Source: Pseudomonadota bacterium (lineage in GTDB: Bacteria > Pseudomonadota > Alphaproteobacteria > UBA11222). Taken from it: a stretch of DNA of 64,000 nucleotides. Below, one piece after another: positions 1 through 64,000 of this stretch. Location of the stretch: the NCBI GenBank assembly GCA_049325255.1, contig JBMOMW010000026.1:7646-71645 (forward strand), written 5' to 3'. The first letter of the stretch is position 1. Every line of letters begins with the position of its first letter. The notes beneath the pieces were generated by a model. It saw only the letters and a program-made list of their open reading frames with translations. It did not search any database and was not told the origin of the DNA. The position numbers and the translations under genes are program-made.

Positions 1-112
<112 letters not shown>

Positions 113-191
113 CCGCGCTGGATCGTATCTTGAATGGTCAGTGAACGAACATTTTCCAAGCCTTGAAGTTAAGGCCAAGGAGTATCGAAAG

Positions 192-3100
192 ATGAACCAG
201 GAACTAGTAAATCTCTTCACCCCCGCAGGGCAAAAAGAGAACTTTGATCGTCTGCAAATCGCTCTGGCCAGTCCGGAGCGCATTCTGTCCTGGTCGTTCG
301 GTGAAATTAAAAAGCCGGAAACGATCAACTACCGCACGTTCAAGCCGGAGCGTGATGGTCTTTTCTGCGCCCGCATCTTCGGGCCGATCAAGGACTATGA
401 ATGTCTGTGCGGCAAATACAAGCGGATGAAGTACAAGGGCATTATCTGCGAAAAATGCAATGTTGAAGTAACCTTGTCCAAGGTCCGGCGCGAGCGCATG
501 GGCCATATCGAACTGGCGTCGCCGGTTGCGCATATCTGGTTCCTGAAATCCCTGCCAAGCCGCATCGGCCTGATGCTCGATATGACGCTGAAGGATCTGG
601 AGCGGGTATTGTATTTTGAGCAGTATGTCGTGCTTGAACCGGGCCTGACCCCGCTGAAGCCCAATATGCTTATCAACGAAGAAGAATTCCGCCGCGCGCA
701 AGATGAATATGGTGATGATGCATTTACGGTAGGTATTGGCGCCGAGGCGATCCGTGAATTATTGATGGCAATCGATCTGGTTGCCCTGCGTGACCGTTTG
801 CGCATTGAACTGTCCGAAGCGACAGGCGAAGCCAAGCCGAAAAAGATCGTCAAGCGGTTGAAGCTTGTTGAATCTTTCATCGAATCAAAAAACCGTCCCG
901 AATGGATGATCCTGACCGTTGTGCCGGTTATTCCGCCGGAACTGCGCCCGCTGGTGCCGCTGGATGGCGGCCGTTTTGCGACATCGGATCTGAATGATCT
1001 GTACCGCCGGGTGATCAACCGTAACAACCGCCTGAAGCGGCTGATGGAACTGCGCGCGCCGGATATCATTGTGCGTAACGAAAAACGCATGTTGCAGGAA
1101 TCGGTTGACGCGCTGTTTGATAATGGCCGCCGTGGCCGTGTCATTACCGGCGCGAACAAACGTCCGCTGAAATCGCTTGCCGATATGCTGAAGGGCAAGC
1201 AGGGCCGCTTCCGTCAGAACCTGCTGGGCAAGCGCGTCGATTATTCCGGCCGTTCCGTGATTGTGGTGGGGCCGGAGTTAAAGCTGCATCAGTGCGGGCT
1301 GCCGAAGAAAATGGCGCTTGAACTGTTCAAGCCGTTTATCTATTCGCAGCTAGAAGCGCGCGGGCTTTCCAGCACCGTGAAACAGGCGAAGAAGCTGGTG
1401 GAAAAAGAACGCCCCGAAGTGTGGGACGTGCTTGATCAGGTGATCCGCGAACATCCGGTTATGCTGAACCGTGCGCCGACACTGCATCGTTTGGGCATTC
1501 AGGCGTTTGAGCCGGTGCTGATCGAAGGCAAGGCAATTCAGCTTCATCCGCTGGTGTGCGCCGCATTCAATGCCGACTTTGACGGTGACCAGATGGCCGT
1601 GCATGTGCCGCTGAGCCTTGAGGCGCAGCTTGAAGCGCGCGTCCTGATGATGTCGACGAATAATATTCTGCGCCCGTCAGACGGCAAGCCGATCATCGTG
1701 CCCAGCCAGGATATCGTGCTTGGCCTTTATTACATGACCATCGAACGTCCCGGCGCACAGGGCGAAGGCATGATCTTCTCCAATCTGGGCGAGATCGAAC
1801 ACGCGCTGGCCAGTAAATCAGTAACGCTGCATTCGCCGATCAAGGCGCGTCGCGTCAGTGTTGATGCCGAAGGTAAAGAGTTTGTTGAACGTGTGGACAC
1901 CACACCGGGGCGCATGATGCTTGGGGATCTGTTGCCACGCCATCCGCAGGTGCCGTTTAGTCTTGTAAACCGCCTGTTGACGAAGCGCGACATCAGTACG
2001 GTTATCGATGTGGTCTATCGTCATGCCGGGCAAAAAGAGACGGTGCTGTTTTGCGACCGCATCATGGCGCTTGGATTCCGTCACGCCTTCAAGGCTGGTA
2101 TTTCGTTCGGCAAGGATGACATGGTGGTGCCAAAGGCCAAGACAAAAATGGTCGATGATACCCGTGCGCTGGCCAAGGAATATGAACAGCAGTATACGGA
2201 TGGTCTGATCACCCAGGGTGAAAAATACAACAAGGTCATCGACGCCTGGTCAAAATGCACCGACCGGGTAGCCGATGAAATGATGGCGGAAATTTCGAAT
2301 GCCGGTGTTGATGCGAATGGCAAGGCGAAGCCGTTGAACTCGATCTATATGATGGCGCATTCCGGTGCGCGTGGCTCCGCCGCGCAGATGAAGCAGCTTG
2401 CCGGCATGCGCGGGCTGATGGCGAAACCGTCGGGTGAAATCATCGAAACGCCGATCATCTCGAACTTCAAGGAAGGCCTTACTGTTCTTGAATATTTCAA
2501 CTCAACGCATGGCGCGCGCAAGGGCCTTGCGGATACGGCGCTGAAGACCGCCAACTCCGGTTATCTCACGCGGCGTCTGGTTGACGTGGCGCAGGATTGC
2601 ATCATCAAGGAGCAGGATTGCGGCACAAAGCGCGGCCTGAACGTATCGGCTGTTGTCGAAGGCGGCGAAATATTACAGCGGCTTGGGGATCGTATCCTTG
2701 GCCGTACCATATGTGATGACGTCATTCATCCGGTAAGCGATGCGGTTATGGCCAAGGCTGGGCAGGAGCTTAACGAAGCAACGGTTGAGTTGATCGAGGC
2801 AGCGGATATTCAAACCGTACGTATCCGCTCTGTGCTGACATGCGATTCCAAGGTTGGGGTATGCGCCAGATGTTATGGCCGTGACCTGGCCCGTGGCACA
2901 CCGGTAAATATCGGTGAAGCAGTGGGCGTCATCGCCGCGCAATCGATTGGTGAGCCGGGAACACAGCTGACCATGCGCACCTTCCATATTGGCGGCACGG
3001 CGCAGGTGGCCGAACAGTCCTTCATTGAAGCAACGCATGAAGGCGTGTTGCAGATTGAAAATAAGAATCTGGTGGCTGATCGCAATGGCCGCCAGGTCGT

Positions 3101-4418
3101 GCTCAGCCGCAACTGCATTCTGGCGATTGTCGATGATAACGGCCGTCAGCGCGCCACGCACAAAGTGCCCTATGGCACCCGCCTGCTGGTCAAGGAAGGC
3201 GGCAGGATCACCAAGGGGCTGCGCCTGTGCGAATGGGATCCCTATACGCTGCCGATCATTACGGAAAAATCCGGTACTGTTAAGTTTGTCGATCTTGTCG
3301 ATGGTATTTCTGTGCGCGATATGGTGGACGATGCAACTGGCATCACCAACAAGATCGTTATCGATTGGCGCTCTGCACCCAAGGGCGGCGATCTGAAGCC
3401 GGGTGTGGCGCTGGTCGATAAAAAGGGTATGCCCGTCAAGCTGGGCACTGGCGATCTTGATGTGCGCTATCTGCTGTCGGTGGATGCGATTCTGTCGGTT
3501 GAAGATGGCGACGAGGTTGCGGCGGGCGACGTACTGGCGCGTATTCCACGCGAAAGCGCCAAGACCCGCGACATCACCGGCGGTCTGCCCCGTGTGGCGG
3601 AACTGTTCGAGGCCCGGCGTCCTAAAGATCATGCGGTGCTGGCTGAAATGGACGGCATCGTCAAATTTGGCCGCGACTACAAGAACAAGCGCCGAATCAT
3701 TATTGAGGCGGCGGATGATCCCTCGGTGTTCAGTGAATATCTGATCCCCAAGGGCAAGCATGTGGCCGTGCAGGAGGGTGACTTCATCCGCAAGGGCGAG
3801 TTCCTGCTGGATGGCAACCCGGCCCCGCACGACATTCTGGCGATCCTGGGTGTAGAGGAGCTGGCTAACTATCTGGTGCAGGAAATCCAGGAAGTTTACC
3901 GCCTGCAGGGCGTGCCCATCAACGACAAGCATATAGAGGTGATTGTCCGCCAGATGCTGCAAAAGGCCGAGGTCACCAATCCAGGTGAAACGACCCTGCT
4001 GAAGGGCGAGCAGATCGATCGTCTGGAACTGGACGAAATCAACGAGAAAGTCGTTGCCGAAGGCCGCAAGCCGGCGGAAGCCGTTCCGGTTCTGCTGGGG
4101 ATCACCAAGGCGTCCCTGCAAACCCGCTCGTTCATCTCGGCGGCGTCCTTTCAGGAAACGACTCGCGTGCTTACCGAAGCCGCCGTGGCCGGGAAAGTCG
4201 ATTATCTCTCGGGACTTAAGGAAAACGTCATTGTTGGCCGCCTGATCCCGGCGGGTACCGGCGCCCTGATTAACGAAATGAAGGCCATCGCCATCAAGCG
4301 CGATCAGGAGATCCTGAGCGAGCAGAAAGTGGTCAAGGGGGCCATTACCAGCGCTGGCGACCAGGTCCGGGCCGACGCCGAGGCTGTCTTCGCCAAGGCT
4401 CCAGCAGCGGGTGAATAG
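192..4418 (+). CDS. rpoC: DNA-directed RNA polymerase beta' subunit
   Basis: ORF 141..4418. The conserved N-terminus MNQELVNLF begins at the ATG at 192; the in-frame ATG at 141 is a possible alternative start. Zinc-binding CxxC...CxxC near the N-terminus, catalytic NADFDGDQM motif, length about 1400 aa. Confidence 0.95.
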
Positions 4419-4467
4419 ATAAGCTTAAATAAAAACAGGCAGTGTTGAAGAAAATGCCTGTTATGGG

Positions 4468-4496
4468 TTGACGAAAGATAAAGGCGCGGATAATGT
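4468..4496 (+). promoter_or_regulatory. candidate sigma70-type promoter for the rpsL-rpsG-fusA-tuf (str) operon: TTGACG, 17-bp spacer, TAATGT. The -10 sits in the loop of a perfect inverted repeat GCGCGGA-N5-TCCGCGC (4484-4502).
   Basis: Hexamers read directly from the sequence in the 289-bp rpoC-rpsL gap. Spacing was counted by hand. Confidence 0.35.
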
Positions 4497-4707
4497 CCGC
4501 GCACTTTCAGGCCATGGTCGTAGGGACCGAATCTTCGGAACCTAAACACTGTCCGGAAGCGAAATAGAAGAGTTTTGGCGCATGAGCGGGTGAACAGCCC
4601 GTTCCTCTGCAAGTATCCCAGGATAGGGACGGCAAGTGTCGTCCTCTGTCCTGCTTGTGATTTTTGTTATTGTTTTTGTTGCTCTAGGACATGGGAAAGC
4701 GATCTTA

Positions 4708-5573
<866 letters not shown>

Positions 5574-5601
5574 TCAATTTAAAGTCTGAAGGTTCCCGAT
5601 C

Positions 5602-7677
5602 ATGTCCCGTAAAACCCCACTCGAACATTACCGTAATATCGGCATTATGGCGCATATTGACGCCGGAAAGACGACGACGACGGAACGTATCCTGTATTAT
5701 ACCGGGGTCAGCCACAAGATCGGCGAAGTGCATGAAGGCGCGGCGACGATGGACTGGATGGAGCAGGAACAGGAACGCGGCATCACCATTACTTCGGCGG
5801 CCACAACCTGCTTCTGGCGCGACTATCGCATCAATATTATCGACACCCCCGGCCATGTGGATTTTACCATTGAAGTAGAGCGCAGTCTGCGCGTGCTTGA
5901 TGGCGCGGTGGCGGTGTTTGACTCGGTTGCCGGTGTTGAGCCGCAATCCGAAACCGTCTGGCGTCAGGCCGACAAATATAGTGTTCCGCGCATTTGCTTC
6001 GTGAACAAGATGGATCGTATCGGCGCGGATTTCTATCGCTGCGTCGAAATGATCAAGGACCGTCTGGGCGCCATTCCGGCGGTGCTGCAATTGCCGATCG
6101 GATCGGAATCCGCGTTTGTCGGCGTTGTCGATCTGCTGAATAACCGGGCCATCATCTGGAAAGATGAAAGCCTTGGCGCCGAATTTGAATATGTCGCAAT
6201 TCCCGCCGACATGGCGGACGAAGCTGCCGACTATCGCGCCCAACTGGTTGAGCTGGTGGTTGAACAGGATGAAGCCGCACTCGAAGCCTATCTTGAAGGC
6301 ACGGAACCCAGCGTGGAAGCATTACTGGCCTGTATCCGCAAGGGTACTGTTGGCGGCAAGTTCGTTCCGGTAATTTGTGGCTCCGCGTTCAAGAACAAGG
6401 GCGTGCAGACATTGCTGGATGCGGCCGTTGATTTTCTGCCCTCGCCTCTGGATGTTCCCTTTATCCAGGGTACCGTGCCGGATTCGGACGAAGTCGTAGA
6501 ACGTCGCCCCGATGATGCAGAGCCAGTAGCGGCCCTTGCATTCAAGGTAATGAATGATCCGTTTGTGGGCTCGCTGACATTCGTGCGGCTTTATTCCGGT
6601 ACGCTGGAAGCGGGCATGACGGTGCTGAATTCGCGCCGCGGCCATCGCGAACGGATTGGCCGGATGCTGCAAATGCATGCGGACAAGCGCGAAGAAGTCA
6701 AGACAGCAGTTGCTGGTGATATTGTGGCGCTGGCAGGTCTGAAAAACACTATTACCGGTGATACGCTTTGCGATACGGTCAAGGTGGCCATCCTGGAAAG
6801 CATGGAATTCCCGGACCCGGTTATCGAAGTGGCTGTCGAACCAAAGACAAAAGCCGATCAGGAAAAAATGGGCGTCGCGCTCAATCGGCTGGCCCAGGAA
6901 GACCCTTCCTTCCGCGTCTCCAGCGATCCGGAATCCGGCCAGACCATCATCAAGGGCATGGGCGAACTGCATCTCGATATTATCGTTGATCGCATGCGCC
7001 GCGAGTTCAAGGTTGAAGCGAATGTAGGCGCGCCGCAGGTGGCGTATCGCGAAACAATTAACAAGACTGTCGAGGTCGATTACACCCACAAAAAGCAGAC
7101 CGGTGGTTCGGGTCAGTTTGCCCGCATCAAGATTCGTCTGGAACCGTTGGAGCCAGGTGGCGGCGAGCATTTCGAAAACAAGGTTGTCGGCGGTTCGGTG
7201 CCGCGTGAATATGTGCCCGGCGTCGAGAAGGGTGTTATGAGCGTGAAGGATAGCGGCGTTCTCGCTGGTTTTCCGGTTATCGATTTTCAGGTCACGTTGC
7301 TCGATGGCGCCAGCCATGACGTGGACTCCAGCGTGCTGGCGTTTGAAATTGCGGCGCGCGCTGCGTTCCGTGAAGCAGTGCAAAAGGCCGATCCGAAATT
7401 GCTTGAACCAATCATGCGGGTCGAAGTGGTGACGCCGGAAGATTATATGGGCGACGTGATCGGCGATCTGAACAGCCGCCGTGGCCAGATTGGCGGTACG
7501 GAATCGCGCGGCAATGCCGCCGTCATCAAGGCGATGGTGCCGCTCGCCAACATGTTTGGCTATGTGAACAATTTGCGCTCCATGAGCCAGGGACGCGCGC
7601 AATACACAATGCACTTTGACCACTATGAAGCCGTGCCGCAGCACGTTTCGGCAGAGGTCATTGCAAAACTGGCGTAA
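5602..7677 (+). CDS. fusA: elongation factor G
   Basis: 691-aa ORF. GTPase motifs AHIDAGKTT and DTPGHVDF. Conserved str-operon position. Confidence 0.95.
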
Positions 7678-7748
7678 TAATTTGTCCATTCAACGGACAG
7701 CAGGTTAAGGACTGGAACCTCAGGGTTCCCAAAGCGGAGACAAAGAAC

Positions 7749-8939
7749 ATGTCGAAAGAGAAGTTTGCGCGCACGAAGCCGCATTGCAACATTGGCACGA
7801 TTGGGCATGTTGACCACGGCAAGACGTCATTGACGGCGGCGATTACGAAGGTTCTGGCCGAGACGGGCGGGGCGACGTATACGGCGTATGACCAGATTGA
7901 CAAGGCGCCGGAAGAAAAGGCGCGTGGGATCACGATATCGACGGCGCATGTTGAATATGAAACGGTGAACCGGCATTACGCGCATGTGGATTGCCCTGGC
8001 CATGCGGACTATGTGAAGAACATGATCACGGGTGCTGCGCAGATGGATGGGGGCATTCTGGTTGTGTCGGCGGCCGATGGCCCGATGCCGCAGACGCGCG
8101 AGCATATTCTTCTGGCGCGTCAGGTTGGGGTGCCTTCGCTTGTGGTATTCATGAACAAGGTGGATCAGGTGGACGATCCGGAACTTCTGGAGCTGGTTGA
8201 GCTGGAGATCCGCGAACTTCTGTCGAGCTATGATTATCCTGGCGATGATATTCCGATCATCAAGGGTTCTGCGCTTGCAGCGCTGGAAGGCAAGAATCCG
8301 GAGATTGGGCATGATGCGATTCTGGAGCTGATGAAGGCTGTTGACAGCTATATTCCGCAGCCGGAGCGTCCGAAGGACCGTCCGTTCCTGATGCCGATTG
8401 AAGACGTGTTTTCGATTTCGGGCCGTGGCACGGTTGTGACGGGCCGTGTGGAACAGGGCGTTGTCAAGGTCGGCGAGGAAGTCGAGATTGTAGGCCTGAA
8501 GCCGACGCAGAAGACGGTTTGCACGGGCGTTGAGATGTTCCGCAAGCTTCTGGATCAGGGCGAGGCGGGCGACAATATCGGCGCGCTGCTGCGGGGCATT
8601 GACCGTGAAGGTGTTGAGCGCGGCCAGGTTCTGGCCAAGCCCGGCTCGATTACGCCGCACACGAATTTCAAGGCGGAAGCCTATATTCTGACGAAGGAAG
8701 AAGGTGGCCGTCACACGCCGTTCTTCAACAATTACCGTCCGCAGTTTTATTTCCGCACGACGGACGTGACGGGTGTTGTGACGCTTCCGGAAGGCACCGA
8801 GATGGTGATGCCGGGCGACAATGTTACGATGGATGTTGAACTGATTGTTGCGATCGCCATGGACGAAGGCCTTCGCTTCGCCATCCGCGAAGGCGGCCGC
8901 ACCGTCGGCGCCGGCGTCGTCGCAAAAATCATTAAATAA
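7749..8939 (+). CDS. tuf: elongation factor Tu
   Basis: 396-aa [19 protein letters not shown] and NKVD motifs. Follows fusA. Confidence 0.95.
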
Positions 8940-8953
8940 GGACGGCGTAGCCA

Positions 8954-9262
8954 ATGCAAAACCAGAATATCCGTATCCGGTTGAAGGCTTTCGAGCATCG
9001 CGTGCTCGATCAGTCAACCAAGGATATCGTGAACACCGCCAAGCGCACAGGTGCGACAGTACGTGGTCCGATTCCTCTGCCGACCAGGATTGAGAAATTC
9101 ACGGTGCTGCGTGGGCCGCACGTTGATAAGAAAAGCCGCGAGCAGTTTGAAGTGCGTACGCACAAAAGATTACTCGATATCGTTGATCCGACACCACAAA
9201 CAGTGGACGCGCTCATGAAGCTCGACCTGGCTGCCGGTGTGGATGTGGAAATTAAGCTTTAA
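8954..9262 (+). CDS. rpsJ: 30S ribosomal protein S10
   Basis: 102-aa [18 protein letters not shown].., typical S10. First gene of the S10 operon. Confidence 0.95.
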
Positions 9263-9274
9263 GCAGGTGAAGAA

Positions 9275-9994
9275 ATGCGTTCTGGTGTGATTGCCCAGAA
9301 AATCGGCATGACCCGCGTCTTCAAAGATGATGGGCGGCATGTTCCGGTGACGGTTCTGAAGATGGATAACTGTCAGGTTGTCCGTCAGCGCACTGTTGAC
9401 GGCGACGGTTATACCGCGGTGCAGCTTGGCGCTGTTGCGGCGAAACCGAAGAATGTCACAAAGCCGATGCGGGGACATTTTGCGGCGGCCAATGTAGAGC
9501 CGAAGCGCAAGGTCGTGGAGTTCCGGGTTTCCCCGGAAAATCTGCTTGACGTTGGTGCAGAAATTACGGCCGGGCATTTTGTCATTGGTCAATATGTGGA
9601 TGTGTCCGGCACGAGCATCGGCAAGGGTTTTGCCGGCGTTATGAAACGGCATAATTTTGGCGGTATGCCCGCCAGCCACGGCGTATCGATTACGCACCGC
9701 GCCCATGGTTCGACCGGTCAACGCCAGGATCCAGGCAAGGTGTTCAAGGGCAAGAAGATGGCCGGGCATATGGGCGATGTTCGCGTCACCACCCAGAATC
9801 TGGAAGTGGTGGCGACGGATGTAGCGCGCGGTATTTTGATGATCAAGGGGGCGGTGCCGGGCGCCAAAGGCGGCTTTGTGCTGGTGCGTGATGCGGTTAA
9901 GCGCGCACTGCCCGAGGGTGTGCCGATGCCCGGTGCGGTTCGCGGCGGTAATAGCGCGGCAGCACCTGTAGAACAGAAGGAAGAAAGCGCATGA
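9275..9994 (+). CDS. rplC: 50S ribosomal protein L3
   Basis: 239-aa [20 protein letters not shown]-terminus. Position after rpsJ. Confidence 0.93.
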
Positions 9995-10611
9995 AGGCCG
10001 AGGTAAAAAATCTCGATGCCAGCAATGCAGGCGATATCGAGTTGGCAGACGGCATCTTTGCGCTGGAACCACGCGCCGACATTCTGCACCGTATGGTGGT
10101 GTATCAACTCGCCAAACGGCGTGCGGGTACGCACAAGGTAAAGAACCGCAGCGAAATTAATATGACCACCAAAAAGTTTGGCAAGCAAAAGGGTGGTGGT
10201 ACGGCGCGTCACGGTGCGCGTTCGGCAAATATCTTCCGTGGCGGCGGCGTTGCGCACGGGCCAACCCCGCGCAGTCACGCAACGGATCTGCCGAAGAAAG
10301 TTCGCAAGCTCGCGCTGCGTCATGCACTGTCGGCAAAGGTGCAGGATCAGTCGCTGTTCATTCTCGAAGACGCCAAGCTGGGCTCGGCAAAGACAAGCGG
10401 CCTTCGCGATGTGCTGGTCAAGCTGGGTTTCAGCAATGCGCTGTTCATTGACGGGACAGAAGTGGACGCAAATTTCCTGATGGCCGCACGCAATTTGCCA
10501 AATGTGGATGTGCTGCCAAGTCAGGGTGCGAATGTGTATGACATTCTGCGTCGCGACAAGCTGGTGCTGACCCGCGCAGCCGTCGCACAATTGGAGGAAC
10601 GCCTGAAATGA
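9991..10611 (+). CDS. rplD: 50S ribosomal protein L4
   Basis: 206-aa ORF. 4-nt overlap with rplC. Operon order L3-L4-L23. Confidence 0.9.
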
Positions 10612-10901
10612 ACCGGGAGCGGATGTACGATATTATTCTTAGCCCGGTGATTACCGAAAAGGCGACGATGGCGAGCGAGCACAATCAGGTGACGTTTCGT
10701 GTGGCGAATGACGCCACCAAGCCGGAAATCAAACAGGCCGTTGAGAAACTGTTTGATGTCAAGGTGAAGGCGGTGAATACGCTTCGCCAGATTGGCAAAG
10801 TAAAGCGTTTCCGGGGCAAACTTGGAAAGCGCAGTGATTATAAGAAGGCCATCGTCAGCCTGGCGGATGGTCATTCTATTGATGTAACGACGGGGCTTTA
10901 G
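10608..10901 (+). CDS. rplW: 50S ribosomal protein L23
   Basis: 97-aa ORF. ATGA overlap with rplD. Operon position. Confidence 0.9.
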
Positions 10902-10910
10902 GGTGCGGCA

Positions 10911-11747
10911 ATGGCGTTAAAAGCATATAAACCGACAACACCGGGCCAACGCGGCCTGGTGCTTGTCAGCCGCGAAGGGCTTTGGAAGGGCAAGCCGGTC
11001 AAATCTTTGACCGAAGGCCTGACTAAAAGTGGCGGCCGGAATAATTCGGGCAGGATTACTGCGTTCCAGCGCGGTGGCGGGCATAAGCGCTCCTATCGCA
11101 TGGTTGACTTCAAGCGGCGCAAATTCGATGTGTCTGCGACGGTTGAGCGTCTGGAATATGATCCTAATCGCACAGCCTTCATTGCGCTGGTCAATTATGA
11201 TGATGGCGAGCAGGCATATATTTTGGCGCCGCAACGTTTGAAGGCGGGTGACAAGGTTGTTGCCGGCAACAAGGTTGACATCAAGCCAGGCAATGCGATG
11301 CCGCTGGCCAGCATGCCGATCGGCACCATCGTCCATAATGTCGAAATCAAAGTCGGCAAGGGCGGGCAGATCGCACGTTCGGCGGGTACTTATGCGCAAT
11401 TGGTTGGCCGGGATTCCGGTTATGCCCAACTGCGGTTATCGTCAGGCGAACAGCGTATTATCCGGGCCGAGTGCATGGCGACCGTGGGTGCGGTTTCCAA
11501 TCCGGATAATTCGAACCAGAATTTTGGCAAGGCAGGACGTACCCGCTGGAAAGGCCGCAGGCCTTCTGTGCGTGGTGTCGCGATGAACCCGGTGGATCAC
11601 CCGCATGGCGGCGGCGAAGGCCGCACCTCTGGCGGCCGTCATCCGGTTACGCCGTGGGGTAAGCCGACCAAAGGCAAGAAGACACGTTCCAACAAGGCGA
11701 CCGACAAGTATATCTTGCGCAGCCGTCATCTGAAGAAGGGGCGCTAG
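10911..11747 (+). CDS. rplB: 50S ribosomal protein L2
   Basis: 278-aa ORF with conserved C-terminal GGGEGR..RHP region typical of L2. Confidence 0.95.
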
Positions 11748-11750
11748 GCC

Positions 11751-12029
11751 GTGACACGTTCCGTATGGAAAGGCCCGTTCGTCGATGGGTATCTGTTAAA
11801 GAAAGCCGAAACTGCACGTTCGGCGGCACGCAAGGAAGTGATCAAGACCTGGTCACGCCGTTCGACAATTCTGCCCCAGTTCGTTGGGCTGACATTTGGC
11901 GTCTATAATGGACACAAGTTTATTCCGGTATCGGTCAGCGAAGAAATGGTGGGTCATAAGCTTGGCGAATTTTCACCGACGCGGACCTATTTCGGTCATA
12001 CGGCGGACAAAAAGGCAAAGAGGAAATAA
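11751..12029 (+). CDS. rpsS: 30S ribosomal protein S19
   Basis: 92-aa ORF with GTG start 3 nt after the rplB stop. [12 protein letters not shown]-terminus typical of S19. Confidence 0.93.
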
Positions 12030-12409
12030 TGAGCAAGCTGGCGCGTCCCAGAGGTCTTGCGGAAAATGAAGCCCAGGCGATTGGGCGGATGATCCGCATC
12101 AGCCCGCAGAAGCTTAATTTGGTTGCTGGCGGCATTCGCGGCATGCATGTCGAGAAGGCATTGGCGGAGCTTACCTTTTCGCATCGCCGTATTGCGCAGG
12201 ATGTGAAAAAGGTGTTGCAGTCCGCCATTGCCAATGCTGAAAATAACCATGGGCTGGATATGGATAGTCTGTACGTAAAAGAAGCGTCGGTCGGCAAGGC
12301 GCTGGTGATCAAGCGGTTTCATCCGCGCGCGCGCGGGCGTTCCGGCCGTGTGGAAAAACCGTTTAGCCACCTGACCATTGTGGTCCGTGAGCGTGAGGAG
12401 ACTGCCTGA
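12029..12409 (+). CDS. rplV: 50S ribosomal protein L22
   Basis: 126-aa ORF. Overlaps the rpsS stop. Operon position. Confidence 0.9.
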
Positions 12410-13179
12410 TGGGCCATAAGGTAAATCCGATCGGCTTGCGTGTCGGTATCAACCGCACCTGGGATTCGCGCTGGTATGCTGAAGGCAAGGCCTATGGCGA
12501 TCTGCTGCATGAGGATATTCGTATCCGCCAGGTGCTGTCGAAGCGTCTGGTGCTGGCGGGTGTTTCTCGCATTCAGATTGAGCGCCCACACCGCAAATGC
12601 CGCGTAACGATTTTCTCGGCGCGCCCCGGTGTGGTCATTGGCAAAAAAGGCGCGGACATTGAAAAGCTGCGTCTGGAATTATCGCAACTGACGGCAAGCG
12701 AAGTTCATCTGAATATCGTTGAAATCCGCAAGCCGGAAATTGACGCGAAACTGGTCGCGGAAAATATTGCACAGCAGCTGGAACGTCGCGTTTCGTTCCG
12801 TCGCGCCATGAAGCGTGCGGTGCAGTCTTCGATGCGGCTGGGTGCGCAAGGCATTAAAGTGAATTGCGCCGGTCGTCTTGGCGGCGCCGAAATTGCCCGT
12901 ACCGAATGGTATCATGAAGGCCGGGTGCCGCTGCATACACTGCGTGCGGATATTGATTACGGCGTTGCCACGGCGCAAACCGCTTATGGCGCCTGCGGGA
13001 TTAAGGTGTGGGTGTTCAAGGGCGAAATTCTGGAACATGATCCGATGGCCCAGGATAGCCGCATGGCGGCGGCACAGGAAGGCGCGCGTCCGCCCCGGCC
13101 CGCCGGTGGCGGAAGGCCGGATCGGGATAATAGGGATAATCGTGATCGCGGGGATCGTAGCCGCGCAGATCGCGATTAG
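12409..13179 (+). CDS. rpsC: 30S ribosomal protein S3 (with Asp/Arg-rich low-complexity C-terminal tail)
   Basis: 256-aa ORF with [14 protein letters not shown]-terminus and KH domain. The C-terminus ends in [19 protein letters not shown], encoded by short tandem repeats. Confidence 0.95.
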
Positions 13180-13210
13180 GCAAACGCGGACAAGGTAAAA
13201 GGCAAGAGCA

Positions 13211-13621
13211 ATGTTACAGCCAAAACGGACAAAATTTCGTAAGGCGCATAAAGGCCGCATCAAGGGCGTCGCCAAAGCTGGCTTCACCCTGAACTTCGGT
13301 GGTTATGGGCTTAAGGCGATGGAGCCGGACCGGGTCACTGCACGCCAGATTGAAGCGGCGCGCCGTGCGATCACCCGTCACATGAAACGTGCGGGCAGGG
13401 TATGGATACGTATTTTCCCGGATGTTCCGGTGAGTAAGAAGCCGACCGAAGTGCGCATGGGTAAAGGTAAGGGAACGCCGGAATTTTGGGCGGTCCGGAT
13501 TAAACCCGGACGCATTATGTTTGAAATCGACGGGGTGCCGGAACCATTGGCGCGCGAAGCGCTGCGGTTAGGGGCCATGAAATTGCCGATCAAAACCCGT
13601 GTGGTTGGCCGGACGCTATAG
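13211..13621 (+). CDS. rplP: 50S ribosomal protein L16
   Basis: 136-aa ORF with [17 protein letters not shown]-terminus. Confidence 0.95.
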
Positions 13622-13632
13622 AGGTGATGCTG

Positions 13633-13851
13633 ATGAAGGCCGCAGAGTTGCGAGATAAAACAGCCGACCAGTTGAAGGATGAAGTCCTGAAACTGAAGAA
13701 GGAGCAGTTCAATATGCGCTTTCAAAAGGCTACAGGACAGCTGGAAAACACTGCCCAGGTGGGTAAGGTGCGCCGTAATATTGCGCGGATGAAAACGATA
13801 CTTAATGAACAGGCGGCGAAAGCCGGGCCTGGCCGCGCAGGGAGCAAGTAA
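13633..13851 (+). CDS. rpmC: 50S ribosomal protein L29
   Basis: ORF 13624..13851. The conserved [10 protein letters not shown] start is the ATG at 13633. The in-frame GTG at 13624 and ATG at 13627 are alternatives. Confidence 0.9.
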
Positions 13852-13853
13852 AT

Positions 13854-14090
13854 ATGCCAAAGCGTATCCTGCAAGGTGTCGTGGTTAGCGACAAGGGCAA
13901 CAAGACTGTGGTGGTAAAAGTAGAACGCCGCTTTCCCGATCCAGTAATGGGAAAGACTGTGCGGCGTTCAAAAAAGTACCATGCACATGACGAGAACAAT
14001 AGTTTTTCGGTTGGTGAAAATGTGCGGATAAGGGAATGCCGCCCAATTTCAAAGACCAAGAGTTGGGAGGTAATCGGGAACGACGCCTGA
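13854..14090 (+). CDS. rpsQ: 30S ribosomal protein S17
   Basis: 78-aa ORF. Last gene of the S10 operon block. Confidence 0.9.
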
Positions 14091-14193
14091 TCAGAATGAT
14101 CGCGTGATGTTCCATGATGACCATGGTTGAAATTGTAATTTTAAGTCCGGGCGGATTTATCCCGGAGGTAACTTTGATGAATGGTATCCGGCA

Positions 14194-14562
14194 ATGATCC
14201 AGATGCAATCCAGGCTAGATGTAGCCGATAATTCAGGTGCGCGTGAAGTGATGTGCATCAAGGTCTTGGGCGGCTCCAAACGCCGTTATGCGACCGTTGG
14301 CGACGTTATCGTTGTCAGCGTCAAGGAGGCTATTCCGCGCGGCAAGGTAAAGGCGGGCGATGTGTTGAAAGCGGTAATTGTGCGCACTGCGAAAGCAATC
14401 GCGCGCCCCGATGGCAGCGCTATCCGGTTTGATCGCAATGCGGCTGTGCTGATCAACAATCAGGGCGAACCGATTGGCACACGTATCTTTGGCCCGGTTG
14501 TGCGTGAACTGCGTGCGAAGAACCATATGAAGATTATTTCGCTTGCGCCGGAGGTGCTGTGA
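14194..14562 (+). CDS. rplN: 50S ribosomal protein L14
   Basis: 122-aa [20 protein letters not shown].., canonical L14. A 103-bp gap from rpsQ marks the S10/spc operon boundary. Confidence 0.95.
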
Positions 14563-14885
14563 TGGCCGCGAAATTCAAGATCAAAAAAGGTGACAAGGTT
14601 GTGGTTCTTGCGGGCCGCGACAAAGGAAAAAAGGGCGAAGTCGTCAAAATGTTTTTGACCGAAAACCGTGCGCTCGTTTCCGGCGTCAATCAGGTGAAGC
14701 GGCACACGAAGCAGAGTCAGACTTCTGCGGGCGGTATTCTGGTCAAGGAATTGCCGATCCAGATTTCAAATCTGGCCCATGTGGATCCGAAAACAGGTGG
14801 GCCAACACGGGTTGGTTATAAAATTCTTGATGATGGACGCAAGGTGCGTTTTGCCAAGCGTTCGGGAGAAGTGATAGATGTCTGA
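14559..14885 (+). CDS. rplX: 50S ribosomal protein L24
   Basis: 108-aa ORF with [20 protein letters not shown] (KOW motif). ATGA overlap with rplN. Confidence 0.93.
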
Positions 14886-15432
14886 GGCAGCCTACACGCC
14901 ACGGCTAAAGACACATTATGATTCGGTCGTCCGGGCCGGCATGGTGAAAGATTTTGGCTATAAGAATGTGATGCAAGTACCCCGCCTGGAAAAGGTGGTG
15001 CTGAATATGGGCGTCGGCAAGGCGACCCAGGATTCAAAAAAGATCAACATCGCACTTGAAGAGCTGACGCTGATCGCCGGGCAAAAGGCCGTGGTGACGC
15101 GCGCCAAAAAATCCATTGCGGCGTTCAAGCTGCGTGAAGGCATGCCGATTGGCGTCAAGGTTACGCTTCGCCAGGCGCGCATGTATGAATTTGTTGACAG
15201 GCTGATTAATGTGGCGCTGCCGCGCGTTCGCGACTTTCGCGGGCTCAACGCAAAAAGTTTTGATGGCCGCGGCAATTTTTCCATGGGCCTGAAAGAACAT
15301 ATCGTTTTCCCGGAAATCGACTATGACAAGGTCGATACTTTCTGGGGCCTTGATGTGGTGGTTTGCACCACGGCAAGGACCGACGATGAAGCGCGGGCCT
15401 TGTTAAAGCTTTTTAATTTTCCTCTGACATGA
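14878..15432 (+). CDS. rplE: 50S ribosomal protein L5
   Basis: 184-aa ORF. Operon position. Confidence 0.93.
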
Positions 15433-15465
15433 GCAGCGGCGAAAACGTGACGAAGGGCAATATGA

Positions 15466-15771
15466 ATGGCTAAGAAAAGCGCCATATACCGGAACAAGAA
15501 GCGGGAAAGCATGGTTAAAAGCTATGCGGCCAAGCGCGCGCGCCTCAAGGCGGTGACGATGGATCAGGCGTTACAGCCGGAAGAACGTTTTGCCGCAAGT
15601 CTCAAGCTTGCGGAACTTCCGCGTAACTCTGCGAAAGTCCGTGTACATAACCGCTGCGAAATCAGCGGCCGTCCCAAAGCATATTACCGCAAGCTGCGCA
15701 TGTCGCGTATCGCATTGCGTGACATGGCCTCTTCCGGGCAGATTCCCGGAATGGTCAAGTCGAGCTGGTAA
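15466..15771 (+). CDS. rpsN: 30S ribosomal protein S14 (long, non-zinc-ribbon type)
   Basis: 101-aa [16 protein letters not shown]... No CxxC pairs. Confidence 0.9.
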
Positions 15772-15783
15772 GGAGCATCATTT

Positions 15784-16182
15784 ATGACGATGACGGATCC
15801 ACTGGCGGACATGTTGTCCCGCATACGCAACGCACAAATGCGGGGTAAGGCGAAAGTAGTTACGCCTGAATCCAATTTGCGCCGCCGCGTGCTGGATGTC
15901 CTGCAGGATGAAGGCTATATTCGCGGTTACACGCGGGTTGAATATCCAGGCGGTAAAAGCGAGTTGGAGATTGAGCTCAAATACGATAATGGCCAGCCGG
16001 TCATTCGGGAAATATCGCGCATCTCGCGCCCTGGCCGCCGGGTTTATTCCTCGGTCAGTGAAATTCCCCGGGTTCGTAATGGCCTCGGTCTGGCTATTTT
16101 ATCAACGCCGCAAGGTGTGATTTCAGACGCCCAGGCGCGCGAACGCAATATTGGCGGCGAAGTTTTGTGCAAGGTGTTCTAG
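15784..16182 (+). CDS. rpsH: 30S ribosomal protein S8
   Basis: 132-aa ORF with [14 protein letters not shown] motif. Confidence 0.95.
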
Positions 16183-16244
16183 CCCGTAATCATTTCAGAT
16201 TGTGTGCTGGTTTTTAAAAGAATGACAGGAATCGGACTAAGAAG

Positions 16245-16778
16245 ATGTCTCGAATAGGTAAAAACCCGGTCGCTGTACCCAAAGGGGTCACGGTTGACAT
16301 TAAAGGGCAGGATATCACGGTTAGCGGACCCAAGGGGAAGCTGGCGATAACCATGGTCGATGAAATTGCCATCTCACAGGAAGGCGATAGCATCAAGGTC
16401 ATGCCCCGTAATGACAACCGGCAGGGCCGCACCATGTGGGGTATGCAGCGCACATTGGTAAGCAATATGGTCGCTGGTGTGACCACGGGCTTCACCACCA
16501 AACTGGAAATCAATGGCGTCGGTTATCGCGCAGCAGTGCAGGGCAAAAATCTGCAATTGCAGATGGGCTATAGCCACGATGTGATTTACCCAATTCCTGC
16601 TGACGTGCAGATTGCCTGCGAAAAGCCAACGGCGATTGCTGTCACCGGTATCGACAAACAGCGTGTGGGACAGGTTGCGGCTGAAATCCGCCGTTACCGT
16701 CCGCCAGAACCCTATAAGGGCAAAGGCATTCGCTACGAAAATGAATTCATCTTCCGTAAGGAAGGCAAGAAGAAGTAG
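16245..16778 (+). CDS. rplF: 50S ribosomal protein L6
   Basis: 177-aa [18 protein letters not shown]... Confidence 0.95.
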
Positions 16779-16792
16779 ACGGAGCGGCGGTT

Positions 16793-17155
16793 ATGAAAAA
16801 TCTGAAGAAATTAGGCGAGCGCCGTCAAAAGCGAGTGCGCAGCAAGTTACGGATCGTCGGCAACGGCAAGCCACGGCTTTCGGTATTCCGTTCTTCGAAG
16901 AATATCTATGCGCAGGTTATTGATGATGTGGCGGGACGCACGCTTGTTTCGGCATGTAGTCTGGACAAGGATTTGCGCGAAAAGGCAAAGACTGGCGCGG
17001 ATTGCGCGGCGGCGGCGGCGGTTGGCAAGCTGGTTGCTGAACGGGCAAAAGCGGCGGGTATTGCCAAAGTGGTTTTTGATCGTGGTGGCTATCTGTATCA
17101 CGGTCGGGTTAAGGCGCTGGCAGACGGCGCCCGCGAGGGCGGATTGGAGTTTTAA
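16793..17155 (+). CDS. rplR: 50S ribosomal protein L18
   Basis: 120-aa ORF. Operon position. Confidence 0.9.
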
Positions 17156-17219
17156 GGCATTCATTTGCTGAAAAACACTCTGGAAAACACTCTGAAAAAC
17201 ACTAGGGAGTTGCCACAAC

Positions 17220-17783
17220 ATGGCACGTAATGACGGTTTTGAACGCGAGCGTGAACGCGGCGACGGTGATCTGGTTGATAAGCTGGTGCATATCAATCGC
17301 GTCGCCAAAGTGGTGAAAGGCGGCCGCAGGTTCGGGTTCGCTGCGCTGGTAGTTATTGGCGATCAGAAGGGCCGGGTTGGCTTTGGTCATGGCAAGGCGC
17401 GTGAAGTGCCGGAAGCCATCCGCAAGGCAACCGAGTCCGGCAAGCGTAACATGATCCGTGTGCCGCTTCGCGAAGGCCGCACATTGCACCACGACATGGA
17501 AGGCCGTCACGGCGCAGGTAAAGTGGTAATGCGCTCGGCAACGCCAGGAACCGGGATTATTGCCGGTGGTCCGATGCGCGCGGTGTTTGAAACGCTGGGT
17601 CTTCAGGATGTGGTGGCCAAATCTGTTGGCTCCAGCAATCCATATAACATGGTGCGCGCCACGATCGACGGTTTGAAAAAGCAGGTTTCGCCCCGCATGG
17701 TTGCGTCCAGGCGCGGCAAAAAGATTGGTGATATTGCGCAGCGTCGCAGCGTCGCTGCCGACGACATTTCGGGTCAGGAGTAG
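17220..17783 (+). CDS. rpsE: 30S ribosomal protein S5
   Basis: 187-aa ORF with VVKGGRRF motif. Confidence 0.95.
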
Positions 17784-17789
17784 GGCATT

Positions 17790-17999
17790 ATGGCGGACAA
17801 GAGTAAACCTGCCGGGAGCATGAAAGGCAAGACGGTTACGATTGAACAGATCGGCAGCCCCATTCGCCGCCCTGCGGATCAGCGCGCAACGCTTATCGGC
17901 CTGGGGTTGAACAAAATGCACCGTGTACGGACGTTAGAGGATACGCCTTCCGTGCGCGGCATGATTGCCAAGGTTGCGCATCTGGTGCGTGTGCAATAG
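17790..17999 (+). CDS. rpmD: 50S ribosomal protein L30
   Basis: 69-aa ORF. Operon position after S5. Confidence 0.88.
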
Positions 18000-18095
18000 G
18001 CAGCGTCAAAGAGTAATTTCAAACTTGATCCGCTGCGCGACAGTAGCGGGCCGGTAATTGAAAACCGGTTACAAGCCTAATATGGGATAGCGGTT

Positions 18096-18554
18096 ATGAA
18101 GCTGAATGAATTGCGTGATAATCCGGGCGCCCGGAAAAAAAGCAAGCGCCTTGGCCGTGGTATCGGTTCCGGTCTCGGCAAGACGGCCGGGCGTGGCGTG
18201 AAAGGCCAGAGGGCGCGTTCGGGTGTGGCGATCAAAGGCTTTGAAGGCGGGCAGATGCCGGTGCATATGCGCTTGCCGAAGCGTGGCTTTAACAGTATGG
18301 CGCCGCGCGATTTCGTCGAAGTGAATCTTGGCCGTCTTCAGGCGGCAATTGACGCAGGCAAGCTGGATGCCAGCAAGCCTGTTGACGCAGTGGCGTTACA
18401 GTCGGCAGGTCTGGTCCGCCGTATTCGTGGCGGCGTACGCCTGCTGGGCAATGGCGAACTCAAGTCAAAGCTGACAATCGAAGTGGTCGGCGCGACCAAA
18501 GCCGCGATTGCGGCGGTAGAAAAATTGGGCGGCACCGTTACGGTTGCTGCTTAA
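18096..18554 (+). CDS. rplO: 50S ribosomal protein L15
   Basis: 152-aa ORF with Gly/Arg-rich N-terminus typical of L15. Confidence 0.92.
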
Positions 18555-18632
18555 AAAAAACTGACCGGTTCGGGTGCAGGGGTTTCAAGTTTCTGTCACC
18601 CGGATTCTTCAAAAACGCTTTTGGAATATTGA

Positions 18633-19964
18633 ATGGCCTCCGCTGCCGAACAATTAGCCGCCAATCTTAACTTTGCCGCCTTCGGCAAGGCGGAGGAGCT
18701 GAAAAAGCGCCTGTGGTTCACCCTGGGCGCTCTCATAATATACCGGCTCGGCACCTATATTCCGCTTCCGGGCATCAATCCGCTGGCGCTGGCGGAAATT
18801 ATTTCGCGCAATCAAAGCGGCATTCTCGGCCTGTTCAATGTGTTCTCTGGCGGCGCTGTTGGCCGCATGGCGATTTTTGCGCTGAACATCATGCCCTATA
18901 TTTCGGCCAGCATCATCATTCAGCTGATGACGTCTGTTTCAACGCGGCTGGAAGCACTGAAAAAAGAAGGCGAGCAGGGCCGCAAGAAAATTACCCAATA
19001 CACACGATATGGCACGGTGCTCCTGGCCACATTACAGGCTTACGGCATCGCTTCGGGTCTTGAGGGCGCGGGCAATGTGGTGATTGAAGCGGGCATTTTC
19101 TTCCGGATAAGCACCGTCATCACGCTGGTTGGCGGCACGGTGTTTCTAATGTGGCTGGGTGAACAGATTACGGCGCGCGGTGTGGGCAATGGCATTTCGC
19201 TGATCATCTTTGCAGGTATTGTGGCAGAACTGCCAAGAGCGCTCGTCAGCACGTTTGAGCTGGGCCGCACCGGTGCGCTGCCGACGATTTTCCTGTTGTT
19301 GCTGGTTGTTATGATTGGCGGCGTCATTGGCGCCATCGTGTTTATGGAACGCGCGCAACGCCGTCTTCTGGTGCAATATCCCAAACGCCAGGTTGGCCGC
19401 AAAATGACGGGTGGCGAATCATCGCATCTGCCGTTGAAACTGAACGTTTCCGGCGTAATTCCGCCGATTTTTGCATCCTCCATTCTGCTGCTGCCGATTA
19501 CGGTTGCAAACTTTTCTGCCGGCAAGGGGCCGGAATGGCTGACGACGGTCACCAGCCTGTTGGGGCATGGACAGCCGCTATACATGCTGTTCTATGCGGC
19601 GGGCATTATCTTTTTCTGTTTCTTCTACACGTCCATTATTTTCAATCCGGAAGACACGGCGGAAAATCTGCGTAAAAACGGCGGCTTCATTCCAGGCATC
19701 CGTCCCGGCGCCAAAACAGCGGAATATATTAATTACATATTGACCCGTTTGACAGTTGTTGGCGCGCTGTATCTGACAGCGGTCTGTTTGCTTCCTGAAA
19801 TTCTGGTCGCACAATATTCCGTGCCGTTTTATTTTGGCGGCACGTCTTTGTTGATTGTTGTCAGCGTGACGATGGATACGGTGGCGCAAATCCAGAGCCA
19901 CTTGCTCGCGCATCAATATGAAGGGCTGATCAAGAAAAGCCGGCTGAAGGGGCGCAACAAATGA
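18633..19964 (+). CDS. secY: preprotein translocase subunit SecY
   Basis: 443-aa polytopic membrane protein. Position after rplO. Confidence 0.95.
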   Translation: MASAAEQLAANLNFAAFGKAEELKKRLWFTLGALIIYRLGTYIPLPGINPLALAEIISRNQSGILGLFNVFSGGAVGRMAIFALNIMPYISASIIIQLMTSVSTRLEALKKEGEQGRKKITQYTRYGTVLLATLQAYGIASGLEGAGNVVIEAGIFFRISTVITLVGGTVFLMWLGEQITARGVGNGISLIIFAGIVAELPRALVSTFELGRTGALPTIFLLLLVVMIGGVIGAIVFMERAQRRLLVQYPKRQVGRKMTGGESSHLPLKLNVSGVIPPIFASSILLLPITVANFSAGKGPEWLTTVTSLLGHGQPLYMLFYAAGIIFFCFFYTSIIFNPEDTAENLRKNGGFIPGIRPGAKTAEYINYILTRLTVVGALYLTAVCLLPEILVAQYSVPFYFGGTSLLIVVSVTMDTVAQIQSHLLAHQYEGLIKKSRLKGRNK

Positions 19965-20548
19965 ATTTGATTCTGTTGGGCGCCCCTGGCGCAGGCAAAG
20001 GCACCCAGGCCGAACGCCTGCAGGCTGAACGCGGCCTTGTGCAGCTTTCCACTGGCGACATGCTGCGCGCGGCTGTAGCGGCGGGAACCGAGACGGGCCG
20101 CAAGGCAAAAGAAATCATGGACCGGGGCGATCTGGTGTCAGATGCCGTAGTGGTTGGAATTATCTCTGATCGTATCGATCAGCCGGATTGCCGCAAGGGC
20201 TTTATCCTGGACGGTTTCCCCCGCAACGAGGCGCAGGCCCAGGCGCTGGACAAGATGCTGGTCCAAAAGGGGCAGAAGCTGGACCTGGTGATCGAGGTAA
20301 AGGTCGACGAACAGATCCTGTTTGACCGTATTCGTAACCGGGCCGCCGAATCAGCTGCCGCCAGCGGGTCTGTCCGGGCCGATGATAATGAGGAGACCCT
20401 GCGCAACCGGCTGGGCGTTTACCATGCCCAAACGGCCCCTTTGCTGCCCTATTACAGGGCGCAGGGCAAATTACGCACCATTGACGGCATGCAGACGGTG
20501 GAAAGCGTCGCAAAACAGATAGCGGCCCTTCTGGATGGGGTGAAATGA
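19961..20548 (+). CDS. adk: adenylate kinase (short-LID type, no Cys4 zinc motif)
   Basis: 195-aa ORF with P-loop GAPGAGKGT. ATGA overlap with secY. Confidence 0.93.
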   Translation: MNLILLGAPGAGKGTQAERLQAERGLVQLSTGDMLRAAVAAGTETGRKAKEIMDRGDLVSDAVVVGIISDRIDQPDCRKGFILDGFPRNEAQAQALDKMLVQKGQKLDLVIEVKVDEQILFDRIRNRAAESAAASGSVRADDNEETLRNRLGVYHAQTAPLLPYYRAQGKLRTIDGMQTVESVAKQIAALLDGVK

Positions 20549-20571
20549 GATAGGTACGGATGAGGATTTAT

Positions 20572-20599
20572 TTGACGGGAGGACGGAAATACTTATAAT
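20572..20599 (+). promoter_or_regulatory. candidate sigma70-type promoter for the alpha operon (rpsM-rpsK-rpoA-rplQ): TTGACG, 16-bp spacer, TATAAT
   Basis: Consensus-like hexamers read in the 199-bp adk-rpsM gap. Confidence 0.45.
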
Positions 20600-20747
20600 C
20601 CGCCAACTTTGCTGGTCTTAGGATCTGGCCGCCCCAAATGGTCCTTTTTAACCGGTTGCCACCCAGCCTCCGGCCGTCTGTATTGGGGTATTTATAGGAC
20701 AATTCATGCCTGAAACGGGCAAGATTGCGTAATCAAGGAGACAGAAC

Positions 20748-21116
20748 GTGGCGCGTATCGCAGGTGTAAATATTCCAACCAACAAGCGGGTTGTGATCGC
20801 GCTTACCTATATTCATGGTATCGGCCGCACCAAGGCGCTCGAAATCTGTGAACGGGTCGGTATTCCAGCCGAGCGCCGGGTGTTTGATTTGTCGGAATCA
20901 GAAGTCATCAAGGTTCGCGAAACCATCGATCAGGACCATCTGGTTGAAGGCGATCTGCGCCGGTCAGTTGCGATGAACATAAAGCGGCTGATGGATCTTG
21001 GCTGTTATCGTGGTTTGCGCCATCGGCGTGGGTTGCCGGTGCGTGGTCAGCGTACGCATACCAATGCGCGCACACGTAAAGGCCCTGCGAAAGCGATTGC
21101 CGGCAAGAAGAAGTAA
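20748..21116 (+). CDS. rpsM: 30S ribosomal protein S13
   Basis: 122-aa [18 protein letters not shown]... Confidence 0.95.
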
Positions 21117-21217
21117 ATTTGAATTTATCCCCGCCGTAATTTTTGCGGCCGGTTATGCCTGGCAATTTTCGAATAGAAAACACGGCCAGGAAATGCACTG
21201 GAAAGGTTTGATACAGA

Positions 21218-21607
21218 ATGGCTAAGGAAGCGACGCGCATTCGCCGTAAGGAACGAAAAAACATCACTTCGGGTGTTGCGCATGTAAATGCCACCTTCAA
21301 CAACACTAAAATCACGATCAGCGACGCCCAGGGCAACGTGATCTCATGGTGTTCTGCAGGCGTGATGGGCTTCAAGGGATCGCGCAAATCGACCCCCTAT
21401 GCCGCGCAGGTGGCGGCGGAAAGCGCCGGTAAAAAAGCGCAGGAACATGGCATGCAGGTGCTTGAGGTTGAGGTCAAGGGCCCCGGCTCCGGCCGTGAAT
21501 CAGCGCTGCGTGCGTTGCAGGCGGTTGGTTTCACTGTCACGACCATTCGTGATGTGACGCCCATTCCGCACAATGGTTGCCGGCCGCCAAAGCGCCGCCG
21601 GGTTTAA
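21218..21607 (+). CDS. rpsK: 30S ribosomal protein S11
   Basis: 129-aa ORF. Position between S13 and rpoA. Confidence 0.93.
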
Positions 21608-21727
21608 TAGTCTTATGCGGCTGAATTCGGTGCCGGCGTTTTTGCCCGATGCCGGTTTGGCCGGTAAATTTCACATAGGAGATGGCGCGATTAATGCGCT
21701 CATCGCTACAGGCATGAGGTCGCCAAC

Positions 21728-22744
21728 GTGATCGAAAAAAACTGGCAGGAACTGATTAAACCAAACCGGCTTGAGGTTGATCCGGGCCTGGATCCAAAGC
21801 GCAGGGCAACTGTCGTTGCCGTGCCGCTGGAACGCGGCTTTGGCGTAACGCTGGGCAACAGCCTGCGGCGCATTTTACTGTCGTCCCTGCAAGGCGCGGC
21901 GGTGACTGCGGTTCAGATTGATGGCGTGCTTCACGAATTTTCGTCCATCAGTGGCGTGCGCGAAGATGTCACCGACATTGTGCTCAATCTGAAGTCGCTT
22001 GCGCTGCGCATGCACTCTGAAGGCCCGCGCCGCATGATCCTGTCCGCAGAAGGGCCGGGCGAGGTGACAGCCGCGCAGATAACGCCGGTTTCGGACATTG
22101 ATATTCTGAACCCGGACCATGTCATCTGCACCCTGGGTCAGGGCGCAAAAATCCGGCTGGAGATGATCATCAATAATGGCAAGGGCTATGTGCCGGCCGA
22201 CCGTAACCGTCCCGAAGACGCGCCCATTGGCCTGATCGCCATTGACGCCCTGTACAGCCCGGTGCGCCGTGTGTCCTTCAAGGTAGAAAATACCCGCGAA
22301 GGCCAGGTGCTTGACTATGACAAGCTGAGCATGGATGTGGAAACCAATGGCGCCGTAACGCCCGAAGATGCGGTTGCCTATGCAGCGCGCATCCTTCAGG
22401 ACCAGCTACAGGTTTTCGTCAATTTCGACGAGCCTACACGCACACAAACCTTCGAAGAACGCCCGGAACTGGAATTCAATCCGGCGTTGCTGAAAAAGGT
22501 CGACGAGCTGGAATTGTCGGTGCGTTCGGCAAACTGCCTGAAGAACGACAATATCATCTATATCGGCGATCTGATTCAGAAGACCGAGGCAGAAATGCTG
22601 CGTACGCCAAATTTTGGGCGCAAGTCGCTGAACGAGATCAAGGAGCTATTGTCGCAAATGGGCCTGCACCTGGGCATGGAAGTGCTGAACTGGCCGCCAG
22701 ACAATATCGAAGAACTGGCAAAACGCCACGAAGACCAATATTGA
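21728..22744 (+). CDS. rpoA: DNA-directed RNA polymerase alpha subunit
   Basis: 338-aa ORF (GTG start). N-terminal domain and C-terminal domain ([11 protein letters not shown]) typical of RpoA. Confidence 0.95.
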
Positions 22745-22796
22745 ACAGTTGATACTTTCCGGACCGGACGGGTTCGGAGCATAAGGAGACACCATC

Positions 22797-23219
22797 ATGC
22801 GTCACGGAGTTGGCGGCCGCAAACTGAACCGCACGGCATCGCACCGCAAGGCAATGCTGGCGAACATGGCTTCGGCCCTGATCAAGCATGAGCAGATCAT
22901 CACCACTTTGCCAAAGGCCAAGGAATTGCGGCCCTATGTGGAAAAGCTGGTGACCCAGGGCAAAAAAGCCACCCTGCACGCGCGCCGTCAGGTTCTGGCG
23001 CAGTTGCCGGATTCTGATCAGACGCTGGTGGAAAAACTGTTCGGCACGCTTGCGCCGCGTTATGCAACGCGCCACGGTGGCTATACCCGCGTGATGCGCG
23101 CCGGTTTCCGCTATGGGGACAATGCGCCTTTGGCGGTGATCGAATTTGTTGATCGTGATGAAGATGCGCGCGGTCAGGATTCAGGCCCGGTCCACACGGA
23201 CGACGAGGATGCAGGCTAG
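22797..23219 (+). CDS. rplQ: 50S ribosomal protein L17
   Basis: 140-aa [20 protein letters not shown]... Confidence 0.95.
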
Positions 23220-24669
23220 ATTTTTATTCCGGCCTGACCGGGCGTCTGAAAACATACGCATAGGGCTGGCCGTGTGGCTGGCCCTTTTTTTCCTGGTTTC
23301 ATTTTCGGGCGCCGCGCATGCGCAACAGCGTGATGTGCCCCAAAGCAGCAGTCAGATTCAGCTTTCCTTTGCCCCCGTGGTGCAAAAATCCGCCCCCGCT
23401 GTTACCAACATTTTCGCCAAACGGGTTGTGCGTACCGGGGCGGAACCGCCGCTGTTCAGCGACCCGATGATGCAGCGGTTCTTTGGCGAAAATTTCGGTG
23501 GCCAGTTCATGCCGCGCGAGCGCGTGCAGAATACGCTGGGCTCCGGTGTGCTGGTCCGCGCCGACGGCATTGTCGTTACCAACAACCATGTCATAGAAAA
23601 CACAACCGGCATTCGCGTCGTGCTTAGCGACCGGCGCGAATTTGACGCGAAAGTTCTGCTAAGTGATCCGCATACGGATCTTGCGGTATTGAAAATTGAT
23701 ACAGGTGGCGAAAAACTGCCTGTGCTGGAATTTGGCGATTCCGACGCGGCCCAGGTTGGCGACATTGTACTGGCGATCGGCAATCCTTTCGGTGTCGGCC
23801 AGACGGTAACCAGCGGTATTGTGTCGGCCACCGCGCGCACCCAGGGCGGCGTTTCGGATTATCAGTTTTTCATTCAGACCGATGCGGCCATCAATCCCGG
23901 CAATTCCGGCGGCGCGCTTGTGGGGGTCGATGGCAAGCTGATAGGCGTCAACACGGCAATCTTTTCGCGCAGTGGCGGCTCCATTGGCATCGGTTTTGCC
24001 ATTCCCTCCAACATGGTCAAACAGGTCGTGGAATCGGCATTTGCCGGTGGTGCGGTGGTGCGCCCCTGGCTTGGCGCGTCGGGGCAGGGGGTTACGCAGG
24101 ATATCAGTCAGGGGCTGGGCCTTGCGCGCCCCGCCGGCGTACTGATCAGCAATGTATATCCAGGCGGCCCGGCGGACCAGGCGGGCCTGACAGTGGGCGA
24201 TGTTATTCTCAAGGTGGATGGTCGCGAAATCGCCGATCCGGAAAGTTTGCGCTACCGTATTGCGACGGCAAAAGTTGGCGGCACGGTAAAAATTGAAATC
24301 TGGCGCAATGGCGCCCCCGCGACCTTACCGATGCAGCTAAAGTCCGCCCCGGAAATCCCGCCGCGCAATCTTGTCAAATTGAGCGGCAACCATCCGTTGA
24401 CGGGCATTACCATCGCCAATCTGTCGCCCGCCTATGCGGAGGAATTGGGGCTCAGTCCCGGCCTGACCGGTGTGATCATTACGGAAATGCCCCGGCGCAG
24501 TCCGGCGGTGCAGATTGGTTTGCAGCCAGGTGATATACTTCTGTCCATTGGTCAGGATAAGATACAGTTGACCAAAGACGTCGTGCGCCTGACCCGGACT
24601 GCGCGCAATGTGTGGGAAATACGCATCCGGCGCGGGGATGAGGTGCTATCAGTGCGCGTTGGCGCGTAA
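23209..24669 (+). CDS. periplasmic serine endoprotease, DegP/DegQ (HtrA) family, with two PDZ domains
   Basis: ORF 23146..24669. The first ATG preceding a signal-peptide-like segment ([23 protein letters not shown]) is at 23209. Trypsin-like catalytic motifs TNNHV and GNSGGAL, plus two PDZ-like segments. Overlaps the rplQ stop by 11 nt. Confidence 0.85.
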
Positions 24670-24679
24670 GGGAAAGATC

Positions 24680-25990
24680 GTGACAAGCCTGTTCGAGGCG
24701 GCTGGACTGGAAGGTGGCGCACCACGGCCATTGGCGGATCGCTTGCGCCCTGCGACACTGGACGAAGTTGTCGGCCAGGATCATCTAATTGGCCCGGGCG
24801 CGCCATTGCGGCGCATGGCCGATGCCGGCAAGCTGACATCGCTGATTTTGTGGGGGCCGCCGGGCACGGGAAAAACCACTATCGCGCGGCTGCTGACGGC
24901 GGGGTCGAACCTGCACTTTGAACAATTGTCGGCGGTATTTTCTGGCGTCGCGGATTTGCGCAAGGTATTTGATCAGGCCAAAATACGCCGGCGGGATGGT
25001 GTGGGAACACTGTTGTTCGTGGACGAAATTCATCGTTTCAACCGCGCACAGCAGGACGGTTTTCTGCCCTATGTCGAAGACGGGACTATTGTTCTAATTG
25101 GCGCCACTACTGAAAACCCGTCATTCGAGCTGAACGCGGCGCTTTTATCGCGTGCGCAGGTAATGGTGCTGCGGCGTCTGGATGACGATAATCTGGAAAT
25201 ATTGCTGTCACGCGCCGAAAGCGTCATGGGAAAACCATTGCCTTTGACGGCGGATGCACGCGCTACCTTGCGGGCCATGGCGGATGGGGATGGCCGCTTT
25301 GCGTTGAATCTGGCAGAGGAATTATATGCGCTGGATATAGCAACCCCGCTTGATCCGGCGCGGTTGGTGGAAACAGTACAGCGCCGCGCGCCTGTGTATG
25401 ACAAGGCGCAGGAAGGCCATTACAATTTAATCAGCGCACTGCATAAAACCTTGCGCGGTTCGGATACGGACGCCGCATTATATTATCTTGCGCGTATGCT
25501 GAGCGCGGGGGAAGACCCGCTCTATATTGCGCGGCGCATGGTGCGGTTCGCGGTTGAGGATATTGGCCTGGCCGATCCCAATGCGCTGGTGCAGGCGCTG
25601 GCGGCAAAAGACGCCTATGATTTTCTGGGCAGCCCCGAAGGCGAACTGGCGCTGGTGCAGGCGGTGATTTATCTGGGCACCGCGCCAAAATCCAATGCGG
25701 TGTATCGCGCGTCCAGGGCGGCAAATGTCGCGGCCAAAGAACAGGGTTCGCTCTCTCCCCCAAAACATATTCTCAATGCGCCGACAAAAATGATGCGTGA
25801 GCAAGGCTATGGCGCAGGCTATCAATATGATCACGACACGGCGGAGGGTTTTTCCGGGCAGAATTATTTCCCCGAAGAAATGCCGCGCCGCAAATTTTAT
25901 GTCCCAACCGAACGCGGCTTTGAGCGCGAGGTCATAAAACGGCTGGCTTATTGGGACGGGTTGCGCGAAAAGGCGGCGAAGGATGCATAG
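24680..25990 (+). CDS. rarA: replication-associated recombination protein A (AAA+ ATPase)
   Basis: ORF 24608..25990. Conserved N-terminal length (PLADRLRP about 20 aa in) fits the GTG at 24680. Walker A GPPGTGKTT and Walker B FVDEIHRF. Confidence 0.85.
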   Translation: MTSLFEAAGLEGGAPRPLADRLRPATLDEVVGQDHLIGPGAPLRRMADAGKLTSLILWGPPGTGKTTIARLLTAGSNLHFEQLSAVFSGVADLRKVFDQAKIRRRDGVGTLLFVDEIHRFNRAQQDGFLPYVEDGTIVLIGATTENPSFELNAALLSRAQVMVLRRLDDDNLEILLSRAESVMGKPLPLTADARATLRAMADGDGRFALNLAEELYALDIATPLDPARLVETVQRRAPVYDKAQEGHYNLISALHKTLRGSDTDAALYYLARMLSAGEDPLYIARRMVRFAVEDIGLADPNALVQALAAKDAYDFLGSPEGELALVQAVIYLGTAPKSNAVYRASRAANVAAKEQGSLSPPKHILNAPTKMMREQGYGAGYQYDHDTAEGFSGQNYFPEEMPRRKFYVPTERGFEREVIKRLAYWDGLREKAAKDA

Positions 25991-25999
25991 GGGCATGTC

Positions 26000-26383
26000 A
26001 TGCTGAACATGTACCTGGCGGTTGCGGCGGGCGGCGCTCTGGGATCGGTCGGGCGTTATATTTTTGTGGGGCAGGCGGCGCGGCTATTGGGTGCGGGTTT
26101 CCCCTGGGGCACACTCGGGGTCAATGTCATTGGATCGCTGCTTATGGGGCTGGCTGCGGGCGTCTACGCTGCGCGCGTATCGACGCCGCCCGAAATACAG
26201 GCCTTTATCAGCGTCGGGGTGCTGGGCGGCTTCACCACCTTTTCGGCATTTTCACTGGACGTGGTGCAATTATATGAACGCGGCCAATGGTCGCTGGCAG
26301 TGGTTTATGGCGCCGCCTCGTTTGGTTTATCTCTGGGGGCGCTGCTAATAGGCCTTACATTCATGCGCCGTTTGCTTACATAG
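26000..26383 (+). CDS. crcB: fluoride ion channel CrcB/FluC
   Basis: 127-aa four-TM hydrophobic ORF with GxxTTFSxF-like motif (GGFTTFSAFS). Confidence 0.8.
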   Translation: MLNMYLAVAAGGALGSVGRYIFVGQAARLLGAGFPWGTLGVNVIGSLLMGLAAGVYAARVSTPPEIQAFISVGVLGGFTTFSAFSLDVVQLYERGQWSLAVVYGAASFGLSLGALLIGLTFMRRLLT

Positions 26384-26390
26384 TAAACTC

Positions 26391-27401
26391 ATGAACACAG
26401 CAAAAAATATTGAAGTTGCCGCCGAGGAATCCGGGCTGCGTCTTGACCGGTGGTTCAAGCGCCGCTTTCCGCATCTTGCCCATGGCCGGTTGGAAAAACT
26501 GCTGCGCACCGGTCAGGTGCGGGTGGATGGCGGCCGGGTCAAGGCGGGCTTTCGCCTGGACGCCGGGCAGCAGGTGCGCGTACCGCCTTTGCAGACAGAA
26601 GAGACGGTGGCGCAGGAAAATTATAAACCGGTACCCGCAAAACTTTCGCGCACGGACCGCGCGATGATGCAGGACGCTGTTCTGTATAATGACGGTACGG
26701 TTATTGCGATCAACAAACCGGCCGGGCTGGCGGTGCAGGGTGGCTCAGGCACTTCGCGTCATGTGGATGGCATGCTGGACGCCCTGCGCGAAGAAGGCGG
26801 CGAAAGGCCACGTCTGGTGCACCGGCTGGATCGCGACACCAGCGGGGTGCTTTTGCTGGCCAGCACAGTGAACGCAGCGGCAAGGTTCGGTCAGGCTTTT
26901 CGCAGCCGCGAGGCGCGCAAAATTTACTGGGCGCTTACCGTTGGCGTGCCGTCCCCACGCCAGGGCCGCATCCGTGCGCCACTGGCGAAACTGAACGGCG
27001 AGGGCGCCTGGGAAGACCGTGAACGGGTCAGCGCGGTTGAGGCCGATGATCCACGCGGCAAGCCCGCCGACACCCTGTACAAGGTCATCGACGTGGTGGG
27101 CCAGCATGTGGCCTGGGTCGCGTTCATGCCGCTGACGGGGCGCACACATCAATTGCGCGCCCATGCGGCGCTGCTGGGAACGCCCATTGTTGGTGATCGT
27201 AAATATGGCGGCGACAGGGCGCTGGTCGAAGGCATTGCGCCAAAGCTGCATCTGCATGCGTGCTCGCTTGAAATTCCGCATCCCGATGGGGGCATAATCT
27301 CGGTAACCGCGCCGCTACCGGATCATATGCAGGAAACCTGGAAATTTTTTGGATTTGACGCGAACACCTCCGGGGATCCATTTCTGGAGTGGGATCAGTG
27401 A
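26391..27401 (+). CDS. RluA/RluC/RluD-family 23S rRNA pseudouridine synthase (S4-like N-domain plus catalytic domain)
   Basis: 336-aa ORF with catalytic HRLDRDTSGVLL motif. Confidence 0.85.
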   Translation: MNTAKNIEVAAEESGLRLDRWFKRRFPHLAHGRLEKLLRTGQVRVDGGRVKAGFRLDAGQQVRVPPLQTEETVAQENYKPVPAKLSRTDRAMMQDAVLYNDGTVIAINKPAGLAVQGGSGTSRHVDGMLDALREEGGERPRLVHRLDRDTSGVLLLASTVNAAARFGQAFRSREARKIYWALTVGVPSPRQGRIRAPLAKLNGEGAWEDRERVSAVEADDPRGKPADTLYKVIDVVGQHVAWVAFMPLTGRTHQLRAHAALLGTPIVGDRKYGGDRALVEGIAPKLHLHACSLEIPHPDGGIISVTAPLPDHMQETWKFFGFDANTSGDPFLEWDQ

Positions 27402-27406
27402 ACTGG

Positions 27407-29383
27407 ATGCCGCGGTGGATAAAGGTTGCTGCGGCATTTATCGCTGTACTGGTTTTAATTCTGGGTGGTGCGGCAATTTATCTCGCTGCATATCCGGTTG
27501 ATCTATCGGACTTGCGCCATGAAATTGCCGCAGAACTGCAAGCGGCGACAGGGCGCGATATCAAGATTACCGGGAAAATTATTCTCGGGGTTTCGCTGAC
27601 CCCAACCCTGGATGTGGAAGGGCTGGAAATCGCGAACCTGAAATGGGGCAGGGCGGAAAAGTTTGTCACCGTCGGGCGCACGAAAATCCGTGTACATCTG
27701 TTTCCATTATTGCAGGGCCGTGCAGATATCATTTCAATTGCGGCAGAGCGTGCTGTTGTGCATCTTGAAACCGATGGTGTTGCGCAACGCAACTGGACAT
27801 TACTGGCGCAAGCGGTAACGGAAGATGGCGAGGAAGCGCGGATACCTGAGATCGAAGAAATTTTAATCAGCGATATCCTAATAGATTATCGCGACATCGT
27901 TGATCCCAAAATACGCTACAGCCTGCATCTTGAGAAAGCTTCGCTGACCCATGATGTGGTCAACGGCATTGGCAGCTATTCGATTTTGGGCAAACTTGGG
28001 GACCATAGCATTGAGGCGGACGGGAAAGTGGCGCCGCTATACACGATCAGTGTGGAGCAACCCCGGCAATTTGATATGAAGGCGCAGGTTTTTGGCATGA
28101 GCCTGACCGCCGATGGCAGTGCAAAATTTCCATTCATTGAATTTACCTATGCAGATTTTACCCTTGAAGCGCCAAAAGGCTTAACCCAGGCAGCGGCTTA
28201 TTTTGGGGTCAGTCTGCCAAATATTGGCGCCACGAAAATATCCGGCAACCTGACGCCGGTAGAATATGACCTGCATTTTGGCAACCTTACTGGCGAAGTG
28301 GGTGATGTCGATCTAGCTGGATTTATCATTGTTGGCATGAGCGCGCCCCATAAAGTCACATCCGATCTGCGATCGGAAGCGCTTGATATTGAACCTTATT
28401 GGAACATGCTTCCGGCGTCGGCGCCGCCACCGGGAAAAGTTTTTTTTAATAATCCAATAAAACTGGAACTGCCTGAAACCGTTGAGCTGCAATTTCGCTA
28501 TGCCGTTAAATCCCTGAAAATGGGCGGTCATACATATGCCAACCTTCTTCTGGATGGGCAGTTGGAAAAAAACATTCTCCGTTTCAAACATCTTGATCTG
28601 GATGTGGCCGACGGCAGAATGGCAAACAGCCTGACATTGGCGCCACAGGCGGACGCCCTGTCATTATCCATTCAGAGCAATGTGACAGGTGTCGATGTAG
28701 GCAAGCTGTTGAAGCAATTTGAGATGCCAAAATACGTCAAGGGAAAGGCATATTTATTGCTGGAAGGCGAGAGCCTTGGCGCCACCATGGCGGAATTAGC
28801 AGCCGGATTTGATGGACGCGCCTATCTTGAAATGCGAGAGGGAGCCATTCCAGTACGTCTTTCATCCCTGCTTAGGGGGGGCATTACGGATATATTTCGT
28901 TCGATCGAGGGCATGTTCGAGGGCGCTGGAAAGGATGCCAGGATCAGGTGTGGTTTTGGCGCCTTTGTCATTAATGGCGGCGTGGCCGAAAACAAGGCGC
29001 TGCTTATGATTACCGACAAGGCGGTTGTGACCGGCAAAGGCAGCATTGATCTTGGACAGGAGCGGTTGAAAATGCGCTTGTCGCCAAGACCGTATGACAA
29101 GAGCCTGATCAGTCTGGCCAGCGATGTGGACATTCGCGGCACGCTCGTTTCCCCTGAGTTTCACCTGAGTAAGGGGTCGGTGGCAAAGAACGTGGGAAAG
29201 ACCGCGTTAGGAGTAGCGCTTGGGCCGCTTGGCATGGTTCTTGGCGTAGCGGGCTCCATCATATCAAAGCCCGGTGACAAATCAGAAAACGGTCAATGCG
29301 CCACCACAAAGGCGGACGCTTTCACGGCGCTGCAGGAGTCCGGTGCGTGGCCGGAGCTTAACCAGTTGGATGCCGCGCGGTAA
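27407..29383 (+). CDS. AsmA-family outer-membrane assembly protein
   Basis: ORF 27389..29383. N-terminal membrane anchor MPRWIKVAAAFIAVLVLILGG followed by a long beta-rich periplasmic region. The start is ambiguous among GTG 27389, GTG 27398 and ATG 27407. Confidence 0.7.
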   Translation: MPRWIKVAAAFIAVLVLILGGAAIYLAAYPVDLSDLRHEIAAELQAATGRDIKITGKIILGVSLTPTLDVEGLEIANLKWGRAEKFVTVGRTKIRVHLFPLLQGRADIISIAAERAVVHLETDGVAQRNWTLLAQAVTEDGEEARIPEIEEILISDILIDYRDIVDPKIRYSLHLEKASLTHDVVNGIGSYSILGKLGDHSIEADGKVAPLYTISVEQPRQFDMKAQVFGMSLTADGSAKFPFIEFTYADFTLEAPKGLTQAAAYFGVSLPNIGATKISGNLTPVEYDLHFGNLTGEVGDVDLAGFIIVGMSAPHKVTSDLRSEALDIEPYWNMLPASAPPPGKVFFNNPIKLELPETVELQFRYAVKSLKMGGHTYANLLLDGQLEKNILRFKHLDLDVADGRMANSLTLAPQADALSLSIQSNVTGVDVGKLLKQFEMPKYVKGKAYLLLEGESLGATMAELAAGFDGRAYLEMREGAIPVRLSSLLRGGITDIFRSIEGMFEGAGKDARIRCGFGAFVINGGVAENKALLMITDKAVVTGKGSIDLGQERLKMRLSPRPYDKSLISLASDVDIRGTLVSPEFHLSKGSVAKNVGKTALGVALGPLGMVLGVAGSIISKPGDKSENGQCATTKADAFTALQESGAWPELNQLDAAR

Positions 29384-29386
29384 TTG

Positions 29387-29938
29387 TCAGGGGCTGGGCG
29401 TCAGTCGCACAAAGTCGCGGTCATCAATGGAAACAAGTTCCGCCGCTTCCTGGGCAAATGGCTCAAAACCCATGCGCTGGTAGAGCGGCAGGGCGCGCGG
29501 ATGATCGAGCGTGCAGGTCTGTACTTGCAGGCGCTGGACTTTATCGCGCCATGCAATCGAGATGGCTTGCGCCAACAGGAAACGGCTCAGGCCGATCCCT
29601 GAAAACTCAGGCATCAATCCAAAGAACACCAGATCAACATCCGGCATGTTTCTGAAATCCAGTTCGAAAAACCCTGCCGGTACGCCTCCAGCATAAAGCA
29701 CATAGATCTCCACCTGATCATGGTGAATGATCTCGGCCAGTTCTTCGTCGGACATGCGCTTGCGGTTCACCCAAGCATAATCGCGGCCCACCATGTGATA
29801 CAGATAGCGGTAAAAATGCAAAGTGGGTTTTTCAGCCCGCAACAGCGCGTAGTTACGCAATGGCGGCGCCACATGTAACAGCAGCGGCTTTTTACGCATC
29901 TCCAGAAATGTAACGGTGGTGCGAAGCGTCTTTGGCAT
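29387..29938 (-). CDS. GNAT-family N-acetyltransferase
   Basis: 183-aa ORF with GNAT-like core (…LMPEFSGIGLSRFLL…). Convergent with asmA (3-nt gap). Confidence 0.6.
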   Translation of the reverse strand: MPKTLRTTVTFLEMRKKPLLLHVAPPLRNYALLRAEKPTLHFYRYLYHMVGRDYAWVNRKRMSDEELAEIIHHDQVEIYVLYAGGVPAGFFELDFRNMPDVDLVFFGLMPEFSGIGLSRFLLAQAISIAWRDKVQRLQVQTCTLDHPRALPLYQRMGFEPFAQEAAELVSIDDRDFVRLTPSP

Positions 29939-29951
29939 CTAGCGCCTTTTT

Positions 29952-30800
29952 CTACTTCTCAACAGGCAGGTCATTCCTGCCCCCCCATTCCGCCCATGAC
30001 CCGTCATACAGTGCGACCGCCTTGTGCCCCAGCCTGTGCAGGGCCAGAAATACAATGGCTGCCGTGACCCCGGACCCGCAACTATTGACGACCGGCTTGG
30101 ACATATCAATGCCAGCTTCCTGGACGACGCGGCGCAGTTCCTCTATCGGCAGCATGGTGCCGTCCGGGGCCAGCAGGCGTGCATAAGGCAGATTGATGGC
30201 GCCTGGAATATGCCCCGGCCGCACGCCGGGGCGGGGTTCCGGTTCAGTGCCCTTGAAACGTCCCGGCCCGCGCGCATCGACCACCTGTTCGGCCCCGGTG
30301 CGTAGATTTTCCAGCATCTGTCCCACGTCACGCAGAATGAAACGGTTCAGCCGCGCCGTGAAATGCCGTTCGCGTGGCATCGGCGGCATGTCCTCAACTG
30401 GCCGGCCTTCTGCCTGCCATTTGGCAAAGCCGCCATCCAGTACGGCGACATCTTCATGTCCCATGGCGCGAAACATCCACCATACCCGCGCGGCGCTGAA
30501 AATGCCTGCGCCATCATAAACGATGATCCGGTTGCCATCCCCCAGCCCCAGCTTGCGCATACGGCTGGCGAATTTTTCCTGGCTCGGCAACATATGCGGC
30601 AGGGGCGATGCAGTGTCGCTGATCTCATCAATATCAAAGAACACGGCGCCGGGAATGTGGGCGGCCTTATATTCCGCCCTGGCGTCGCGTCCGGCGTCCG
30701 GCAGATACCAGGATGCATCCACCACCCGCACATCCGGTGCGTTCAGGTGTTGCGCCAGCCATTCTGTGCTTACCAGCGTATTTGGAATATCATTTGCCAT
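29952..30800 (-). CDS. sseA: 3-mercaptopyruvate/thiosulfate sulfurtransferase (tandem rhodanese domains)
   Basis: 282-aa ORF with two rhodanese modules and active-site CGSGVTA. Confidence 0.85.
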   Translation of the reverse strand: MANDIPNTLVSTEWLAQHLNAPDVRVVDASWYLPDAGRDARAEYKAAHIPGAVFFDIDEISDTASPLPHMLPSQEKFASRMRKLGLGDGNRIIVYDGAGIFSAARVWWMFRAMGHEDVAVLDGGFAKWQAEGRPVEDMPPMPRERHFTARLNRFILRDVGQMLENLRTGAEQVVDARGPGRFKGTEPEPRPGVRPGHIPGAINLPYARLLAPDGTMLPIEELRRVVQEAGIDMSKPVVNSCGSGVTAAIVFLALHRLGHKAVALYDGSWAEWGGRNDLPVEK

Positions 30801-30806
30801 TGTGAG

Positions 30807-31805
30807 TTATAACCAATCGGGGGTGGGAAGGTTTTTAGTTCTTAGAAATTCCGGGTTGAACAGCTTGCTTTGGTAACGGGTACCGAAATCGCACAGGATT
30901 GTGACGATACGATGCCCCGGCCCCATTTGCTGCGCCAATCGGATAGCGCCCGCCACATTGATGCCGGTTGATCCGCCCATGCACAGGCCCTCGGCGCGCA
31001 GTAAATCATATATCACGGGCAGGGCTTCCTTATCCGGGATATTGAAGGATTCATCGATGGGCGCGCCCTCAAGATTGGCGGTGACGCGGCCCTGGCCGAT
31101 CCCCTCGGTAATGGAATCCCCGACGGCTTTCAGTTCGCCGGTTTTGATCCAGCTATGAATGGCCGAACCATCGGGGTCCGCGCAGGCGGTGATGATGTTG
31201 CGGTTGCGCTCCTTCAACGCCATGGAAACACCGGCAAGTGTGCCGCCAGTTCCGACCGAGCAGATAAAGCCGTCGATTTTACCGTCAGTCTGGTCCCAGA
31301 TTTCCGGGCCGGTTCCTTTGTAATGGGCGTTGCGATTGGCCACATTGTCAAACTGATTGGCCCAGATCGCGCCAGCCGGTTCCTTTGCATTAAGTTCTTC
31401 CGCCAATCTTCCGGAATATTTAACATAATTGTTTTCATCGCGATACGGAACGGCAGGCACCTCAACCAGTTTGGCGCCGGTCAGGCGGATCATGTCTTTC
31501 TTTTCCTGCGACTGGGTGTCGGGAATGACAATGACCGTGCGAAACCCCAATGCATTGCCGACCAGCGCCAGGCCAATGCCGGTATTACCGGCCGTGCCTT
31601 CCACAATGACGCCGCCGGGTTTCAGCCGCCCCGTCGCAATGGCGTCACGGATAATATAAAGCGCTGCCCTGTCCTTGACCGACTGGCCGGGGTTCATGAA
31701 TTCCGCCTTGGCCAGAATGTCGCAGCCCGTTGCGTCCGACGCCTTGCGCAGCCGGATAAGCGGGGTGTTGCCAATGGAATCGATCAGGCCGTTTTTTATT
31801 TCCAT
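30807..31805 (-). CDS. cysK: cysteine synthase (PLP-dependent, CysK/CysM family)
   Basis: 332-aa ORF with PLP-lysine motif SVKDR and GTGGT loop. Confidence 0.85.
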   Translation of the reverse strand: MEIKNGLIDSIGNTPLIRLRKASDATGCDILAKAEFMNPGQSVKDRAALYIIRDAIATGRLKPGGVIVEGTAGNTGIGLALVGNALGFRTVIVIPDTQSQEKKDMIRLTGAKLVEVPAVPYRDENNYVKYSGRLAEELNAKEPAGAIWANQFDNVANRNAHYKGTGPEIWDQTDGKIDGFICSVGTGGTLAGVSMALKERNRNIITACADPDGSAIHSWIKTGELKAVGDSITEGIGQGRVTANLEGAPIDESFNIPDKEALPVIYDLLRAEGLCMGGSTGINVAGAIRLAQQMGPGHRIVTILCDFGTRYQSKLFNPEFLRTKNLPTPDWL

Positions 31806-31836
31806 ATCTCCATTATCCCCAACGGCACTGTTTCAA

Positions 31837-32502
31837 TCAAGTGGCGGCAGACACGGATATGCCCGATTCCTGTAAGATGCGCATACGGTTAAGTTCCAGC
31901 CATTGCAGGGCAAAAGCAAGGGTGACATTGCTGATCCGCCCCTCGGTAATGCCGCGTAACGCCACGTCGCGCTTCATGACGATAACACGGATATCCTCAT
32001 CTTCATGATCCAGCCCATGAACGCCGCCAACCCCTTCTGTATCTGTTATTGCGCAGAAATAATGGATTTTCTCGGCGATGCAACCTGGGCTTTGATAAAA
32101 AGCGCCCATGGGGAAAAATTTCCCCGGATGACATCCGGCCTCCTCAACCGCTTCGCGCCGGGCCACATCTTCGGGAGCCTCGCCGGGTTCAAAACGGCCT
32201 GCGATGGTCTCGACCAGCCAGGCACCCTGCGGGTTGGATTCTCCCTCGTTGGCATAAGGCCCGGCCCGGAACTGTTCAATCAGCACGACACAATCACGCG
32301 CCGGGTCATAGGGCAGCACAACGACCGCATCGCCTGAAATAAATACTTCACGCTGAATGGGTTGGGTCCATCCCCCGTCATGGCGGCGATGTCGCACACA
32401 ATAACGATCCACTGCGAAATATCCCGAAAATGTACGCTCACGCGATATCAGATCAACATCTCCGGGGCCAAATGACGGCGTGGGCCAGGTATCTTTCGGC
32501 AT
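31837..32502 (-). CDS. NUDIX hydrolase (ADP-ribose pyrophosphatase-like)
   Basis: 221-aa ORF with Nudix box GRFEPGEAPEDVARREAVEEAG. Confidence 0.8.
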   Translation of the reverse strand: MPKDTWPTPSFGPGDVDLISRERTFSGYFAVDRYCVRHRRHDGGWTQPIQREVFISGDAVVVLPYDPARDCVVLIEQFRAGPYANEGESNPQGAWLVETIAGRFEPGEAPEDVARREAVEEAGCHPGKFFPMGAFYQSPGCIAEKIHYFCAITDTEGVGGVHGLDHEDEDIRVIVMKRDVALRGITEGRISNVTLAFALQWLELNRMRILQESGISVSAAT

Positions 32503-32633
32503 CTGAACACTCTTTCTAATTAGCAGGATAAGAGAAAAATTTAAATCTATAGGTTAACTTGTATTCAGTTTTCCCCCATGCGTTTCAATGTTTTAGGGAT
32601 GAGAATTCATGTCCCGGCACTATATTGGATTTT

Positions 32634-33422
32634 ATGAGCAAATTGGTATCAGTAAAACCAGCCGACGGCTGTGCCTGGGTAACCGGGGCAAGTTCCGGTA
32701 TTGGCCGGGCGGTTGCGCTGGCGCTCGTGCGTGAAGGATGGCGGGTAATTGCCAGTGCGCGCGGATCAGGCGGATTGGCGTCTTTGGCGTGCGAAGCTGC
32801 CGGCCTGAAAGGTTCGGTCCATCCTTATCCGCTAGATGTCGCGAATGCACAGCAGGTGGCGGATGAATTTGCGGCATTCACCCAGGCGCACGGCTCCGTT
32901 GCGCTGGCGGTCTTGAACGCGGGCATATACCTTCCGGTCGAAATTTCCGGTACCCTTGATCCCGCTCTGTTTGCGCAGAGCATGCAGGTCAATTATATGG
33001 GGGTTGTAAATTGCTTAGCGCCCCTTGTCCCGGCGCAGATATCGCATGGGCGGGGCCATGTGGTCATTGTTTCATCGGTTACCGGCTATGGTGGCCTGCC
33101 ACGGGCGGCGGCCTATGGCCCGACCAAGGCGGCATTAATCAATCTGGCGGAAAGCCTGAAGTTTGATTTGGATCGCGCCGGGATAGGTATCAGTGTGGTT
33201 TGCCCGGGATTTGTCGATACCCCCGCCACGGCGGACAATCCGTTTCCCATGCCGTTTCTGATATCTGCGGACATGGCCGCGCAGCGCATCCTTCAGGGCC
33301 TTCAGGAAGGCCGTTTTGAAATTACCTTCCCGCGTCGCTTTACCTACGGGTTAAAGCTTCTGAATATGCTGCCCTACCGGCTATATTTCCTTTTGGTAAA
33401 GCGTATTACCGGCTGGCGTTAA
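32634..33422 (+). CDS. SDR-family short-chain dehydrogenase/reductase
   Basis: ORF 32559..33422 begins with TTG. The ATG at 32634 gives MSKLV...VTGASSGIGRAVA (TGxxxGIG cofactor motif). YxxxK motif downstream. Confidence 0.8.
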   Translation: MSKLVSVKPADGCAWVTGASSGIGRAVALALVREGWRVIASARGSGGLASLACEAAGLKGSVHPYPLDVANAQQVADEFAAFTQAHGSVALAVLNAGIYLPVEISGTLDPALFAQSMQVNYMGVVNCLAPLVPAQISHGRGHVVIVSSVTGYGGLPRAAAYGPTKAALINLAESLKFDLDRAGIGISVVCPGFVDTPATADNPFPMPFLISADMAAQRILQGLQEGRFEITFPRRFTYGLKLLNMLPYRLYFLLVKRITGWR

Positions 33423-34579
33423 GGCGCGCCGGGAACTGGCACCAGAATAATTTTGTTGCCCTTCATGGCAATGGCCAGTCTGCCATGTTTCAGATCCAGC
33501 GCCGCCAGACCAAACATTTCCCGCCGCCAGCCATGCATGGCTGGCACATCGGCATTGTCATCCATTGCAATACGATCCAGATCGGAACTGTTGGCGACCA
33601 GTTTACTGGCCACGCCATCCTGTTCACATTTGATCTTCAGCAGCACCTTCAGCAATTCGACTGTGCCGCCGGTCGATGGACCGGGCGCGTCACGGTCTGG
33701 CAGTGGCGGCAGGTCCGCCTCCGGCAGTTCTACACCCAGGCGAATCGCCGCCAGCAGGGAGGCGCCCAGCTTGCCGTCCGCAAAGCCGGAGGTGACCGAG
33801 CGCATCTTGCCCATCTCGGCAAGCGTATGCGGGGGATGCGCCGCGATTTCCAGCAGCGCCTCATCCCGGATCACCCGGCTGCGGGGCAGGTCACGCGCCT
33901 GCGCCTCGGTCTCGCGCCATGCGGCAATTTCGCGCAGTACGCCCAGGAAGCGGCGGTTGCCACCGCGCGTTTTGATGCGCAGCCAGGCTTCGCGCGGCTC
34001 CGTTACATAGGTTTTGGGATCGGTGAGCGTGGCCATTTCTTCGGACAGCCAGGCCTCGCGCCGGTTTTTGTGTAATTCGCGCGCCAGCCATTCATACACG
34101 CCGCGCAAATGGGTGACGTCCTGCATGGCGTATTTCAACTGACGCTCGCTCAATGGCCGCACCGACCAGTCGCTGAAGCGGGAGCTTTTATCGATATGCA
34201 CCTTGCTGATTTTACGGGCCAGCGTGTCATAGCCAACCGAATCGCCAAAACCGCACACCATGGCCGCCACCTGGGTATCGAACATGGGCTTGGGGATGAC
34301 CCCGCCATCATGGTGGAAGATCTCCACATCCTGGCGCGCCGCATGAAACACCTTCAGCACTGCCGTATTGGCCATCAGATCATAGAGCGGCGACAGATCC
34401 ATGCCCGGCGCCAGTGGGTCGATGATCAGTTCATCCTCCGGCCCGGCAATCTGCACGAGGCAAAGCTTTGGCCAAAAGGTTTTTTCCCGAAGAAATTCGG
34501 TATCTACGGTAATATACGGGGCGTGGGCTAGCCGCGCGCAACAAGCCGTCAGTTCATGCGTGTCTGTGATTACTTTCAT
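33419..34579 (-). CDS. rnd: ribonuclease D
   Basis: 386-aa ORF with DEDDy exonuclease motifs (ITVDTEF..) and HRDC region. 4-nt overlap with the SDR stop on the opposite strand. Confidence 0.85.
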   Translation of the reverse strand: MKVITDTHELTACCARLAHAPYITVDTEFLREKTFWPKLCLVQIAGPEDELIIDPLAPGMDLSPLYDLMANTAVLKVFHAARQDVEIFHHDGGVIPKPMFDTQVAAMVCGFGDSVGYDTLARKISKVHIDKSSRFSDWSVRPLSERQLKYAMQDVTHLRGVYEWLARELHKNRREAWLSEEMATLTDPKTYVTEPREAWLRIKTRGGNRRFLGVLREIAAWRETEAQARDLPRSRVIRDEALLEIAAHPPHTLAEMGKMRSVTSGFADGKLGASLLAAIRLGVELPEADLPPLPDRDAPGPSTGGTVELLKVLLKIKCEQDGVASKLVANSSDLDRIAMDDNADVPAMHGWRREMFGLAALDLKHGRLAIAMKGNKIILVPVPGAP

Positions 34580-34691
34580 AAGGCTAGCTATACTGGATCA
34601 GGCCCGTTTCGTCGCGCAAAAACGGCCAGCACACTTGACAATTAGCGGGCTTGTGTGCGCTTCTCCCCCCGGTTTATGAGGAAAAGAGGCA

Positions 34692-36506
34692 ATGCACCAA
34701 TACCGTACCCATACCTGCGGCGAATTACGCCCTGAACATGTCGGTGATACTGTGCGCCTGTCTGGCTGGGTGCACCGCAAGCGCGACCATGGCGGGTTGA
34801 TATTCATCGATTTGCGCGATCATTACGGCCTGACCCAATGCGTGCTGGATCCGTCATCCCCCGTCTTTGCAGCGGTCGAGCAGGTGCGCCCGGAATGGGT
34901 GATTACCCTTACCGGAACCGTGGTCGCCCGTGGCGCCGACACCGTCAACGCCAATCTGCCGACAGGCACGGTTGAACTGGCCATCAGGGATTTTGCCCTG
35001 ATCTCGCAGGCGCAGGAATTGCCTATGCCGGTGTTTGGCGAACAGAATTACCCGGAAGAAATCCGTTTGCGTAACCGCTTCCTGGATTTGCGCCGGGAGA
35101 AACTGCACCGCAATATCATGCTGCGCAGCCGGGTGATCGCAAGTCTGCGCCGCCGCATGGAAGGGCAGGGCTTTACCGAATTCCAGACCCCGATCCTGAC
35201 CGCAAGCAGTCCCGAAGGCGCGCGCGACTTTCTGGTGCCCAGCCGCATGCATCCGGGTAAGTTCTACGCACTTCCCCAGGCGCCGCAGCAATTCAAGCAG
35301 TTGATCATGGTGGCGGGCTTTGACCGCTATTTCCAGATCGCGCCCTGCTTTCGCGATGAAGACGCCCGCGCCGACCGTTCACCGGGCGAGTTCTATCAGC
35401 TTGATATCGAAATGTCGTTTGTCACCCAGGAAGACATCTTCGCCGCCGTCGAGCCGGTCTTGCACGGGGTGTTCGAGGAATTTGCCGATGGCCGCACCGT
35501 GCCGCCACGTCCTTTTCCGCGCATTCCCTATTCCGAAGCCATGCTGAAATATGGCAGCGACAAACCGGATTTGCGCAACCCGATTGAAATTTGCGATTTG
35601 ACGGAATTTTTTGCGCTGGATGCGGTCACGTTTAACGCCTTCAAGAAACCGATTGCTGCGGGCGGCGTGGTGCGTGCGATCCCCGCCCCTGGCGCTGCGG
35701 CGCAACCGCGCAGTTTCTTCGATAGGCTGAACGAATGGGCGCGCACCGATATGGGTGCGCCGGGCCTTGGCTATGTCATTCTGGAAGAAGAGGCGGGCGC
35801 GCTGGTGGGGCGTGGCCCCATCGCCAAGTTTATTCCCGGCGATATTCTGGCGCAGATGGCGGCGCGGGCAAAGGCCAAAGCAGGCGACGCCATCTTCTTC
35901 GCCTGCGACAAGCCCAATCAGGCGGCGGCATTGGCGGGCGCGGCGCGCATGCGCATTGGCGAACAGTTGGAGATTTGTGAAAAGAATGTTTTCCGCTTCT
36001 GCTGGATTGTTGACTTCCCTATGTTCGAACTGGACGAGAAGACCGGCAAAATAGATTTCGCCCATAATCCGTTTTCCATGCCCCAGGGGGGGCTGGAAGC
36101 GCTGGACAGCGTCGATCCGCTCGGCATCAAGGCCTATCAGTATGACATTGTCTGTAATGGCACGGAGCTTTCTTCGGGCGCGGTGCGTAACCACCGCCCC
36201 GACATCATGTACAAGGCGTTCGCCATTGCAGGCTATGACACCGCCACAGTGGATAGCCGGTTTGGCGGCATGATTTCCGCCTTCAAATATGGCGCGCCAC
36301 CGCATGGCGGCATTGCGCCCGGCGTTGACCGCATCGTCATGCTGCTGGCGGACGAGCCGAATATCCGCGAGGTCATTCTGTTCCCGATGAACCAGCAGGC
36401 GCAGGATTTGCTGATGAATGCACCGGCTAGAGTTTCTCCGGAACAGCTGCGCGAATTGCATATTCGCATTGCCCTGCCGCCGTCTGTTGAAAAGAAAAAG
36501 GATTAG
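34692..36506 (+). CDS. aspS: aspartate--tRNA ligase
   Basis: 604-aa [16 protein letters not shown].. with class II aaRS motifs (FRDEDxRADR, GGIAPGVDR). Confidence 0.95.
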
Positions 36507-37750
36507 CCCCGACGGGAGCGCCTGGGGATGAGCCCAGGTAGAGCTGGAGCCGTGTCTGTTTCTGACGGTTGCGCAGTGGCGGTCACCAGATCGCGGGTGG
36601 ACTGGCCAAGCCGGGCGCACAGGATCAGTGACAGGTTAAACAATACGCGCGCCGCGATGGCAGGCATCTTTTCCATGATGCGGCGCACGATCTCCTGGCT
36701 TAGCACCAGCAATTCGGTTTCGTCCGTGGTCACCACATCTGCGGTGCGGGGCGCCTCTGTCAGATAGGCCAGTTCGCCGAATATGTCGCCGCGTTTCAGG
36801 CACGCCACCTCGGCCTTGTCCGGTCCCGCCAGAACCCTGACCTCGCCAGATAAAATGACGAACATTTCCCGCCCCAACTGACCGGCCTTGACGATGGGCA
36901 TGTTTGTTCGGCAATGCAGAACCGATCCGGCGCGAATAAAAGACATCGCCTCGGGGTAGCTTAAGCCCTCCAGCAGCGGGATACCCGCAGTTGGCGATTG
37001 ATTTAGCTTGCGGGCCAGGAAATGCCAGAACTCATCATCAGCCATCGCAGCTTCAACCGGGGCATGTGCGTAATCGGGAAAAGTGCGCGAGAACCAGTTG
37101 CCTGTCTCGGTTGGATTTACCATCCCCCGGGCGATCTGAAGCAGGGGAGAGTTAACCCGCCCAAGATGCTGGAAATCTTCCGTCACCATCACCAGCGGCA
37201 CCTGGTAGCCAAGCACTTCATCCATGAAATTTTCGCGAAACCGGCGATAGCCGAGACGTTGATACAGCGGCAACAGTGCAGGCGCGCATTGGGTGAAATC
37301 AAAACGGCTGCCATTCTGGCGGGCAATTTTATAGACAGCGCTTAACGCCAGTGACGCGGCCCTGCTGTTGGTCCATTTAGGACTAATCACCAATTGGCCG
37401 CTAAGCGAAAGCGCGTCGATACTGAATTCGCGGAACGGACCAAAGCCGTCAAGCTGGGTAATCTCGGAAAGATTGTTGTCGGCCAGCCCGGTATTCAGGC
37501 GCGCGGTTGCGACAATTTCATGGGCGCCAGACTGGGCGACATAGATTTGCTTGCCCGATGCATCCAGCGGATCGCACACCCGTTTGGCGCGATGGTCTGC
37601 ATAAGGGGGTTCGTCGCCAAATTCCTCGACCTTCACCCTGTACCGGAAACGGTAAATCCTCTGGCGCTCCTCCTCGTCGCGCGCGATGAAGGCCTGAAGT
37701 CTTGTATTTTGGGGTGTCCCATCCTGCATCGGTAAAGATTGAATGAACAA
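36503..37750 (-). CDS. fusion protein: N-terminal OlsB/N-acyl-amino-acid-synthase-like GNAT acyltransferase domain plus C-terminal cyclic-nucleotide-binding (CAP effector) domain
   Basis: 415-aa ORF. The N-terminal [21 protein letters not shown] resembles the OlsB-family signature (RYRVFxEEMG). The C-terminal [10 protein letters not shown]...RTADVVT is the canonical cNMP-binding PBC motif. Confidence 0.6.
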
Positions 37751-37783
37751 GATGAATACAGGGTTAAGAACGCATCAAAAAAA

Positions 37784-37812
37784 GGGGGGCCGCGCATTCG
37801 CGGCCCCAGTTT
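37784..37812 (-). terminator. rho-independent terminator downstream of nrdJ (9-bp GC stem GGGGCCGCG/CGCGGCCCC, 4-nt loop, T7 tract on minus strand)
   Basis: Read directly. Plus strand shows AAAAAAAGGGGGGCCGCGCATTCGCGGCCCCAGTTTT. Confidence 0.75.
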
Positions 37813-37899
37813 TCAGCAGGGAAGACTCCGATGACTATTCGGAGGTACGCAACGCAACTAACTGGCGATATTCCCTTAATTCCTTGGAAAACCATTCCT

Positions 37900-40800
37900 T
37901 CACGAGCAGCCGCTGGTGGCGCCGCAGGTGTTGCACTTCATGCAGGTGCCATTACGCACCAGTGTGAAATTGCCGCACTCGCCACAGCTTTCTCCCTCAT
38001 ATCCCTTGACCCGCGCTTCCATCAGCAGGCTGGTTTGCGTCGTGCTGCCCCCGCTGCTTACAGATGTGCTCATGGCATAGCTCTCAGTTGTGACAAAGGG
38101 GCCCGTGCCCGTGCACATTTCGCTTAGCAGGCTGGCCGCGACTTCTTCCTGTTCAACAATTGCGGGCCGCTCGGCGCCGCCGGGCAGTACGACAAGACGG
38201 CTGCGCACAAAGCCGGTGCTGGTAACTTTCTGCACCTGCCCGGTAACCTCTTCGATGCCCGATCCCATCGCATCAAAGCGGTACTCGTTGGGTTCCACAT
38301 GCGCCAGATCGCCGCGACCGAGATAAGAGATCGCCAGTTCCCGGAACACATAATCGACAATCGATGTGGCGCTTTTGATCACGTCATTGCCCTGTACCAT
38401 GCCCGCCGGTTCAAAGCGGGTGAAGGTAAAGGCGTCGACAAATTCTTCCAGTGGCACGCCATATTGCAGGCCAATGGAAATGGCGATGGCGTAATTGTTC
38501 ATCAGGCTTCGAAAGGCGGCGCCTTCCTTGTGCATGTCGATGAAGATTTCACCCAGTTTGCCGTCTTCATATTCGCCCGTGCGCAGATAGACCTTGTGTC
38601 CGCCGACGGTTGCCTTTTGCGTATAGCCCTTGCGGCGATGCGGCAGACGGCGGCGCTCAACGTTTTTCTTTTCCGCCTCTAGGGTGCGAATGGCCAGTTG
38701 CTCTGCAACAAGTTGCGCACGCATGGCGGCGGGCGCTTCAATAACGGTTTGCGCCGTTTCCTGGGCGACAGAGGCGTCATTATCCAGAATTTGGGCGTTG
38801 AGCGGCTGGCTCAGTTTGGAGCCGTCACGATACAGCGCGTTGGCCTTGATCCCCAGGCGCCAGGATTTCATATAGGCGCTGGAACATTCCGCAATCGTTG
38901 CGTCATTGGGCATATTGATGGTCTTGGAGATGGCGCCGGAAATAAACGGCTGGCAGGCCGCCATCATTTCGATATGGCTATCCACACTCAGATAGCGCTT
39001 GCCAATGCGCCCGCATGGATTGGCGCAATCAAACACCGGCAGATGCGCGTCTTTAAGACCCGGCGCGCCTTCCAGTGTCATGGTGCCGCAGCAATACAGG
39101 TTTGCGGCATCCACATCGGCCTGGGTGAAACCAATCGCCGTCAGCATGTTGAAATTCATGTCTTCCAGCTGTTCCTGGCTCAGGCCCAGAACAGCGGTGC
39201 AGAAATCCTCGCCCAGCGACCATTTGTTGAAGACGAACTTGATGTCGAACGCAGACGCCAGTCCGGCCTCGATGGTTTCCAGTTGCGCGTCGCCAAACCC
39301 GCGCGCGCGCAGGCTATCGTGATTGACGCCAGGCGCCCCGTTCAGTGTGCCACGGCCCACGGCATAATCGATAATGGCGTCAATTTCGGCTTGCGCATAG
39401 CCCAGCACCTGCAATGCGGGCGGCACGGTCTGGTTGATGATCTTGAAATATCCGCCGCCCGCCAGTTTCTTGAACTTGACCAGGGCGAAATCCGGCTCGA
39501 TCCCGGTGGTGTCGCAATCCATGACCAGGCCGATGGTGCCGGTTGGCGCAATCACGCTGGCCTGCGCATTGCGATAGCCATGCGCCTTGCCCAATATCAC
39601 GGCGCGGTCCCAGGCAACCCGTGCGGCGGCAATCAGCGCCTTATCGGGGCAACTGGCAGCGTCCAGCGGCACAGGCAGGGTCTGCAAACCTTCATAGCCG
39701 TGGGTTTCACCAAGTGCCGCGCGTTGATGATTGCGCATCACCCGTAGCATCGCATCCGCATTTTTCTCATACCCCGGAAAGGCGCCAAGCTCGCGCGCCA
39801 TCAAGGCCGAGGTTTCATAGGAAACGCCCGTCATCAGCGCGGAAATGCCCCCGGCAACGGCGCGCCCCTCAGCGCTGTCATAGCCAAGCCCCATGCCCAT
39901 CAGCAGCCCGCCCAGATTGGCGAAGCCAAGCCCAAGGGTGCGATATTTATAGGACAGTTCGGCGATTTTCTGCGATGGGAACTGCGCCATCATCACGGAA
40001 ATTTCCAGCACGATGGTCCATAGCGATGCCGCGTGTGAGAAGCCCGCCACATCAAAGGCGCCTGCGCCATCCTGGAAACGCATCAGATTGAGCGAGGCCA
40101 GATTGCAGGCGGTATCGTCCAGGAACATATATTCCGAGCATGGATTGGATGCGCGGATCGGCCCGCTTTTGGGGCAGGTATGCCAGTCATTAATGGTGGT
40201 GTGAAACTGCAACCCCGGATCGGCGGACGCCCACGCGGCCTCGCCTATGCGATCCCACAGCTTGCGCGCGGGCAGGGTTTTGGTCACAACGCCATCGGTG
40301 CGCCGGGTCAGCGACCATTCCCCATCTTCTTCAACTGCTTTCAGAAACGCGTCTGTTACCCGTACGGAATTATTGGAGTTTTGCCCCGATACAGTCAGAT
40401 AGGCTTCGGAATCCCAGTCGGTGTCGAAGGTCGGAAAATCCATCCGCTTATGGCCCTGGCGGGCAAACTGAATCGAGCGCTGAATATAATTTTCCGGCAC
40501 CATCATGGCGCGGGCGTTGCGGATTTCCTGACGCAGGGCAGGGTTCTTTTTCGGATCGAAGCATTCATCGCCATCGCTGCTGCAATTGACGCAGGCGCGG
40601 ATGATGGCGTTCAGATGTTTATCGAGCAGCTTGGAGCCGGAAACCAGCGCCGCGACTTTTTGTTCTTCGAGCATTTTCCAGTCGATAAAGGTCTCAATAT
40701 CCGGGTGATCAACATCGACGATCACCATTTTTGCGGCGCGCCGTGTCGTGCCGCCGGATTTGATAGCGCCCGCAGCACGGTCGCCAATACGCAAAAAGCT

Positions 40801-41565
40801 CATCAGGCCGGATGATTTTCCGCCACCCGAAAGCGATTCGTTCTCGCCGCGCAGGGCAGAGAAGTTGGAACCCGTGCCCGAACCATATTTGAACAGGCGC
40901 GCCTCACGCACCCATAAATCCATAATGCCGCCTTCATTCACCAGATCGTCACTGACGCTCTGAATGAAACAGGCGTGGGGTTGCGGGCGCTCATAGGCGC
41001 TGAGAGAACGCTGCACCTCGCCGGTGGTGTGATCCACATAGAAATGGCCTTGCGCCGGTCCATCAATGCCATAGGCCCAATGCAGGCCGGTGTTGAACCA
41101 TTGCGGGCTATTGGGCGCGCACATCTGGCTGGCCAGCATATAGCGATGCTCATCATAAAAGGCGCGCGCATCGTCCTGTCCATCGAAATAGCCGCCCTTC
41201 CAGCCCCAATAGGTCCACGCGCCCGCCAGACGGTCAAATACCTGTGTCGCCTGCTTTTCGGGACCAAAACGCTTGGTCGGGTCGATCCGCTCCAGTGCGG
41301 CGTCGTCTGCGGTGTGGCGCCATAACCAGGCCGGCACATCGGCCTCCTCGATAGGGCGAAGCTCAACAGGAACCCCGGCTTTACGGAAATATTTTTGCGC
41401 CAGAACGTCACAGGCCACCTGGCTCCAACTGGCTGGGACGCGGATATCTTCCAAACGGAATACAATCGACCCGTCGGGATTACGAATCTCGCTATTCGCT
41501 GTACGGAACGCGATGCTATCGTAGGGTGACTTGCCTTCGACCGTGTAGTGACGCTTAACGCGCAT
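37900..41565 (-). CDS. nrdJ: adenosylcobalamin-dependent ribonucleoside-diphosphate reductase (class II, long NrdJ)
   Basis: 1221-aa ORF. RNR barrel motifs and C-terminal CxxC...CxxC zinc-finger tail (CGECGN...CMKCNTC) typical of alphaproteobacterial NrdJ. Confidence 0.9.
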
Positions 41566-41740
41566 ATTATCTGCCCCGACTTACTATCTATGTTTACGTT
41601 GGTCTGGATCGGGTGGTGATGCCGACGAAACAAAAGCTGGAAATTGTCCCCCCGCTGCTTTTGTCTCAATACTACATCTAGTGTCCCACTCCCCAGGGAC
41701 CACCAAGACTAGGGGATAGGAAAAAATGCGCAACAACATT

Positions 41741-41749
41741 TTGTGGATA
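41741..41749 (-). promoter_or_regulatory. consensus DnaA box TTATCCACA (minus strand) in an AT-rich leader about 180 bp upstream of nrdJ. A degenerate second box lies near 41757-41767.
   Basis: Plus strand reads TGTGGATAA. A nearby TTTCCACAAG is a partial match. The region 41700-41900 is markedly AT-rich. Confidence 0.4.
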
Positions 41750-42014
41750 AAAAATGAATTTCCACAAGATAATGGGCTGTGCATAACTTTTACTTTAATT
41801 GCCAATATGAAAAAATATCAAATTAAATCAAACAGTTGAGCATGTAATTGAATGTAAAAACTGATCAGATCGGCGGTGTAAAAATAATTTCTGTCCGGTC
41901 CCCAAAATAATAATGATGCCGCACCGGGCTGGACGCTGGGCACAGCGGGTGTCATATTCGCGTCGAATTACGCTATTATTCGGGAGCTGGATCGTTACTG
42001 ATTGAATCGCAACA

Positions 42015-42130
42015 CCCCCTTCGTCATTGCGAACGAAGTGAAGCAATCTAGGAGTCACACGCGCAAGCCTGCGATTTTGGCCACTGGATTGCCACGCCGC
42101 TTACGCGGCTCGCAATGACGGTGGAGGGGG
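42015..42130 (+). repeat. copy A of a ~116-bp imperfect-palindromic dispersed repeat with terminal inverted repeats (CCCCCTTCGTCATTGCGA ... TCGCAATGACGGTGGAGGGGG)
   Basis: Internal inverted symmetry read directly. A second, inverted copy lies at 44953-45073. Confidence 0.6.
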
Positions 42131-42181
42131 CGGTTGTGATTAAAAGGAATCCCGCTCCTGCTATCACCTGAGAGGAATGTA

Positions 42182-42568
42182 ATGCGCCTGCTAATCAAAC
42201 AGCTTTTTACCTGGTGGGATGGGCAGAGCGCGGGAACGCGGCTGTGGACCTGGCGCAAGGGGGTGCGGGTCGGCGCCGATTCTCAGGGCAACATCTATTA
42301 CCGCGAACGCAAGCGGGACCGCCGCTGGGTGATCTATAACGGCGAGGTGGACGCCTCCCGCATACCGCCGGAATGGCATGGCTGGCTGCATCATACGGTG
42401 GATGAATTGCCCGGCGAATCAACACACAGGCGCAAGAAGTACGAGAAGCCCCATCTGTCGAATCAAACGGGCACGCCAAATGCCTACCGTCCCAGGGGCA
42501 GCATCCTGAAGGGCGCCGGCAACCCAAAAGCGGCGGGCGCCTATGAAGCCTGGAAACCGGAAGCATAA
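42182..42568 (+). CDS. NDUFA12-family (complex I 17.2-kDa subunit-like) protein
   Basis: 128-aa ORF MRLLIKQLFTWWDGQSAGTRLWTWRKG...YYRE, characteristic of bacterial NDUFA12 homologues. Confidence 0.6.
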   Translation: MRLLIKQLFTWWDGQSAGTRLWTWRKGVRVGADSQGNIYYRERKRDRRWVIYNGEVDASRIPPEWHGWLHHTVDELPGESTHRRKKYEKPHLSNQTGTPNAYRPRGSILKGAGNPKAAGAYEAWKPEA

Positions 42569-42570
42569 TC

Positions 42571-43032
42571 ATGGGTGGAAATATTGTTGAAACACTGATC
42601 GGCGCTGCAGTGTTGGCGGTTGCCGGCATCTTTCTGGCCTTTGGCTATTCGACCAGCAGTATCAACAGCGATGGCGGCTTCAAACTTATTGCCAAATTTG
42701 ACCGGGTTGACGGGCTGACGACGGGTAGCGATGTGCGCATGTCGGGTATCAAAATAGGCACCGTGGTCGATCAGCGGCTTGATCCGGCAACCTATCAGGC
42801 CGTGATCGAGATGGATATTGACCGGAAAGTGCAACTGCCCGATGATTCGTCGGTCAAGATCACCAGCGAGGGGTTGCTCGGCGCTACCTATATGTCGCTG
42901 GAAGCGGGCGGCAGCGAAGATTTTCTTGAAAACGGCGGCGAGATTCGCTTTACCCAAGGCTCCATTGATATCATGAGCCTGATTGGCCAGGCCATATTCT
43001 CGGCAACCGGTAAGACCGAAGAGAAAAAATGA
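42571..43032 (+). CDS. MlaD-like MCE-domain protein (outer-membrane lipid asymmetry)
   Basis: 153-aa ORF with N-terminal TM helix and MCE-like domain. Confidence 0.6.
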   Translation: MGGNIVETLIGAAVLAVAGIFLAFGYSTSSINSDGGFKLIAKFDRVDGLTTGSDVRMSGIKIGTVVDQRLDPATYQAVIEMDIDRKVQLPDDSSVKITSEGLLGATYMSLEAGGSEDFLENGGEIRFTQGSIDIMSLIGQAIFSATGKTEEKK

Positions 43033-43808
43033 CTGCATCCGACGCACCGGCTTCCGCCGCCAGCCAGCAATGGCAAGCGGAATCCTATGCGCGCAACGCC
43101 CGGTTTGTGGCCGATCTGGCGCGGCCCGTAGTTGATCTGCTCAACCCCAGGCCCGGAGAGGAGATACTTGATCTCGGCTGCGGGGATGGGGCGCTGAGCC
43201 TCGCCATTGCAGCACGGGGCGCCAGGGTTACGGGCATTGATCCCAGTCCCTCTCTGGTGGCTGCGGCGCATGCGGCCGGGCTTGTTACGGTTAGGGGCGA
43301 TGCGACGGTGATGCCTTTCACCAACTGCTTTGATGCGGTTTTCACCAATGCAGTGTTGCACTGGATATCAAAACCCGATGCGGTGATTGATTCTGTCGCA
43401 AAGGCATTGCGCCCCGGCGGGCGCTTTGTGGGGGAGTTTGGCGGGCATGGCAATGTGGCGGCCATCGTGGTGGCCCTGCGCGCCACGGCCCGCAGACATG
43501 GCCTGGATGAAAGCCAGGTTTCGCCGTGGTTTTACCCGACGCCTGCGGAATATGCGGACAGGCTGACGCACGGTGGATTTCACGTCGACACGATCGAATT
43601 AATACCCCGGCCTACGCCGCTGCCAACCGGCATTGAGGGCTGGCTGGATACGTTCCGGGCGCCATTTTTTCAATCATTACCCAGCGAAAAGCGCGCTTCG
43701 ATTCGTCAGGAAATTATCGGCCTGCTGGCACCGTCCTTGTGTGATTCGCAGGGCAACTGGACGGCGGATTATGTCCGGCTGCGGTTTGCAGCGCATCTGG
43801 CGGCCTAG
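43029..43808 (+). CDS. class I SAM-dependent methyltransferase (Tam-like)
   Basis: 259-aa ORF with SAM motif ILDLGCGDG. Confidence 0.75.
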   Translation: MTASDAPASAASQQWQAESYARNARFVADLARPVVDLLNPRPGEEILDLGCGDGALSLAIAARGARVTGIDPSPSLVAAAHAAGLVTVRGDATVMPFTNCFDAVFTNAVLHWISKPDAVIDSVAKALRPGGRFVGEFGGHGNVAAIVVALRATARRHGLDESQVSPWFYPTPAEYADRLTHGGFHVDTIELIPRPTPLPTGIEGWLDTFRAPFFQSLPSEKRASIRQEIIGLLAPSLCDSQGNWTADYVRLRFAAHLAA

Positions 43809-44330
43809 ATGATGAAAGTGAAATCAGGCATTGTCGTGCTTTGTTTGTTATCCCCTATCGCCGGGTGGGCGCAGGAAATAATTCCGCCATCGGAACCGGC
43901 GGAGACCCTCGAAGTGCCCAGTCTGGAAGAGGAACTTGGCGGCGTTGCGCCATGGTCACAGGTTCCACCGGCGGGCGCACAACCTGCGACCGTTGAAACC
44001 GAAGATGAACGGCGCGCCAAGACCGTGCGTCTGAACGGACTGGACAAGATCACTGGACGGATCATGTCCTTTGATGCGCCGGTGGATGCGCCAACCCTGT
44101 TTGGCGCGTTGCAGATTACAGCCCGCACCTGCCACAAGCGCCCGCCCGAAGAAACGCCCGAAACCAGCGCCTATCTGGAGATCGCCGATTTTGGCGCCGC
44201 AGCGGCCGCCAGCAGCGGCAAGGCCAGGGGACAACCTATATTTTCGGGCTGGATGTTTGCGTCAAGTCCCGCACTTTCGGCGCTGGAACACCCGATTTAC
44301 GATGTCTGGGTGATTGATTGCAGAACATGA
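43809..44330 (+). CDS. secreted DUF2155-like protein
   Basis: 173-aa ORF with signal peptide MMKVKSGIVVLCLLSPIAGWA. This family is commonly adjacent to NDUFA12-like genes in alphaproteobacteria. Confidence 0.45.
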   Translation: MMKVKSGIVVLCLLSPIAGWAQEIIPPSEPAETLEVPSLEEELGGVAPWSQVPPAGAQPATVETEDERRAKTVRLNGLDKITGRIMSFDAPVDAPTLFGALQITARTCHKRPPEETPETSAYLEIADFGAAAAASSGKARGQPIFSGWMFASSPALSALEHPIYDVWVIDCRT

Positions 44331-44947
44331 GCGCCGCTACAGGGATCGGGCATGGCATAAAAATCGCCACTGCTGTTGATGGCCCGGCGCAATAACTGCT
44401 GATAGCGGATGCGCGGAATTTCGACGCCCCCGAAACTGCCCAGATGCGGTGTCAGGAATTGGGTATCCAGCAGCTGAAAGCCGCCCGCGCGCAGGCGGCC
44501 CGCAAGATGCGTCAGGGCGACTTTGCTAGCGTCGCGCACGAGGCTGAACATGCTTTCGCCAAAAAATGCCGCCCCGATTTGCACGCCGTAAACGCCGCCG
44601 ACAAGCTGTTCGTCTATCCAGCATTCAACGCAATGGGCATGGCCCTGTTCGAACAGGGCGGTGTAGAGGCGGATGATCTGCTCGTTGATCCAGCTATCTT
44701 CATGCCCTGGCCGTGGCGCCGCACACGCACGCATGACCTGCTCGAAAGCGGTATCGATGCGCACCACAAAATGGTCCGCGCGTATGGTGCGGGCCAGTCT
44801 GCGCGATACATGAAATCTGTCCAGCGGCAAAATGCCGCGCATTTCCGGGTCAAGCCAGAACAGGTCCGGATCGTCCCGGCTTTGCGCCATGGGAAAATAT
44901 CCGTGCGCATAGGCGCGCAGCAGCAGTTCCGGCGTCAGTTCAGGCAT
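44297..44947 (-). CDS. aat: leucyl/phenylalanyl-tRNA--protein transferase
   Basis: 216-aa ORF with conserved segments GYFPM, WxDEQLVGGVYGVQIG and GESMFS. Confidence 0.85.
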   Translation of the reverse strand: MPELTPELLLRAYAHGYFPMAQSRDDPDLFWLDPEMRGILPLDRFHVSRRLARTIRADHFVVRIDTAFEQVMRACAAPRPGHEDSWINEQIIRLYTALFEQGHAHCVECWIDEQLVGGVYGVQIGAAFFGESMFSLVRDASKVALTHLAGRLRAGGFQLLDTQFLTPHLGSFGGVEIPRIRYQQLLRRAINSSGDFYAMPDPCSGAHVLQSITQTS

Positions 44948-44952
44948 TTTAT

Positions 44953-45073
44953 TCGTTCGTCTTTGCGAGGAGCGAAGCGACGCGGCAATCCAGGGCGCCT
45001 ATTGAGCCCTTTGCGTGTGACTCTGGATCGCCACGCCGCGATGCGGCTCGCGATGACAGCGTTGTGGAAGGGC
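44953..45073 (+). repeat. copy B (inverted orientation) of the ~120-bp palindromic repeat
   Basis: The reverse complement of copy A aligns by eye. CGTCATTGCGAGCCGCGTAAGCGGCGTGGCAATCCAG matches CGTCTTTGCGAGGAGCGAAGCGACGCGGCAATCCAG, and CTTGCGCGTGTGACTC matches CTTTGCGTGTGACTC. Confidence 0.55.
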
Positions 45074-45113
45074 AACCCAACCTACCTATACCCAACTCTC
45101 ACACATGATCTTC

Positions 45114-46451
45114 TCAGCTGTTAGCGAGACGGGTCTCAAGCCAGTGAATATCATATTCGCCATTTATAAAATCCGGCTCCTCCAGCAGGGCGCGGTGCAA
45201 ATCCAGTGTCGTTTCGACGCCATCAATGACAAACTCGTCCAGCGCGCGGCCCAGGCGCATCAGGCATTCATGCCGGTCGCGGCCATGCACGATCAGCTTG
45301 CCGATCATGCTGTCATAATAAGGCGGTATCCGATAGCCCGCATAGGCGGCGGAATCGACGCGCACGCCAAGTCCACCAGGCACATGGAAATTCTTTATGG
45401 CGCCCGGGCTGGGGACAAAGGTTCTGGGGTGTTCGGCATTGATGCGGCATTCAATGGCGTGGCCACGCAGAACAACATCTTCCTGTTTGAAACTAAGCGG
45501 CATTCCGCTGGCGACACGAATTTGCTCGCGCACCAGATCGATGCCGGTCACCATCTCGGTCACGGGGTGTTCAACCTGTAGACGGGTGTTCATTTCGATA
45601 AAATAAAATGCGCCGTTCTCGTACAGAAATTCAATCGTGCCTGCGCCCAGATAGCCAATTTTCTCCATGGCCTTTGTCACGATGCGGCCGATTTCACGGC
45701 GTGCGGCGTCGTTCAGTGCAGGCGATGGCGACTCTTCGAGAACTTTTTGATGCCGCCGTTGCAGCGAGCAATCACGTTCGCCCAGATGCACCACATTGCC
45801 GTGCGAATCCGCCATGATCTGAATTTCAATATGGCGTGGATGGCCCAGATATTTTTCCAGATACATGGCGTCATCGCCAAAGGCTGCACGCGCCTCGTTA
45901 CGCGCAGTGGCCAGCGCCTCCGCCAGCCTGCCTGCATCTGTGGCCACCTTCATGCCGCGCCCGCCGCCACCGGCGGCCGCCTTACATAGAACCGGATAGC
46001 CGATCTTGGCGGCAATTTCCGCTGCATCGCTATCGTTTACAGCGCCGGGGGAGCCGGGCACCACCGGAATTCCGGCGGCAATCATGGCCTGCTTGGCGGC
46101 GATCTTGTCGCCCATGGTGCGAATATGTTCCGTACGCGGCCCCACAAACGTAATCTTATGCGCCGCCAGTATTTCGGCAAAATTCGCATTCTCGGAAAGA
46201 AAGCCATAGCCGGGATGCACGGCGTCCGCGCCGGTAATTTCACACGCGGTAACGATGGCTGGAATATTGAGATAGGACTTTGCAGCGGAGGGTGGACCAA
46301 TGCACACGCTTTCATCCGCCAGCCGCACATGCATGGCCTCCGAATCCGCCGTGGAGTGCACAGCGACCGTCGCAATCCCCATCTCCTTGCAGGCACGATG
46401 GATACGCAATGCTATTTCGCCGCGATTGGCGATCAGTAATTTTTTAATCAT
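45114..46451 (-). CDS. accC: acetyl-CoA carboxylase biotin carboxylase subunit
   Basis: ORF 45114..46574. The conserved N-terminus [16 protein letters not shown] starts at 46451. ATP-grasp motifs present. Confidence 0.93.
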
Positions 46452-46482
46452 GTGCCGGCCCAAACTATTTTTAGCCTGCGTG

Positions 46483-46923
46483 TCATTCAATGATAGCCAG
46501 GGGTTCGCCGAATTCCACCGGCTGTCCATCCTTGACAAGAATCCGCGCCACCTTGCCGGATTTCGGCGCGGCAATCGGGTTCATGGTTTTCATGGCCTCG
46601 ACAATGAACAGCGTCTGGCCGGTTTCCACTGCATCGCCTACCGCAATGAAGGGGGTGGCCCCCGGTTCCGGCGCCAGATAGACCGTGCCAACCATGGGTG
46701 ATGTGACAGCGCCGGGATGCGCGCCCAGGCTTTCCGCAATTACAGGCTGGGCTGCATGGGATATCGCCGGTGCGGCATACTGTACCGGCGCTGCGGCGCC
46801 GGGCTGACGCGCCACGCGCACCCGCAATCCTTCATGCTCGATTTCAATTTCGGTCAGTCTGGTCTCATCAAGAAGCTCCGCAAGCGCGCGGATCATGTCC
46901 CGGTCGATTTTATTTTTGTTCAT
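46483..46923 (-). CDS. accB: acetyl-CoA carboxylase biotin carboxyl carrier protein
   Basis: ORF 46483..46998. The likely start MNKNKIDRD is at 46923. Biotinyl-lysine motif EAMKTMN. Confidence 0.9.
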
Positions 46924-46934
46924 GCTTTTTTCCG

Positions 46935-47372
46935 TTAACTCAGGACGTCTGCGAGAGCGTCCAGCGCCAATATATATCCCCGCGCGCCAAAGCCGCAAAT
47001 CAGGCCCAACGCCGCAGGGGTAATGTAGGAGTGATGGCGAAATGTCTCGCGCTGAAACAGATTCGACAGATGCACCTCAATGACGGGTTTTTCAACCGCG
47101 CGCAAGGCGTCCAGGATCGCAACCGATGTATGGGTATAGGCCCCCGCATTGATGATGATGGCGTCGGTATTATTGCGCGCCCATTGAATCCAGTCCACCA
47201 GTTCGCCTTCATGGTTTGACTGGCGAAAATCCAGTTGCCAGCCATGCGCCGCCGCAGACTTGTTCATCAGCAGATGAATGTCGTCAAGTGTTGTCGCGCC
47301 ATAGATTTCAGGCTCGCGCGTACCGAGCAGGTTCAAGTTCGGGCCGTTAAGCACAAGTATCAGCGCTGGCAT
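46935..47372 (-). CDS. aroQ: type II 3-dehydroquinate dehydratase
   Basis: 146-aa [28 protein letters not shown], canonical AroQ. Conserved aroQ-accB-accC arrangement. Confidence 0.9.
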
Positions 47373-47439
47373 GGGGCCTCCCAAATCGTTTGTTCCAGCT
47401 TTGTAGCCTGACCAGGCCCGTCTGGGAAGTGCCTCACGA

Positions 47440-47859
47440 TTATAGCAGTGCGGCGGCTATTTTATCGGCAAATGGCTGCAGGACCGCTTTATCCACCATA
47501 TTGCGCGCATGCAGGGCCAGTTCATCGCCCGTATAGCGGGGAATGACATGGAAATGAACATGGAACACGGTCTGTCCCGCGGCACTGCCATTAAACTGGT
47601 ACAGGCCAACGCCATCCGGCTTCAGCGCGGCGCTGACGGCCTGGGCGATACGCTGGGTGGCGCGAATCAGAATGGCGGCCTCATCGGCGCTGACCTCATG
47701 GATAGTGGCTGCATGGCGTTTTGGGATGATCAGGCAGTGGCCGGGTGACTGTGGCATCACATCCATGAAGGACAGGGTGTCCTGATCTTCATGCACTTTT
47801 ACCGCGCCCATTTCGCCACGCAGAATTTTGCAAAATATGCAGTTGGGATCGCTGCTCAT
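47440..47859 (-). CDS. HIT-family (histidine triad) hydrolase
   Basis: 139-aa ORF with HVHFHVIPR histidine-triad motif. Confidence 0.85.
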
Positions 47860-49064
47860 TCTTCTTGCTCCTCCTCGGTATTTTTTCGGAACGGGGAATG
47901 CCCGGACAATATATGCGAATCCTCAATCACATGCGCGCGCTCCCGCGCCAGAAAATGACGTATCGCGTCGCGCAGGCGCGGGTCTTTAATCCAGTGGGCG
48001 CTGTAGGTCAGGTTCGGTAAATATCCGCGCGCCAGTTTGTGCGCGCCTTGCGCGCCCGCTTCCACACGCGATAGACGGCGCGCAATGGCGAATTCGATGG
48101 CCTGATAATAACAGGCTTCGAAATGCAGGAACGGATGCTCCTCAATACAGCCCCAGTTGCGCCCGAACAGGGCTTCGCCGCCAATAAAATTGATGGCCCC
48201 CGCAATGGGTCGCCCCTCGCGGCTGCATATAACCAGCGCAATTTTATCAGGCATGGATGCGCCGATCAGGCTGAAAAATTCCCGTGTCAGATAGGGTTGT
48301 CCCCATTTGTTGCGGCCGGTATTCAGATAGAAGCGGTAAAAGGCGTCCCAATGCGCTTCCTTGATCGCATCGCCGGTCAGCATTTCAATCGCAATGCCGT
48401 TTGCGACGGCCTCGCGGCGTTCTTTGCGGATCTGTTTGCGCTTGCGCGAATTCAGGCTGTTCAGAAAATCGTCAAAGTTCTGATAGCCCTGATTCAGCCA
48501 ATGGAACTGATAATCCGTGCGCTGCAGAAAACCGGATGCGCCAAGCGTTTCCCATTCCTCTTTTTCCAGAAACGTGACGTGCAGCGATGAAACGCCTGAT
48601 CTGCTGGCAATTTCTGTGCTGGACTGGATCAGCAGCGCGCGATGCTGCGCGGCGTTGGCATGCGGGCGAATAAGAATGCGGCGGCCGGGGGCGGGGGTGA
48701 ACGGCACACAGACCTGCAGCTTGGGATAATATTGCCCGCCCGCACGGTGAAAGGCGTCGGCCCAGGCATGATCGAATACATATTCGCCATAAGAATGCGA
48801 TTTGAGATACATCGGCATGGCGCCAAGAAGTGCGCCATCCGGCGCTTCCAGCAAAATATGGCGCGGGGCCCAGCCGGCCCGATCTGACGCCGATCCGGAT
48901 TTTTCCATGGCCAGCAAAAAAGCATGCGACAAAAACGGATTGCCGGGAATTTCTTCGCCGTGCGGCAGCCCGGCCGGGTTGGCGCAGGCGTCCCATTGCG
49001 CTGCACCGATCACATCAATGTTTTCGATGATACGGACGCGAATCTGCCCGTTTTTGTCAGGCAT
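47856..49064 (-). CDS. DUF482/FemAB-like GNAT-superfamily acyltransferase of unknown function
   Basis: ORF 47856..49400. The first ATG after the upstream GDPD stop is at 49064 (MPDKNGQIRVRI..., 403 aa), and typical family length fits it. 4-nt overlap with the HIT gene. Confidence 0.5.
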   Translation of the reverse strand: MPDKNGQIRVRIIENIDVIGAAQWDACANPAGLPHGEEIPGNPFLSHAFLLAMEKSGSASDRAGWAPRHILLEAPDGALLGAMPMYLKSHSYGEYVFDHAWADAFHRAGGQYYPKLQVCVPFTPAPGRRILIRPHANAAQHRALLIQSSTEIASRSGVSSLHVTFLEKEEWETLGASGFLQRTDYQFHWLNQGYQNFDDFLNSLNSRKRKQIRKERREAVANGIAIEMLTGDAIKEAHWDAFYRFYLNTGRNKWGQPYLTREFFSLIGASMPDKIALVICSREGRPIAGAINFIGGEALFGRNWGCIEEHPFLHFEACYYQAIEFAIARRLSRVEAGAQGAHKLARGYLPNLTYSAHWIKDPRLRDAIRHFLARERAHVIEDSHILSGHSPFRKNTEEEQEE

Positions 49065-49815
49065 GAAATCCCTCAAAAATAAAACTGTCCGCATAGTGTT
49101 TGGCGATGGCCACCTGCTGGGGTGTGCGCACTGTCCAGCATAGCAGCGGAATGCGCTGGCGGCGCACGGCGCGGGTTGGCGGCCCCGGCAGATCCCGGAC
49201 ATTGTAGGACACGAAATGCGGCTGGCTTGTTTCGCAGCTCCATAATTTACCCCAGGCCAGGCGCTGCCGCCAGGGCATGCCGGGTTCTGGTCTTGAAACA
49301 AAATTCTGTGCAATCTGGCCACGGACAAATGCAGGGGCGTTTTCCACAAACCAGGCGACGCTTGCCGGATTGAAGGACTGTACGGCGAACGGGCCATCAT
49401 ACTGCGCCAGCAATTCAGCGATGCGGGCCTCCAGCGGACCGATGCGGCCGGCTTTTGGCACTTTTATTTCAATCAGCAGCGGTGTGCGCCCCCCCACGGC
49501 ATCCAGCGTATCGGCAAATGTTGGAATGGTTTCATTGCTACCGAGAAGACGCAGTTTACCCAGCGCCCGATGGTCCATGCTTGCAGTCGGGCCCTGCACG
49601 CTGGTCATGCGATCCAGCGTGAAATCGTGAAATACGATTGGCGCGCCATCACCTGCGGCCTGCACATCCAGTTCCATGCCATAGCCGTTCTGGACGGAGG
49701 CCTGAAACGCGGCCAGACTGTTTTCAGGCGCAGCGCCGCGATTGTCAAACAGGCCGCGATGGCTATAGAGATATTTGGTCAACCATTCGGTCATGGTCTT
49801 ACCGGGCTGGCTCAA
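49057..49815 (-). CDS. glycerophosphodiester phosphodiesterase-family protein
   Basis: 252-aa ORF with the early HRG motif (YSHRGLFDN). Alternative start at 49794 (MTEWLTKY). Confidence 0.7.
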   Translation of the reverse strand: MSQPGKTMTEWLTKYLYSHRGLFDNRGAAPENSLAAFQASVQNGYGMELDVQAAGDGAPIVFHDFTLDRMTSVQGPTASMDHRALGKLRLLGSNETIPTFADTLDAVGGRTPLLIEIKVPKAGRIGPLEARIAELLAQYDGPFAVQSFNPASVAWFVENAPAFVRGQIAQNFVSRPEPGMPWRQRLAWGKLWSCETSQPHFVSYNVRDLPGPPTRAVRRQRIPLLCWTVRTPQQVAIAKHYADSFIFEGFHA

Positions 49816-50275
49816 TGGCGAAAATGCCCGCTATTTCGACGGCCACATCGAAAGGCAGGCTGTTACATCCGACGGCAAAGCGCGCATGGACGCCTTTTGC
49901 GCCGAATATACCGGCGATCAAATCCGACGCGCCATTAATGACTGCGGGATGTTCGCCGAATTCCGGCGTGGCATTGACGAAACCTTCGATGCGCACACAT
50001 TGCCGCACTTGGTCCAGATTGCCAGCGCAGGCCACTCGCAGATGCGCCAGCATATTCAGGGCGCATAATCGCGCGGCCTGCTGAGCCTGCGCAACATTAA
50101 AGGCCGCGCCGCATTTGCCGCGAAACTCCAGCCCTTGTGGTCCCACAGGCACCTGGCCGGAAATAAACACCAGATCGCCACTGATCACATAGGGCGTATA
50201 ATTTGCCGCCGGTGGCCGGGGGGTTGGCAGTTCAATTCCCAATTCTGCCAGGCGCTGCGCTATGATATTGGTCAT
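49799..50275 (-). CDS. RidA/YjgF-family reactive-intermediate deaminase
   Basis: 158-aa ORF with RidA-like core. Translationally coupled to the downstream GDPD gene. Confidence 0.75.
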   Translation of the reverse strand: MTNIIAQRLAELGIELPTPRPPAANYTPYVISGDLVFISGQVPVGPQGLEFRGKCGAAFNVAQAQQAARLCALNMLAHLRVACAGNLDQVRQCVRIEGFVNATPEFGEHPAVINGASDLIAGIFGAKGVHARFAVGCNSLPFDVAVEIAGIFAIEPAR

Positions 50276-50328
50276 TCAAAGACTCCTGCATTATTCGACC
50301 ATGATACCACTGGATTGAAAATAACAGC

Positions 50329-51342
50329 ATGACAAGTTCTGCCCCTACCATGCCCGCAGAGTGGGAGCCGCATCAGCGCACCTTCATGGCCTGGCCCTGC
50401 CGTGACAAATTGTGGGGCAGTACGCCAGCGATGGAACGGGCGCGGCTTGCTTATGCCACAGTGGCGCGGGCGATCACGCGGTTTGAGCCGGTCACCATGA
50501 TTGCGCGCCCCGAACATATGGGGGCGGCAGCTGCTATCTGCGGGGCGGGTGTTACGGTCATCGCCCATGAAATTGACGATTCCTGGATGCGCGATACGGG
50601 GCCCACCTTTGTGCGCGACGGGCAGGGCGGGCTTGCAGGGGTGCAGTGGCGCTTTAATGGCTGGGGCGGTAAATATGTTCCCCATGACAGGGATGCGGGT
50701 ATTGCGACGGCGCTGTTGCGTGATCTGGGGCTTGCCAGCCATGCCGCCCCGCTATTCGCTGAAGGGGGCGCGCTGCATGTGGACGGTGCGGGAACCCTGA
50801 TCACTACAGAGCAATGCCTGCTAAATCCCAACCGTAATCCGGCCATGAGCCGCATAGACGTTGAAGCGGTTCTGAAAGATATGCTCGGTGTGCGCAAAGT
50901 GATCTGGCTGGAACAGGGGCTTAGTGGCGATGAAACGGATGGCCATATCGACAATGTCGTCTGTTTTGCCGCCCCCGGCCGCGTAATCCTGCAAGGGTGC
51001 GACGATCCGGCGGACGCCAATTATGCCATTGTTGCGGATAATCGGGCGCGTCTGAAGGCCGCGCGTGATGCGCGCGGAATACCGCTGGAGATCGTGGAAT
51101 TACCCGCGCCCCGCGCACGCATGGATGATCGCGGCGATCGCCTGACGCTGTCTTATGTGAATTTTTATCTGACGAATGGCGGGCTGATCATGCCCGCGTT
51201 TGACGATCCGGCCGATGCGCCAGCGCAGCAAATACTTGCGGCGGCATTCCCCGAACGCACGATCGTGCAGTTACCAGCCCTGGATATTGTTCAGGGCGGC
51301 GGCGGCATTCACTGCATCACGCAGCAAATGCCAGCAGTTTAG
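50329..51342 (+). CDS. aguA: agmatine deiminase-family protein
   Basis: 337-aa ORF with MPAEWEPH N-terminal motif and catalytic Cys in GGGIHCITQQ. Confidence 0.85.
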   Translation: MTSSAPTMPAEWEPHQRTFMAWPCRDKLWGSTPAMERARLAYATVARAITRFEPVTMIARPEHMGAAAAICGAGVTVIAHEIDDSWMRDTGPTFVRDGQGGLAGVQWRFNGWGGKYVPHDRDAGIATALLRDLGLASHAAPLFAEGGALHVDGAGTLITTEQCLLNPNRNPAMSRIDVEAVLKDMLGVRKVIWLEQGLSGDETDGHIDNVVCFAAPGRVILQGCDDPADANYAIVADNRARLKAARDARGIPLEIVELPAPRARMDDRGDRLTLSYVNFYLTNGGLIMPAFDDPADAPAQQILAAAFPERTIVQLPALDIVQGGGGIHCITQQMPAV

Positions 51343-52052
51343 TGTTCGCGCCGGCTGATCAGGTTCAGATTACGCGCACGGCGGTTTTTCTCGCGATACA
51401 TGGCGCGGTCCGCCTTGAGCAGCAGGTCTTCCGGCTGTGACCAGCCAGCATAATCTGCGGAACCAATGCTGGCCCGGATGGGGATGGAAACGCCTTTATA
51501 GGCCAGATTGCTGCCATTGAGAATCTGGCGCAATATTTCGGCGCGCTTGCGCCCGACCTGTTTTACGGCATGAATAAACAGCACGGCATATTCGTCGCCG
51601 CCAAGCCGCGCGACAAGATCGGTCTTGCGTACATTGCTCAGCAGCAATTCACCAACCCGGCGCAGCACCATATCGCCTGCCTGATGCCCATAAGTGTCGT
51701 TGATTGTCTTGAAGCCATCAAGGTCAACAAAGGACAGGACGCCTTCCTCGTTATAGCGGCGCGCCGATTGCAGGGCGCGGTTCAATCCATCCATAAAGCC
51801 GCGCCGGTTCAGCAGCCCGGTAAGCTCATCCGTACTGGTCAGTGATTCCAGATGGTGGATGCGGGCCTCCTGTTCGGCCAGGCGCTGTTCGGCCTGTGCC
51901 GCAAGATTGAGCACCTGGGTGATGAAGGCGCTGCCTCCCGGCTCTTGGCCATAGTTCTGGATTTCACACAGTTTGCGCAATTGCTGCGCCGTGCCGGCGG
52001 CAAGCCCGTGTAAGGGATGCTGATGTGGTTCCTTGACTAAAGTCTGGCTCAT
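51339..52052 (-). CDS. GGDEF-domain diguanylate cyclase (GGDEY active site, I-site RKTD) with short coiled-coil N-terminus and no sensor domain
   Basis: 237-aa ORF. Motifs RKTDLVARLGGDEYAVLF. Confidence 0.85.
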   Translation of the reverse strand: MSQTLVKEPHQHPLHGLAAGTAQQLRKLCEIQNYGQEPGGSAFITQVLNLAAQAEQRLAEQEARIHHLESLTSTDELTGLLNRRGFMDGLNRALQSARRYNEEGVLSFVDLDGFKTINDTYGHQAGDMVLRRVGELLLSNVRKTDLVARLGGDEYAVLFIHAVKQVGRKRAEILRQILNGSNLAYKGVSIPIRASIGSADYAGWSQPEDLLLKADRAMYREKNRRARNLNLISRREH

Positions 52053-52347
52053 TTTAGTTTTCCTGAAGTAGCGGTCTGCCGCCCCAATATTTTTAATCCA
52101 GGCTTAAAATGCATGCTTCGTGCCAGAAAAAAATCCCAGGAAAACTGCCAAAAAAAGCACTGAACTTTGCGTTGCCCGGTAATAAATTCCCCCTGATGGG
52201 AAAATATTTCCGTATCTCACGCGGAAATGTCTTATTGGATTATCTTTTTTGTGGCTTTCATGCGAAGGCCAGTGTCGCAATCTGCGAATCTCTATAAGCT
52301 TAAGTCTTGATTATGTTTGCCAAAGCGCGGTGCCGGGAAATAATTGC

Positions 52348-53223
52348 ATGAAGAATATCTGGATTGGGCGCCTGGCAACGGGGCTGCTGGCGGCGCTGAT
52401 GACGTCTGTTGGGGGGGGTGGCAATGCTGTGGCGGTCGAGGCGCTGGCCGTTCATCCGCCCATGCTGTCGCACCGGGCCATTTACAAGGTGTCGCTCGCG
52501 CCGGGGCACAATCGTGGGCAGGTTTCCAGCGTTGACGGCCGCATGGTTTCAGAATGGCAGGAAACCTGTGACGGCCTTATCTCGGAACAGCGCATCGTAA
52601 CAGACATGCTCGACGAAGCGGGCGAGATGTCCCTGAGTGATATTTCAGCTTCATCCTGGGAGTCGCAGGATGGTCTGCGTTTCCGGTTTTCAATGCGCCA
52701 GCGGCTGGATAACAAACTGGTAGCCGAATATGACGGTATTGCTGAATATCCCACCGCATTGGGGCAGGGGGTAGCGACCATACGCAAGCCCGACGAAAAA
52801 GAGATAAAATTGCCCCCAGGTGTTCTATTCCCCAGCGGATATATGCAGGCATTGCTGGACGCTGCGCGCGCCGGGAAGAAAAATCTGGCCCGTCAGGTGT
52901 TTGATGGCACGTCCGAATCTGACTATTATCAGGTTGTCTCATCGATTGGCGCGGGGACAAACATTGCTGCTCAACAAGCGCAGGAGCCGTCAAAAAATCC
53001 CGGAGAACATAAATCGATATTAAAGGCAATTTCAGGCCTGACATGGTGGCCCGTGCAGGTATCCTATTATGGATTGCAGGATAATGAGGGCCTGCCAGAG
53101 TTCGAGATGGCTTTCAAATTATATGATAACGGGGTCAGCGCCGATTTAACCCTGGATTATGGCGCATTTGCACTGTTTGCATCCCTGCAGCGCATCGATA
53201 CATATAAGCGCCCCGACTGTTAA
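52348..53223 (+). CDS. hypothetical periplasmic protein (possibly DUF1849/EipB-like)
   Basis: ORF 52249..53223. The signal peptide MKNIWIGRLATGLLAALMTSVGG begins at the ATG at 52348. The family assignment is from memory only. Confidence 0.35.
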   Translation: MKNIWIGRLATGLLAALMTSVGGGGNAVAVEALAVHPPMLSHRAIYKVSLAPGHNRGQVSSVDGRMVSEWQETCDGLISEQRIVTDMLDEAGEMSLSDISASSWESQDGLRFRFSMRQRLDNKLVAEYDGIAEYPTALGQGVATIRKPDEKEIKLPPGVLFPSGYMQALLDAARAGKKNLARQVFDGTSESDYYQVVSSIGAGTNIAAQQAQEPSKNPGEHKSILKAISGLTWWPVQVSYYGLQDNEGLPEFEMAFKLYDNGVSADLTLDYGAFALFASLQRIDTYKRPDC

Positions 53224-53894
53224 AATCCGAGCAGGTCCAGTTTCGTCTCGATGAAAGCGCGCGCGTCAGGCCAGTCGCTGGTGTGCAGATGACAGTTCTG
53301 GGCAGGCCCAACCAGTGCGGCCAGACGTTTGTCAGCGATAAAATGCAACAGAGATACGCTGCGGGCCTGTTCGGCCACTGCATCCAGATGCGGGGGTAAA
53401 TCATCCAGAAAAAATACCGGCGCGTTTATCTGTTCCTCAAGATAGCGCAGCGGAAGACCTTTTGAACCGGCATTGGCGACCAGCGGATAATCCATCCCGT
53501 GCTTGCGCAGCCAGCGCTGGCGGGCGGCATGTGCGGACGGCGGCACATTACTGAGAACAATGATTTGTGCACGCGCATTCAGCGCCTGCAACGCCTCGGC
53601 CGCACCATCTACGGGGTCAAGCAGTTCCGTGTCCGTGTTAAAAAACTCGGCCAACAGATCTTTTACCTGTGCCTGTGTGCTAGCCTCGTTACTGCCCTGC
53701 CTGCGAATATTGCCTGTGATTGCAAAACTTTTCAGATCGAGCCAATGGCCGTTTCGATGCAGGAACCGTTCTAAGCCTGCGATAAAATAGGCAACCACCT
53801 CATCTGCATCCGTAACGATCAGGGGGCGCTGTGGGTCCAGCACCAGGTCTTCCAGTTGGCTGCGGACATGTGGTTCCACCTGGCTCAGCTCCAA
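53220..53894 (-). CDS. HAD-superfamily hydrolase
   Basis: 224-aa ORF with HAD motif I (LIVTDADEV). Confidence 0.6.
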   Translation of the reverse strand: MELSQVEPHVRSQLEDLVLDPQRPLIVTDADEVVAYFIAGLERFLHRNGHWLDLKSFAITGNIRRQGSNEASTQAQVKDLLAEFFNTDTELLDPVDGAAEALQALNARAQIIVLSNVPPSAHAARQRWLRKHGMDYPLVANAGSKGLPLRYLEEQINAPVFFLDDLPPHLDAVAEQARSVSLLHFIADKRLAALVGPAQNCHLHTSDWPDARAFIETKLDLLGF

Positions 53895-54163
53895 TCCGGC
53901 GCGGCATCGCCCAGAAGCAGGACGCGCGCACGGGCAGGGTGTTGCGGATCAATATCAGCAGCAGTACAAAATTCCAGCAGGCTGGGCTCGTGGCCAAGCA
54001 GAAAGTCCAGGACGGCGCCCAGAAAGGCGGTATCCGTGACACTGGCTCGCACATCGGCAGGGTCCATGCCGGTCAAGTCAAGAAAACGCCAGTAAAGCAT
54101 TGATTCTGCAGCAATATATGTTAATGCCTGTAAAGCCAGAGCCTCGGCCCAATCTTGTTTCAT
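53885..54163 (-). CDS. small conserved hypothetical protein (possibly DUF3572)
   Basis: 92-aa ORF. 10-nt overlap with the downstream HAD gene. Divergent from divK. Confidence 0.35.
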   Translation of the reverse strand: MKQDWAEALALQALTYIAAESMLYWRFLDLTGMDPADVRASVTDTAFLGAVLDFLLGHEPSLLEFCTAADIDPQHPARARVLLLGDAAPDWS

Positions 54164-54408
54164 TTTGCCTCAGTGCAATTAAAATTAACTAGAAGCTTAC
54201 TTATTTTCTGTATTCGTTCCTACAGTCTGGAGTAACTTCCTGGGTGGGGGCAGTTAACATATCAGATACAGTTAATTGTTAAGTTTCCAGGTAAATGTGG
54301 TTTGAGGACCGCGCCTGAAGTGAAGAAGTTACACAAAACTCTAATAAGTGCACGCTTGTTATGATGGTAAGTCATAGGTGAGCTAGGGAATGCAGGTGTT
54401 TAATACAG

Positions 54409-54774
54409 ATGACCAAGACAGTCCTGATCTGCGAAGATAATAAGCTGAACATGAAGCTTTTTCATGATCTGCTCGTGGCGCATGGCTATTCCACCATCCA
54501 GACATCGGATGGGATGGAAGCTTTGGATCTGGCCCAAAAGCATAAACCTGATCTGATTTTGATGGATATTCAGCTGCCGGGTGTTTCCGGCCTTGAGGTA
54601 ACCAAATGGCTCAAGGAAAATGACGATACAGTTCATATTCCGGTTATTGCTATCACGGCCTTCGCCATGAAGGGGGACGAGGCGCGCATCAAGGACGGAG
54701 GATGTGAGGCCTATATCGCGAAACCGATCTCGGTCATAGATTTTTTGGCGACTATTCGCCGTTTCCTGGAATGA
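54409..54774 (+). CDS. divK: single-domain cell-cycle response regulator DivK
   Basis: 121-aa REC-only protein. Near-identical in pattern to Caulobacter DivK (NMKLFHDLL...[11 protein letters not shown]...EVTKWLKE...[14 protein letters not shown]). Confidence 0.9.
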
Positions 54775-54788
54775 ATAGAGATGTGTGA

Positions 54789-56159
54789 ATGACTGCCCGG
54801 GTATTGGTAGTTGATGATGTTCCAGCGAACGTAAAGCTGCTCGAAGCAAAGCTGAGCGCGGAATATTACGAAGTCATTACTGCGGTCAACGGCCAGCAGG
54901 CGATAGAAGTCGCCGAGGCCGAGATGCCGGATATTATTTTGCTTGATGTGATGATGCCCGTAATGGATGGCTTTACGGCATGCCGCAAGCTGAAGGAAAA
55001 CAGCCGGCTTCGCCATATACCGGTTATCATGATCACGGCGCTGGATCAGCCGTCTGACCGGGTGCAGGGCCTGTTGGCCGGCGCTGATGATTTTATCAGC
55101 AAGCCCATAAGGAACAATCCGCTTTTTCCGCGCGTTCGAAGCCTGATCCGGTTGAAAATGATGACCGATGAATTGCGCGCGCGCGATATCACGGGACAGA
55201 ATCTTGGCTTGATGGATTTGCCCAACTGGGAAGATGGCGGTGACATTAAGGGACGCATCCTGATTGTGGATGATCAGGCGCGCTCCAGTGCGCGCATTAG
55301 CGGCGCGCTTAATGAAGGGGGGCACAACGCCCAGGTCGTGGATGATTCCGCTGAGGCCTTGCGGCTTGCCAAGGGCGGGGCTTTTGATTTGATCATCGTC
55401 AGCCTGTCCATGCGTAATTATGATGGCCTGCGGCTATGTTCACAGTTCCGTACGGCGGAAGAAACCAGGACCGTCCCGCTGCTGATCATCGTCGAGGATC
55501 CCGAGGATAGCCGTCTGGCGCGCGGGCTTGATATGGGCATTAATGATTATCTCGTGCGCCCAATTGAAAGCAATGAGCTGTTCGCACGGGTGCGCACTCA
55601 GTTGCGCTGGCACAGATACGAAGAAAAGCTGCGCCACAATCTGCATCTTAGTTTGCAGATGGCGGTTACGGACGCTTTGACCGGATTATATAACCGGCGC
55701 TATATGGAAACCCATCTTCAGATACTGACGCAGCGCGCAAAGCAGGAAGACCGGCCAATATCGCTGCTGATGATCGATATCGATTTCTTCAAAAATATCA
55801 ACGATGCGCATGGCCATGATGCAGGCGACAAGATTTTGAAGCAGTTTTCAGCCGGAATTTCACGCAATATCCGTGGCATTGACCTGGCCTGCCGGTTCGG
55901 CGGCGAGGAGTTTGTAGTCATCATGCCAGAAACGGACATGGCGATCGCATCACTGGTTGCAGAACGAATTCGTCAGTACACAGAAACATTTTCTTTTGAT
56001 GTTGGCGCCGAGAACCCGGTGGCGATGACGGCCAGCATCGGCGTTACCAGCCTGATCGGAAATGGTGATACGCCGGAGACTATCCTGAAGCGGGCCGACG
56101 ACGCGCTGTACCGCGCCAAGAACGATGGCCGCAACCGGGTCAGCGAGCATATAGGCTGA
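54789..56159 (+). CDS. pleD: response regulator diguanylate cyclase PleD (REC-REC-GGDEF)
   Basis: 456-aa ORF with two receiver domains plus GGEEF with I-site RGID. Directly downstream of divK, as in the divK-pleD operon. Confidence 0.9.
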   Translation: MTARVLVVDDVPANVKLLEAKLSAEYYEVITAVNGQQAIEVAEAEMPDIILLDVMMPVMDGFTACRKLKENSRLRHIPVIMITALDQPSDRVQGLLAGADDFISKPIRNNPLFPRVRSLIRLKMMTDELRARDITGQNLGLMDLPNWEDGGDIKGRILIVDDQARSSARISGALNEGGHNAQVVDDSAEALRLAKGGAFDLIIVSLSMRNYDGLRLCSQFRTAEETRTVPLLIIVEDPEDSRLARGLDMGINDYLVRPIESNELFARVRTQLRWHRYEEKLRHNLHLSLQMAVTDALTGLYNRRYMETHLQILTQRAKQEDRPISLLMIDIDFFKNINDAHGHDAGDKILKQFSAGISRNIRGIDLACRFGGEEFVVIMPETDMAIASLVAERIRQYTETFSFDVGAENPVAMTASIGVTSLIGNGDTPETILKRADDALYRAKNDGRNRVSEHIG

Positions 56160-56183
56160 GACCGGCCCGCGAACAGCCCCTGT

Positions 56184-56525
56184 CTAGTGATCCGCCCCAT
56201 GTAAAATCTTGTGGCGCAATCCTGTGTCATAGGCGATGCCCGCCGGGCTTAATGTAATGGATTGCGGATAGGCCGATTGCGCCAGCGATTTGCGCTCCAG
56301 CGCCTTCCAGACCATTTCATTCGATAATCCGGTCGCGTCGGAGGCGCGCACGGCGGCCTGGCCGATATGGAAATGATCGCCGTGGAGCTGGGGCAGCCGG
56401 CTGATCTGAAAACCGCCATCTTCCAGCGCTGTTCCAGCCTCGGGGTGGCGCGCCAGTTCCTGCAACAGAGTCAGGGTTTTCAATTGTAGCATATTGAGAT
56501 TAAGCGGGTTGGACTTTGGCGGCAT
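56184..56525 (-). CDS. hypothetical protein
   Basis: 113-aa ORF convergent with pleD. No recognisable motif. Confidence 0.3.
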   Translation of the reverse strand: MPPKSNPLNLNMLQLKTLTLLQELARHPEAGTALEDGGFQISRLPQLHGDHFHIGQAAVRASDATGLSNEMVWKALERKSLAQSAYPQSITLSPAGIAYDTGLRHKILHGADH

Positions 56526-56665
56526 GTGATTTCCAGCATGAGAATGGGCATAATCCTCTGTTTATCCCCATGCCAGCCAATCGGCAAGAGGCGGATATTT
56601 TTGGTGCGGCAGGTGCCATTTTCATGGCATGCTGGCGTCAATAATAACACAGGGAGGGAAATTAC

Positions 56666-57220
56666 ATGCGCCTGTCAAAACCGCGTATCACGCCATTGCC
56701 GGAATCCGAATTGACAGAGGAGCAGCTCAAGATAGTTGCGCCCATGAAGCAGCGCTACGGCTTTGTTTTTAATGTATTGAAGACCATGATGCGAAACATG
56801 AATCTGTTGAACTCCTGGAATGGTTTTGCGGGGCATATTATGGGGACATCCTCGCTTAGCCCGCGCCACCGTGAAATGCTGATCATGCGGGTGGGTTGGC
56901 TGACCCAGTCGGAATATGAATGGGGCCAGCATGTGCTGATGAGCGCCCCGGCGGGCCTGGTGCATGCCGATCATTTGCGCATCAAGGAAGGCCCCAAAGC
57001 CGCTGGCTGGAACGAGCTGGAAAGCGCCCTGCTACAGGCAACCGATGAATTGCTGGACGATGCGATCATCGAGGATGCGACATGGAATATCCTGACGAAA
57101 CATCTGAGTACGGAACAGATCATGGATGCCGTGTTTACCGTCGGCCAATATAATATGCTGGCCATGGCGCTGAACACGCTGGGTGTGCAACGCGAGGAAG
57201 GTGTTCCAGGATTTCCCTGA
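56666..57220 (+). CDS. carboxymuconolactone decarboxylase (AhpD-like) family protein
   Basis: 184-aa all-helical ORF with a CMD-like core. Confidence 0.6.
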   Translation: MRLSKPRITPLPESELTEEQLKIVAPMKQRYGFVFNVLKTMMRNMNLLNSWNGFAGHIMGTSSLSPRHREMLIMRVGWLTQSEYEWGQHVLMSAPAGLVHADHLRIKEGPKAAGWNELESALLQATDELLDDAIIEDATWNILTKHLSTEQIMDAVFTVGQYNMLAMALNTLGVQREEGVPGFP

Positions 57221-57309
57221 AGGCGTAGCGTATTTTGTGTTCGCTGGATAGCTTGATCAATTGGCGCGGGCGGGGTATTACCTTATCCCTGTCCCGCCAT
57301 ATGCCTTAA

Positions 57310-57385
57310 GTCCCCCTCGTCTAGTGGCCCAGGACGTCGCCCTCTCACGGCGAAAACAGGGGTTCGAGTCCCCTGGGGGACGCCA
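57310..57385 (+). tRNA. tRNA-Glu (anticodon CUC)
   Basis: 76 nt ending CCA. Acceptor stem GTCCCCC/GGGGGAC, anticodon stem TCGCC/GGCGA with loop CTCTCAC. Near-identical backbone to E. coli tRNA-Glu. Confidence 0.85.
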
Positions 57386-57506
57386 TCTGTAGGCGACCTG
57401 ACTATGCCGTAGCGAAACTGGCGCTTCGCTACAAAAGAAATCTCCGGATTTGTCAAAAGCTTTGCGATTTGGGGGTGCTGAAATATAGTGTCCGCAAGGC
57501 CGGAGC

Positions 57507-57803
57507 ATGAAAAACAGAAACCTTGCCATAATTCTCTCCCTTGCCGTCTTCATCGCCGCACAGGCGCTGGGGATTGTGCATGCGGCTGCGTATGGGCCGG
57601 GCAAGCATAAGCATCATGGTCAGGTCTGCGATATTTATCTTTCCACGGATCAGGCGAAGTCCGCCGCGCCCCCGCCGTCGCCAGTTCTGCATGTTCCTGG
57701 CCATAGCGGCTTCGCATTTGTTCTGCCCGTTTCCATTGTGCTTCCGGGCGAAGAATATCCTTCGGCCTTTCCCCGCGCGCCGCCTGCCACTCTCCTTAGC
57801 TAG
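57507..57803 (+). CDS. small secreted His-rich protein (possible periplasmic metal-binding, CzcI/DUF2946-like)
   Basis: 98-aa ORF with signal peptide and GKHKHHGQVC and HVPGHSGF motifs. AAGG 7 nt upstream of the ATG. Confidence 0.4.
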   Translation: MKNRNLAIILSLAVFIAAQALGIVHAAAYGPGKHKHHGQVCDIYLSTDQAKSAAPPPSPVLHVPGHSGFAFVLPVSIVLPGEEYPSAFPRAPPATLLS

Positions 57804-57872
57804 CAAACCATTTTGATCGTAACGCCCCTTCGCGCCCCGCGCGATGGGTGTTTGCTTATCCTCAAGGAGAAT

Positions 57873-59228
57873 ATGATGCGAAACCCATCTTTCGCAGCTT
57901 CGGCTGCGCTCAGCTTGCTATTCAGCCCCCCTGCTTTTGCCGCGTCCGATAGAGAGATCGAGGCCGTAAAAGCGGAAATCCAGTCCATGCGGCAAACCTA
58001 TGAAAGCCGCATCGCGGAACTGGAATCGAAACTTGCGAAAATTGAAAACCAGAACCCCGCCGGGCAACAGGCCGCAGCGCCAGCGCCCGCATCCGCGCGT
58101 GAATCAGCCCGCAATATCCGTGATAACAGCTTTAATCCCTCCATCGGTCTGATCCTCAACGGCAAATATAGCGGCTTTTCCGAGGACAATTCCGCATTTG
58201 CCGGATTTGCCGTTGGCGAAGAAGGGGAGCGAGGAAAGCAGGGTTTTGGGATTGATGAATCCGAGTTCAACTTTTCCTCGAATGTGGATGACAAATTCTA
58301 TGGCAGCGTCACAGCGGCCATCGTCCGCGAAGGGGGCGAGGACAAGATCGAACTGGAGGAGGCCTATGTCCAGACCTTGCCCGGCATGGGGCTGCCCAAG
58401 GGCATGAATGTAAAGGCCGGGCGGGCGCTTTGGACACTGGGTTATCTGAATGAGCATCATGCTCACACGGATGATTTCGCGGACCGGCCATTGCCCTATC
58501 GCGTCTTTCTGAACAGCGCATTCAATGATGACGGGGTGGAGCTTTCCTATGTGCTGCCCACAAACTTCTATTCCGAGATCGGTGGCGGCTTCTTTCGCGG
58601 CGACGATTATCCGTTTGGCGGCGCAAGCGGTGGCGGTTTCGACGCCTGGTCCGCCTTTGCCCGGATCGGCGGCGATATTGGTGACAATCAAAGCTGGCGG
58701 CTTGGCGGCTACGCGCTGTCCGGCGATGCGGGCGGGCGCGCCGGGAACGGGGATGCCGTAAACTTTACCGGCGACAGCAATCTGTATGCGGTTGATCTGC
58801 GCTACACATGGGCGCCAACCGGCAATCCGCGCGCGCAGGAAGTGTTGTTGCAGGGCGAATATTTCTGGCGCAGTGAAGACGGCGCCTATGAGGATTTCGG
58901 GGCTGGAACCGGCGCCGTTCCATTCGATGACAACGCCCGGGGATGGTATGCGCAGGGCGTTTACAAGTTTCTGCCGCAATGGCGGATCGGGTACCGTTAT
59001 AGCAGGTTGAAAACGCCGGACGTCCCACTCGGCCTGTTAGGCAGCGCACTGGATTCCGGCGGTTATAATCCGGACGCCCACGCTGTCATGGCCGACTGGA
59101 CGAACAGCGAGTTCAGCCGGGTGCGCCTGCAATATAATCATGAAGAGCTGACGCGGGGGCAAAACGATGATCAGATCATTTTGCAATATATCATGAGCAT
59201 CGGCGCCCATGGCGCGCATAAATACTGA
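57873..59228 (+). CDS. outer-membrane beta-barrel (porin-like) protein with N-terminal coiled-coil segment and His-rich patches
   Basis: ORF 57813..59228. AAGGAGA RBS then ATG 57873 giving the signal peptide MMRNPSFAASAALSLLFSPPAFA. Heptad-like EIEAVKAEIQSMRQTYESRIAELESKLAKIE. Alternating beta-strand pattern. C-terminal aromatic residue (..HGAHKY). Confidence 0.55.
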   Translation: MMRNPSFAASAALSLLFSPPAFAASDREIEAVKAEIQSMRQTYESRIAELESKLAKIENQNPAGQQAAAPAPASARESARNIRDNSFNPSIGLILNGKYSGFSEDNSAFAGFAVGEEGERGKQGFGIDESEFNFSSNVDDKFYGSVTAAIVREGGEDKIELEEAYVQTLPGMGLPKGMNVKAGRALWTLGYLNEHHAHTDDFADRPLPYRVFLNSAFNDDGVELSYVLPTNFYSEIGGGFFRGDDYPFGGASGGGFDAWSAFARIGGDIGDNQSWRLGGYALSGDAGGRAGNGDAVNFTGDSNLYAVDLRYTWAPTGNPRAQEVLLQGEYFWRSEDGAYEDFGAGTGAVPFDDNARGWYAQGVYKFLPQWRIGYRYSRLKTPDVPLGLLGSALDSGGYNPDAHAVMADWTNSEFSRVRLQYNHEELTRGQNDDQIILQYIMSIGAHGAHKY

Positions 59229-59241
59229 AGGGGGAATGACC

Positions 59242-60153
59242 ATGAAACGCATTCTTCCCCTTATCGTTTTCCTTGGGCTGATGATCGCCGCCCCGCCTGG
59301 TGCGCAGGCAAAAGTCAATCTGTTCGCCTGTGAGCCGGAATGGGCGGCGCTGGCGCGCGAACTGGGCGGTGATGACGTGGAAATATTCACGGCCACCACC
59401 CCCCGGCAAGACCCGCATCATGTGCGCGCCAAGCCCAGCCTGATCGCCGCCATGCGCCGGGCCGATCTGGCCATCTGCACCGGCGCGAGCCTGGAAGTTG
59501 GCTGGTTGCCGATCCTGCTGCAGAAGGCGGGCAACCCCAGCGCCCAGCCGGGCGGCGTGGGTTTGCTGCTTGCAGCGGAGCTTGTTGTGCTGCTGGAAAA
59601 GCCCGCGCGGCTGGATCGTGCGGAAGGTGATATTCACCCTGAAGGCAATCCGCATGTGCACCTCAACCCGCGCAATATTGCGCTGATTGCACAGGCGTTG
59701 ACGGACCGGCTTAAGACAGTTGATGCGGCCAACACCAGATCCTATCAGGCGCGCTTTGATAACTTTGCTGCAAGGTGGCGTGACGCCACGCAACGCTGGG
59801 AACAGCAAGCGGCGGGGCTGAAAGGAACCGCCATTGTAGTGCACCACAAAGCCTTTACTTACCTTCTGGCGTGGCTGGGGATGCAGGAGGCAGGCGTGCT
59901 GGAGGCCAAACCAGGCATTCCCCCAACGGCGTCACATCTGGAAGCGCTGCTGCAAAAACTGGCTTTGAGCCCGGTGCGTCTGATCGTCCGTACACCCTAT
60001 GATCCGGCGGACGCGAGCGATTGGCTTTCGCAAAAAACCGGAGCACCCGCCATTGTTCTGCCGTTTACGGTTGGCGGTGATGCTGGAAGCGGTAACCTGT
60101 TCGCCCTGTTCGACCGCACCATAGCACTGCTGAAGGGCGCCAGCGGTGCTTAG
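59242..60153 (+). CDS. metal ABC transporter substrate-binding protein, ZnuA/TroA (Zn/Mn) family
   Basis: ORF 59209..60153. Likely start MKRILPLIVFLGL at 59242 after a GGGGGA RBS. Metal-site-like DPHHVRAKPS and NPHVHLNP segments. Confidence 0.65.
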   Translation: MKRILPLIVFLGLMIAAPPGAQAKVNLFACEPEWAALARELGGDDVEIFTATTPRQDPHHVRAKPSLIAAMRRADLAICTGASLEVGWLPILLQKAGNPSAQPGGVGLLLAAELVVLLEKPARLDRAEGDIHPEGNPHVHLNPRNIALIAQALTDRLKTVDAANTRSYQARFDNFAARWRDATQRWEQQAAGLKGTAIVVHHKAFTYLLAWLGMQEAGVLEAKPGIPPTASHLEALLQKLALSPVRLIVRTPYDPADASDWLSQKTGAPAIVLPFTVGGDAGSGNLFALFDRTIALLKGASGA

Positions 60154-60922
60154 CGCCGAAATGGCCATGATCATGGCGCCGGCGTTCGTTGCTGGCCTCA
60201 TGATCGCAGTGACCCACGCGCCACTTGGCATTGTGGTGCTTCGGCGGGGCATTATTTTTATTGATCTGGCGATTGCCCAGATTGCAGGGCTTGGCGCAGT
60301 GATGGCAGGTCTGTTCTGGGGCGGGCCGCCATGGTGGATGGTGCAGGGGGCGGCGTTGTCCTGCGCGGTTACGGCTGCTCTTTTTTTCCACCTGGTGGAG
60401 CGTTTTTTGCCGGACCGCCAGGAAGCCATCATCGGGTGCAGTTTTGTAGTGGCTGCGTCAATTGCGATACTGTTGCTGACCGGGCAGCCGCATGGCGATG
60501 AGGCGATGGAACAACTGCTTTCGGGGCAGCTTCTGTTCGTTACCTGGCCGCAAATCGCCCTGCATGCGCCGGTTTATCTGGTCATTCTTGCGCTGTGGTT
60601 TCTGCGCCCGCAAACCCGGCAGGGGGTCTGGTTTTATCTGCTGTTCTCGGCGGCGATCACCTCATCGGTGCAACTGACAGGCGTATTCGTTGTTTTCGCA
60701 AGCCTGATCGCCCCCGCCCTTGGCGCCGTGCGCCATGCCGGAACCCGCCGCGAACTGCTTACGGCGTATGGTATTGCGCTGATTGGGTTGCTGTCTGGCT
60801 TTAGTGTGGCCGTCGGGTATGACCTTCCACTTGGCCCGGTGCTGGTGTGCAGCTTCATGCTGTCAGCACTGTTTGCCGGCGCGTGGCCGTTGAAGCGGGC
60901 CATTTTTGACTCGATTTATTGA
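60146..60922 (+). CDS. metal ABC transporter permease, ZnuB-like (ABC-3 family)
   Basis: 258-aa polytopic membrane ORF overlapping the SBP gene end. No ATPase gene follows. Confidence 0.6.
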   Translation: MLSAEMAMIMAPAFVAGLMIAVTHAPLGIVVLRRGIIFIDLAIAQIAGLGAVMAGLFWGGPPWWMVQGAALSCAVTAALFFHLVERFLPDRQEAIIGCSFVVAASIAILLLTGQPHGDEAMEQLLSGQLLFVTWPQIALHAPVYLVILALWFLRPQTRQGVWFYLLFSAAITSSVQLTGVFVVFASLIAPALGAVRHAGTRRELLTAYGIALIGLLSGFSVAVGYDLPLGPVLVCSFMLSALFAGAWPLKRAIFDSIY

Positions 60923-61006
60923 TGACTTTAACAGTAGTCTACTGGTGCGCAATGCGACTGCTGGGTAAAGTGGCGCGTCAATGCTTTTCAACAGGGAGTG
61001 GATCAC

Positions 61007-62206
61007 ATGGAAGTAGGCTTTTTCGCGATGCCAACCATCGGCAGCCGCAGTGAGATTGAGGGCCGCATGGCCGGAAAGCGCACCGATCTGTATCAGCGCA
61101 TGCTGAAAAATCTGGTGCAGACCGCGCAATATCTGGACGAGCACGGTTATTACGGCATGGGTTTCACCGAGCACCATTTTCATATAGAGGGCGAAGAGGT
61201 TTCGACCAATCCGATCATGCTGGACCTGTATATGGGCCTGCACACCAAGCGGATCAAAGTGGGCCAGCTGGGCAATGTGCTGCCATCGCACAACCCGATC
61301 CGGGTGGCCGAAGATATCGCCATGCTGGACCAGATGACCCAGGGCCGCGCGTTTGCAGGGTTCGCCCGTGGCTATCAGCCGCGCTGGGTGAATGTGCTGG
61401 GCCAGCAGCATAAGGGACAGGAAAACAGCAACGATGCCGAGACCTATGAGGCCCTGAAACGCGAACTGCATGAGGAGCATTTTGACATCATCATGAAGGC
61501 GTGGGGCAATGACACCTTCTCGCACCAGGGCAAGCACTGGAAAATTCCGCCCCCCAATATTCACTGGCCTGCCCATGAGGTAACGCGCGAATTTGGCCAG
61601 GGCGTGGACGCCAAGGGCATCGTGACCGAAATCGGTATTGCGCCATCAACCTATAACAAGCGCATCCCGGACCTGTTCCAGCCGTTCAGCTTTTCGGAAA
61701 AATCGATCAAATGGGCGATGGGAAAGAACATGGTGCCGATCTCCATCGTCTGCGATGTCGAGACGGCGCAGGGGCAATTACGCGCAGCGCAGGAGGGCGC
61801 CGCCGAAGCCGGGATCAAGCTGAAACTGGGCGAACGCATGGGCATGACCCGCGACATCGTGGTCGCCGACACGGATGCCGAGGCGGAAGAACTGGCGCGC
61901 AATGCGGGATCATTTCTGTGGACCAAATTCTTCCAGCCGTTTGGTTTTAACGCCGCGATCACCCGCCCCGGCGAAGATCCGTTCACGGTTGAAAACACTT
62001 TTGAAAGTATCCGTGATCGCGGTCTCATTATATGCGGCAGCCCGGATACGGTGAACCGCAAGCTGGAAACATTGTTCAAGGAACTGTCCTGCGACTATTT
62101 CTGGACCATGACCTATCAGGAACTGATCCCGCAGAAAAACCTGATGCGCCATCTGGAACTGCTGACCACCAGGGTGCTTCCGAACTTTACGAACAAGATC
62201 AAGTAG
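61007..62206 (+). CDS. LLM-class flavin-dependent oxidoreductase (luciferase-like monooxygenase)
   Basis: ORF 60998..62206 with TIM-barrel LLM-like sequence (FTEHHF...). Start at 60998 or 61007. Confidence 0.6.
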   Translation: MEVGFFAMPTIGSRSEIEGRMAGKRTDLYQRMLKNLVQTAQYLDEHGYYGMGFTEHHFHIEGEEVSTNPIMLDLYMGLHTKRIKVGQLGNVLPSHNPIRVAEDIAMLDQMTQGRAFAGFARGYQPRWVNVLGQQHKGQENSNDAETYEALKRELHEEHFDIIMKAWGNDTFSHQGKHWKIPPPNIHWPAHEVTREFGQGVDAKGIVTEIGIAPSTYNKRIPDLFQPFSFSEKSIKWAMGKNMVPISIVCDVETAQGQLRAAQEGAAEAGIKLKLGERMGMTRDIVVADTDAEAEELARNAGSFLWTKFFQPFGFNAAITRPGEDPFTVENTFESIRDRGLIICGSPDTVNRKLETLFKELSCDYFWTMTYQELIPQKNLMRHLELLTTRVLPNFTNKIK

Positions 62207-62215
62207 TTCTCATTA

Positions 62216-62246
62216 CCAGGGCCAGCCGGTGTTGGCCCTGGTTTCC
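62216..62246 (+). terminator. candidate intrinsic terminator after the LLM gene (perfect 8-bp stem CCAGGGCC/GGCCCTGG, 10-nt loop, TTTCC)
   Basis: Read directly. Weak U-tract. Confidence 0.4.
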
Positions 62247-62311
62247 ATCCTTGCGTTTCCCCCGGAACTGGGGTCGAATAAATAAAAATAACCAGCAGGG
62301 AGGGTGATGTC

Positions 62312-63679
62312 ATGACCAGGGAAATCGTACTTCGCAACGCACGGCTGATTGACGGGACGGCGGATCAACCGCGTGATCGCGTATCTATTGTGATGAAGGA
62401 TGGCCGCATCGCATCCGTCACCGATGGTGATGGACCGGCGGGGCCCGGTGCGGAGATTGTTGATTGTTCGGGTAAAACCGTGATGGCCGGGCTGATCGAC
62501 ACGCATGTGCATTCAACCTTTGTAGACCGGACGGACCTGACCCTGTTCCTGGCGGCGGGTGTTACTTCGGCGCGTGATGTGGGGGGCAAACTGGAAAAGG
62601 TTCTGCGGCTGCGCAGCCAGATAAATTCAGGTGAGGTCGTAGGGCCGCGTCTTTTTGTCTGCGGGCCGCTGCTGGATGGCGAGGCGCACAGCTTTGAAGC
62701 GGGCGGCCTGACTGAGATGCTGGACAATATTCCCAATCCTGCCGCAGCATCCGCCAAGATCGCCCACTTGCTGGATTCAGGCGTGGACGGAATAAAAATC
62801 TATTTCACCATGCAGCCCGAAACCGCCAAGGCGGTGATCCGCGCGGTGGACAAGCGGGTGCCGGTCACCGGCCATCTGGGCTACACCACGGCGATGCAGG
62901 CGATTGAATATGGTATTGACGGGCTGGAACATATCTGGATTTCTCCGTACCAGGACATTTGTTCGCTGGAGATGCGGCTGGGCCCGGATGCGTCCATGAG
63001 CAATCGCAGCTTCTGGACCCATACCATCAGGGGCTGGGAGGAAATGAACCTCAAGGCGCCAAACGCCCAGGCGTTCTTTGGCGCCATGGTGGAAAAACAG
63101 GTCAAGATGGGCACGACGCTGGATCTGTTATGGAGCGCCTATACGGGCCTGGAAGGGGCATTGGCGGATCCTGACCGCGCCTATATTCCACCCCATTGCC
63201 TGGCGCGTCAGGCGGCGCAAAACAAGAAGATCAAGGCAGGCAAGGAATGGGATATTCATCCGGGCTACTGGGCGCCCGGCGAAGGCCGCAAGGCGCTGGA
63301 CAAGCAATTGGATGCGGTGCGCATTCTGCATGAGCAGGGCGGCGTCGTGGTCGGCGGCACCGATTGCGGCGGGCTGAATTATCCCCCGCCGGGTTTTGCG
63401 CTGTTGCGCGAAGTGGAGCTGCTGGAACAGGCGATGGGCAGCATGGCGGCGTTGAAAGCGGTGACGGTCGGGGCCGCGCGCGCTGTGCGCAAGGAGCATG
63501 AGCTAGGCAAGGTCAAGCCCGGCTACCATGCGGACCTGCTGTTGCTGGACCGGGATCCTTCGAAAGATGTGCGCGATTTGCGCTCGCTCGATAAGGTGTA
63601 TCGCGGTGGTATGGCGTATGACCCGAAGGTGCTGCTGGCTGCGCGCCCGGTGCGGGATATGACGCTGATCCCCGCATAG
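62312..63679 (+). CDS. amidohydrolase-family protein (metal-dependent hydrolase)
   Basis: 455-aa ORF with N-terminal DTHVH metal motif and C-terminal HxD region. Confidence 0.7.
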   Translation: MTREIVLRNARLIDGTADQPRDRVSIVMKDGRIASVTDGDGPAGPGAEIVDCSGKTVMAGLIDTHVHSTFVDRTDLTLFLAAGVTSARDVGGKLEKVLRLRSQINSGEVVGPRLFVCGPLLDGEAHSFEAGGLTEMLDNIPNPAAASAKIAHLLDSGVDGIKIYFTMQPETAKAVIRAVDKRVPVTGHLGYTTAMQAIEYGIDGLEHIWISPYQDICSLEMRLGPDASMSNRSFWTHTIRGWEEMNLKAPNAQAFFGAMVEKQVKMGTTLDLLWSAYTGLEGALADPDRAYIPPHCLARQAAQNKKIKAGKEWDIHPGYWAPGEGRKALDKQLDAVRILHEQGGVVVGGTDCGGLNYPPPGFALLREVELLEQAMGSMAALKAVTVGAARAVRKEHELGKVKPGYHADLLLLDRDPSKDVRDLRSLDKVYRGGMAYDPKVLLAARPVRDMTLIPA

Positions 63680-63689
63680 CATTTGTGCA

Positions 63690-63727
63690 AAAAAAAGCCC
63701 GGAGCAGACCGCTCCGGGCTTTTTTGT
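63690..63727. terminator. bidirectional rho-independent terminator (AAAAAAAAGCCCGGAGC-AGACC-GCTCCGGGCTTTTTTGT)
   Basis: 8-9-bp GC-rich stem flanked by an A-tract and a T-tract. Lies between convergent genes. Confidence 0.85.
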
Positions 63728-63743
63728 ATGTGACTGCGTTAGC

Positions 63744-64000
63744 TCAGAAAGCGTAGGAAATTGTCGCGGCGGCAAAGTCGCGGTCATTCAGCGGCGCATC
63801 CGGGCCAAAGTTGGAGGTCCAGCTAAGCGAGGCCGCCCAGTTGGCCAGATAGGTGCCGCTGACGCCAATGGTGATGGCCTTGCGTTCCGCCTGATAATTG
63901 CCGAACGGGGCAGGCGTATTGCCGCCGAAATCCCATTTCCAGGCGACGCTGGGGCTGAGGTTTACCGGCGAACCAAAGGCGCGGTTATAGGTCAGCGACA
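63744..64000 (-). CDS. C-terminal part of a putative outer-membrane beta-barrel protein (5' end outside window)
   Basis: The minus-strand frame ends ...NDRDFAAATISYAF then TGA (plus-strand 63744-63746). The terminal aromatic Phe and alternating pattern are typical of OMP C-termini. Absent from the ORF track because no start codon lies in the window. Confidence 0.4.
   Translation of the reverse strand, partial: SLTYNRAFGSPVNLSPSVAWKWDFGGNTPAPFGNYQAERKAITIGVSGTYLANWAASLSWTSNFGPDAPLNDRDFAAATISYAF

Follow-up and report, generated by a model that had tools for sequence, protein, structure and literature searches.

Introduction

The only cyclic-nucleotide-binding (CNB) domain studied so far that controls a GNAT covalently is that of Pat/KATmt (Rv0998, MSMEG_5458; 'type III GNAT'), in which the domains are ordered CNB-GNAT, the GNAT, which has a catalytic Glu, belongs to the Acetyltransf_1/protein-lysine type, and the substrate is a protein. 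In mycobacterial Pat, cAMP relieves autoinhibition of the GNAT (PMC8556138). The FeeM-type N-acyl amino acid synthases (NAS; PF21926, PDB 2G0B) and the LuxI-family acyl-homoserine lactone (AHL) synthases (TofI 3P2F/3P2H, BjaI, RpaI, MesI, LasI) belong to a different GNAT branch, and the FeeM-type enzymes are built on a catalytic unit of about 200 residues. To our knowledge, no characterised NAS is fused to a CNB domain. A further group, OlsB/GluB/GlsB, contains the PF13444 (Acetyltransf_5) domain, whose archetype is OlsB, and the aminolipid N-acyltransferases branch apart from the NAS and AHL synthases (PMC11631085).

Here we describe a gene, lying in a 64-kb stretch of DNA (the window), whose product carries a GNAT followed by a CNB domain, in the opposite order to Pat. 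Its GNAT lies on the branch of the small-amine enzymes rather than that of Pat: it shares the R-x-R-Y-x-V-x-V-E-E-x-G .. D .. R-L block with the FeeM-type NAS, retains the N-terminal Arg/Asp/Arg cluster of the LuxI family, and has the PF13444 domain, a borderline match in the window copy, and the first conserved motif in common with OlsB/GluB/GlsB. Members of the family are annotated merely as "cyclic nucleotide-binding domain-containing protein", and the literature searched held no report on this architecture and no biochemical data on any family member.

Results

A GNAT-CNB fusion between nrdJ and aspS

A sequence-only reading of the window had proposed an acyltransferase joined to a CAP-type cNMP-binding module, and we found that this two-domain fusion, of an Acetyltransf_5/NAS-type GNAT and a CAP-type module, is genuine. 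The features of the locus are as follows, with residues in ATG numbering:

34692..36506, plus strand: aspS, aspartyl-tRNA synthetase, convergent (Pfam tRNA-synt_2, tRNA_anti-codon, GAD)
36503..37729, minus strand: GNAT-CNB fusion CDS, 408 aa from the ATG at 37729, stop codon 36503-36505 (ORF list)
37181..37729, minus strand: GNAT catalytic core, residues 1-183 (PF13444, PF21926, TofI alignment, AF2, Foldseek)
36986..37180, minus strand: conserved helical extension of the catalytic module, residues 184-248 (invariant columns, dN/dS)
36566..36985, minus strand: CNB domain, a beta-roll with a long conserved C-terminal helix, residues 249-388
36734..36781, minus strand: phosphate-binding cassette (read from the sequence and aligned to PfPKG cassettes)
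36506..36565, minus strand: variable, low-confidence C-terminal tail (pLDDT 51-63)
37730..37767, minus strand: conserved 38-nt block just upstream of the ATG, TTAACCCnGTATTCATCTTGTTCAyyCA... (alignment of relatives)
37776..37864, minus strand: ultraconserved ~89-nt sRNA-like element, not part of the protein (alignment of relatives)
37900..41565, minus strand: nrdJ, class II (B12-dependent) ribonucleotide reductase, upstream (Pfam Ribonuc_red_2_N, Ribonuc_red_lgC, TSCPD)

Read from its TTG, the minus-strand ORF spans 36503..37750 and encodes 415 aa, the length at which MFZ5930516.1 (NCBI, same 90% cluster) is annotated. In the alignment, the relatives start where the window gene has its ATG (37729), which is residue 8 of the TTG form. 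Because they do so, the likely product has 408 aa (36503-37729), and the TTG at 37750 probably lies seven codons too far upstream to be the start. The exact 408-aa sequence was found in public collections. At its other end, stop against stop, the gene overlaps the convergent aspS by 4 nt. The AF2 model of the full two-domain protein reached a pLDDT of 87 and a pTM of 0.81.

The N-terminal module resembles FeeM-type and LuxI-type synthases

As the full-length PDB profile search was dominated by CNB matches, the N-terminal part was re-aligned and searched alone. Its best PDB sequence match was the AHL synthase TofI (E 6.5e-5), over the R-x-R-Y..D..R block, part of the R-x-R-Y..D..R-L block of the GNAT core that is common to LuxI, NAS and Acetyltransf_5 enzymes; the YRFRYRV.VEE.G motif quoted in the sequence-only reading aligns with TofI SYRYRVFVEQLGW. 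When a strong FeeM-type relative was searched against the PDB as a single sequence, FeeM was not among the matches. When we ran the proposed check against acyltransferase/GNAT HMMs, the match was borderline in the window copy and clear in its relatives. PF13444 scored 22.1 bits when the full protein was scanned and 23.2 bits for the isolated domain (cut-off 22.4), and FeeM PF21926 gave 18.1-20.1 bits, under its cut-off of 27, which places the window copy at the weakly scoring end of the family. Both FeeM and Acetyltransf_5 were matched by 21 of the 28 relatives scanned (best E 4.9e-15 and 6.4e-11), several of which exceeded the FeeM cut-off (P0142 with 49.2 bits and P0184 with 45.5 bits, for example), and some relatives in the same scan also matched Acetyltransf_1, _7 and _10.

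Structural comparison gave a similar picture. The AF2 model of the N-terminal part (pLDDT 90.4) was closest in Foldseek to TofI, FeeM, BjaI, RpaI, MesI and LasI (E 2e-8 to 1e-6), with TofI at E 2e-8 and FeeM 2G0B at E 1.5e-7 and TM 0.59-0.72 (TMt 0.72). Generic protein and small-molecule GNATs ranked just after these AHL and NAS matches (E about 1e-6). By both sequence and fold, the GNAT module is thus nearest to the FeeM-type NAS and the LuxI-type AHL synthases.

Closer inspection of the alignment revealed which residues the window protein keeps and where it departs. It retains the invariant family residues D63, R84, G167, P185, D192 and S201-P202. The beta4-alpha3 segment reads W-T-N-S-R-A in the window copy as opposed to W-R-G-S/T in many relatives. 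The Glu of the LuxI W-E-L-S-R motif is absent from the family, falling in an insert in the TofI alignment, and the S-R of that motif becomes S-G-Q in the window clade as against T-S-R elsewhere in the family. Beyond the core, the helical extension carries the invariant D192, S201 and P202 and the near-invariant W219, F220 and W242. Stand-alone relatives with no CNB domain have the extension too; the 218-aa P0142, for instance, matches profile positions 12-219. An extension of this kind (D192, S201-P202, W219-F220) is the family's own and sets it apart from the FeeM-type NAS.

The cyclic-nucleotide-binding domain carries a canonical cassette

PF00027 matched residues 281-361 with 63.9 bits against a gathering threshold of 27.5, and PDB profile matches reached E values down to 1e-54. 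The phosphate-binding cassette, whose alignment had been named as a check on the earlier reading, proved intact and canonical (G-E-x-A ... R-[ST]-A), complete in its Gly, Glu, Arg, Thr and Ala, with the Arg at R328 (ATG numbering). The R-T-A of the cassette is common to cGMP-selective PKG sites and is not diagnostic. Among close and mid-range relatives the cassette Gly, Glu and Ala are invariant and the Arg nearly so. Across the wider family, the cassette Glu and Arg are retained in 81 of 119 long representatives and the full motif in 67 of the 119; since Glu or Arg is lost in about a third of representatives, cNMP sensing does not extend to the whole family.

The fusion is widespread and under purifying selection

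A family profile search returned 851 representatives at E<=1e-30. Among the best 150 of these, 112, about three quarters, have fusion length, and a CNB domain was present in 119 of the 119 long representatives. The taxa include Alpha-, Beta- and Gammaproteobacteria, Negativicutes, Desulfobacterota and Omnitrophota. A protein search found the architecture to be common to about 100 full-length clusters. Values of dN/dS were 0.06-0.19 for the GNAT, 0.00-0.12 for the extension and 0.05-0.08 for the CNB domain, with 0.3-0.7 in most comparisons for the C-terminal tail and about 0.1 for the coding sequence as a whole, demonstrating purifying selection on each of the three structured parts. Because about 100 full-length clusters have the same architecture and dN/dS is low, the GNAT-CNB fusion is not a chance event.

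Gene neighbourhoods of the window gene and its relatives

The window gene lies among nrdJ, aspS, rnd and an SDR, in a vertically conserved block, accC..nrdJ-X-aspS-rnd, that is kept between lineages with only 35-40% identity. Next to the window gene there is no partner gene of the ACP, acyl-activating, lipid or methyltransferase kind. Among the loci examined, none had an OlsA/PlsC-type gene flanking the fusion gene, with a PlsY-type gene present in L010 only, and none had an adjacent luxR-type gene.

Among the relatives, SAM methyltransferases lie directly downstream of the family member in L013 and L015 and are fused to it in P0123; these are orthologous, with 44-47% mutual identity, and P0130, P0166 and P0214 have, at the C-terminus, a methyltransferase domain from the same Pfam families. 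A stand-alone family member adjoins a PEMT/ICMT-type membrane methyltransferase, and a fusion to a radical SAM domain also occurs among the relatives. We considered the window methyltransferase at 43029-43808 as a partner and rejected it, its identity being 27% over the SAM motif only compared with 44-47% among the true partners. With regard to class III cyclases, the family member in L026 is preceded, at a distance of 7 nt, by a Guanylate_cyc-containing gene and followed by a second CNB-methyltransferase, and L013 has a CHASE2-Guanylate_cyc gene about 5 kb upstream. A tblastn search using the single L013 cyclase as query detected no class III cyclase in the 64-kb window and none in the loci except L013.

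An ultraconserved element upstream belongs with nrdJ

The sequence-only reading had placed the gene immediately behind an nrdJ terminator. The hairpin is real, at 37807-37786 on the minus strand and followed by a T-run, with 46 nt from the T-run to the ATG. It is, however, the 3' end of the ~89-nt element, which tracks nrdJ and not the fusion-gene family. The element consists of a 5' stretch, a hairpin (CUCCGA/UCGGAG), the single-stranded stretch UCUUCCCUGCUG and the intrinsic terminator (37807-37786) with its U-run. Positions 37864-37800 are 100% identical in more than 14 loci, and in L005 the terminator stem shows a compensatory C-G to U-A change. Given that the genes flanking the identical element differ by a dS of about 1-2 between relatives, its conservation suggests an sRNA-like unit on the 3' side of nrdJ.

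In layout, the element matches the alphaproteobacterial CCUCCC-motif sRNAs mmgR/SuhB (alpha-r8), SorY and SorX, with a 5' hairpin, a single-stranded C/U-rich stretch (UCUUCCCUGCUG in the window element, CCUCCCUGUUGG in L017) and a terminator within about 80-90 nt. Covariance scores for these families are nonetheless 12-16 bits, far under the gathering thresholds of 41-111, so that Rfam membership is not demonstrable; for mmgR/SuhB (RF00519, gathering 41) the window element scored 15.7 bits and that of L017 14.7 bits. At gathering thresholds Rfam matched no family in the spacer between nrdJ and the fusion gene and gave no B12 riboswitch. We rejected a leader or riboswitch as a feature of the family because family members away from nrdJ lack the element in their upstream sequence; no antiterminator pairing was evident from reading the sequence. 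Closer to the gene, the conserved 38-nt block may serve as a promoter, an operator or a 5'UTR. L017 likewise has a stretch resembling TTAACC..GTTGTTCA, no Shine-Dalgarno was evident in the block, and a consensus search detected no sigma-70-type promoter upstream of the ATG.

Discussion

On balance, we think it probable that the window gene encodes a soluble cNMP-regulated N-acyltransferase whose GNAT, of the FeeM/NAS-LuxI branch, acts on a small amine or amino acid. This proposal builds on the domain identities, the intact cassette, the purifying selection, the family-wide architecture and the gene associations described above. The catalytic module would comprise the N-terminal ~240 residues, GNAT core and family-specific helical extension together, and, with acyl-ACP or acyl-CoA as the donor, would most likely place a fatty acyl chain on a small amine or amino acid at its amino group. 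The CNB domain would bind cAMP or cGMP through its canonical cassette, upon which the hinge, the long C-helix and the helical extension packed against the CNB domain may allosterically open or close the acyl-transfer site, in the direction of either activation or inhibition. The output would be a second-messenger-dependent burst of N-acyl amide. Pat works like this model; its substrate is a protein, whereas that of the fusion is probably a small amine. Compared with the FeeM-type NAS, no fee-type ACP or acyl-activating genes adjoin the fusion gene.

Given that the sole characterised CNB and GNAT fusions are protein lysine acetyltransferases, the fusion might instead be a cNMP-regulated protein acyltransferase (lysine or N-terminal), an equivalent of Pat/KATmt that modifies metabolic enzymes on cAMP. 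Rv0998 is among the structural matches, as are PDB 4AVA/4AVB (Pat). The closeness of generic GNATs behind the AHL and NAS matches in Foldseek, the Acetyltransf_1, _7 and _10 matches of some relatives and a housekeeping neighbourhood that offers no small-molecule pathway clue would also suit such an enzyme. We nevertheless consider it unlikely: the NCBIfam Pat model (ActPatMycb56, NF058543) scores 25.4 bits against a cut-off of 460 and covers the CNB region only, the domain order is reversed, and the best sequence and fold matches are of the FeeM, Acetyltransf_5 and LuxI types, which acylate small amines. The recurrent small-molecule-type SAM methyltransferases and the radical SAM fusions fit a metabolite pathway better. 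Loss of catalysis in the window clade, leaving an acyl-CoA/acyl-ACP or amino-acid sensor or scaffold that integrates a metabolite with cNMP, would account for W-T-N-S in place of W-R-G-S/T, S-G-Q in place of T-S-R, the sub-threshold HMM scores and the missing partner genes. We judge this to be quite improbable, as D63, R84, G167, P185, D192 and S201-P202 are all retained and there is no output domain for such a sensor to control; the low dN/dS of the GNAT fits a working domain, although a binding domain would be constrained too.

The remaining alternatives differ in product or in purpose. The sequence-only reading called the enzyme 'OlsB-like', which is too specific. An OlsB-type lyso-aminolipid synthase, making an N-acyl ornithine, glutamine or glycine precursor of a membrane aminolipid under cNMP control, would share PF13444 and explain the weak N-terminal matches to OlsB NCBIfam models, but the fusion misses the equivalog cut-offs by more than 300 bits (NF052554, 20.1 against 350; NF052555, 12 against 320). 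No OlsA/PlsC-type O-acyltransferase is adjacent, though olsB and olsA are usually neighbours, and the nearest structures fall among the NAS and AHL synthases, from which aminolipid N-acyltransferases are separate (PMC11631085), making this very unlikely. A cNMP-gated LuxI-like synthase, forming an acyl-homoserine lactone-type autoinducer from SAM and acyl-ACP/CoA, gains from the top PDB sequence and Foldseek matches being AHL synthases (TofI, BjaI, RpaI, MesI, LasI) and from the conserved N-terminal R..D..R block. PF00765 (Autoind_synth), however, matched 1 of 28 members, and weakly (E 0.0047), the strand-4 Glu of W-E-L-S-R is missing, no luxR-type neighbour accompanies the gene in any locus examined, and the fusion adds a regulatory domain that the LuxI family lacks, so that we give such a synthase a slim chance. 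A Pycsar/CBASS-like anti-phage effector, in which the CNB domain would sense a defence cyclic nucleotide, is hardly credible: PADLOC matches cover the CNB part only (residues 261-380), and we rejected a Pycsar-type effector on gene context, the block being vertically conserved housekeeping with no adjoining pyrimidine cyclase or defence island.

Returning to the N-acyltransferase that we favour, a dedicated SAM methyltransferase would further methylate the product in many relatives, and none adjoins the window gene. On a wider reading, which we regard as rather unlikely, clades linked to a methyltransferase might make a methyl ester of an N-acyl amino acid; the window clade would represent a methyltransferase-less version, with a free N-acyl amide as its product. 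The synthase genes of such methyl esters were reported to be still unknown as of 2024 (PMC11580390). A link to the Roseovarius NAMEs is speculative, and neither protein search found a Roseobacter-group homologue. On the same rather unlikely reading, the family as a whole may act as a hitherto unrecognised signalling relay in which cNMP directly gates an enzyme making a diffusible or membrane-active N-acyl amino acid.

Collectively, these findings place cAMP/cGMP signalling and N-acyl amide/AHL-type signal synthesis, which have not been connected experimentally before, in one polypeptide. The family is large, with hundreds of 50%-identity clusters in several phyla, and its cultured hosts include Novispirillum itersonii, Desertibaculum subflavum and Sporomusa aerivorans. 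If active and cNMP-gated, its members would join Pat as a second type of GNAT under CNB control and be the first of them with a small-molecule lipid as substrate. Those linked to a methyltransferase, if our reading of them is true, would supply definite gene candidates for orphan N-acyl amino acid derivatives, and a relay, should it exist, would turn the state of a second messenger into a lipid signal outside the cell with no transcription step.

The fusion gene, its product and its family

The gene that joins an N-terminal GNAT module, a helical extension and a C-terminal cyclic-nucleotide-binding (CNB) domain lies in the following setting.

36503-37750, minus strand: fusion ORF, 415 aa when read from TTG
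37900-41565, minus strand: nrdJ, class II B12-dependent ribonucleotide reductase, upstream of the fusion gene
34692-36506, plus strand: aspS, downstream of the fusion gene and convergent with it
36503-36506: 4-nt overlap of the stop codons of the fusion gene (minus) and aspS (plus)
Beyond aspS, further downstream of the fusion gene: rnd, an SDR gene and a NUDIX gene

Thirty relatives align with the fusion protein over its full length, and the closest ones begin at the internal ATG at 37729 (MQDGTPQN...), which makes a 408-aa protein encoded at 36503-37729 the likely product; residue numbers nevertheless follow the TTG numbering of the alignments, from which ATG numbering is obtained by subtracting 7. 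An entry identical to the 408-aa sequence is present in public collections, and a 415-aa member of its 90% cluster (NCBI annotation, 142-kb MAG contig) has the length of the TTG-start form. Another member of this cluster, the 398-aa partial protein P0252, carries the name of a eukaryotic alga, Phaeothamnion confervicola, in its deposit; its likeliest source is an alphaproteobacterium that accompanied the alga or contaminated its assembly.

We recovered the same GNAT-CNB architecture in ~100 full-length clusters by word-indexed search, and an exhaustive search with a profile of the N-terminal module gave 851 hits at E<=1e-30 and 2223 at E<=1e-10 among representatives clustered at 50%. Of the best 150, fusion length (331-470 aa) is seen in 112; 31 fall short of it and 7 exceed it, and a CNB domain is present in 119/119 long representatives. 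Named hosts include Novispirillum itersonii, Desertibaculum subflavum, Minwuia, a Rhodovibrionaceae isolate, Telluria, Panacagrimonas, Sporomusa aerivorans, a Magnetomoraceae bacterium and an Omnitrophota MAG. Within the window clade, where dS reaches 1-2, dN/dS is 0.06-0.19 for the GNAT module, 0.05-0.08 for the CNB domain and lowest, at 0.00-0.12, for the extension (residues ~191-255), with values of 0.3-0.7 in most comparisons of the disordered tail. Collectively, these comparisons indicate that the GNAT-CNB fusion is real, old and maintained.

The N-terminal module belongs to the FeeM/NAS, LuxI and Acetyltransf_5 branch

The sequence-only reading had proposed an OlsB-like N-acyltransferase joined to a cNMP-binding domain, and for the window copy the match to an acyltransferase HMM is borderline: Acetyltransf_5 (PF13444) scores 22.1 bits in the whole protein and 23.2 bits for the domain alone against a cut-off of 22.4, and FeeM (PF21926) falls below its cut-off (18-20 bits vs 27). 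Both models are matched by 21 of the 28 aligned relatives (best E 4.9e-15 for FeeM and 6.4e-11 for Acetyltransf_5), which argues that the low scores are a trait of the window clade and not of the whole family. The best solved relative of the N-terminal profile is the acyl-homoserine lactone (AHL) synthase TofI (E 6.5e-5), with an alignment that covers the motif quoted in that reading (YRFRYRV.VEE.G vs SYRYRVFVEQLGW) and then the invariant Asp63 and Arg84. For the AF2 model of residues 8-232 (pLDDT 90.4), the closest folds by Foldseek are TofI, FeeM, BjaI, RpaI, MesI and LasI (E 2e-8 to 1e-6), and ordinary GNATs rank just after them. The HMM and fold matches together spare the sequence-only reading its first refuting outcome, the lack of any acyltransferase/GNAT match.

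The label OlsB-like proved too specific, with the OlsB equivalog models reaching 20 bits (cut-off 350) and 12 bits (cut-off 320). The gene olsA usually adjoins that for OlsB, and the N-acyltransferases of aminolipid synthesis branch apart from N-acyl amino acid synthases (NAS) and AHL synthases (PMC11631085); no PlsC-type gene flanks the window fusion gene or any relative examined. A LuxI identity is likewise not demonstrable, as PF00765 is essentially unmatched, the strand-4 Glu of W-E-L-S-R is missing and no luxR gene lies nearby. The defensible statement is that the module is a divergent member of the GNAT branch that holds FeeM/NAS, LuxI and Acetyltransf_5, whose characterised members N-acylate small amines from acyl-ACP or acyl-CoA.

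Between the GNAT core and the CNB domain, residues ~191-255 are helical, include invariant or near-invariant positions (D192, S201, P202, W219, F220 and W242) and are also kept in a complete stand-alone 218-aa relative without a CNB domain. These properties, together with the low dN/dS, rule out a mere linker, and we regard the stretch as part of the catalytic module, an extension specific to the family. Within the family the window clade diverges most, with W-T-N-S vs W-R-G-S/T and S-G-Q vs T-S-R in many relatives, and these motif deviations slightly lower our confidence in its catalytic competence.

An intact phosphate-binding cassette and a proposed gated enzyme

The claim of a C-terminal CAP-type cNMP module was borne out: PF00027 scores 63.9 bits (cut-off 27.5) over residues 281-361, and the family profile matches PKG, PKA, Epac, CNG-channel and CRP structures. 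In canonical CNB domains, the cassette Gly, Glu, Arg, Thr/Ser and Ala contact ribose and phosphate; all are present in the phosphate-binding cassette of the fusion protein, which aligns column for column with the cNMP-site cassettes of PfPKG (FGERALLYDEPR[ST]A). The second outcome that would have refuted the sequence-only reading, a missing cassette, is thus ruled out. Across the alignment of relatives, L377 of the C-helix is invariant and five further positions are at least 90% conserved. The window protein is among the canonical-cassette members of the family, in which 81/119 representatives keep both the cassette Glu and Arg and 67/119 the full motif. One or both residues are gone in about a third of representatives (e.g. 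SKCLAT, SPEQVT or HPKGAK replacing RTADVV), and part of the family probably senses a ligand other than cAMP/cGMP, or none.

The two-domain model of the fusion protein is confidently packed. Binding of cAMP or cGMP to the cassette would reposition the hinge and C-helix, which, with the helical extension, would gate access to the acyl-acceptor cleft, and N-acyl amide synthesis would thereby track second-messenger levels. A precedent exists in mycobacterial Pat, in which cAMP bound by the N-terminal CNB domain reshapes the protein extensively and thereby clears a pseudo-substrate out of the GNAT site (PMC8556138). By analogy, the fusion protein would work like Pat, yet it is no member of the Pat family because the domain order in Pat is opposite, its GNAT is of a different type and its substrates are protein (NF058543 score 25 vs cut-off 460).

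Cyclases and methyltransferases accompany relatives of the fusion gene

At one relative's locus (L026, 1923-9739), a Guanylate_cyc+AAA_16 gene (1389 aa) stops 7 nt ahead of the family member, a GNAT-CNB-methyltransferase (697 aa), which in turn overlaps a CNB-Methyltransf_20 gene (516 aa) by 4 nt, an apparent three-gene signalling operon judging from this layout. A CHASE2-Guanylate_cyc gene lies ~5 kb upstream of the family member in a second locus, L013, and the cyclase genes at both loci lend support to a cyclase-made nucleotide as the ligand of the CNB domain.

A SAM methyltransferase directly follows the family gene in L013 and in another locus, L015 (the two are 44% identical and orthologous), and the orthologous enzyme is fused at the C-terminus of the family protein P0123 (47% identical to the L013 copy). 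Three further members (P0130, P0166 and P0214) end in a methyltransferase domain that falls in the same Pfam families, and P0192 (948 aa) has a B12-binding radical SAM domain at its C-terminus in place of a class I methyltransferase. These recurrent neighbours and fusions suggest that the family serves a small-molecule pathway with a product that would often be methylated. At locus L027 (1247-3214), a stand-alone catalytic module (218 aa, without CNB) precedes genes for a Haem_oxygenas_2 (heme-oxygenase-like) protein and a PEMT/ICMT-type membrane methyltransferase; the three may form a small lipid-modifying cluster. No cyclase or methyltransferase partner lies near the window-clade genes, the window methyltransferase at 43029-43808 being just generically related to the partner type.

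Gene order and a conserved RNA-like element upstream

The order nrdJ-X-aspS-rnd is kept in loci L011 and L017, from lineages with proteins just 35-40% identical, and a wider block (accC, aat, DUF2155, MlaD, NDUFA12) is likewise kept in L009 and L017. Since this conservation crosses divergent lineages, the window-clade neighbourhood looks like a gene order passed down by descent, not a sign of functional coupling. The fusion gene and aspS are 29-170 nt apart in relatives, as opposed to the overlapping stops in the window, where a small hairpin and T-run (36519-36506, minus strand) lie inside the last codons of the fusion gene. On a metagenome contig (L021, 2125-13666), ~8.5 kb separate the two genes, implying an insertion between them. 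The orthologue of a Baikal-deep MAG (L008, 8001-8768) is a 768-nt ORF, yet its tblastn match spans residues 1-402; it is frameshifted, through assembly error or as a pseudogene.

Three features occupy the region between nrdJ and the ATG.

37776-37864, minus strand: sRNA-like element of ~89 nt between nrdJ and the fusion gene, conserved in relatives
37807-37786, minus strand: terminator-like hairpin and U-run, the 3' part of this element
37730-37767, minus strand: conserved 38-nt block directly upstream of the ATG, TTAACCCnGTATTCATCTTGTTCAyyCA...

The terminator that the sequence-only reading had placed before the fusion gene is thus present, as a hairpin with a U-run. Within the element, 65 nt (37864-37800, CAGTTAGTTGCGTTGCGTACCTCCGAATAGTCATCGGAGTCTTCCCTGCTGAAAACTGGGGCCG) are 100% identical in all relatives examined (>14) with two exceptions, one A/C position in an AAAAC run and one base in L007, and the flanking genes of the same genomes have a dS of about 1-2. 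The terminator stem is kept while loop length varies, with a compensatory C-G to U-A change in L005. In L002 and L009, a G-rich palindromic insertion of ~150 nt parts nrdJ from the element, which argues that the element is a unit of its own; the insertion (~7700-7840, after the nrdJ stop) has the palindrome GGGGAGGG/CCCTCCCC and looks REP-type. At the equivalent place, L017 has a shortened homologue (6859-6925) made up of CAGTAG..GUCCUCCCUGUUGGUGACUGGGGC and a terminator.

The layout of hairpin, single-stranded C/U-rich UCUUCCCUGCUG and intrinsic terminator is like that of the alphaproteobacterial CCUCCC-motif sRNAs (mmgR/SuhB, SorY, SorX), although the window element scores far below threshold, and an Rfam scan of the element and spacer gave no family at gathering score. 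The element was not found upstream of family members away from nrdJ, nor in L011, and 7/7 exact metagenome matches are arranged nrdJ-element-fusion gene. Its absence where family members do not adjoin nrdJ rules out a leader of the GNAT-CNB family, and these distributions indicate that it tracks the nrdJ 3' flank within the window lineage.

The 38-nt block spans the U-run region to the ATG, is conserved in relatives and reads TTAACCCnGTATTCATCTTGTTCA...; neither a Shine-Dalgarno sequence nor a sigma-70 consensus is present. In L017, a stretch resembling it, TTAACC..GTTGTTCA, comes after the terminator. The block could be an unusual promoter or operator, and transcription of the fusion gene from a non-canonical or short-leader promoter, or by terminator read-through, is possible.

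A new combination of known domains

No description of the GNAT-CNB architecture was found in the literature searched, and database names for family members are generic. As of 2024, the genes that encode N-acyl alanine methyl ester synthases were still reported to be unknown (PMC11580390); a link of the family to these compounds is speculative, as protein searches for the family showed no Roseobacter-group homologue, and we consider it improbable that the family makes N-acyl amino acid (methyl ester) signals with a cNMP-gated synthase. Neither domain is of a new kind, and control of a GNAT by a CNB domain has a precedent in principle; the novelty lies in the joining of a NAS/LuxI-branch GNAT to a C-terminal CNB domain together with the links to methyltransferases and cyclases.

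Follow-up and report, generated by a model that had tools for sequence, protein, structure and literature searches.

Dimers of CGTC/TGTC-tagged REP-type modules in an alphaproteobacterial locus and their probable relation to the motifs of Ssn GIY-YIG nucleases

The CGTC-tagged REP superfamily comprises the families CGTC-1 to CGTC-4 and includes dRS3 of Neisseria and RPE-4 and RPE-6 of Rickettsia (Di Nocera, De Gregorio & Rocco 2013, BMC Genomics 14:522; PMC3733652). In that survey G-T pairing was noted in the repeats, and no RAYT or other transposase was found flanked by them. The prototype, CGTC-1, is the NTS/dRS3 of Neisseria (PMC3733652, PMC11893778), a hairpin that is bound and cut as single-stranded DNA by the GIY-YIG nuclease SsnA; such hairpins flank ssn genes (Chenal et al. 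2025, Nat Commun 16:2388; PMC11893778). Cleavage of ssDNA, and not of dsDNA or RNA, a few nucleotides 5' of the motif has been shown for the Neisseria and Wolbachia pairs only; SsnA does not bind RNA, and NTS-gene-NTS arrangements in Neisseria affect the integration of transforming DNA (PMC11893778).

We looked for the place of two repeats, elements A and B, among these systems. Both lie in the window, that is, the whole 64-kb stretch of DNA analyzed here, which holds two copies, A and B only. The original prediction had taken them for related, strictly intergenic, imperfect palindromes, and this was borne out. Local alignment of A with B scored 45 on the same strand and 49 on the reverse complement (shuffles 15.4 +/- 2.3, maximum 27), and nhmmer matched them with E = 3.5e-5 and 7.5e-4, a likeness far beyond chance. 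Arm-to-arm identity was about 80-90% over 36-79 nt, with indels, above the figure of about 60% below which the relation was to be given up. The longest near-exact common run is 17 nt and there is no long exact identity; because of the indels, a finder of exact and near-exact repeats run over the whole window did not pick up the pair. The parts of the two elements are as follows.

42015-42130: element A, a two-module tagged-hairpin dimer with an outer CCCCC...GGGGG clamp (arms 42015-42019 and 42126-42130), as read from sequence and folds; it lies between the divergent nrdJ (- strand) and NDUFA12-like gene (+ strand)
42022-42050, + strand: module A-left, with CGTC tag (42022-42025), ATTGC..GCAAT stem and short 26-mer-type core GTCATTGCGAACGAAGTGAAGCAATC
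42051-42083: spacer of A, holding GAGTCACACGC, a motif that recurs in the spacer of B and in that of a dimer in an alphaproteobacterial MAG, L141
42084-42120, - strand: module A-right, CGTC-ATTGC-GA-GCCGC-GTAA-GCGGC-GTG-GCAAT-CCAG (tag 42117-42120); its stem is bipartite and its loop GNRA-like
44950-45100: element B as inserted unit (151 bp), in the gap that separates the stop of accC from the start of aat; the two genes are on the - strand
44958-44993, + strand: module B-left, CGTC-TTTGC-GAG-GAGCGAAGCGAC-GCG-GCAAT-CCAG (tag 44958-44961)
44994-45022: spacer of B, holding GCGTGTGACTC, the reverse complement of the A-spacer motif
45023-45058, - strand: module B-right, TGTC-ATCGC-GA-GCCGC-ATC-GCGGC-GTG-GCGAT-CCAG (TGTC tag 45055-45058)
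45059-45100: tail of B, 42 nt, part of the 151-bp indel and outside the hairpin

The view that B is approximately the reverse complement of A had mixed support and no clear decision: the spacer motif stands in opposite orientation in the two elements, while the arm types correspond in the same orientation. Likewise, the extent first given to B, 44953-45073, contains its core (44958-45058) but is narrower than the inserted unit. Folding supported the palindromes. Element A forms as RNA a single long hairpin (-65.3 kcal/mol, z = -6.3) and is also stable as ssDNA (-34.5 kcal/mol, z = -4.3), while the fold of B is more degenerate (z = -0.8 to -2.8).

Stable RNA folds in both elements raise the question whether A and B are selected cis-acting RNA hairpins (an mRNA stabilizer, a processing site or an attenuator) on the accBC-aat and NDUFA12-like operon. 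B sits inside the co-directional accC-aat unit, where it would be transcribed, and replaces the 16-nt junction before the aat start codon; moreover, REPs elsewhere act in this way, and PMC3733652 notes G-T pairing. Nevertheless, we consider this unlikely. In Rfam, at gathering thresholds and E <= 10, A had no match and B chance-level matches only, and no terminator-like site, a GC hairpin followed by a U-tract, was found at A or B. Close strains live without B, and A is placed among divergent promoters. Across phyla, members of the family stand in every orientation and context, and RNA is not a ligand of SsnA (PMC11893778). A cis-acting RNA role of A and B would be at best a local side effect.

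We read A and B instead as non-coding dimers of CGTC/TGTC-tagged REP-type modules. Each consists of two modules of 29-37 nt whose tags face outward. From its unpaired [C/T]GTC tag, a module runs through a lower stem of ATTGC/GCAAT (one arm has ATCGC/GCGAT), then an internal loop and a mini-hairpin that covaries, to a CCA(G) tail; in numbers, a stem of 5 bp, a GA/GNG internal loop, an upper stem of 4-5 bp and a loop of 3-4 nt, or alternatively the short 26-mer core. The pattern of tag, stem and tail is present in 4/4 modules, the AT...AT start of the stem in three (B-left has TT, its first stem pair being mutated from A to T) and the CCA tail in three, A-left carrying a mutated CTA that is CCA in strain L124. 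The downstream logo of the whole family gives C 0.75, A 0.57 and G 0.42. B-left is of the commonest 32-mer type, whose upper stem has tandem G.A/A.G, and B-right differs from A-right by two compensatory changes in the lower stem, which is ATCGC/GCGAT in place of ATTGC/GCAAT. The upper stem covaries within the family: 22 double-change cells were counted against 3.7 in shuffles (0/500). As ssDNA, A-right folds into exactly the module hairpin (-9.9 kcal/mol, z = -2.5) and B-right reaches -11.2 kcal/mol (z = -2.1), while A-left and B-left, two of the four modules, do not fold on their own with nearest-neighbor DNA parameters.

These features place A and B beside the described CGTC-tagged REPs, with which they share the unpaired CGTC/TGTC end tag (variants TGTC/CCTC), A-T and T-A as first pairs, the ~CCA tail and the arrangement as mostly inverted dimers, often heterodimers, with spacers of 20-100 nt. 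Both are intergenic, mainly alphaproteobacterial yet present in several phyla, and lack an adjacent transposase. In the described families the stem is a plain one of 8-9 bp, closed by a 4-5-nt loop, whereas the modules of A and B have a bipartite stem or its tandem G.A version, so the simple stem that defines those families is not found in them. Judged by the text and supplements of the 2013 survey (PMC3733652), the ATTGC subtype is likely an undescribed fifth CGTC family; its peptide footprints VIASEAKQS, SLRGAKRR and LAMT are absent from both, and a literature search by repeat DNA strings and peptide footprints returned primers and noise only. As a side observation, CGTC-tagged repeats in many genomes yield many spurious "hypothetical proteins" (SLRGAKRRSN..., ...LAMT, GLLRFARNDG).

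The family is huge. Near-identical 33-nt modules occur in at least 7 phyla; the exact A-right variant is found in at least 119 genome stretches from at least 7 phyla, the A-left 26-mer has an identical copy on the Nostoc punctiforme plasmid pNPUN03, and MAG CAVVAX01 carries modules in at least 9 stretches. Modules were also present on at least 120 IMG/VR contigs, where the canonical A-left variant GTCATTGCGAGCGAAGCGAAGCAATC is the most frequent; among curated phage genomes, two Helicobacter canis prophage records only carry the module, so that "phage-borne" should not be overstated. The unit is the single oriented module, which is also found alone and in same-strand tandem arrays with spacers of ~11 nt. 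When two modules form a close inverted pair, the tags point outward in 25 of 27 cases in viral contigs (inward in 2) and in 54 of 59 in genomes (inward in 5), and A and B each follow this tags-outward plan, as heterodimers.

We asked whether the likeness to NTS extends to the nuclease. The ends of A and B (CGTCATT...AATCCAG) resemble those of NTS (CGTCATTCCCGCGMAVGCGGGAATCYRG), and both are hairpins with a 5' flank that gives orientation. As in the NTS/Ssn system, the ATTGC module type reaches hundreds of copies in some genomes and flanks a small single-domain GIY-YIG (cd10448-like) gene, tags outward. The core sequence and the stem architecture differ, and the published SRM search sequence HGTCWYN(0-2)YYVSBRHN(0-5)WNVSBRGN(0-2)RNCYNB (PMC11893778) matched 0/4 of our modules and no canonical ATTGC variant, while the NTS control matched. 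We replicated the flanking on six plasmid or chromosome ssn genes: all six products gave Pfam GIY-YIG, and tagged hairpins stood on both sides in 5/6 loci. At the S. meliloti ssn locus, no clear tagged hairpins were seen. Among 80 metagenomic ssn loci, modules of the ATTGCGA type abut the gene in 6 and stand on both sides in 5 of these 6. This flanking, drawn mostly from metagenomic contigs of unknown organisms, was concentrated in the GGSR-type Ssn of the discovery set (5/7 against 1/73 of the other ssn genes, hypergeometric p about 5e-6). For validation, K[G]GSR Ssn genes were chosen by protein alone, and ATTGC or ATCGC modules flanked 5/5. The association of ATTGC modules is specific to an Ssn subclade with the motif REKQ-IK[G/A]GSR, as opposed to the K-K/G-W-x-R motif of the published Ssn. 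In these cassettes of other genomes, modules of the ATTGC type lie on both sides of a GIY-YIG gene of ~95 aa, again with tags outward. Among ssn loci the lower stem covaries (ATTCC, ATTCT, ATCCT, ACCCT, ATTGC and others), and a module of the ATCGC type, as B-right, also adjoins the ssn gene in a further locus, L341, and is part of the L141 dimer, whose arm types and spacer motif are those of A and B, in favor of the dimer as a unit.

We also searched for a nuclease gene near the modules. With six Ssn proteins, tblastn found no ssn gene either in the window or in L124-L129, related loci of 12 kb, and a GIY-YIG pattern applied to the ORFs of about 250 module-centered loci gave no Ssn-like gene, as expected of a low-copy gene. 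Two ORFs, in loci L088 and L194, matched a looser GIY-YIG pattern and neither is a small single-domain gene of the Ssn type. In viral contigs, a search with the consensus Ssn gave no relatives, and the DNA pattern module, 345-406 nt, inverted module returned dimer arrays and no ssn cassettes. Against plasmids, tblastn with Ssn of the KGGSR type recovered other Ssn subclades only.

The logic of the modules is also that of REPINs, mobilized by a single-copy Y1/HUH REP-associated tyrosine transposase, or RAYT (Bertels & Rainey 2011; Nunvar 2010; Ton-Hoang 2012): an oriented intergenic hairpin with an unpaired 5' tetranucleotide, an inverted doublet as replicating unit, no target-site duplication, and a single-copy enzyme gene flanked by repeats. 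That A and B are REPINs in this sense is nonetheless quite improbable. The tag is CGTC/TGTC and not GTAG (GT[AG]G), and REPIN families are lineage-specific and vertically inherited, whereas the ATTGC module is near-identical across phyla. In agreement with the lack of RAYT or other transposase genes flanked by CGTC repeats (PMC3733652), clustering of the ORFs up to 400-600 nt away from 400+ modules brought up no transposase-like family that recurs; in viral contigs the ORFs beside modules were phage structural genes only, and in genomes nothing was recurrent. The gene flanked by the ATTGC type is a GIY-YIG nuclease gene, against a Y1/HUH transposase gene in REPIN-RAYT.

We compared the site of B with related strains. 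Four contigs of strains ~97% identical at the DNA level and two relatives at 88-89% lack it, with clean junctions. At the empty site of L124-L129 there is a 16-nt gap, of which B replaces 1 nt (CATGTGT-T-AAATGCC); the BLAST breakpoints are 44949/45101 in the window and 5999/5997 in L124. No target-site duplication was found in this comparison, and the insert reaches 8 and 42 nt beyond the tags and inverted repeats. B is thus a recent, strain-specific 151-bp insertion without target-site duplication. Looking for the donor of its spacer and tail among all loci compared, we found only a 21-nt spacer match, in L141, and none for the tail. Element A is present in the ~97%-identical strains L124 and L125 with 2 substitutions and absent in L128 and L129, whose spacer is about 125-155 nt shorter.

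The original prediction had seen here a REP- or MITE-like family, of which the REP half holds, given the CGTC/TGTC-tagged dimers and the size of the family. A classical MITE, derived by deletion from a DDE-transposase IS and moved by cut-and-paste through its terminal inverted repeats, would agree with the size (116-151 bp), the terminal inverted repeats, the intergenic position and the presence/absence polymorphism. It is very improbable, as the junctions of B show no target-site duplication, the inverted repeats do not bound the insertion, modules commonly occur singly or in same-strand tandem arrays spaced by ~11 nt, and no related full-length IS was found near modules.

That A and B, as an inverted pair, cause the five genes between them to invert or be exchanged, as two related elements flanking this block and the influence of Neisseria NTS-gene-NTS arrangements on transforming DNA (PMC11893778) could suggest, is hardly credible, since gene order and orientation are the same in six related contigs with 2, 1 or 0 elements, the longest near-exact run between A and B is 17 nt and B arrived recently. 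With the order unchanged in all relatives and B a newcomer, the bracketing looks incidental, and in practice the five genes are neither an invertible unit nor a mobile one.

Taken together, A and B are probably best understood as non-coding dimers of CGTC/TGTC-tagged REP-type modules of the ATTGC subtype, related to the motifs of Ssn. Considering that tags face outward in the ssn cassettes as in A and B, the two elements look like gene-less, non-autonomous versions of a module-ssn-module cassette. By analogy with SsnA and NTS of N. meningitidis, a cognate Ssn encoded elsewhere in the genome would bind the modules when single-stranded, a state that may arise in replication, transformation or conjugation, and would nick a few nucleotides 5' of the tag; such nicking may underlie how the dimers spread and whatever influence they have on the recombination of incoming DNA. 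Effects on the expression of accC-aat or of the NDUFA12-like gene are possibly side effects of a stable hairpin and not the reason for the elements. A simple cut at the tag does not account for the 8- and 42-nt overshoot of B, and a two-cut single-strand excision as in IS200/IS605 would fail, as each strand of a dimer has one correctly oriented module. To our knowledge, transposition activity has been shown for no Ssn.

The tie between the ATTGC subtype and an Ssn subclade extends the 2025 discovery of Ssn to a motif class outside the published search pattern and predicts an ssDNA-nuclease specificity that would be new and of interest for tools. In addition, B provides, within a population of ~97% ANI, a clean pair of filled and empty sites on which to study whether such elements are mobile and by what means. 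A bolder reading, which we regard as doubtful at present, is that Ssn and its hairpins are together a mobile system that spreads horizontally by means of an ssDNA-specific GIY-YIG nickase, with B as a live example of dimers that are still moving. It would draw on the entry of B, as two modules, spacer and tail, into the accC-aat junction, on the module-ssn-module cassettes and on the likeness of the 33-nt modules across at least 7 phyla. If true, this system would be a counterpart of RAYT-REPIN in mechanism with a different enzyme fold, and it would answer the question left in 2013 of what mobilizes the CGTC repeats.

The sequence of both regions agrees with the original prediction of two hairpin repeats, A and B, around a five-gene block, arranged as follows.

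Elements A and B (from the sequence) and neighboring genes (from the gene map)
37900-41565, minus strand: nrdJ
42015-42130: element A, between nrdJ (minus) and the NDUFA12-like gene (plus)
After element A, all plus strand: NDUFA12-like, MlaD-like, methyltransferase and DUF2155 genes
44297-44947, minus strand: aat
44953-45073, as first given: element B, between aat (minus) and accC (minus)
45114-46574, minus strand: accC

Considering gene order and strands, A lies in a divergent promoter region and B between the accC stop and the aat start, both genes being on the same strand. A and B are a real, non-chance repeat pair: their kinship, already proposed, was confirmed by local alignment scores of 45 (same strand) and 49 (reverse complement) against 15.4 +/- 2.3 in shuffles (maximum 27), and by nhmmer (E = 3.5e-5 and 7.5e-4), while no third copy was found in the 64-kb window. 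The description of B as the reverse complement of A holds for the spacer motif GAGTCACACGC, which is in opposite orientation, and fails for the arm types, which share the same orientation; because the two match in contrary ways, the claim as such is not decidable. Element A folds as a single long hairpin (RNA, -65.3 kcal/mol, z = -6.3; ssDNA, -34.5, z = -4.3), and the fold of B is more degenerate. Two side observations concern the neighboring genes. Upstream of nrdJ (minus strand), some 120 nt (window ~41660-41790) hardly differ between the window and relatives with 88-89% aat identity, in contrast to the much less conserved sequence around them; this stretch contains the palindrome-like boxes CCACAAAATGTTGTTGCG and GGGACACTAGATGTAGT, which we take to resemble NrdR boxes, and Rfam reported no cobalamin riboswitch there. 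Moreover, the longest accC ORF (486 aa) begins with TTG and overlaps accB; annotated proteins in relatives have 445-471 aa, so that translation probably begins further downstream.

Both elements are dimers, made up of a left and a right module; the modules are oriented, tagged hairpins with the tags outward. A module consists of an unpaired [C/T]GTC tag, a lower stem, an internal loop in which GA(G) faces G-N-G/A, a small upper hairpin and a CCA(G) tail. The lower stem is ATTGC...GCAAT, from which B-right differs by a compensatory double change (ATCGC...GCGAT). Alone as ssDNA, A-right and B-right take exactly this shape (-9.9 and -11.2 kcal/mol, respectively). A-left is of a short 26-mer type, and B-left of the common 32-mer type, with tandem G.A/A.G in the upper stem and a mutated first stem pair. 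Covariation of the upper stem is evident across 39 distinct 32-mers, with 22 double-change cells versus 3.7 in shuffles (0 of 500 shuffles reaching 22), a test that bears on the upper stem only, since the search pattern held the lower stem constant.

Rfam returned no family for A and B. The label "REP-like" proved correct, as CGTC-tagged REPs have an unpaired CGTC/TGTC tag, a stem beginning with AT and a CCA tail, occur predominantly as inverted dimers, mainly in alphaproteobacteria yet in several phyla, and lack a dedicated transposase (Di Nocera et al. 2013, PMC3733652); whether they still form was left open in that study. The modules share all these features except the simple 8-9-bp stem. 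A and B therefore belong to a known kind, the CGTC-tagged REPs or Ssn-related motifs (SRMs). Peptide footprints of the ATTGC subtype are absent from that paper and its supplements, Figure 2 aside, and the published SRM search pattern matches the Neisseria target hairpin (NTS) and none of the four modules of A and B; with the same reservation for Figure 2, the subtype is outside published descriptions and search pattern.

The closest aat homologues are from uncultured alphaproteobacteria. The accC-aat gap is 166 nt in the window versus 16 nt in four contigs whose aat is 99% identical (L124-L127), and also 16 nt in two relatives with 88-89% aat identity (L128, L129). Comparison with L124, the one of the four compared at the DNA level (96.7-97.5% identity), showed that B is a clean recent insertion: BLAST breakpoints place it at 44950-45100 (151 bp, 1 nt replaced), with no target-site duplication against the empty site, so that B is not "MITE-like". 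Beyond the tags, the inserted segment continues for 8 nt at one end and 42 nt at the other, which a simple cut at the tags does not explain. Close strains carry element A with two substitutions. The 88-89% relatives lack it, and their spacer has diverged too far for junctions to be defined. At the equivalent position, L128 (~8775-8800) carries GGCAATGACCGG, perhaps what is left of a module end, so that loss is an alternative to gain of A. As gene order is identical in every contig compared, there is no sign of the suggested inversion of the block. In an unrelated alphaproteobacterial MAG (L141), a dimer repeats both arm types and the spacer motif, indicating that dimer and spacer propagate as one unit. 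Local RNA effects are possible considering that B replaced the 16-nt junction preceding the aat start codon, but no resemblance to an intrinsic terminator was seen in A or B, and B is missing in close strains.

Beyond these strains, the family is very large. BLAST and reading of the sequences revealed the A/B architecture in Novosphingobium, Halomonas and Nostoc plasmids, and further plasmid BLAST matches, only as long as an arm (21-32% of the query), came from Methylocystis, Methylosinus and Fischerella. The exact 33-nt variant of A-right and B-right occurs in at least 119 stretches of representative genomes, the matches listed including Nitrospina, Rhodospirillales, Acetobacteraceae, Sphingomonas, Burkholderiaceae, Gammaproteobacteria, Helicobacter, Dysgonomonadaceae, Oscillospiraceae/Clostridiales, Melainabacteria and a spirochaete. 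In viral contigs, the pattern GTCATTGCGA-N10-16-GCAATC was found in at least 120 stretches, GTCATTGCGAGCGAAGCGAAGCAATC being the commonest variant among the matches listed. Modules occur singly, as tags-outward dimers (25 versus 2 and 54 versus 5 of the opposite orientation, in two sets) or as same-strand tandem arrays with ~11-nt spacers. In IMG/VR contigs, several intergenic gaps between phage-like genes contain such arrays, each with 3-5 modules set ~11 nt (or 24 nt) apart, and the upper-stem sequence varies from unit to unit.

Tandem module arrays in IMG/VR contigs
L050: 2670-2856, 4984-5103, 11850-11965, 12666-12781
L014: 11383-11520

In L256 (3000-3500) and L258 (4360-4860), mosaic clusters were seen in which an unrelated palindrome, CATCCTTCGAGGCTCGCTGCGCTCGC...CAGGATGAGGGG, is repeated in alternation with ATTGC-type dimers, an arrangement like that of enterobacterial BIMEs.

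The small GIY-YIG protein SsnA binds and cuts the CGTC-1 hairpin of Neisseria (NTS, CGTCATTCCCGCGMAVGCGGGAATCYRG) as ssDNA only, SRM hairpins flank ssn genes across phyla, and the Ssn system modulates transformation (Chenal et al. 2025, PMC11893778). A search with a consensus Ssn identified 33 plasmid or chromosome records with GIY-YIG genes; the domain was recovered by Pfam in 6/6 ssn genes examined, five of which are flanked by inverted tagged hairpins, with none clear at the S. meliloti locus. Planktothrix agardhii plasmid p1 (17647-20313) carries an ssn gene with flanking TGTC-tagged hairpins in a defence island, between a type IIL restriction-modification MmeI gene and DISARM drmA. On Azospirillum lipoferum plasmid AZO_p3, ssn has CGTC-1 dimers on both sides and lies between sufB and sufC, which looks like a mobile cassette inserted into a conserved operon.

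The discovery set comprised 80 ssn loci from a metagenome scan with the alignment of Chenal et al. ATTGCGA-type modules abut the gene in six, on both sides with tags outward in L320, L322, L323, L336 and L337, and on one side in L328. Five of the six fall among the seven Ssn with REKQ-[IL]-KGGSR, versus 1/73 of the other Ssn (hypergeometric p ~5e-6), and the remaining two KGGSR loci carry degenerate forms of the module. A protein search with KGGSR Ssn gave more than 7,900 homologues, the best 120 including 59 with GGSR and 50 with AGSR. In a validation set chosen on protein and contig size alone (P0160, P0165, P0190, P0232, P0237), all five genes were flanked within 260 nt by modules, of the ATCGC type at P0165 and of the ATTGC type at the others. 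Therefore, the ATTGC module is the motif that flanks the genes of one distinct subclade of Ssn, and A and B are arranged like a module-ssn-module cassette minus the gene.

No ssn gene was found in the window or related loci. Binding and cleavage of these modules by Ssn, and any Ssn role in copying the dimers, would be an extrapolation from the Neisseria work. Excision of the IS200/IS605 kind, in which one strand is cut twice, does not match this layout, as each dimer strand has one correctly oriented module only. With low confidence, we propose that dimers could be copied via nick-initiated synthesis through a self-folding ssDNA intermediate. The subtype of A and B comes with a newly delineated nuclease subclade, its putative cognate.

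Follow-up and report, generated by a model that had tools for sequence, protein, structure and literature searches.

The four co-directional genes at positions 57507–60922 of the window (the whole 64,000-nucleotide stretch of DNA analysed here) probably form a mobile, self-contained zinc-acquisition cassette that needs no ABC ATPase and is under the control of a nascent peptide that senses metal. The genes lie 3' of tRNA-Glu and encode a small His-rich protein (most likely a leader peptide), an outer-membrane porin, a ZnuA-family binding protein and a ZnuB-like inner-membrane protein.

Gene content of the locus

An earlier note on this DNA had described a co-directional gene cluster following tRNA-Glu, and this is indeed its layout. 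The motifs GKHKHHGQVC and HVPGHSGF that the note ascribed to a 98-aa protein are both found in the ORF at 57507–57803, and the outer-membrane ORF carries the two reported patches, LNEHHAHTDD and the C-terminal GAHGAHKY. Scans with PF01297 and PF00950 both matched, in line with the proposed TroA/ZnuA-family binding protein and ZnuB-like permease, and the gene after the permease, previously taken for an LLM oxidoreductase, matches the luciferase-like oxidoreductase profile PF00296 in a Pfam search. The features are the following:

57310–57385, + strand: tRNA-Glu(CUC), Rfam match
57462–57489, + strand: weak candidate sigma-70-type promoter upstream of the leader ORF (TTGCGA, 16 nt, TATAGT; 9 of 12 consensus matches in a consensus scan alone)
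57507–57803, + strand: leader ORF, 98 aa, from the ORF list; hydrophobic N-terminus, His/His/His/Cys, variable middle, C-terminal RAPP
57579–57629, + strand: codons of the putative metal-sensing motif, H25 to C41 (H-x8-H-x-H-x4-C)
57774–57785, + strand: codons of the putative RAPP ribosome-arrest motif, R90-A91-P92-P93, read from the sequence; five amino acids and the stop follow
57791–57797, + strand: predicted anti-Shine-Dalgarno UCUCCUU in the last codons of the leader, 100% complementary to 57864–57870
57826–57848, + strand: GC-rich inner hairpin nested in the anti-SD/SD helix of the predicted fold, flagged as terminator-like
57864–57870, + strand: porin-gene Shine-Dalgarno AAGGAGA, which the anti-SD sequesters in the predicted fold
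57873–59228, + strand: outer-membrane porin, 451 aa; signal peptide, coiled-coil helix (residues 26–60), linker, 16-strand beta-barrel as modelled
58449–58478, + strand: His/Asp motif NEHHAHTDDF (N193–F202) of the porin
59236–60153, + strand: ZnuA-family periplasmic binding protein, VPA1307 subfamily (PF01297)
60146–60922, + strand: ZnuB-like (ABC-3 fold) inner-membrane protein, 258 aa, without a coupling helix (PF00950)
60602–60631, + strand: short TM5–TM6 turn (residues 153–162) replacing the cytosolic TM5 extension and coupling helix alpha2 of ZnuB

The porin ORF is listed from TTG 57813 and ends at 59228; its likelier start is ATG 57873 or 57876. For the binding protein, ATG 59236 or 59242, after GAGGGAGG, is a more probable start than 59209.

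Conservation and spread of the cassette

The order porin, ZnuA-like binding protein, ZnuB-like permease is kept in ~75 related loci with enough flanking sequence and, because it recurs in every such locus, the arrangement is not a chance juxtaposition. These loci belong to Alpha- and Gammaproteobacteria, Nitrospinales, Desulfobulbaceae, Lentisphaeria, Verrucomicrobia, Planctomycetia and Bacteroidota. The porins of the 80 loci of the genome scan are 55–94% identical over their full length, and the gene order persists even at 29–35% porin identity (locus L085, Vibrio campbellii and Sulfurovum). No further conserved flanking gene was found around the cassette, the best candidate being present in 9 loci, and the three or four genes of the cassette appear to travel together between phyla. 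Adjacency to the tRNA gene is incidental and was not seen in the ten related loci examined, closest relatives included; no compositional anomaly was found at the locus.

Binding protein and the identity of the metal

Judged by its sequence, the binding protein is a ZnuA-family member of the VPA1307 subfamily with three His plus Asp/Glu as predicted ligands. It matches PF01297 with 2.9e-40 (138.8 bits); H60, H133, H139 and H203 are invariant in the alignment, D/E255 is found in 67 of 76 sequences, and alignment to MntA (5hx7) sets His60, His139, His203 and Asp/Glu255 at ligand positions. VPA1307 is a V. parahaemolyticus protein assigned to a 'novel ZnuA subfamily' (Liu et al., 2013; PMC3794297); its V. 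campbellii orthologue shares 42% identity with the binding protein described here. The invariant His residues recur in this subfamily, and porin and permease genes flank the VPA1307 gene in the same way. TPEN induces VPA1307, and growth under zinc depletion depends on it, with a requirement for its H69 and H148 (PMC3794297); membership of its subfamily provides an experimental link of the cassette to zinc limitation. According to the deletion primers of that study, the gene upstream of VPA1307 ends in ...GAHAF and a stop codon and the downstream gene starts with MTEY..., both matching the cassette. The study covered the binding protein alone, and the neighbouring porin, the coupling-helix-less permease and the missing ATPase go unmentioned in it (PMC3794297).

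Given the ligand pattern and the subfamily membership, zinc is likely the metal handled. That the cassette deals with Mn, Fe, Cu, Ni or Co, or serves metal export or buffering instead of zinc import, seems quite unlikely to us. It is true that the ZnuA family includes Mn and Fe binders, that the best PDB sequence match is the Mn-binding MntA, that the characterised RAPP metal leaders sense copper and that the closest solved fold to the porin is OprP, an anion channel. However, His is invariant at the third ligand position, as in ZnuA, TroA and AztC, where Mn/Fe binders (PsaA/MntC) typically have Glu; the orthologous VPA1307 responds to zinc chelation and is needed under it; and the leaderless V. 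campbellii cassette is preceded by two palindromes resembling Zur boxes. The best NCBIfam matches, both far below threshold, are the zinc proteins AztC and AztB.

Outer-membrane porin

In the structure model, the outer-membrane protein is a 16-strand porin similar to OprP and DcaP, with a periplasmic coiled coil at its N-terminus; the Vibrio porin lacks this coiled coil. Unlike the phosphate porins OprP and OprO and DcaP of Acinetobacter baumannii, to which it is 13–17% identical, it gives no match to Pfam Porin_O_P, and its gene belongs to a zinc-uptake operon; conversely, a dedicated porin gene sets the cassette operon apart from ZnuABC. On the strand map of the structure model, the His/Asp motif is placed in the long loop L3 between strands 5 and 6. 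Its residues N193, H196, H198, D200, D201 and F202 are invariant in the porin alignment A1, and N193, H196, H198 and F202 are kept at a level of at least 90% in alignment A2 (77 sequences, identity down to 31%). The conserved His, Asp and Glu of the pore loop point to cation or metal selectivity, not an anion ladder. Of the earlier proposal of an envelope-spanning Zn or Mn import route, the envelope-spanning metal-uptake locus and the outer-membrane channel are supported, with zinc the likely metal; a periplasmic role of the His-rich protein is not (see below).

The ZnuB-like permease and the missing ATPase

The cassette resembles the ABC-3 transporters (cluster A-I), such as ZnuABC of Escherichia coli and PsaABC of Streptococcus pneumoniae, in its ZnuA-family binding protein with His-rich metal ligands, in the ZnuB/PsaC fold of its membrane protein (nine helices plus periplasmic alpha1) and in zinc uptake as its likely function. 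It differs from them in having no ATPase gene, in the deletion of the coupling helix and in the replacement of ZnuB His40 by an invariant Gln (74 of 74 permeases).

The permease matches PF00950 (ABC-3) with 1e-16 (61.7 bits, cut-off 20.1), the match being broken at profile position 144, and the family profile matches E. coli ZnuB (9oko) with 4.6e-11, leaving ZnuB residues 144–158 without a counterpart. As modelled by AlphaFold2 (pLDDT 91.8), the protein keeps the nine-helix ZnuB/PsaC fold; the top structural matches are PsaC (7kyp; Foldseek TM-score 0.72), BhuU and BtuC. The coupling helix of E. coli ZnuB (alpha2, residues 154–162) docks ZnuC (PMC12236471). In a MAFFT alignment with E. coli ZnuB, the columns of its residues 141–172 (32 residues) hold 12–17 residues in all 74 family members; the 15–20 residues that they lack comprise the cytosolic TM5 end together with the coupling helix. 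Sixty-five of the 74 share a deletion of identical extent, and the model shows only a 4-residue helical turn at 155–158. A point against the reading proposed here is that D36 and H40, two residues of demonstrated importance in ZnuB, are not fully preserved, the invariant Asp40 of the family lying one column off D36.

The earlier note found no ABC ATPase gene at the locus, and a window-wide motif search agrees: no ORF of >150 aa in the 64 kb carries the ABC signature (LSGGQ-type), and the only two Walker A matches both lack it. Motif and jackhmmer searches of the ±10 kb flanks of 84 loci detected only 9 ABC ATPase ORFs, none of which adjoins the cassette (the nearest are >1 kb off or on the opposite strand). 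The absence of the ATPase is systematic across ~75 loci and not peculiar to this one.

The note suggested that the ATPase is shared with another system. A conventional ABC importer, with ZnuC or a relative encoded elsewhere and shared in trans, would fit the clear PF01297 and PF00950 membership of the two proteins, and some sugar-importing ABC systems do share ATPases. Moreover, V. parahaemolyticus carries a canonical znuABC as well, so that the VPA1307 phenotype is no proof of ATPase independence. Nevertheless, we regard sharing as unlikely, since the ZnuC-docking region is deleted in all 74 permeases. None of the ~75 loci has an adjacent ATPase gene, whereas canonical ABC-3 operons normally encode one, and movement between phyla as a three- or four-gene unit would part the cassette from any specific partner. 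The missing ATPase and the permease deletion could also mark a decaying, non-functional znuABC remnant left after loss of znuC, but this is extremely improbable and already contradicted by conservation: every component, porins included, shows strong conservation across phyla, numerous permease residues are invariant, the deletion is mostly of equal extent, frameshifts were not seen in the window, and the VPA1307 deletion phenotype demonstrates function.

The cassette appears, instead, to import zinc without ATP. Zinc would cross the porin, be captured by the binding protein and be passed to a dimer of the ZnuB-like protein, which may act as a binding-protein-gated channel or a secondary carrier, driven by the membrane potential, possibly protons, and the extremely low free cytosolic zinc. 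TRAP and TTT systems mediate binding-protein-dependent uptake driven by ion gradients, and BtuM, a solitary ECF S-component, is a membrane component able to function without the ATPase of its ATP-driven family; the parallel is purely conceptual, with unrelated folds and no homology claimed. One difficulty is that the route does not explain what, in place of an ATP-driven stroke, would make a high-affinity binding protein let go of its zinc.

Probable leader peptide

For the 98-aa His-rich protein, the most likely role is that of a cis-acting regulatory leader peptide of the CruR/CutF kind, not of a chaperone. In 61 of 74 loci the porin gene is preceded by a uORF with a RAPP-like end; 11 of the 74 have no such leader, nor does the Vibrio copy, where Zur-box-like sites take its place. 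Q19, H25, H34, H36, C41, P92 and P93 are invariant in the leader alignment A4, and R90 is nearly so. The C-terminal motif is RAPP in 50 leaders, RGPP in 7, RSPP in 2, and RGSP and HAPP in one each. The Cys is separated from the RAPP Arg by 47–50 residues in 56 of 61 unique leaders, and this stretch of ~48 residues is highly variable in sequence and fixed in length.

Ribosome arrest at RAPP has been described (PMC10951233, PMC12992588, PMC9426467). Precedents also exist for release of such arrest by metal. As with CruR of Bordetella pertussis and CutF of Rhodobacter capsulatus, both DUF2946 metal-sensing arrest leaders of the RAPP or proline-rich type, a small uORF heads a metal-homeostasis operon; it shares with CruR and CutF an N-terminal export signal and a Cys/His motif at a fixed ~45–50 residues from the C-terminal RAPP, which is followed within a few codons by the stop. 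A stem sequestering the SD of the next gene recalls CutF, and control over uptake genes recalls CruR. The differences from CruR and CutF include the motif H-x8-H-x-H-x4-C in place of CxxC or CxxxC, a likely zinc instead of copper ligand, and an anti-SD inside the leader's own last codons. The Cys–RAPP spacing is 45 ± 2 residues in DUF2946 versus the 47–50 given above, and this leader scores below the Pfam DUF2946 threshold; weak DUF2946 and DUF2607 matches were seen in one member each among 18 leaders. Porin, ZnuA and ZnuB-like genes downstream are absent from the published neighbour surveys.

The earlier note took the small protein for a periplasmic part of the import route. Its hydrophobic N-terminus, its conserved His and Cys and its conserved, co-directional place next to the transport genes would suit a stable zinc chaperone or metallophore-like carrier, either periplasmic or membrane-anchored, that passes metal from porin to binding protein. 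We give this reading, in which RAPP would be incidental, only a small chance, as conservation is limited to the sensing motif and the C-terminal R-A-P-P, the last codons form an anti-SD that covaries with the SD of the porin gene, the characterised relatives CruR and CutF, which act in cis, escape detection or are quickly degraded, and the Vibrio cassette works without a leader. A RAPP arrest leader with an anti-SD/SD switch explains the protein better.

Proposed regulation by an anti-SD/SD switch

The minimum-free-energy fold at this locus pairs the anti-SD (z = -2.48; 1 of 200 shuffles as good), and at 52 of 59 loci the SD is paired with the anti-SD in such a fold. The median duplex energy is -11.8 kcal/mol, compared with -5.3 for shuffled and upstream controls, and matched variants occur across taxa as compensatory changes (GGAG/CUCC, GGAA/UUCC, AAGAGG/CCUCUU). 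No gamma-type Zur box (TGTTATAWTATAACA, ≤3 mismatches) was found in the 64-kb window, just as the earlier note had recognised no Zur-box-like palindrome upstream; a RAPP leader with this switch would account for its absence. In most lineages the leader peptide, not Zur as for ZnuABC, appears to regulate the cassette.

The proposed sequence of events follows CruR and CutF: the leader would be translated and its N-terminus inserted into the membrane, and the ribosome would arrest at RAPP, where Pro92 would occupy the P site and Pro93 the A site. Stalled over the anti-SD, it would free the Shine-Dalgarno of the porin gene. When zinc is plentiful, the His25/His34/His36/Cys41 motif would bind it and fold, releasing the arrest; the ribosome would then terminate and the anti-SD/SD helix re-form, turning the uptake genes off. 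This direction of regulation, in which zinc releases the arrest, is inferred from CruR, and CutF works oppositely. Hairpins analogous to the GC-rich inner hairpin are found in most related loci.

Gene organization and distribution of the cassette

The cassette (57507–60922) lies between a tRNA gene and an oxidoreductase gene that are transcribed in the same direction:

57310–57385, + strand: tRNA-Glu(CUC), upstream of the cassette
57507–57803, + strand: leader ORF, 98 aa; no Pfam family
57873–59228, + strand: outer-membrane protein (porin) ORF, 451 aa; no Pfam family at E ≤ 0.01
59236–60153, + strand: ZnuA-family gene; likely start ATG 59236, after GAGGGAGG
60146–60922, + strand: ABC-3 family gene (PF00950), permease of 258 aa
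after the permease, within 57200–61100, + strand: luciferase-like oxidoreductase gene

The earlier note had described this locus as metal-uptake-like, with a ZnuA-family and a ZnuB-family member. That description was accurate: ORF listing and Pfam searches re-found its genes, positions and families, and HMM scans bore out both family calls, with 138.8 bits (cut-off 29) for the binding protein against PF01297 and 61.7 bits (cut-off 20.1) for the permease against PF00950. The mechanically called porin ORF opens at TTG 57813; a Shine–Dalgarno sequence (SD), AAGGAG, lies upstream of ATG 57873/57876, which is where the homologues begin.

Homologues of the porin number in the thousands, the closest being 60–90% identical, and are unnamed save for one UniRef entry ('Phosphate-selective porin O and P'). 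Searching the cluster representatives exhaustively returned 2,482 matches at E ≤ 0.001, 278 of them at E ≤ 1e-30, and cluster look-up of the divergent homologues gave only 'hypothetical protein'. When one genome per species was scanned, the porin turned up in 262 species. The 80 loci kept from that scan, all from uncultured or metagenome-assembled genomes, are labelled as Alpha- and Gammaproteobacteria, Nitrospinales, Desulfobulbaceae, Lentisphaeria, Verrucomicrobia, Planctomycetia and Bacteroidota.

In every related locus with enough flanking sequence, the porin, ZnuA-like and ZnuB-like genes stand directly in series. This order is kept at 29–35% porin identity in locus L085, in a 2.06-Mb Vibrio campbellii replicon and in Sulfurovum mangrovi, where the NCBI labels of the cassette genes read 'hypothetical, hypothetical, zinc ABC transporter substrate-binding protein, metal ABC transporter permease'. 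Clustering of the flanking ORFs revealed no further conserved partner gene (such as TonB/ExbBD, COG0523 or Zur), the commonest flanking family occurring in nine loci. The unrelated genomic contexts in which the cassette is found suggest that it is horizontally mobile.

The binding protein and the identity of the metal

The PDB relatives of the binding protein include MntA, AdcA and ZnuA, and it aligns with those structures, as expected of the periplasmic ZnuA/TroA-family component of a ZnuABC-type importer. H60, H139 and H203 occur in all 76 of the cassette binding proteins compared, 67 of which have Asp or Glu at position 255. A His as the third ligand is typical of the zinc binders ZnuA, TroA and AztC, and a Glu of Mn/Fe binders.

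A member of this group has been studied experimentally. VPA1307 of Vibrio parahaemolyticus, described by Liu et al. (2013) as a 'novel ZnuA subfamily', is induced by zinc limitation, is required for growth in the presence of TPEN, depends for its function on H69 and H148, and contributes to virulence (PMC3794297). According to the deletion primers in that paper, the gene upstream of VPA1307 ends in ...GAHAF* and the downstream gene begins with MTEY...; these match the end of the porin and the start of the permease in the V. campbellii cassette. Over 270 residues the window binding protein shares 42% identity with its V. campbellii orthologue, which has the same two neighbours, porin and permease, and the H69–H148 spacing of VPA1307 (79 residues) equals the H60–H139 spacing of the window protein. 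In both sequence and gene context the window protein is an orthologue of VPA1307, and the cassette very probably serves zinc uptake. Liu et al. (2013) mention neither the neighbouring genes nor the missing ATPase (PMC3794297), and we found no functional discussion of VPA1306 or VPA1308 in the literature searched.

Absence of an ATPase and structure of the permease

The earlier note had seen no ABC ATPase gene at this locus, and its absence was upheld both in the window and in the flanks of the relatives. No ORF of more than 150 aa in the 64-kb window carries the ABC signature motif; Walker A is matched just twice, both times without a signature. That an ATPase had been overlooked or fused is contradicted by this result and by the permease itself, whose 258 residues leave no extra domain. 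The flanks of related loci (±10 kb) were searched for Walker A, signature and Walker B motifs and then by iterated jackhmmer seeded with the ATPases from the motif search. Together, these searches found only nine ABC ATPase ORFs around 84 loci, and among some 75 related loci none adjoined the cassette or was co-oriented within it. The nearest, of about 240 aa, are at 6820–7536 in L039, 7802–8518 in L061 and 542–1264 in L041, all of them 1.3–2.3 kb upstream of the porin gene and two on the opposite strand; these three are probably unrelated housekeeping ATPases.

The permease sequence agrees with this pattern of absence. A search of the PDB with the single sequence gave no match, and a family profile was needed; the profile of cassette permeases matches Escherichia coli ZnuB (PDB 9oko) at E 4.6e-11. 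ZnuB residues 144–158 are unmatched in that alignment, and the Pfam and NCBIfam matches of the permease are interrupted at the same place. In the cryo-EM structure of ZnuBC, TM5 reaches into the cytosol and is followed by the coupling helix alpha2 (residues 154–162), the main contact of the ZnuC Q-loop (PMC12236471). Where ZnuB has 32 residues (141–172), all 74 aligned cassette permeases have 12–17, and 65 of them exactly 13 (MAFFT alignment). In the AlphaFold2 model (pLDDT 91.8) nine helices and the periplasmic alpha1 are preserved, and TM5 (134–153) is joined to TM6 (160–178) by a turn of four residues. The model retains the fold of PsaC (Foldseek TM-score 0.72), BhuU, HI1471 and BtuC. Thus, the cassette retains the binding protein of a ZnuABC-type importer and an ABC-3 membrane domain with the type II importer fold, but lacks the cognate ATPase subunit and, in 74 of 74 permeases, the cytosolic coupling helix on which that subunit would dock.

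The metal cavity may differ as well. Mutagenesis has shown D36 and H40 of ZnuB, a conserved Asp/His pair of TM2 that lines the cavity, to be important. In the alignment of the 74 permeases the ZnuB H40 column is always Gln and the D36 column is Leu, with an invariant Asp (D40 of the window permease) one column earlier. Polar residues that are likewise invariant or nearly so are H24, E85, E93, H116, E119, Q128 and H140.

Loss of the coupling helix, combined with the cassette's universal lack of an ATPase gene, points to ATP-independent operation, and we consider it reasonably probable that the permease works without an ATPase. Full-text searches found nothing on ZnuB systems lacking an ATPase. 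A fuller reading, which we put forward tentatively, as slightly short of an even chance, is that evolution has turned a ZnuB-type ABC membrane domain into a zinc channel or ion-coupled carrier that depends on a binding protein but not on ATP, and that has its own metal-selective porin and a zinc-sensing RAPP switch.

The predicted outer-membrane porin

The AlphaFold2 model of the porin (pLDDT 90.2) has a signal peptide, a long helix (26–60), a disordered linker and a 16-strand barrel. The predicted fold is that of the OprP/OprO (Porin_O_P) porins, but the sequence does not belong to PF07396. The NEHHxHxDDF motif (residues 193–202) falls within a loop of 31 residues that links strands 5 and 6 and by position is L3. 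In an alignment of 77 sequences reaching down to 31% identity, N193, H196, H198 and F202 are conserved at 90% or more, as are H446 and H449 of the C-terminal GAHGAHKY. The porin is most naturally read as a putative metal-selective, TonB-independent channel.

The probable leader peptide

The earlier note had taken the first gene of the cassette to encode a small secreted His-rich protein. The ORF is present as described; its RAPP end, fixed spacing and anti-SD sequence lead us to read it instead as an arrest leader. Only three parts of the leader are conserved: an N-terminal hydrophobic segment with Q19; the residues H25, H34, H36 and C41; and the C-terminal R90-A-P-P93. Between these motifs the sequence is free to vary while the number of residues is fixed, the distance from Cys to Arg being 47–50 residues in 56 of 61 unique leaders. 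Such a RAPP-like upstream ORF precedes the porin gene in 61 of the 74 loci with enough upstream sequence. It ends in RAPP (50 leaders), RGPP (7) or other variants (4), followed by two to six residues and the stop codon; in the window, five residues separate P93 from the stop, which lies 69 nt from the porin start.

These properties are shared with CruR of Bordetella pertussis and CutF of Rhodobacter capsulatus, metal-sensing arrest leaders of the DUF2946 type. In CruR a CxxC motif stands 45 ± 2 residues from RAPP, and arrest at RAPP keeps a gene for TonB-dependent uptake on until copper lifts it (PMC9426467). In CutF copper lengthens stalling, which melts a stem-loop hiding the SD of the next gene. 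Like these leaders, the cassette leader is a small co-directional ORF immediately upstream of metal-homeostasis genes, carries RAPP or RGPP a few residues before its stop, places a Cys-containing putative metal motif at a fixed distance from it (47–50 residues, vs 45 ± 2 in DUF2946) and takes part in a predicted mRNA helix that would tie the position of the ribosome to expression of the next gene. The motif itself differs, being HxH...C in the window leader and CxxC in the DUF2946 leaders. Pfam DUF2946 (PF11162) did not match the window leader and matched one of 18 family members weakly (E 0.0085), and DUF2607 matched one of the 18; as DUF2946 is not reached at threshold, the leaders form a divergent subfamily. 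A 2025 survey reported RAPP/RGPP upstream ORFs before genes for TonB-dependent receptors, YcnI, PCuAC and PepSY proteins, and mentions neither zinc nor ZnuA (PMC12992588).

Variation in the leader was seen in several places. Some leaders have CxxC-type motifs in place of HxH...C (HECPECLL, ETECFLCV, GGCQVCK), variants occur at loci L062, L072, L078, L015 and L087, and in Sulfurovum the leader has HAPP at its end instead of RAPP; metal specificity or arrest strength may differ among such variants. One uncultured 'Rickettsiales' assembly holds two copies of the cassette on separate contigs, of which L012 (CAZPQM010000005.1) has a RAPP leader and L043 (CAZPQM010000006.1) has none.

Predicted sequestration of the porin Shine–Dalgarno sequence

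The last codons of the leader (95–97) contain UCUCCUU (57791–57797), perfectly complementary to AAGGAGA (57864–57870), the porin SD. The minimum-free-energy fold pairs this anti-SD with the SD around a GC-rich inner hairpin (z = −2.48; one of 200 shuffles was as stable). For 59 non-redundant loci we compared the zone after RAPP with the SD zone: the median duplex energy was −11.8 kcal/mol, vs −5.3 for shuffled anti-SDs and −5.3 for an upstream control segment, and in 43 loci it was equalled by at most 5 of 200 shuffles. In 52 of the 59, the minimum-free-energy fold paired five or more nucleotides of the SD zone with the anti-SD zone. Variants of the two elements match each other (for instance GGAG/CUCC, GGAA/UUCC, AAGAGG/CCUCUU, UAGGUUAA/UUAACCUA), and the pairing accounts for the leaders' conserved ...FS* and ...LLS* ends.

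With Pro92 (codon 57780–57782) in the P site, the anti-SD would start 11 nt downstream and lie at or within the mRNA entry channel, so that a stalled ribosome should occupy the anti-SD and keep the porin SD open. From the analogy with CruR and the uptake role of the cassette, we infer that zinc would be the release signal: its binding to the nascent His3Cys motif would release the arrest and turn the operon off. That the small protein is a RAPP arrest leader regulating the cassette we regard as likely.

Other candidate regulatory elements were considered. Rfam finds the tRNA alone in 57200–58000, which speaks against a riboswitch or other known RNA upstream. The earlier note had recognized no Zur box by eye, in line with our scan of the window, limited to the gamma-type consensus, which gave no match. 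A promoter-like site is located at 57462–57489. The GC-rich hairpin nested in the anti-SD/SD helix (57826–57848) recurs in most related loci and is terminator-like by a simple scan; it might provide a further level of control by attenuating transcription, or do no more than stabilise the closed state. An 11-nt imperfect inverted repeat (57442–57452/57495–57505; CTCCGGATTTG/CAAGGCCGGAG) could pair the leader's own ribosome-binding region with upstream sequence, its relevance hinging on the transcription start. The V. campbellii copy (L086, NZ_CP050465.1) has no RAPP leader ORF and a porin without the N-terminal coiled coil; its porin gene is immediately preceded by two Zur-box-like palindromes, TGTTATGCTATAACA and TGTTATAACATAACA (L086 ~5860–5935). 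The 2.06-Mb NZ_CP050465.1 is filed as a plasmid and is probably chromosome II.

Significance of the cassette

Taken singly, the parts have known relatives: the ZnuA/ZnuB fold, the VPA1307 subfamily, RAPP leaders and OprP/DcaP-like porins. In their combination, systematic absence of the ATPase and deletion of the coupling helix go with a dedicated porin and a putative zinc-sensing arrest peptide that would act through SD sequestration; no description of it was found in the literature searched. We lean moderately towards zinc uptake, leader-peptide regulation and ATPase independence all holding together, and the mechanism of transport may well be of a new kind.

A permease working without an ATPase would overturn the assumed need of type II ABC importer membrane domains for a nucleotide-binding partner, would show a route from a primary transporter to a channel or secondary carrier and would define an unrecognized class of binding-protein-dependent transporter beside the ABC, TRAP and TTT systems. 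The leader, with its unusually clear anti-SD switch, would extend metal-sensing ribosome arrest, so far known for copper, to zinc uptake and would be the first zinc-responsive example, and the porin is a candidate TonB-independent, metal-selective outer-membrane channel. The cassette is compact, apparently mobile and very common in uncultured aquatic Alphaproteobacteria and in other phyla, and may thus be a major zinc route in zinc-poor waters. It also lies next to the V. parahaemolyticus pathogenicity island, and in that organism its binding protein aids growth under zinc chelation as well as virulence.

Other features near the tRNA gene

A genomic island at the tRNA gene was considered and rejected: ten related loci lack the adjacency, and the GC content is unremarkable, with no compositional anomaly. 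A perfect 8-bp inverted repeat, GTAGCGAA-N8-TTCGCTAC (57409–57432), begins 24 nt past tRNA-Glu and is followed by AAAAGAAA, so that a U-tract is missing; it may form a hairpin for 3' processing of the tRNA or for termination, or may be bound by a protein. The tRNA is closely preceded by a 113-aa ORF without a family match (56184–56525, − strand) and a gene for a CMD/peroxidase-related protein (56666–57220, + strand; PF02627, TIGR01926-like), neither with an evident link to the cassette. The translation of a 456-aa ORF at 54789–56159 ends in a GGEEF motif, and from its sequence the product looks like a PleD-like response regulator of the diguanylate cyclase type.
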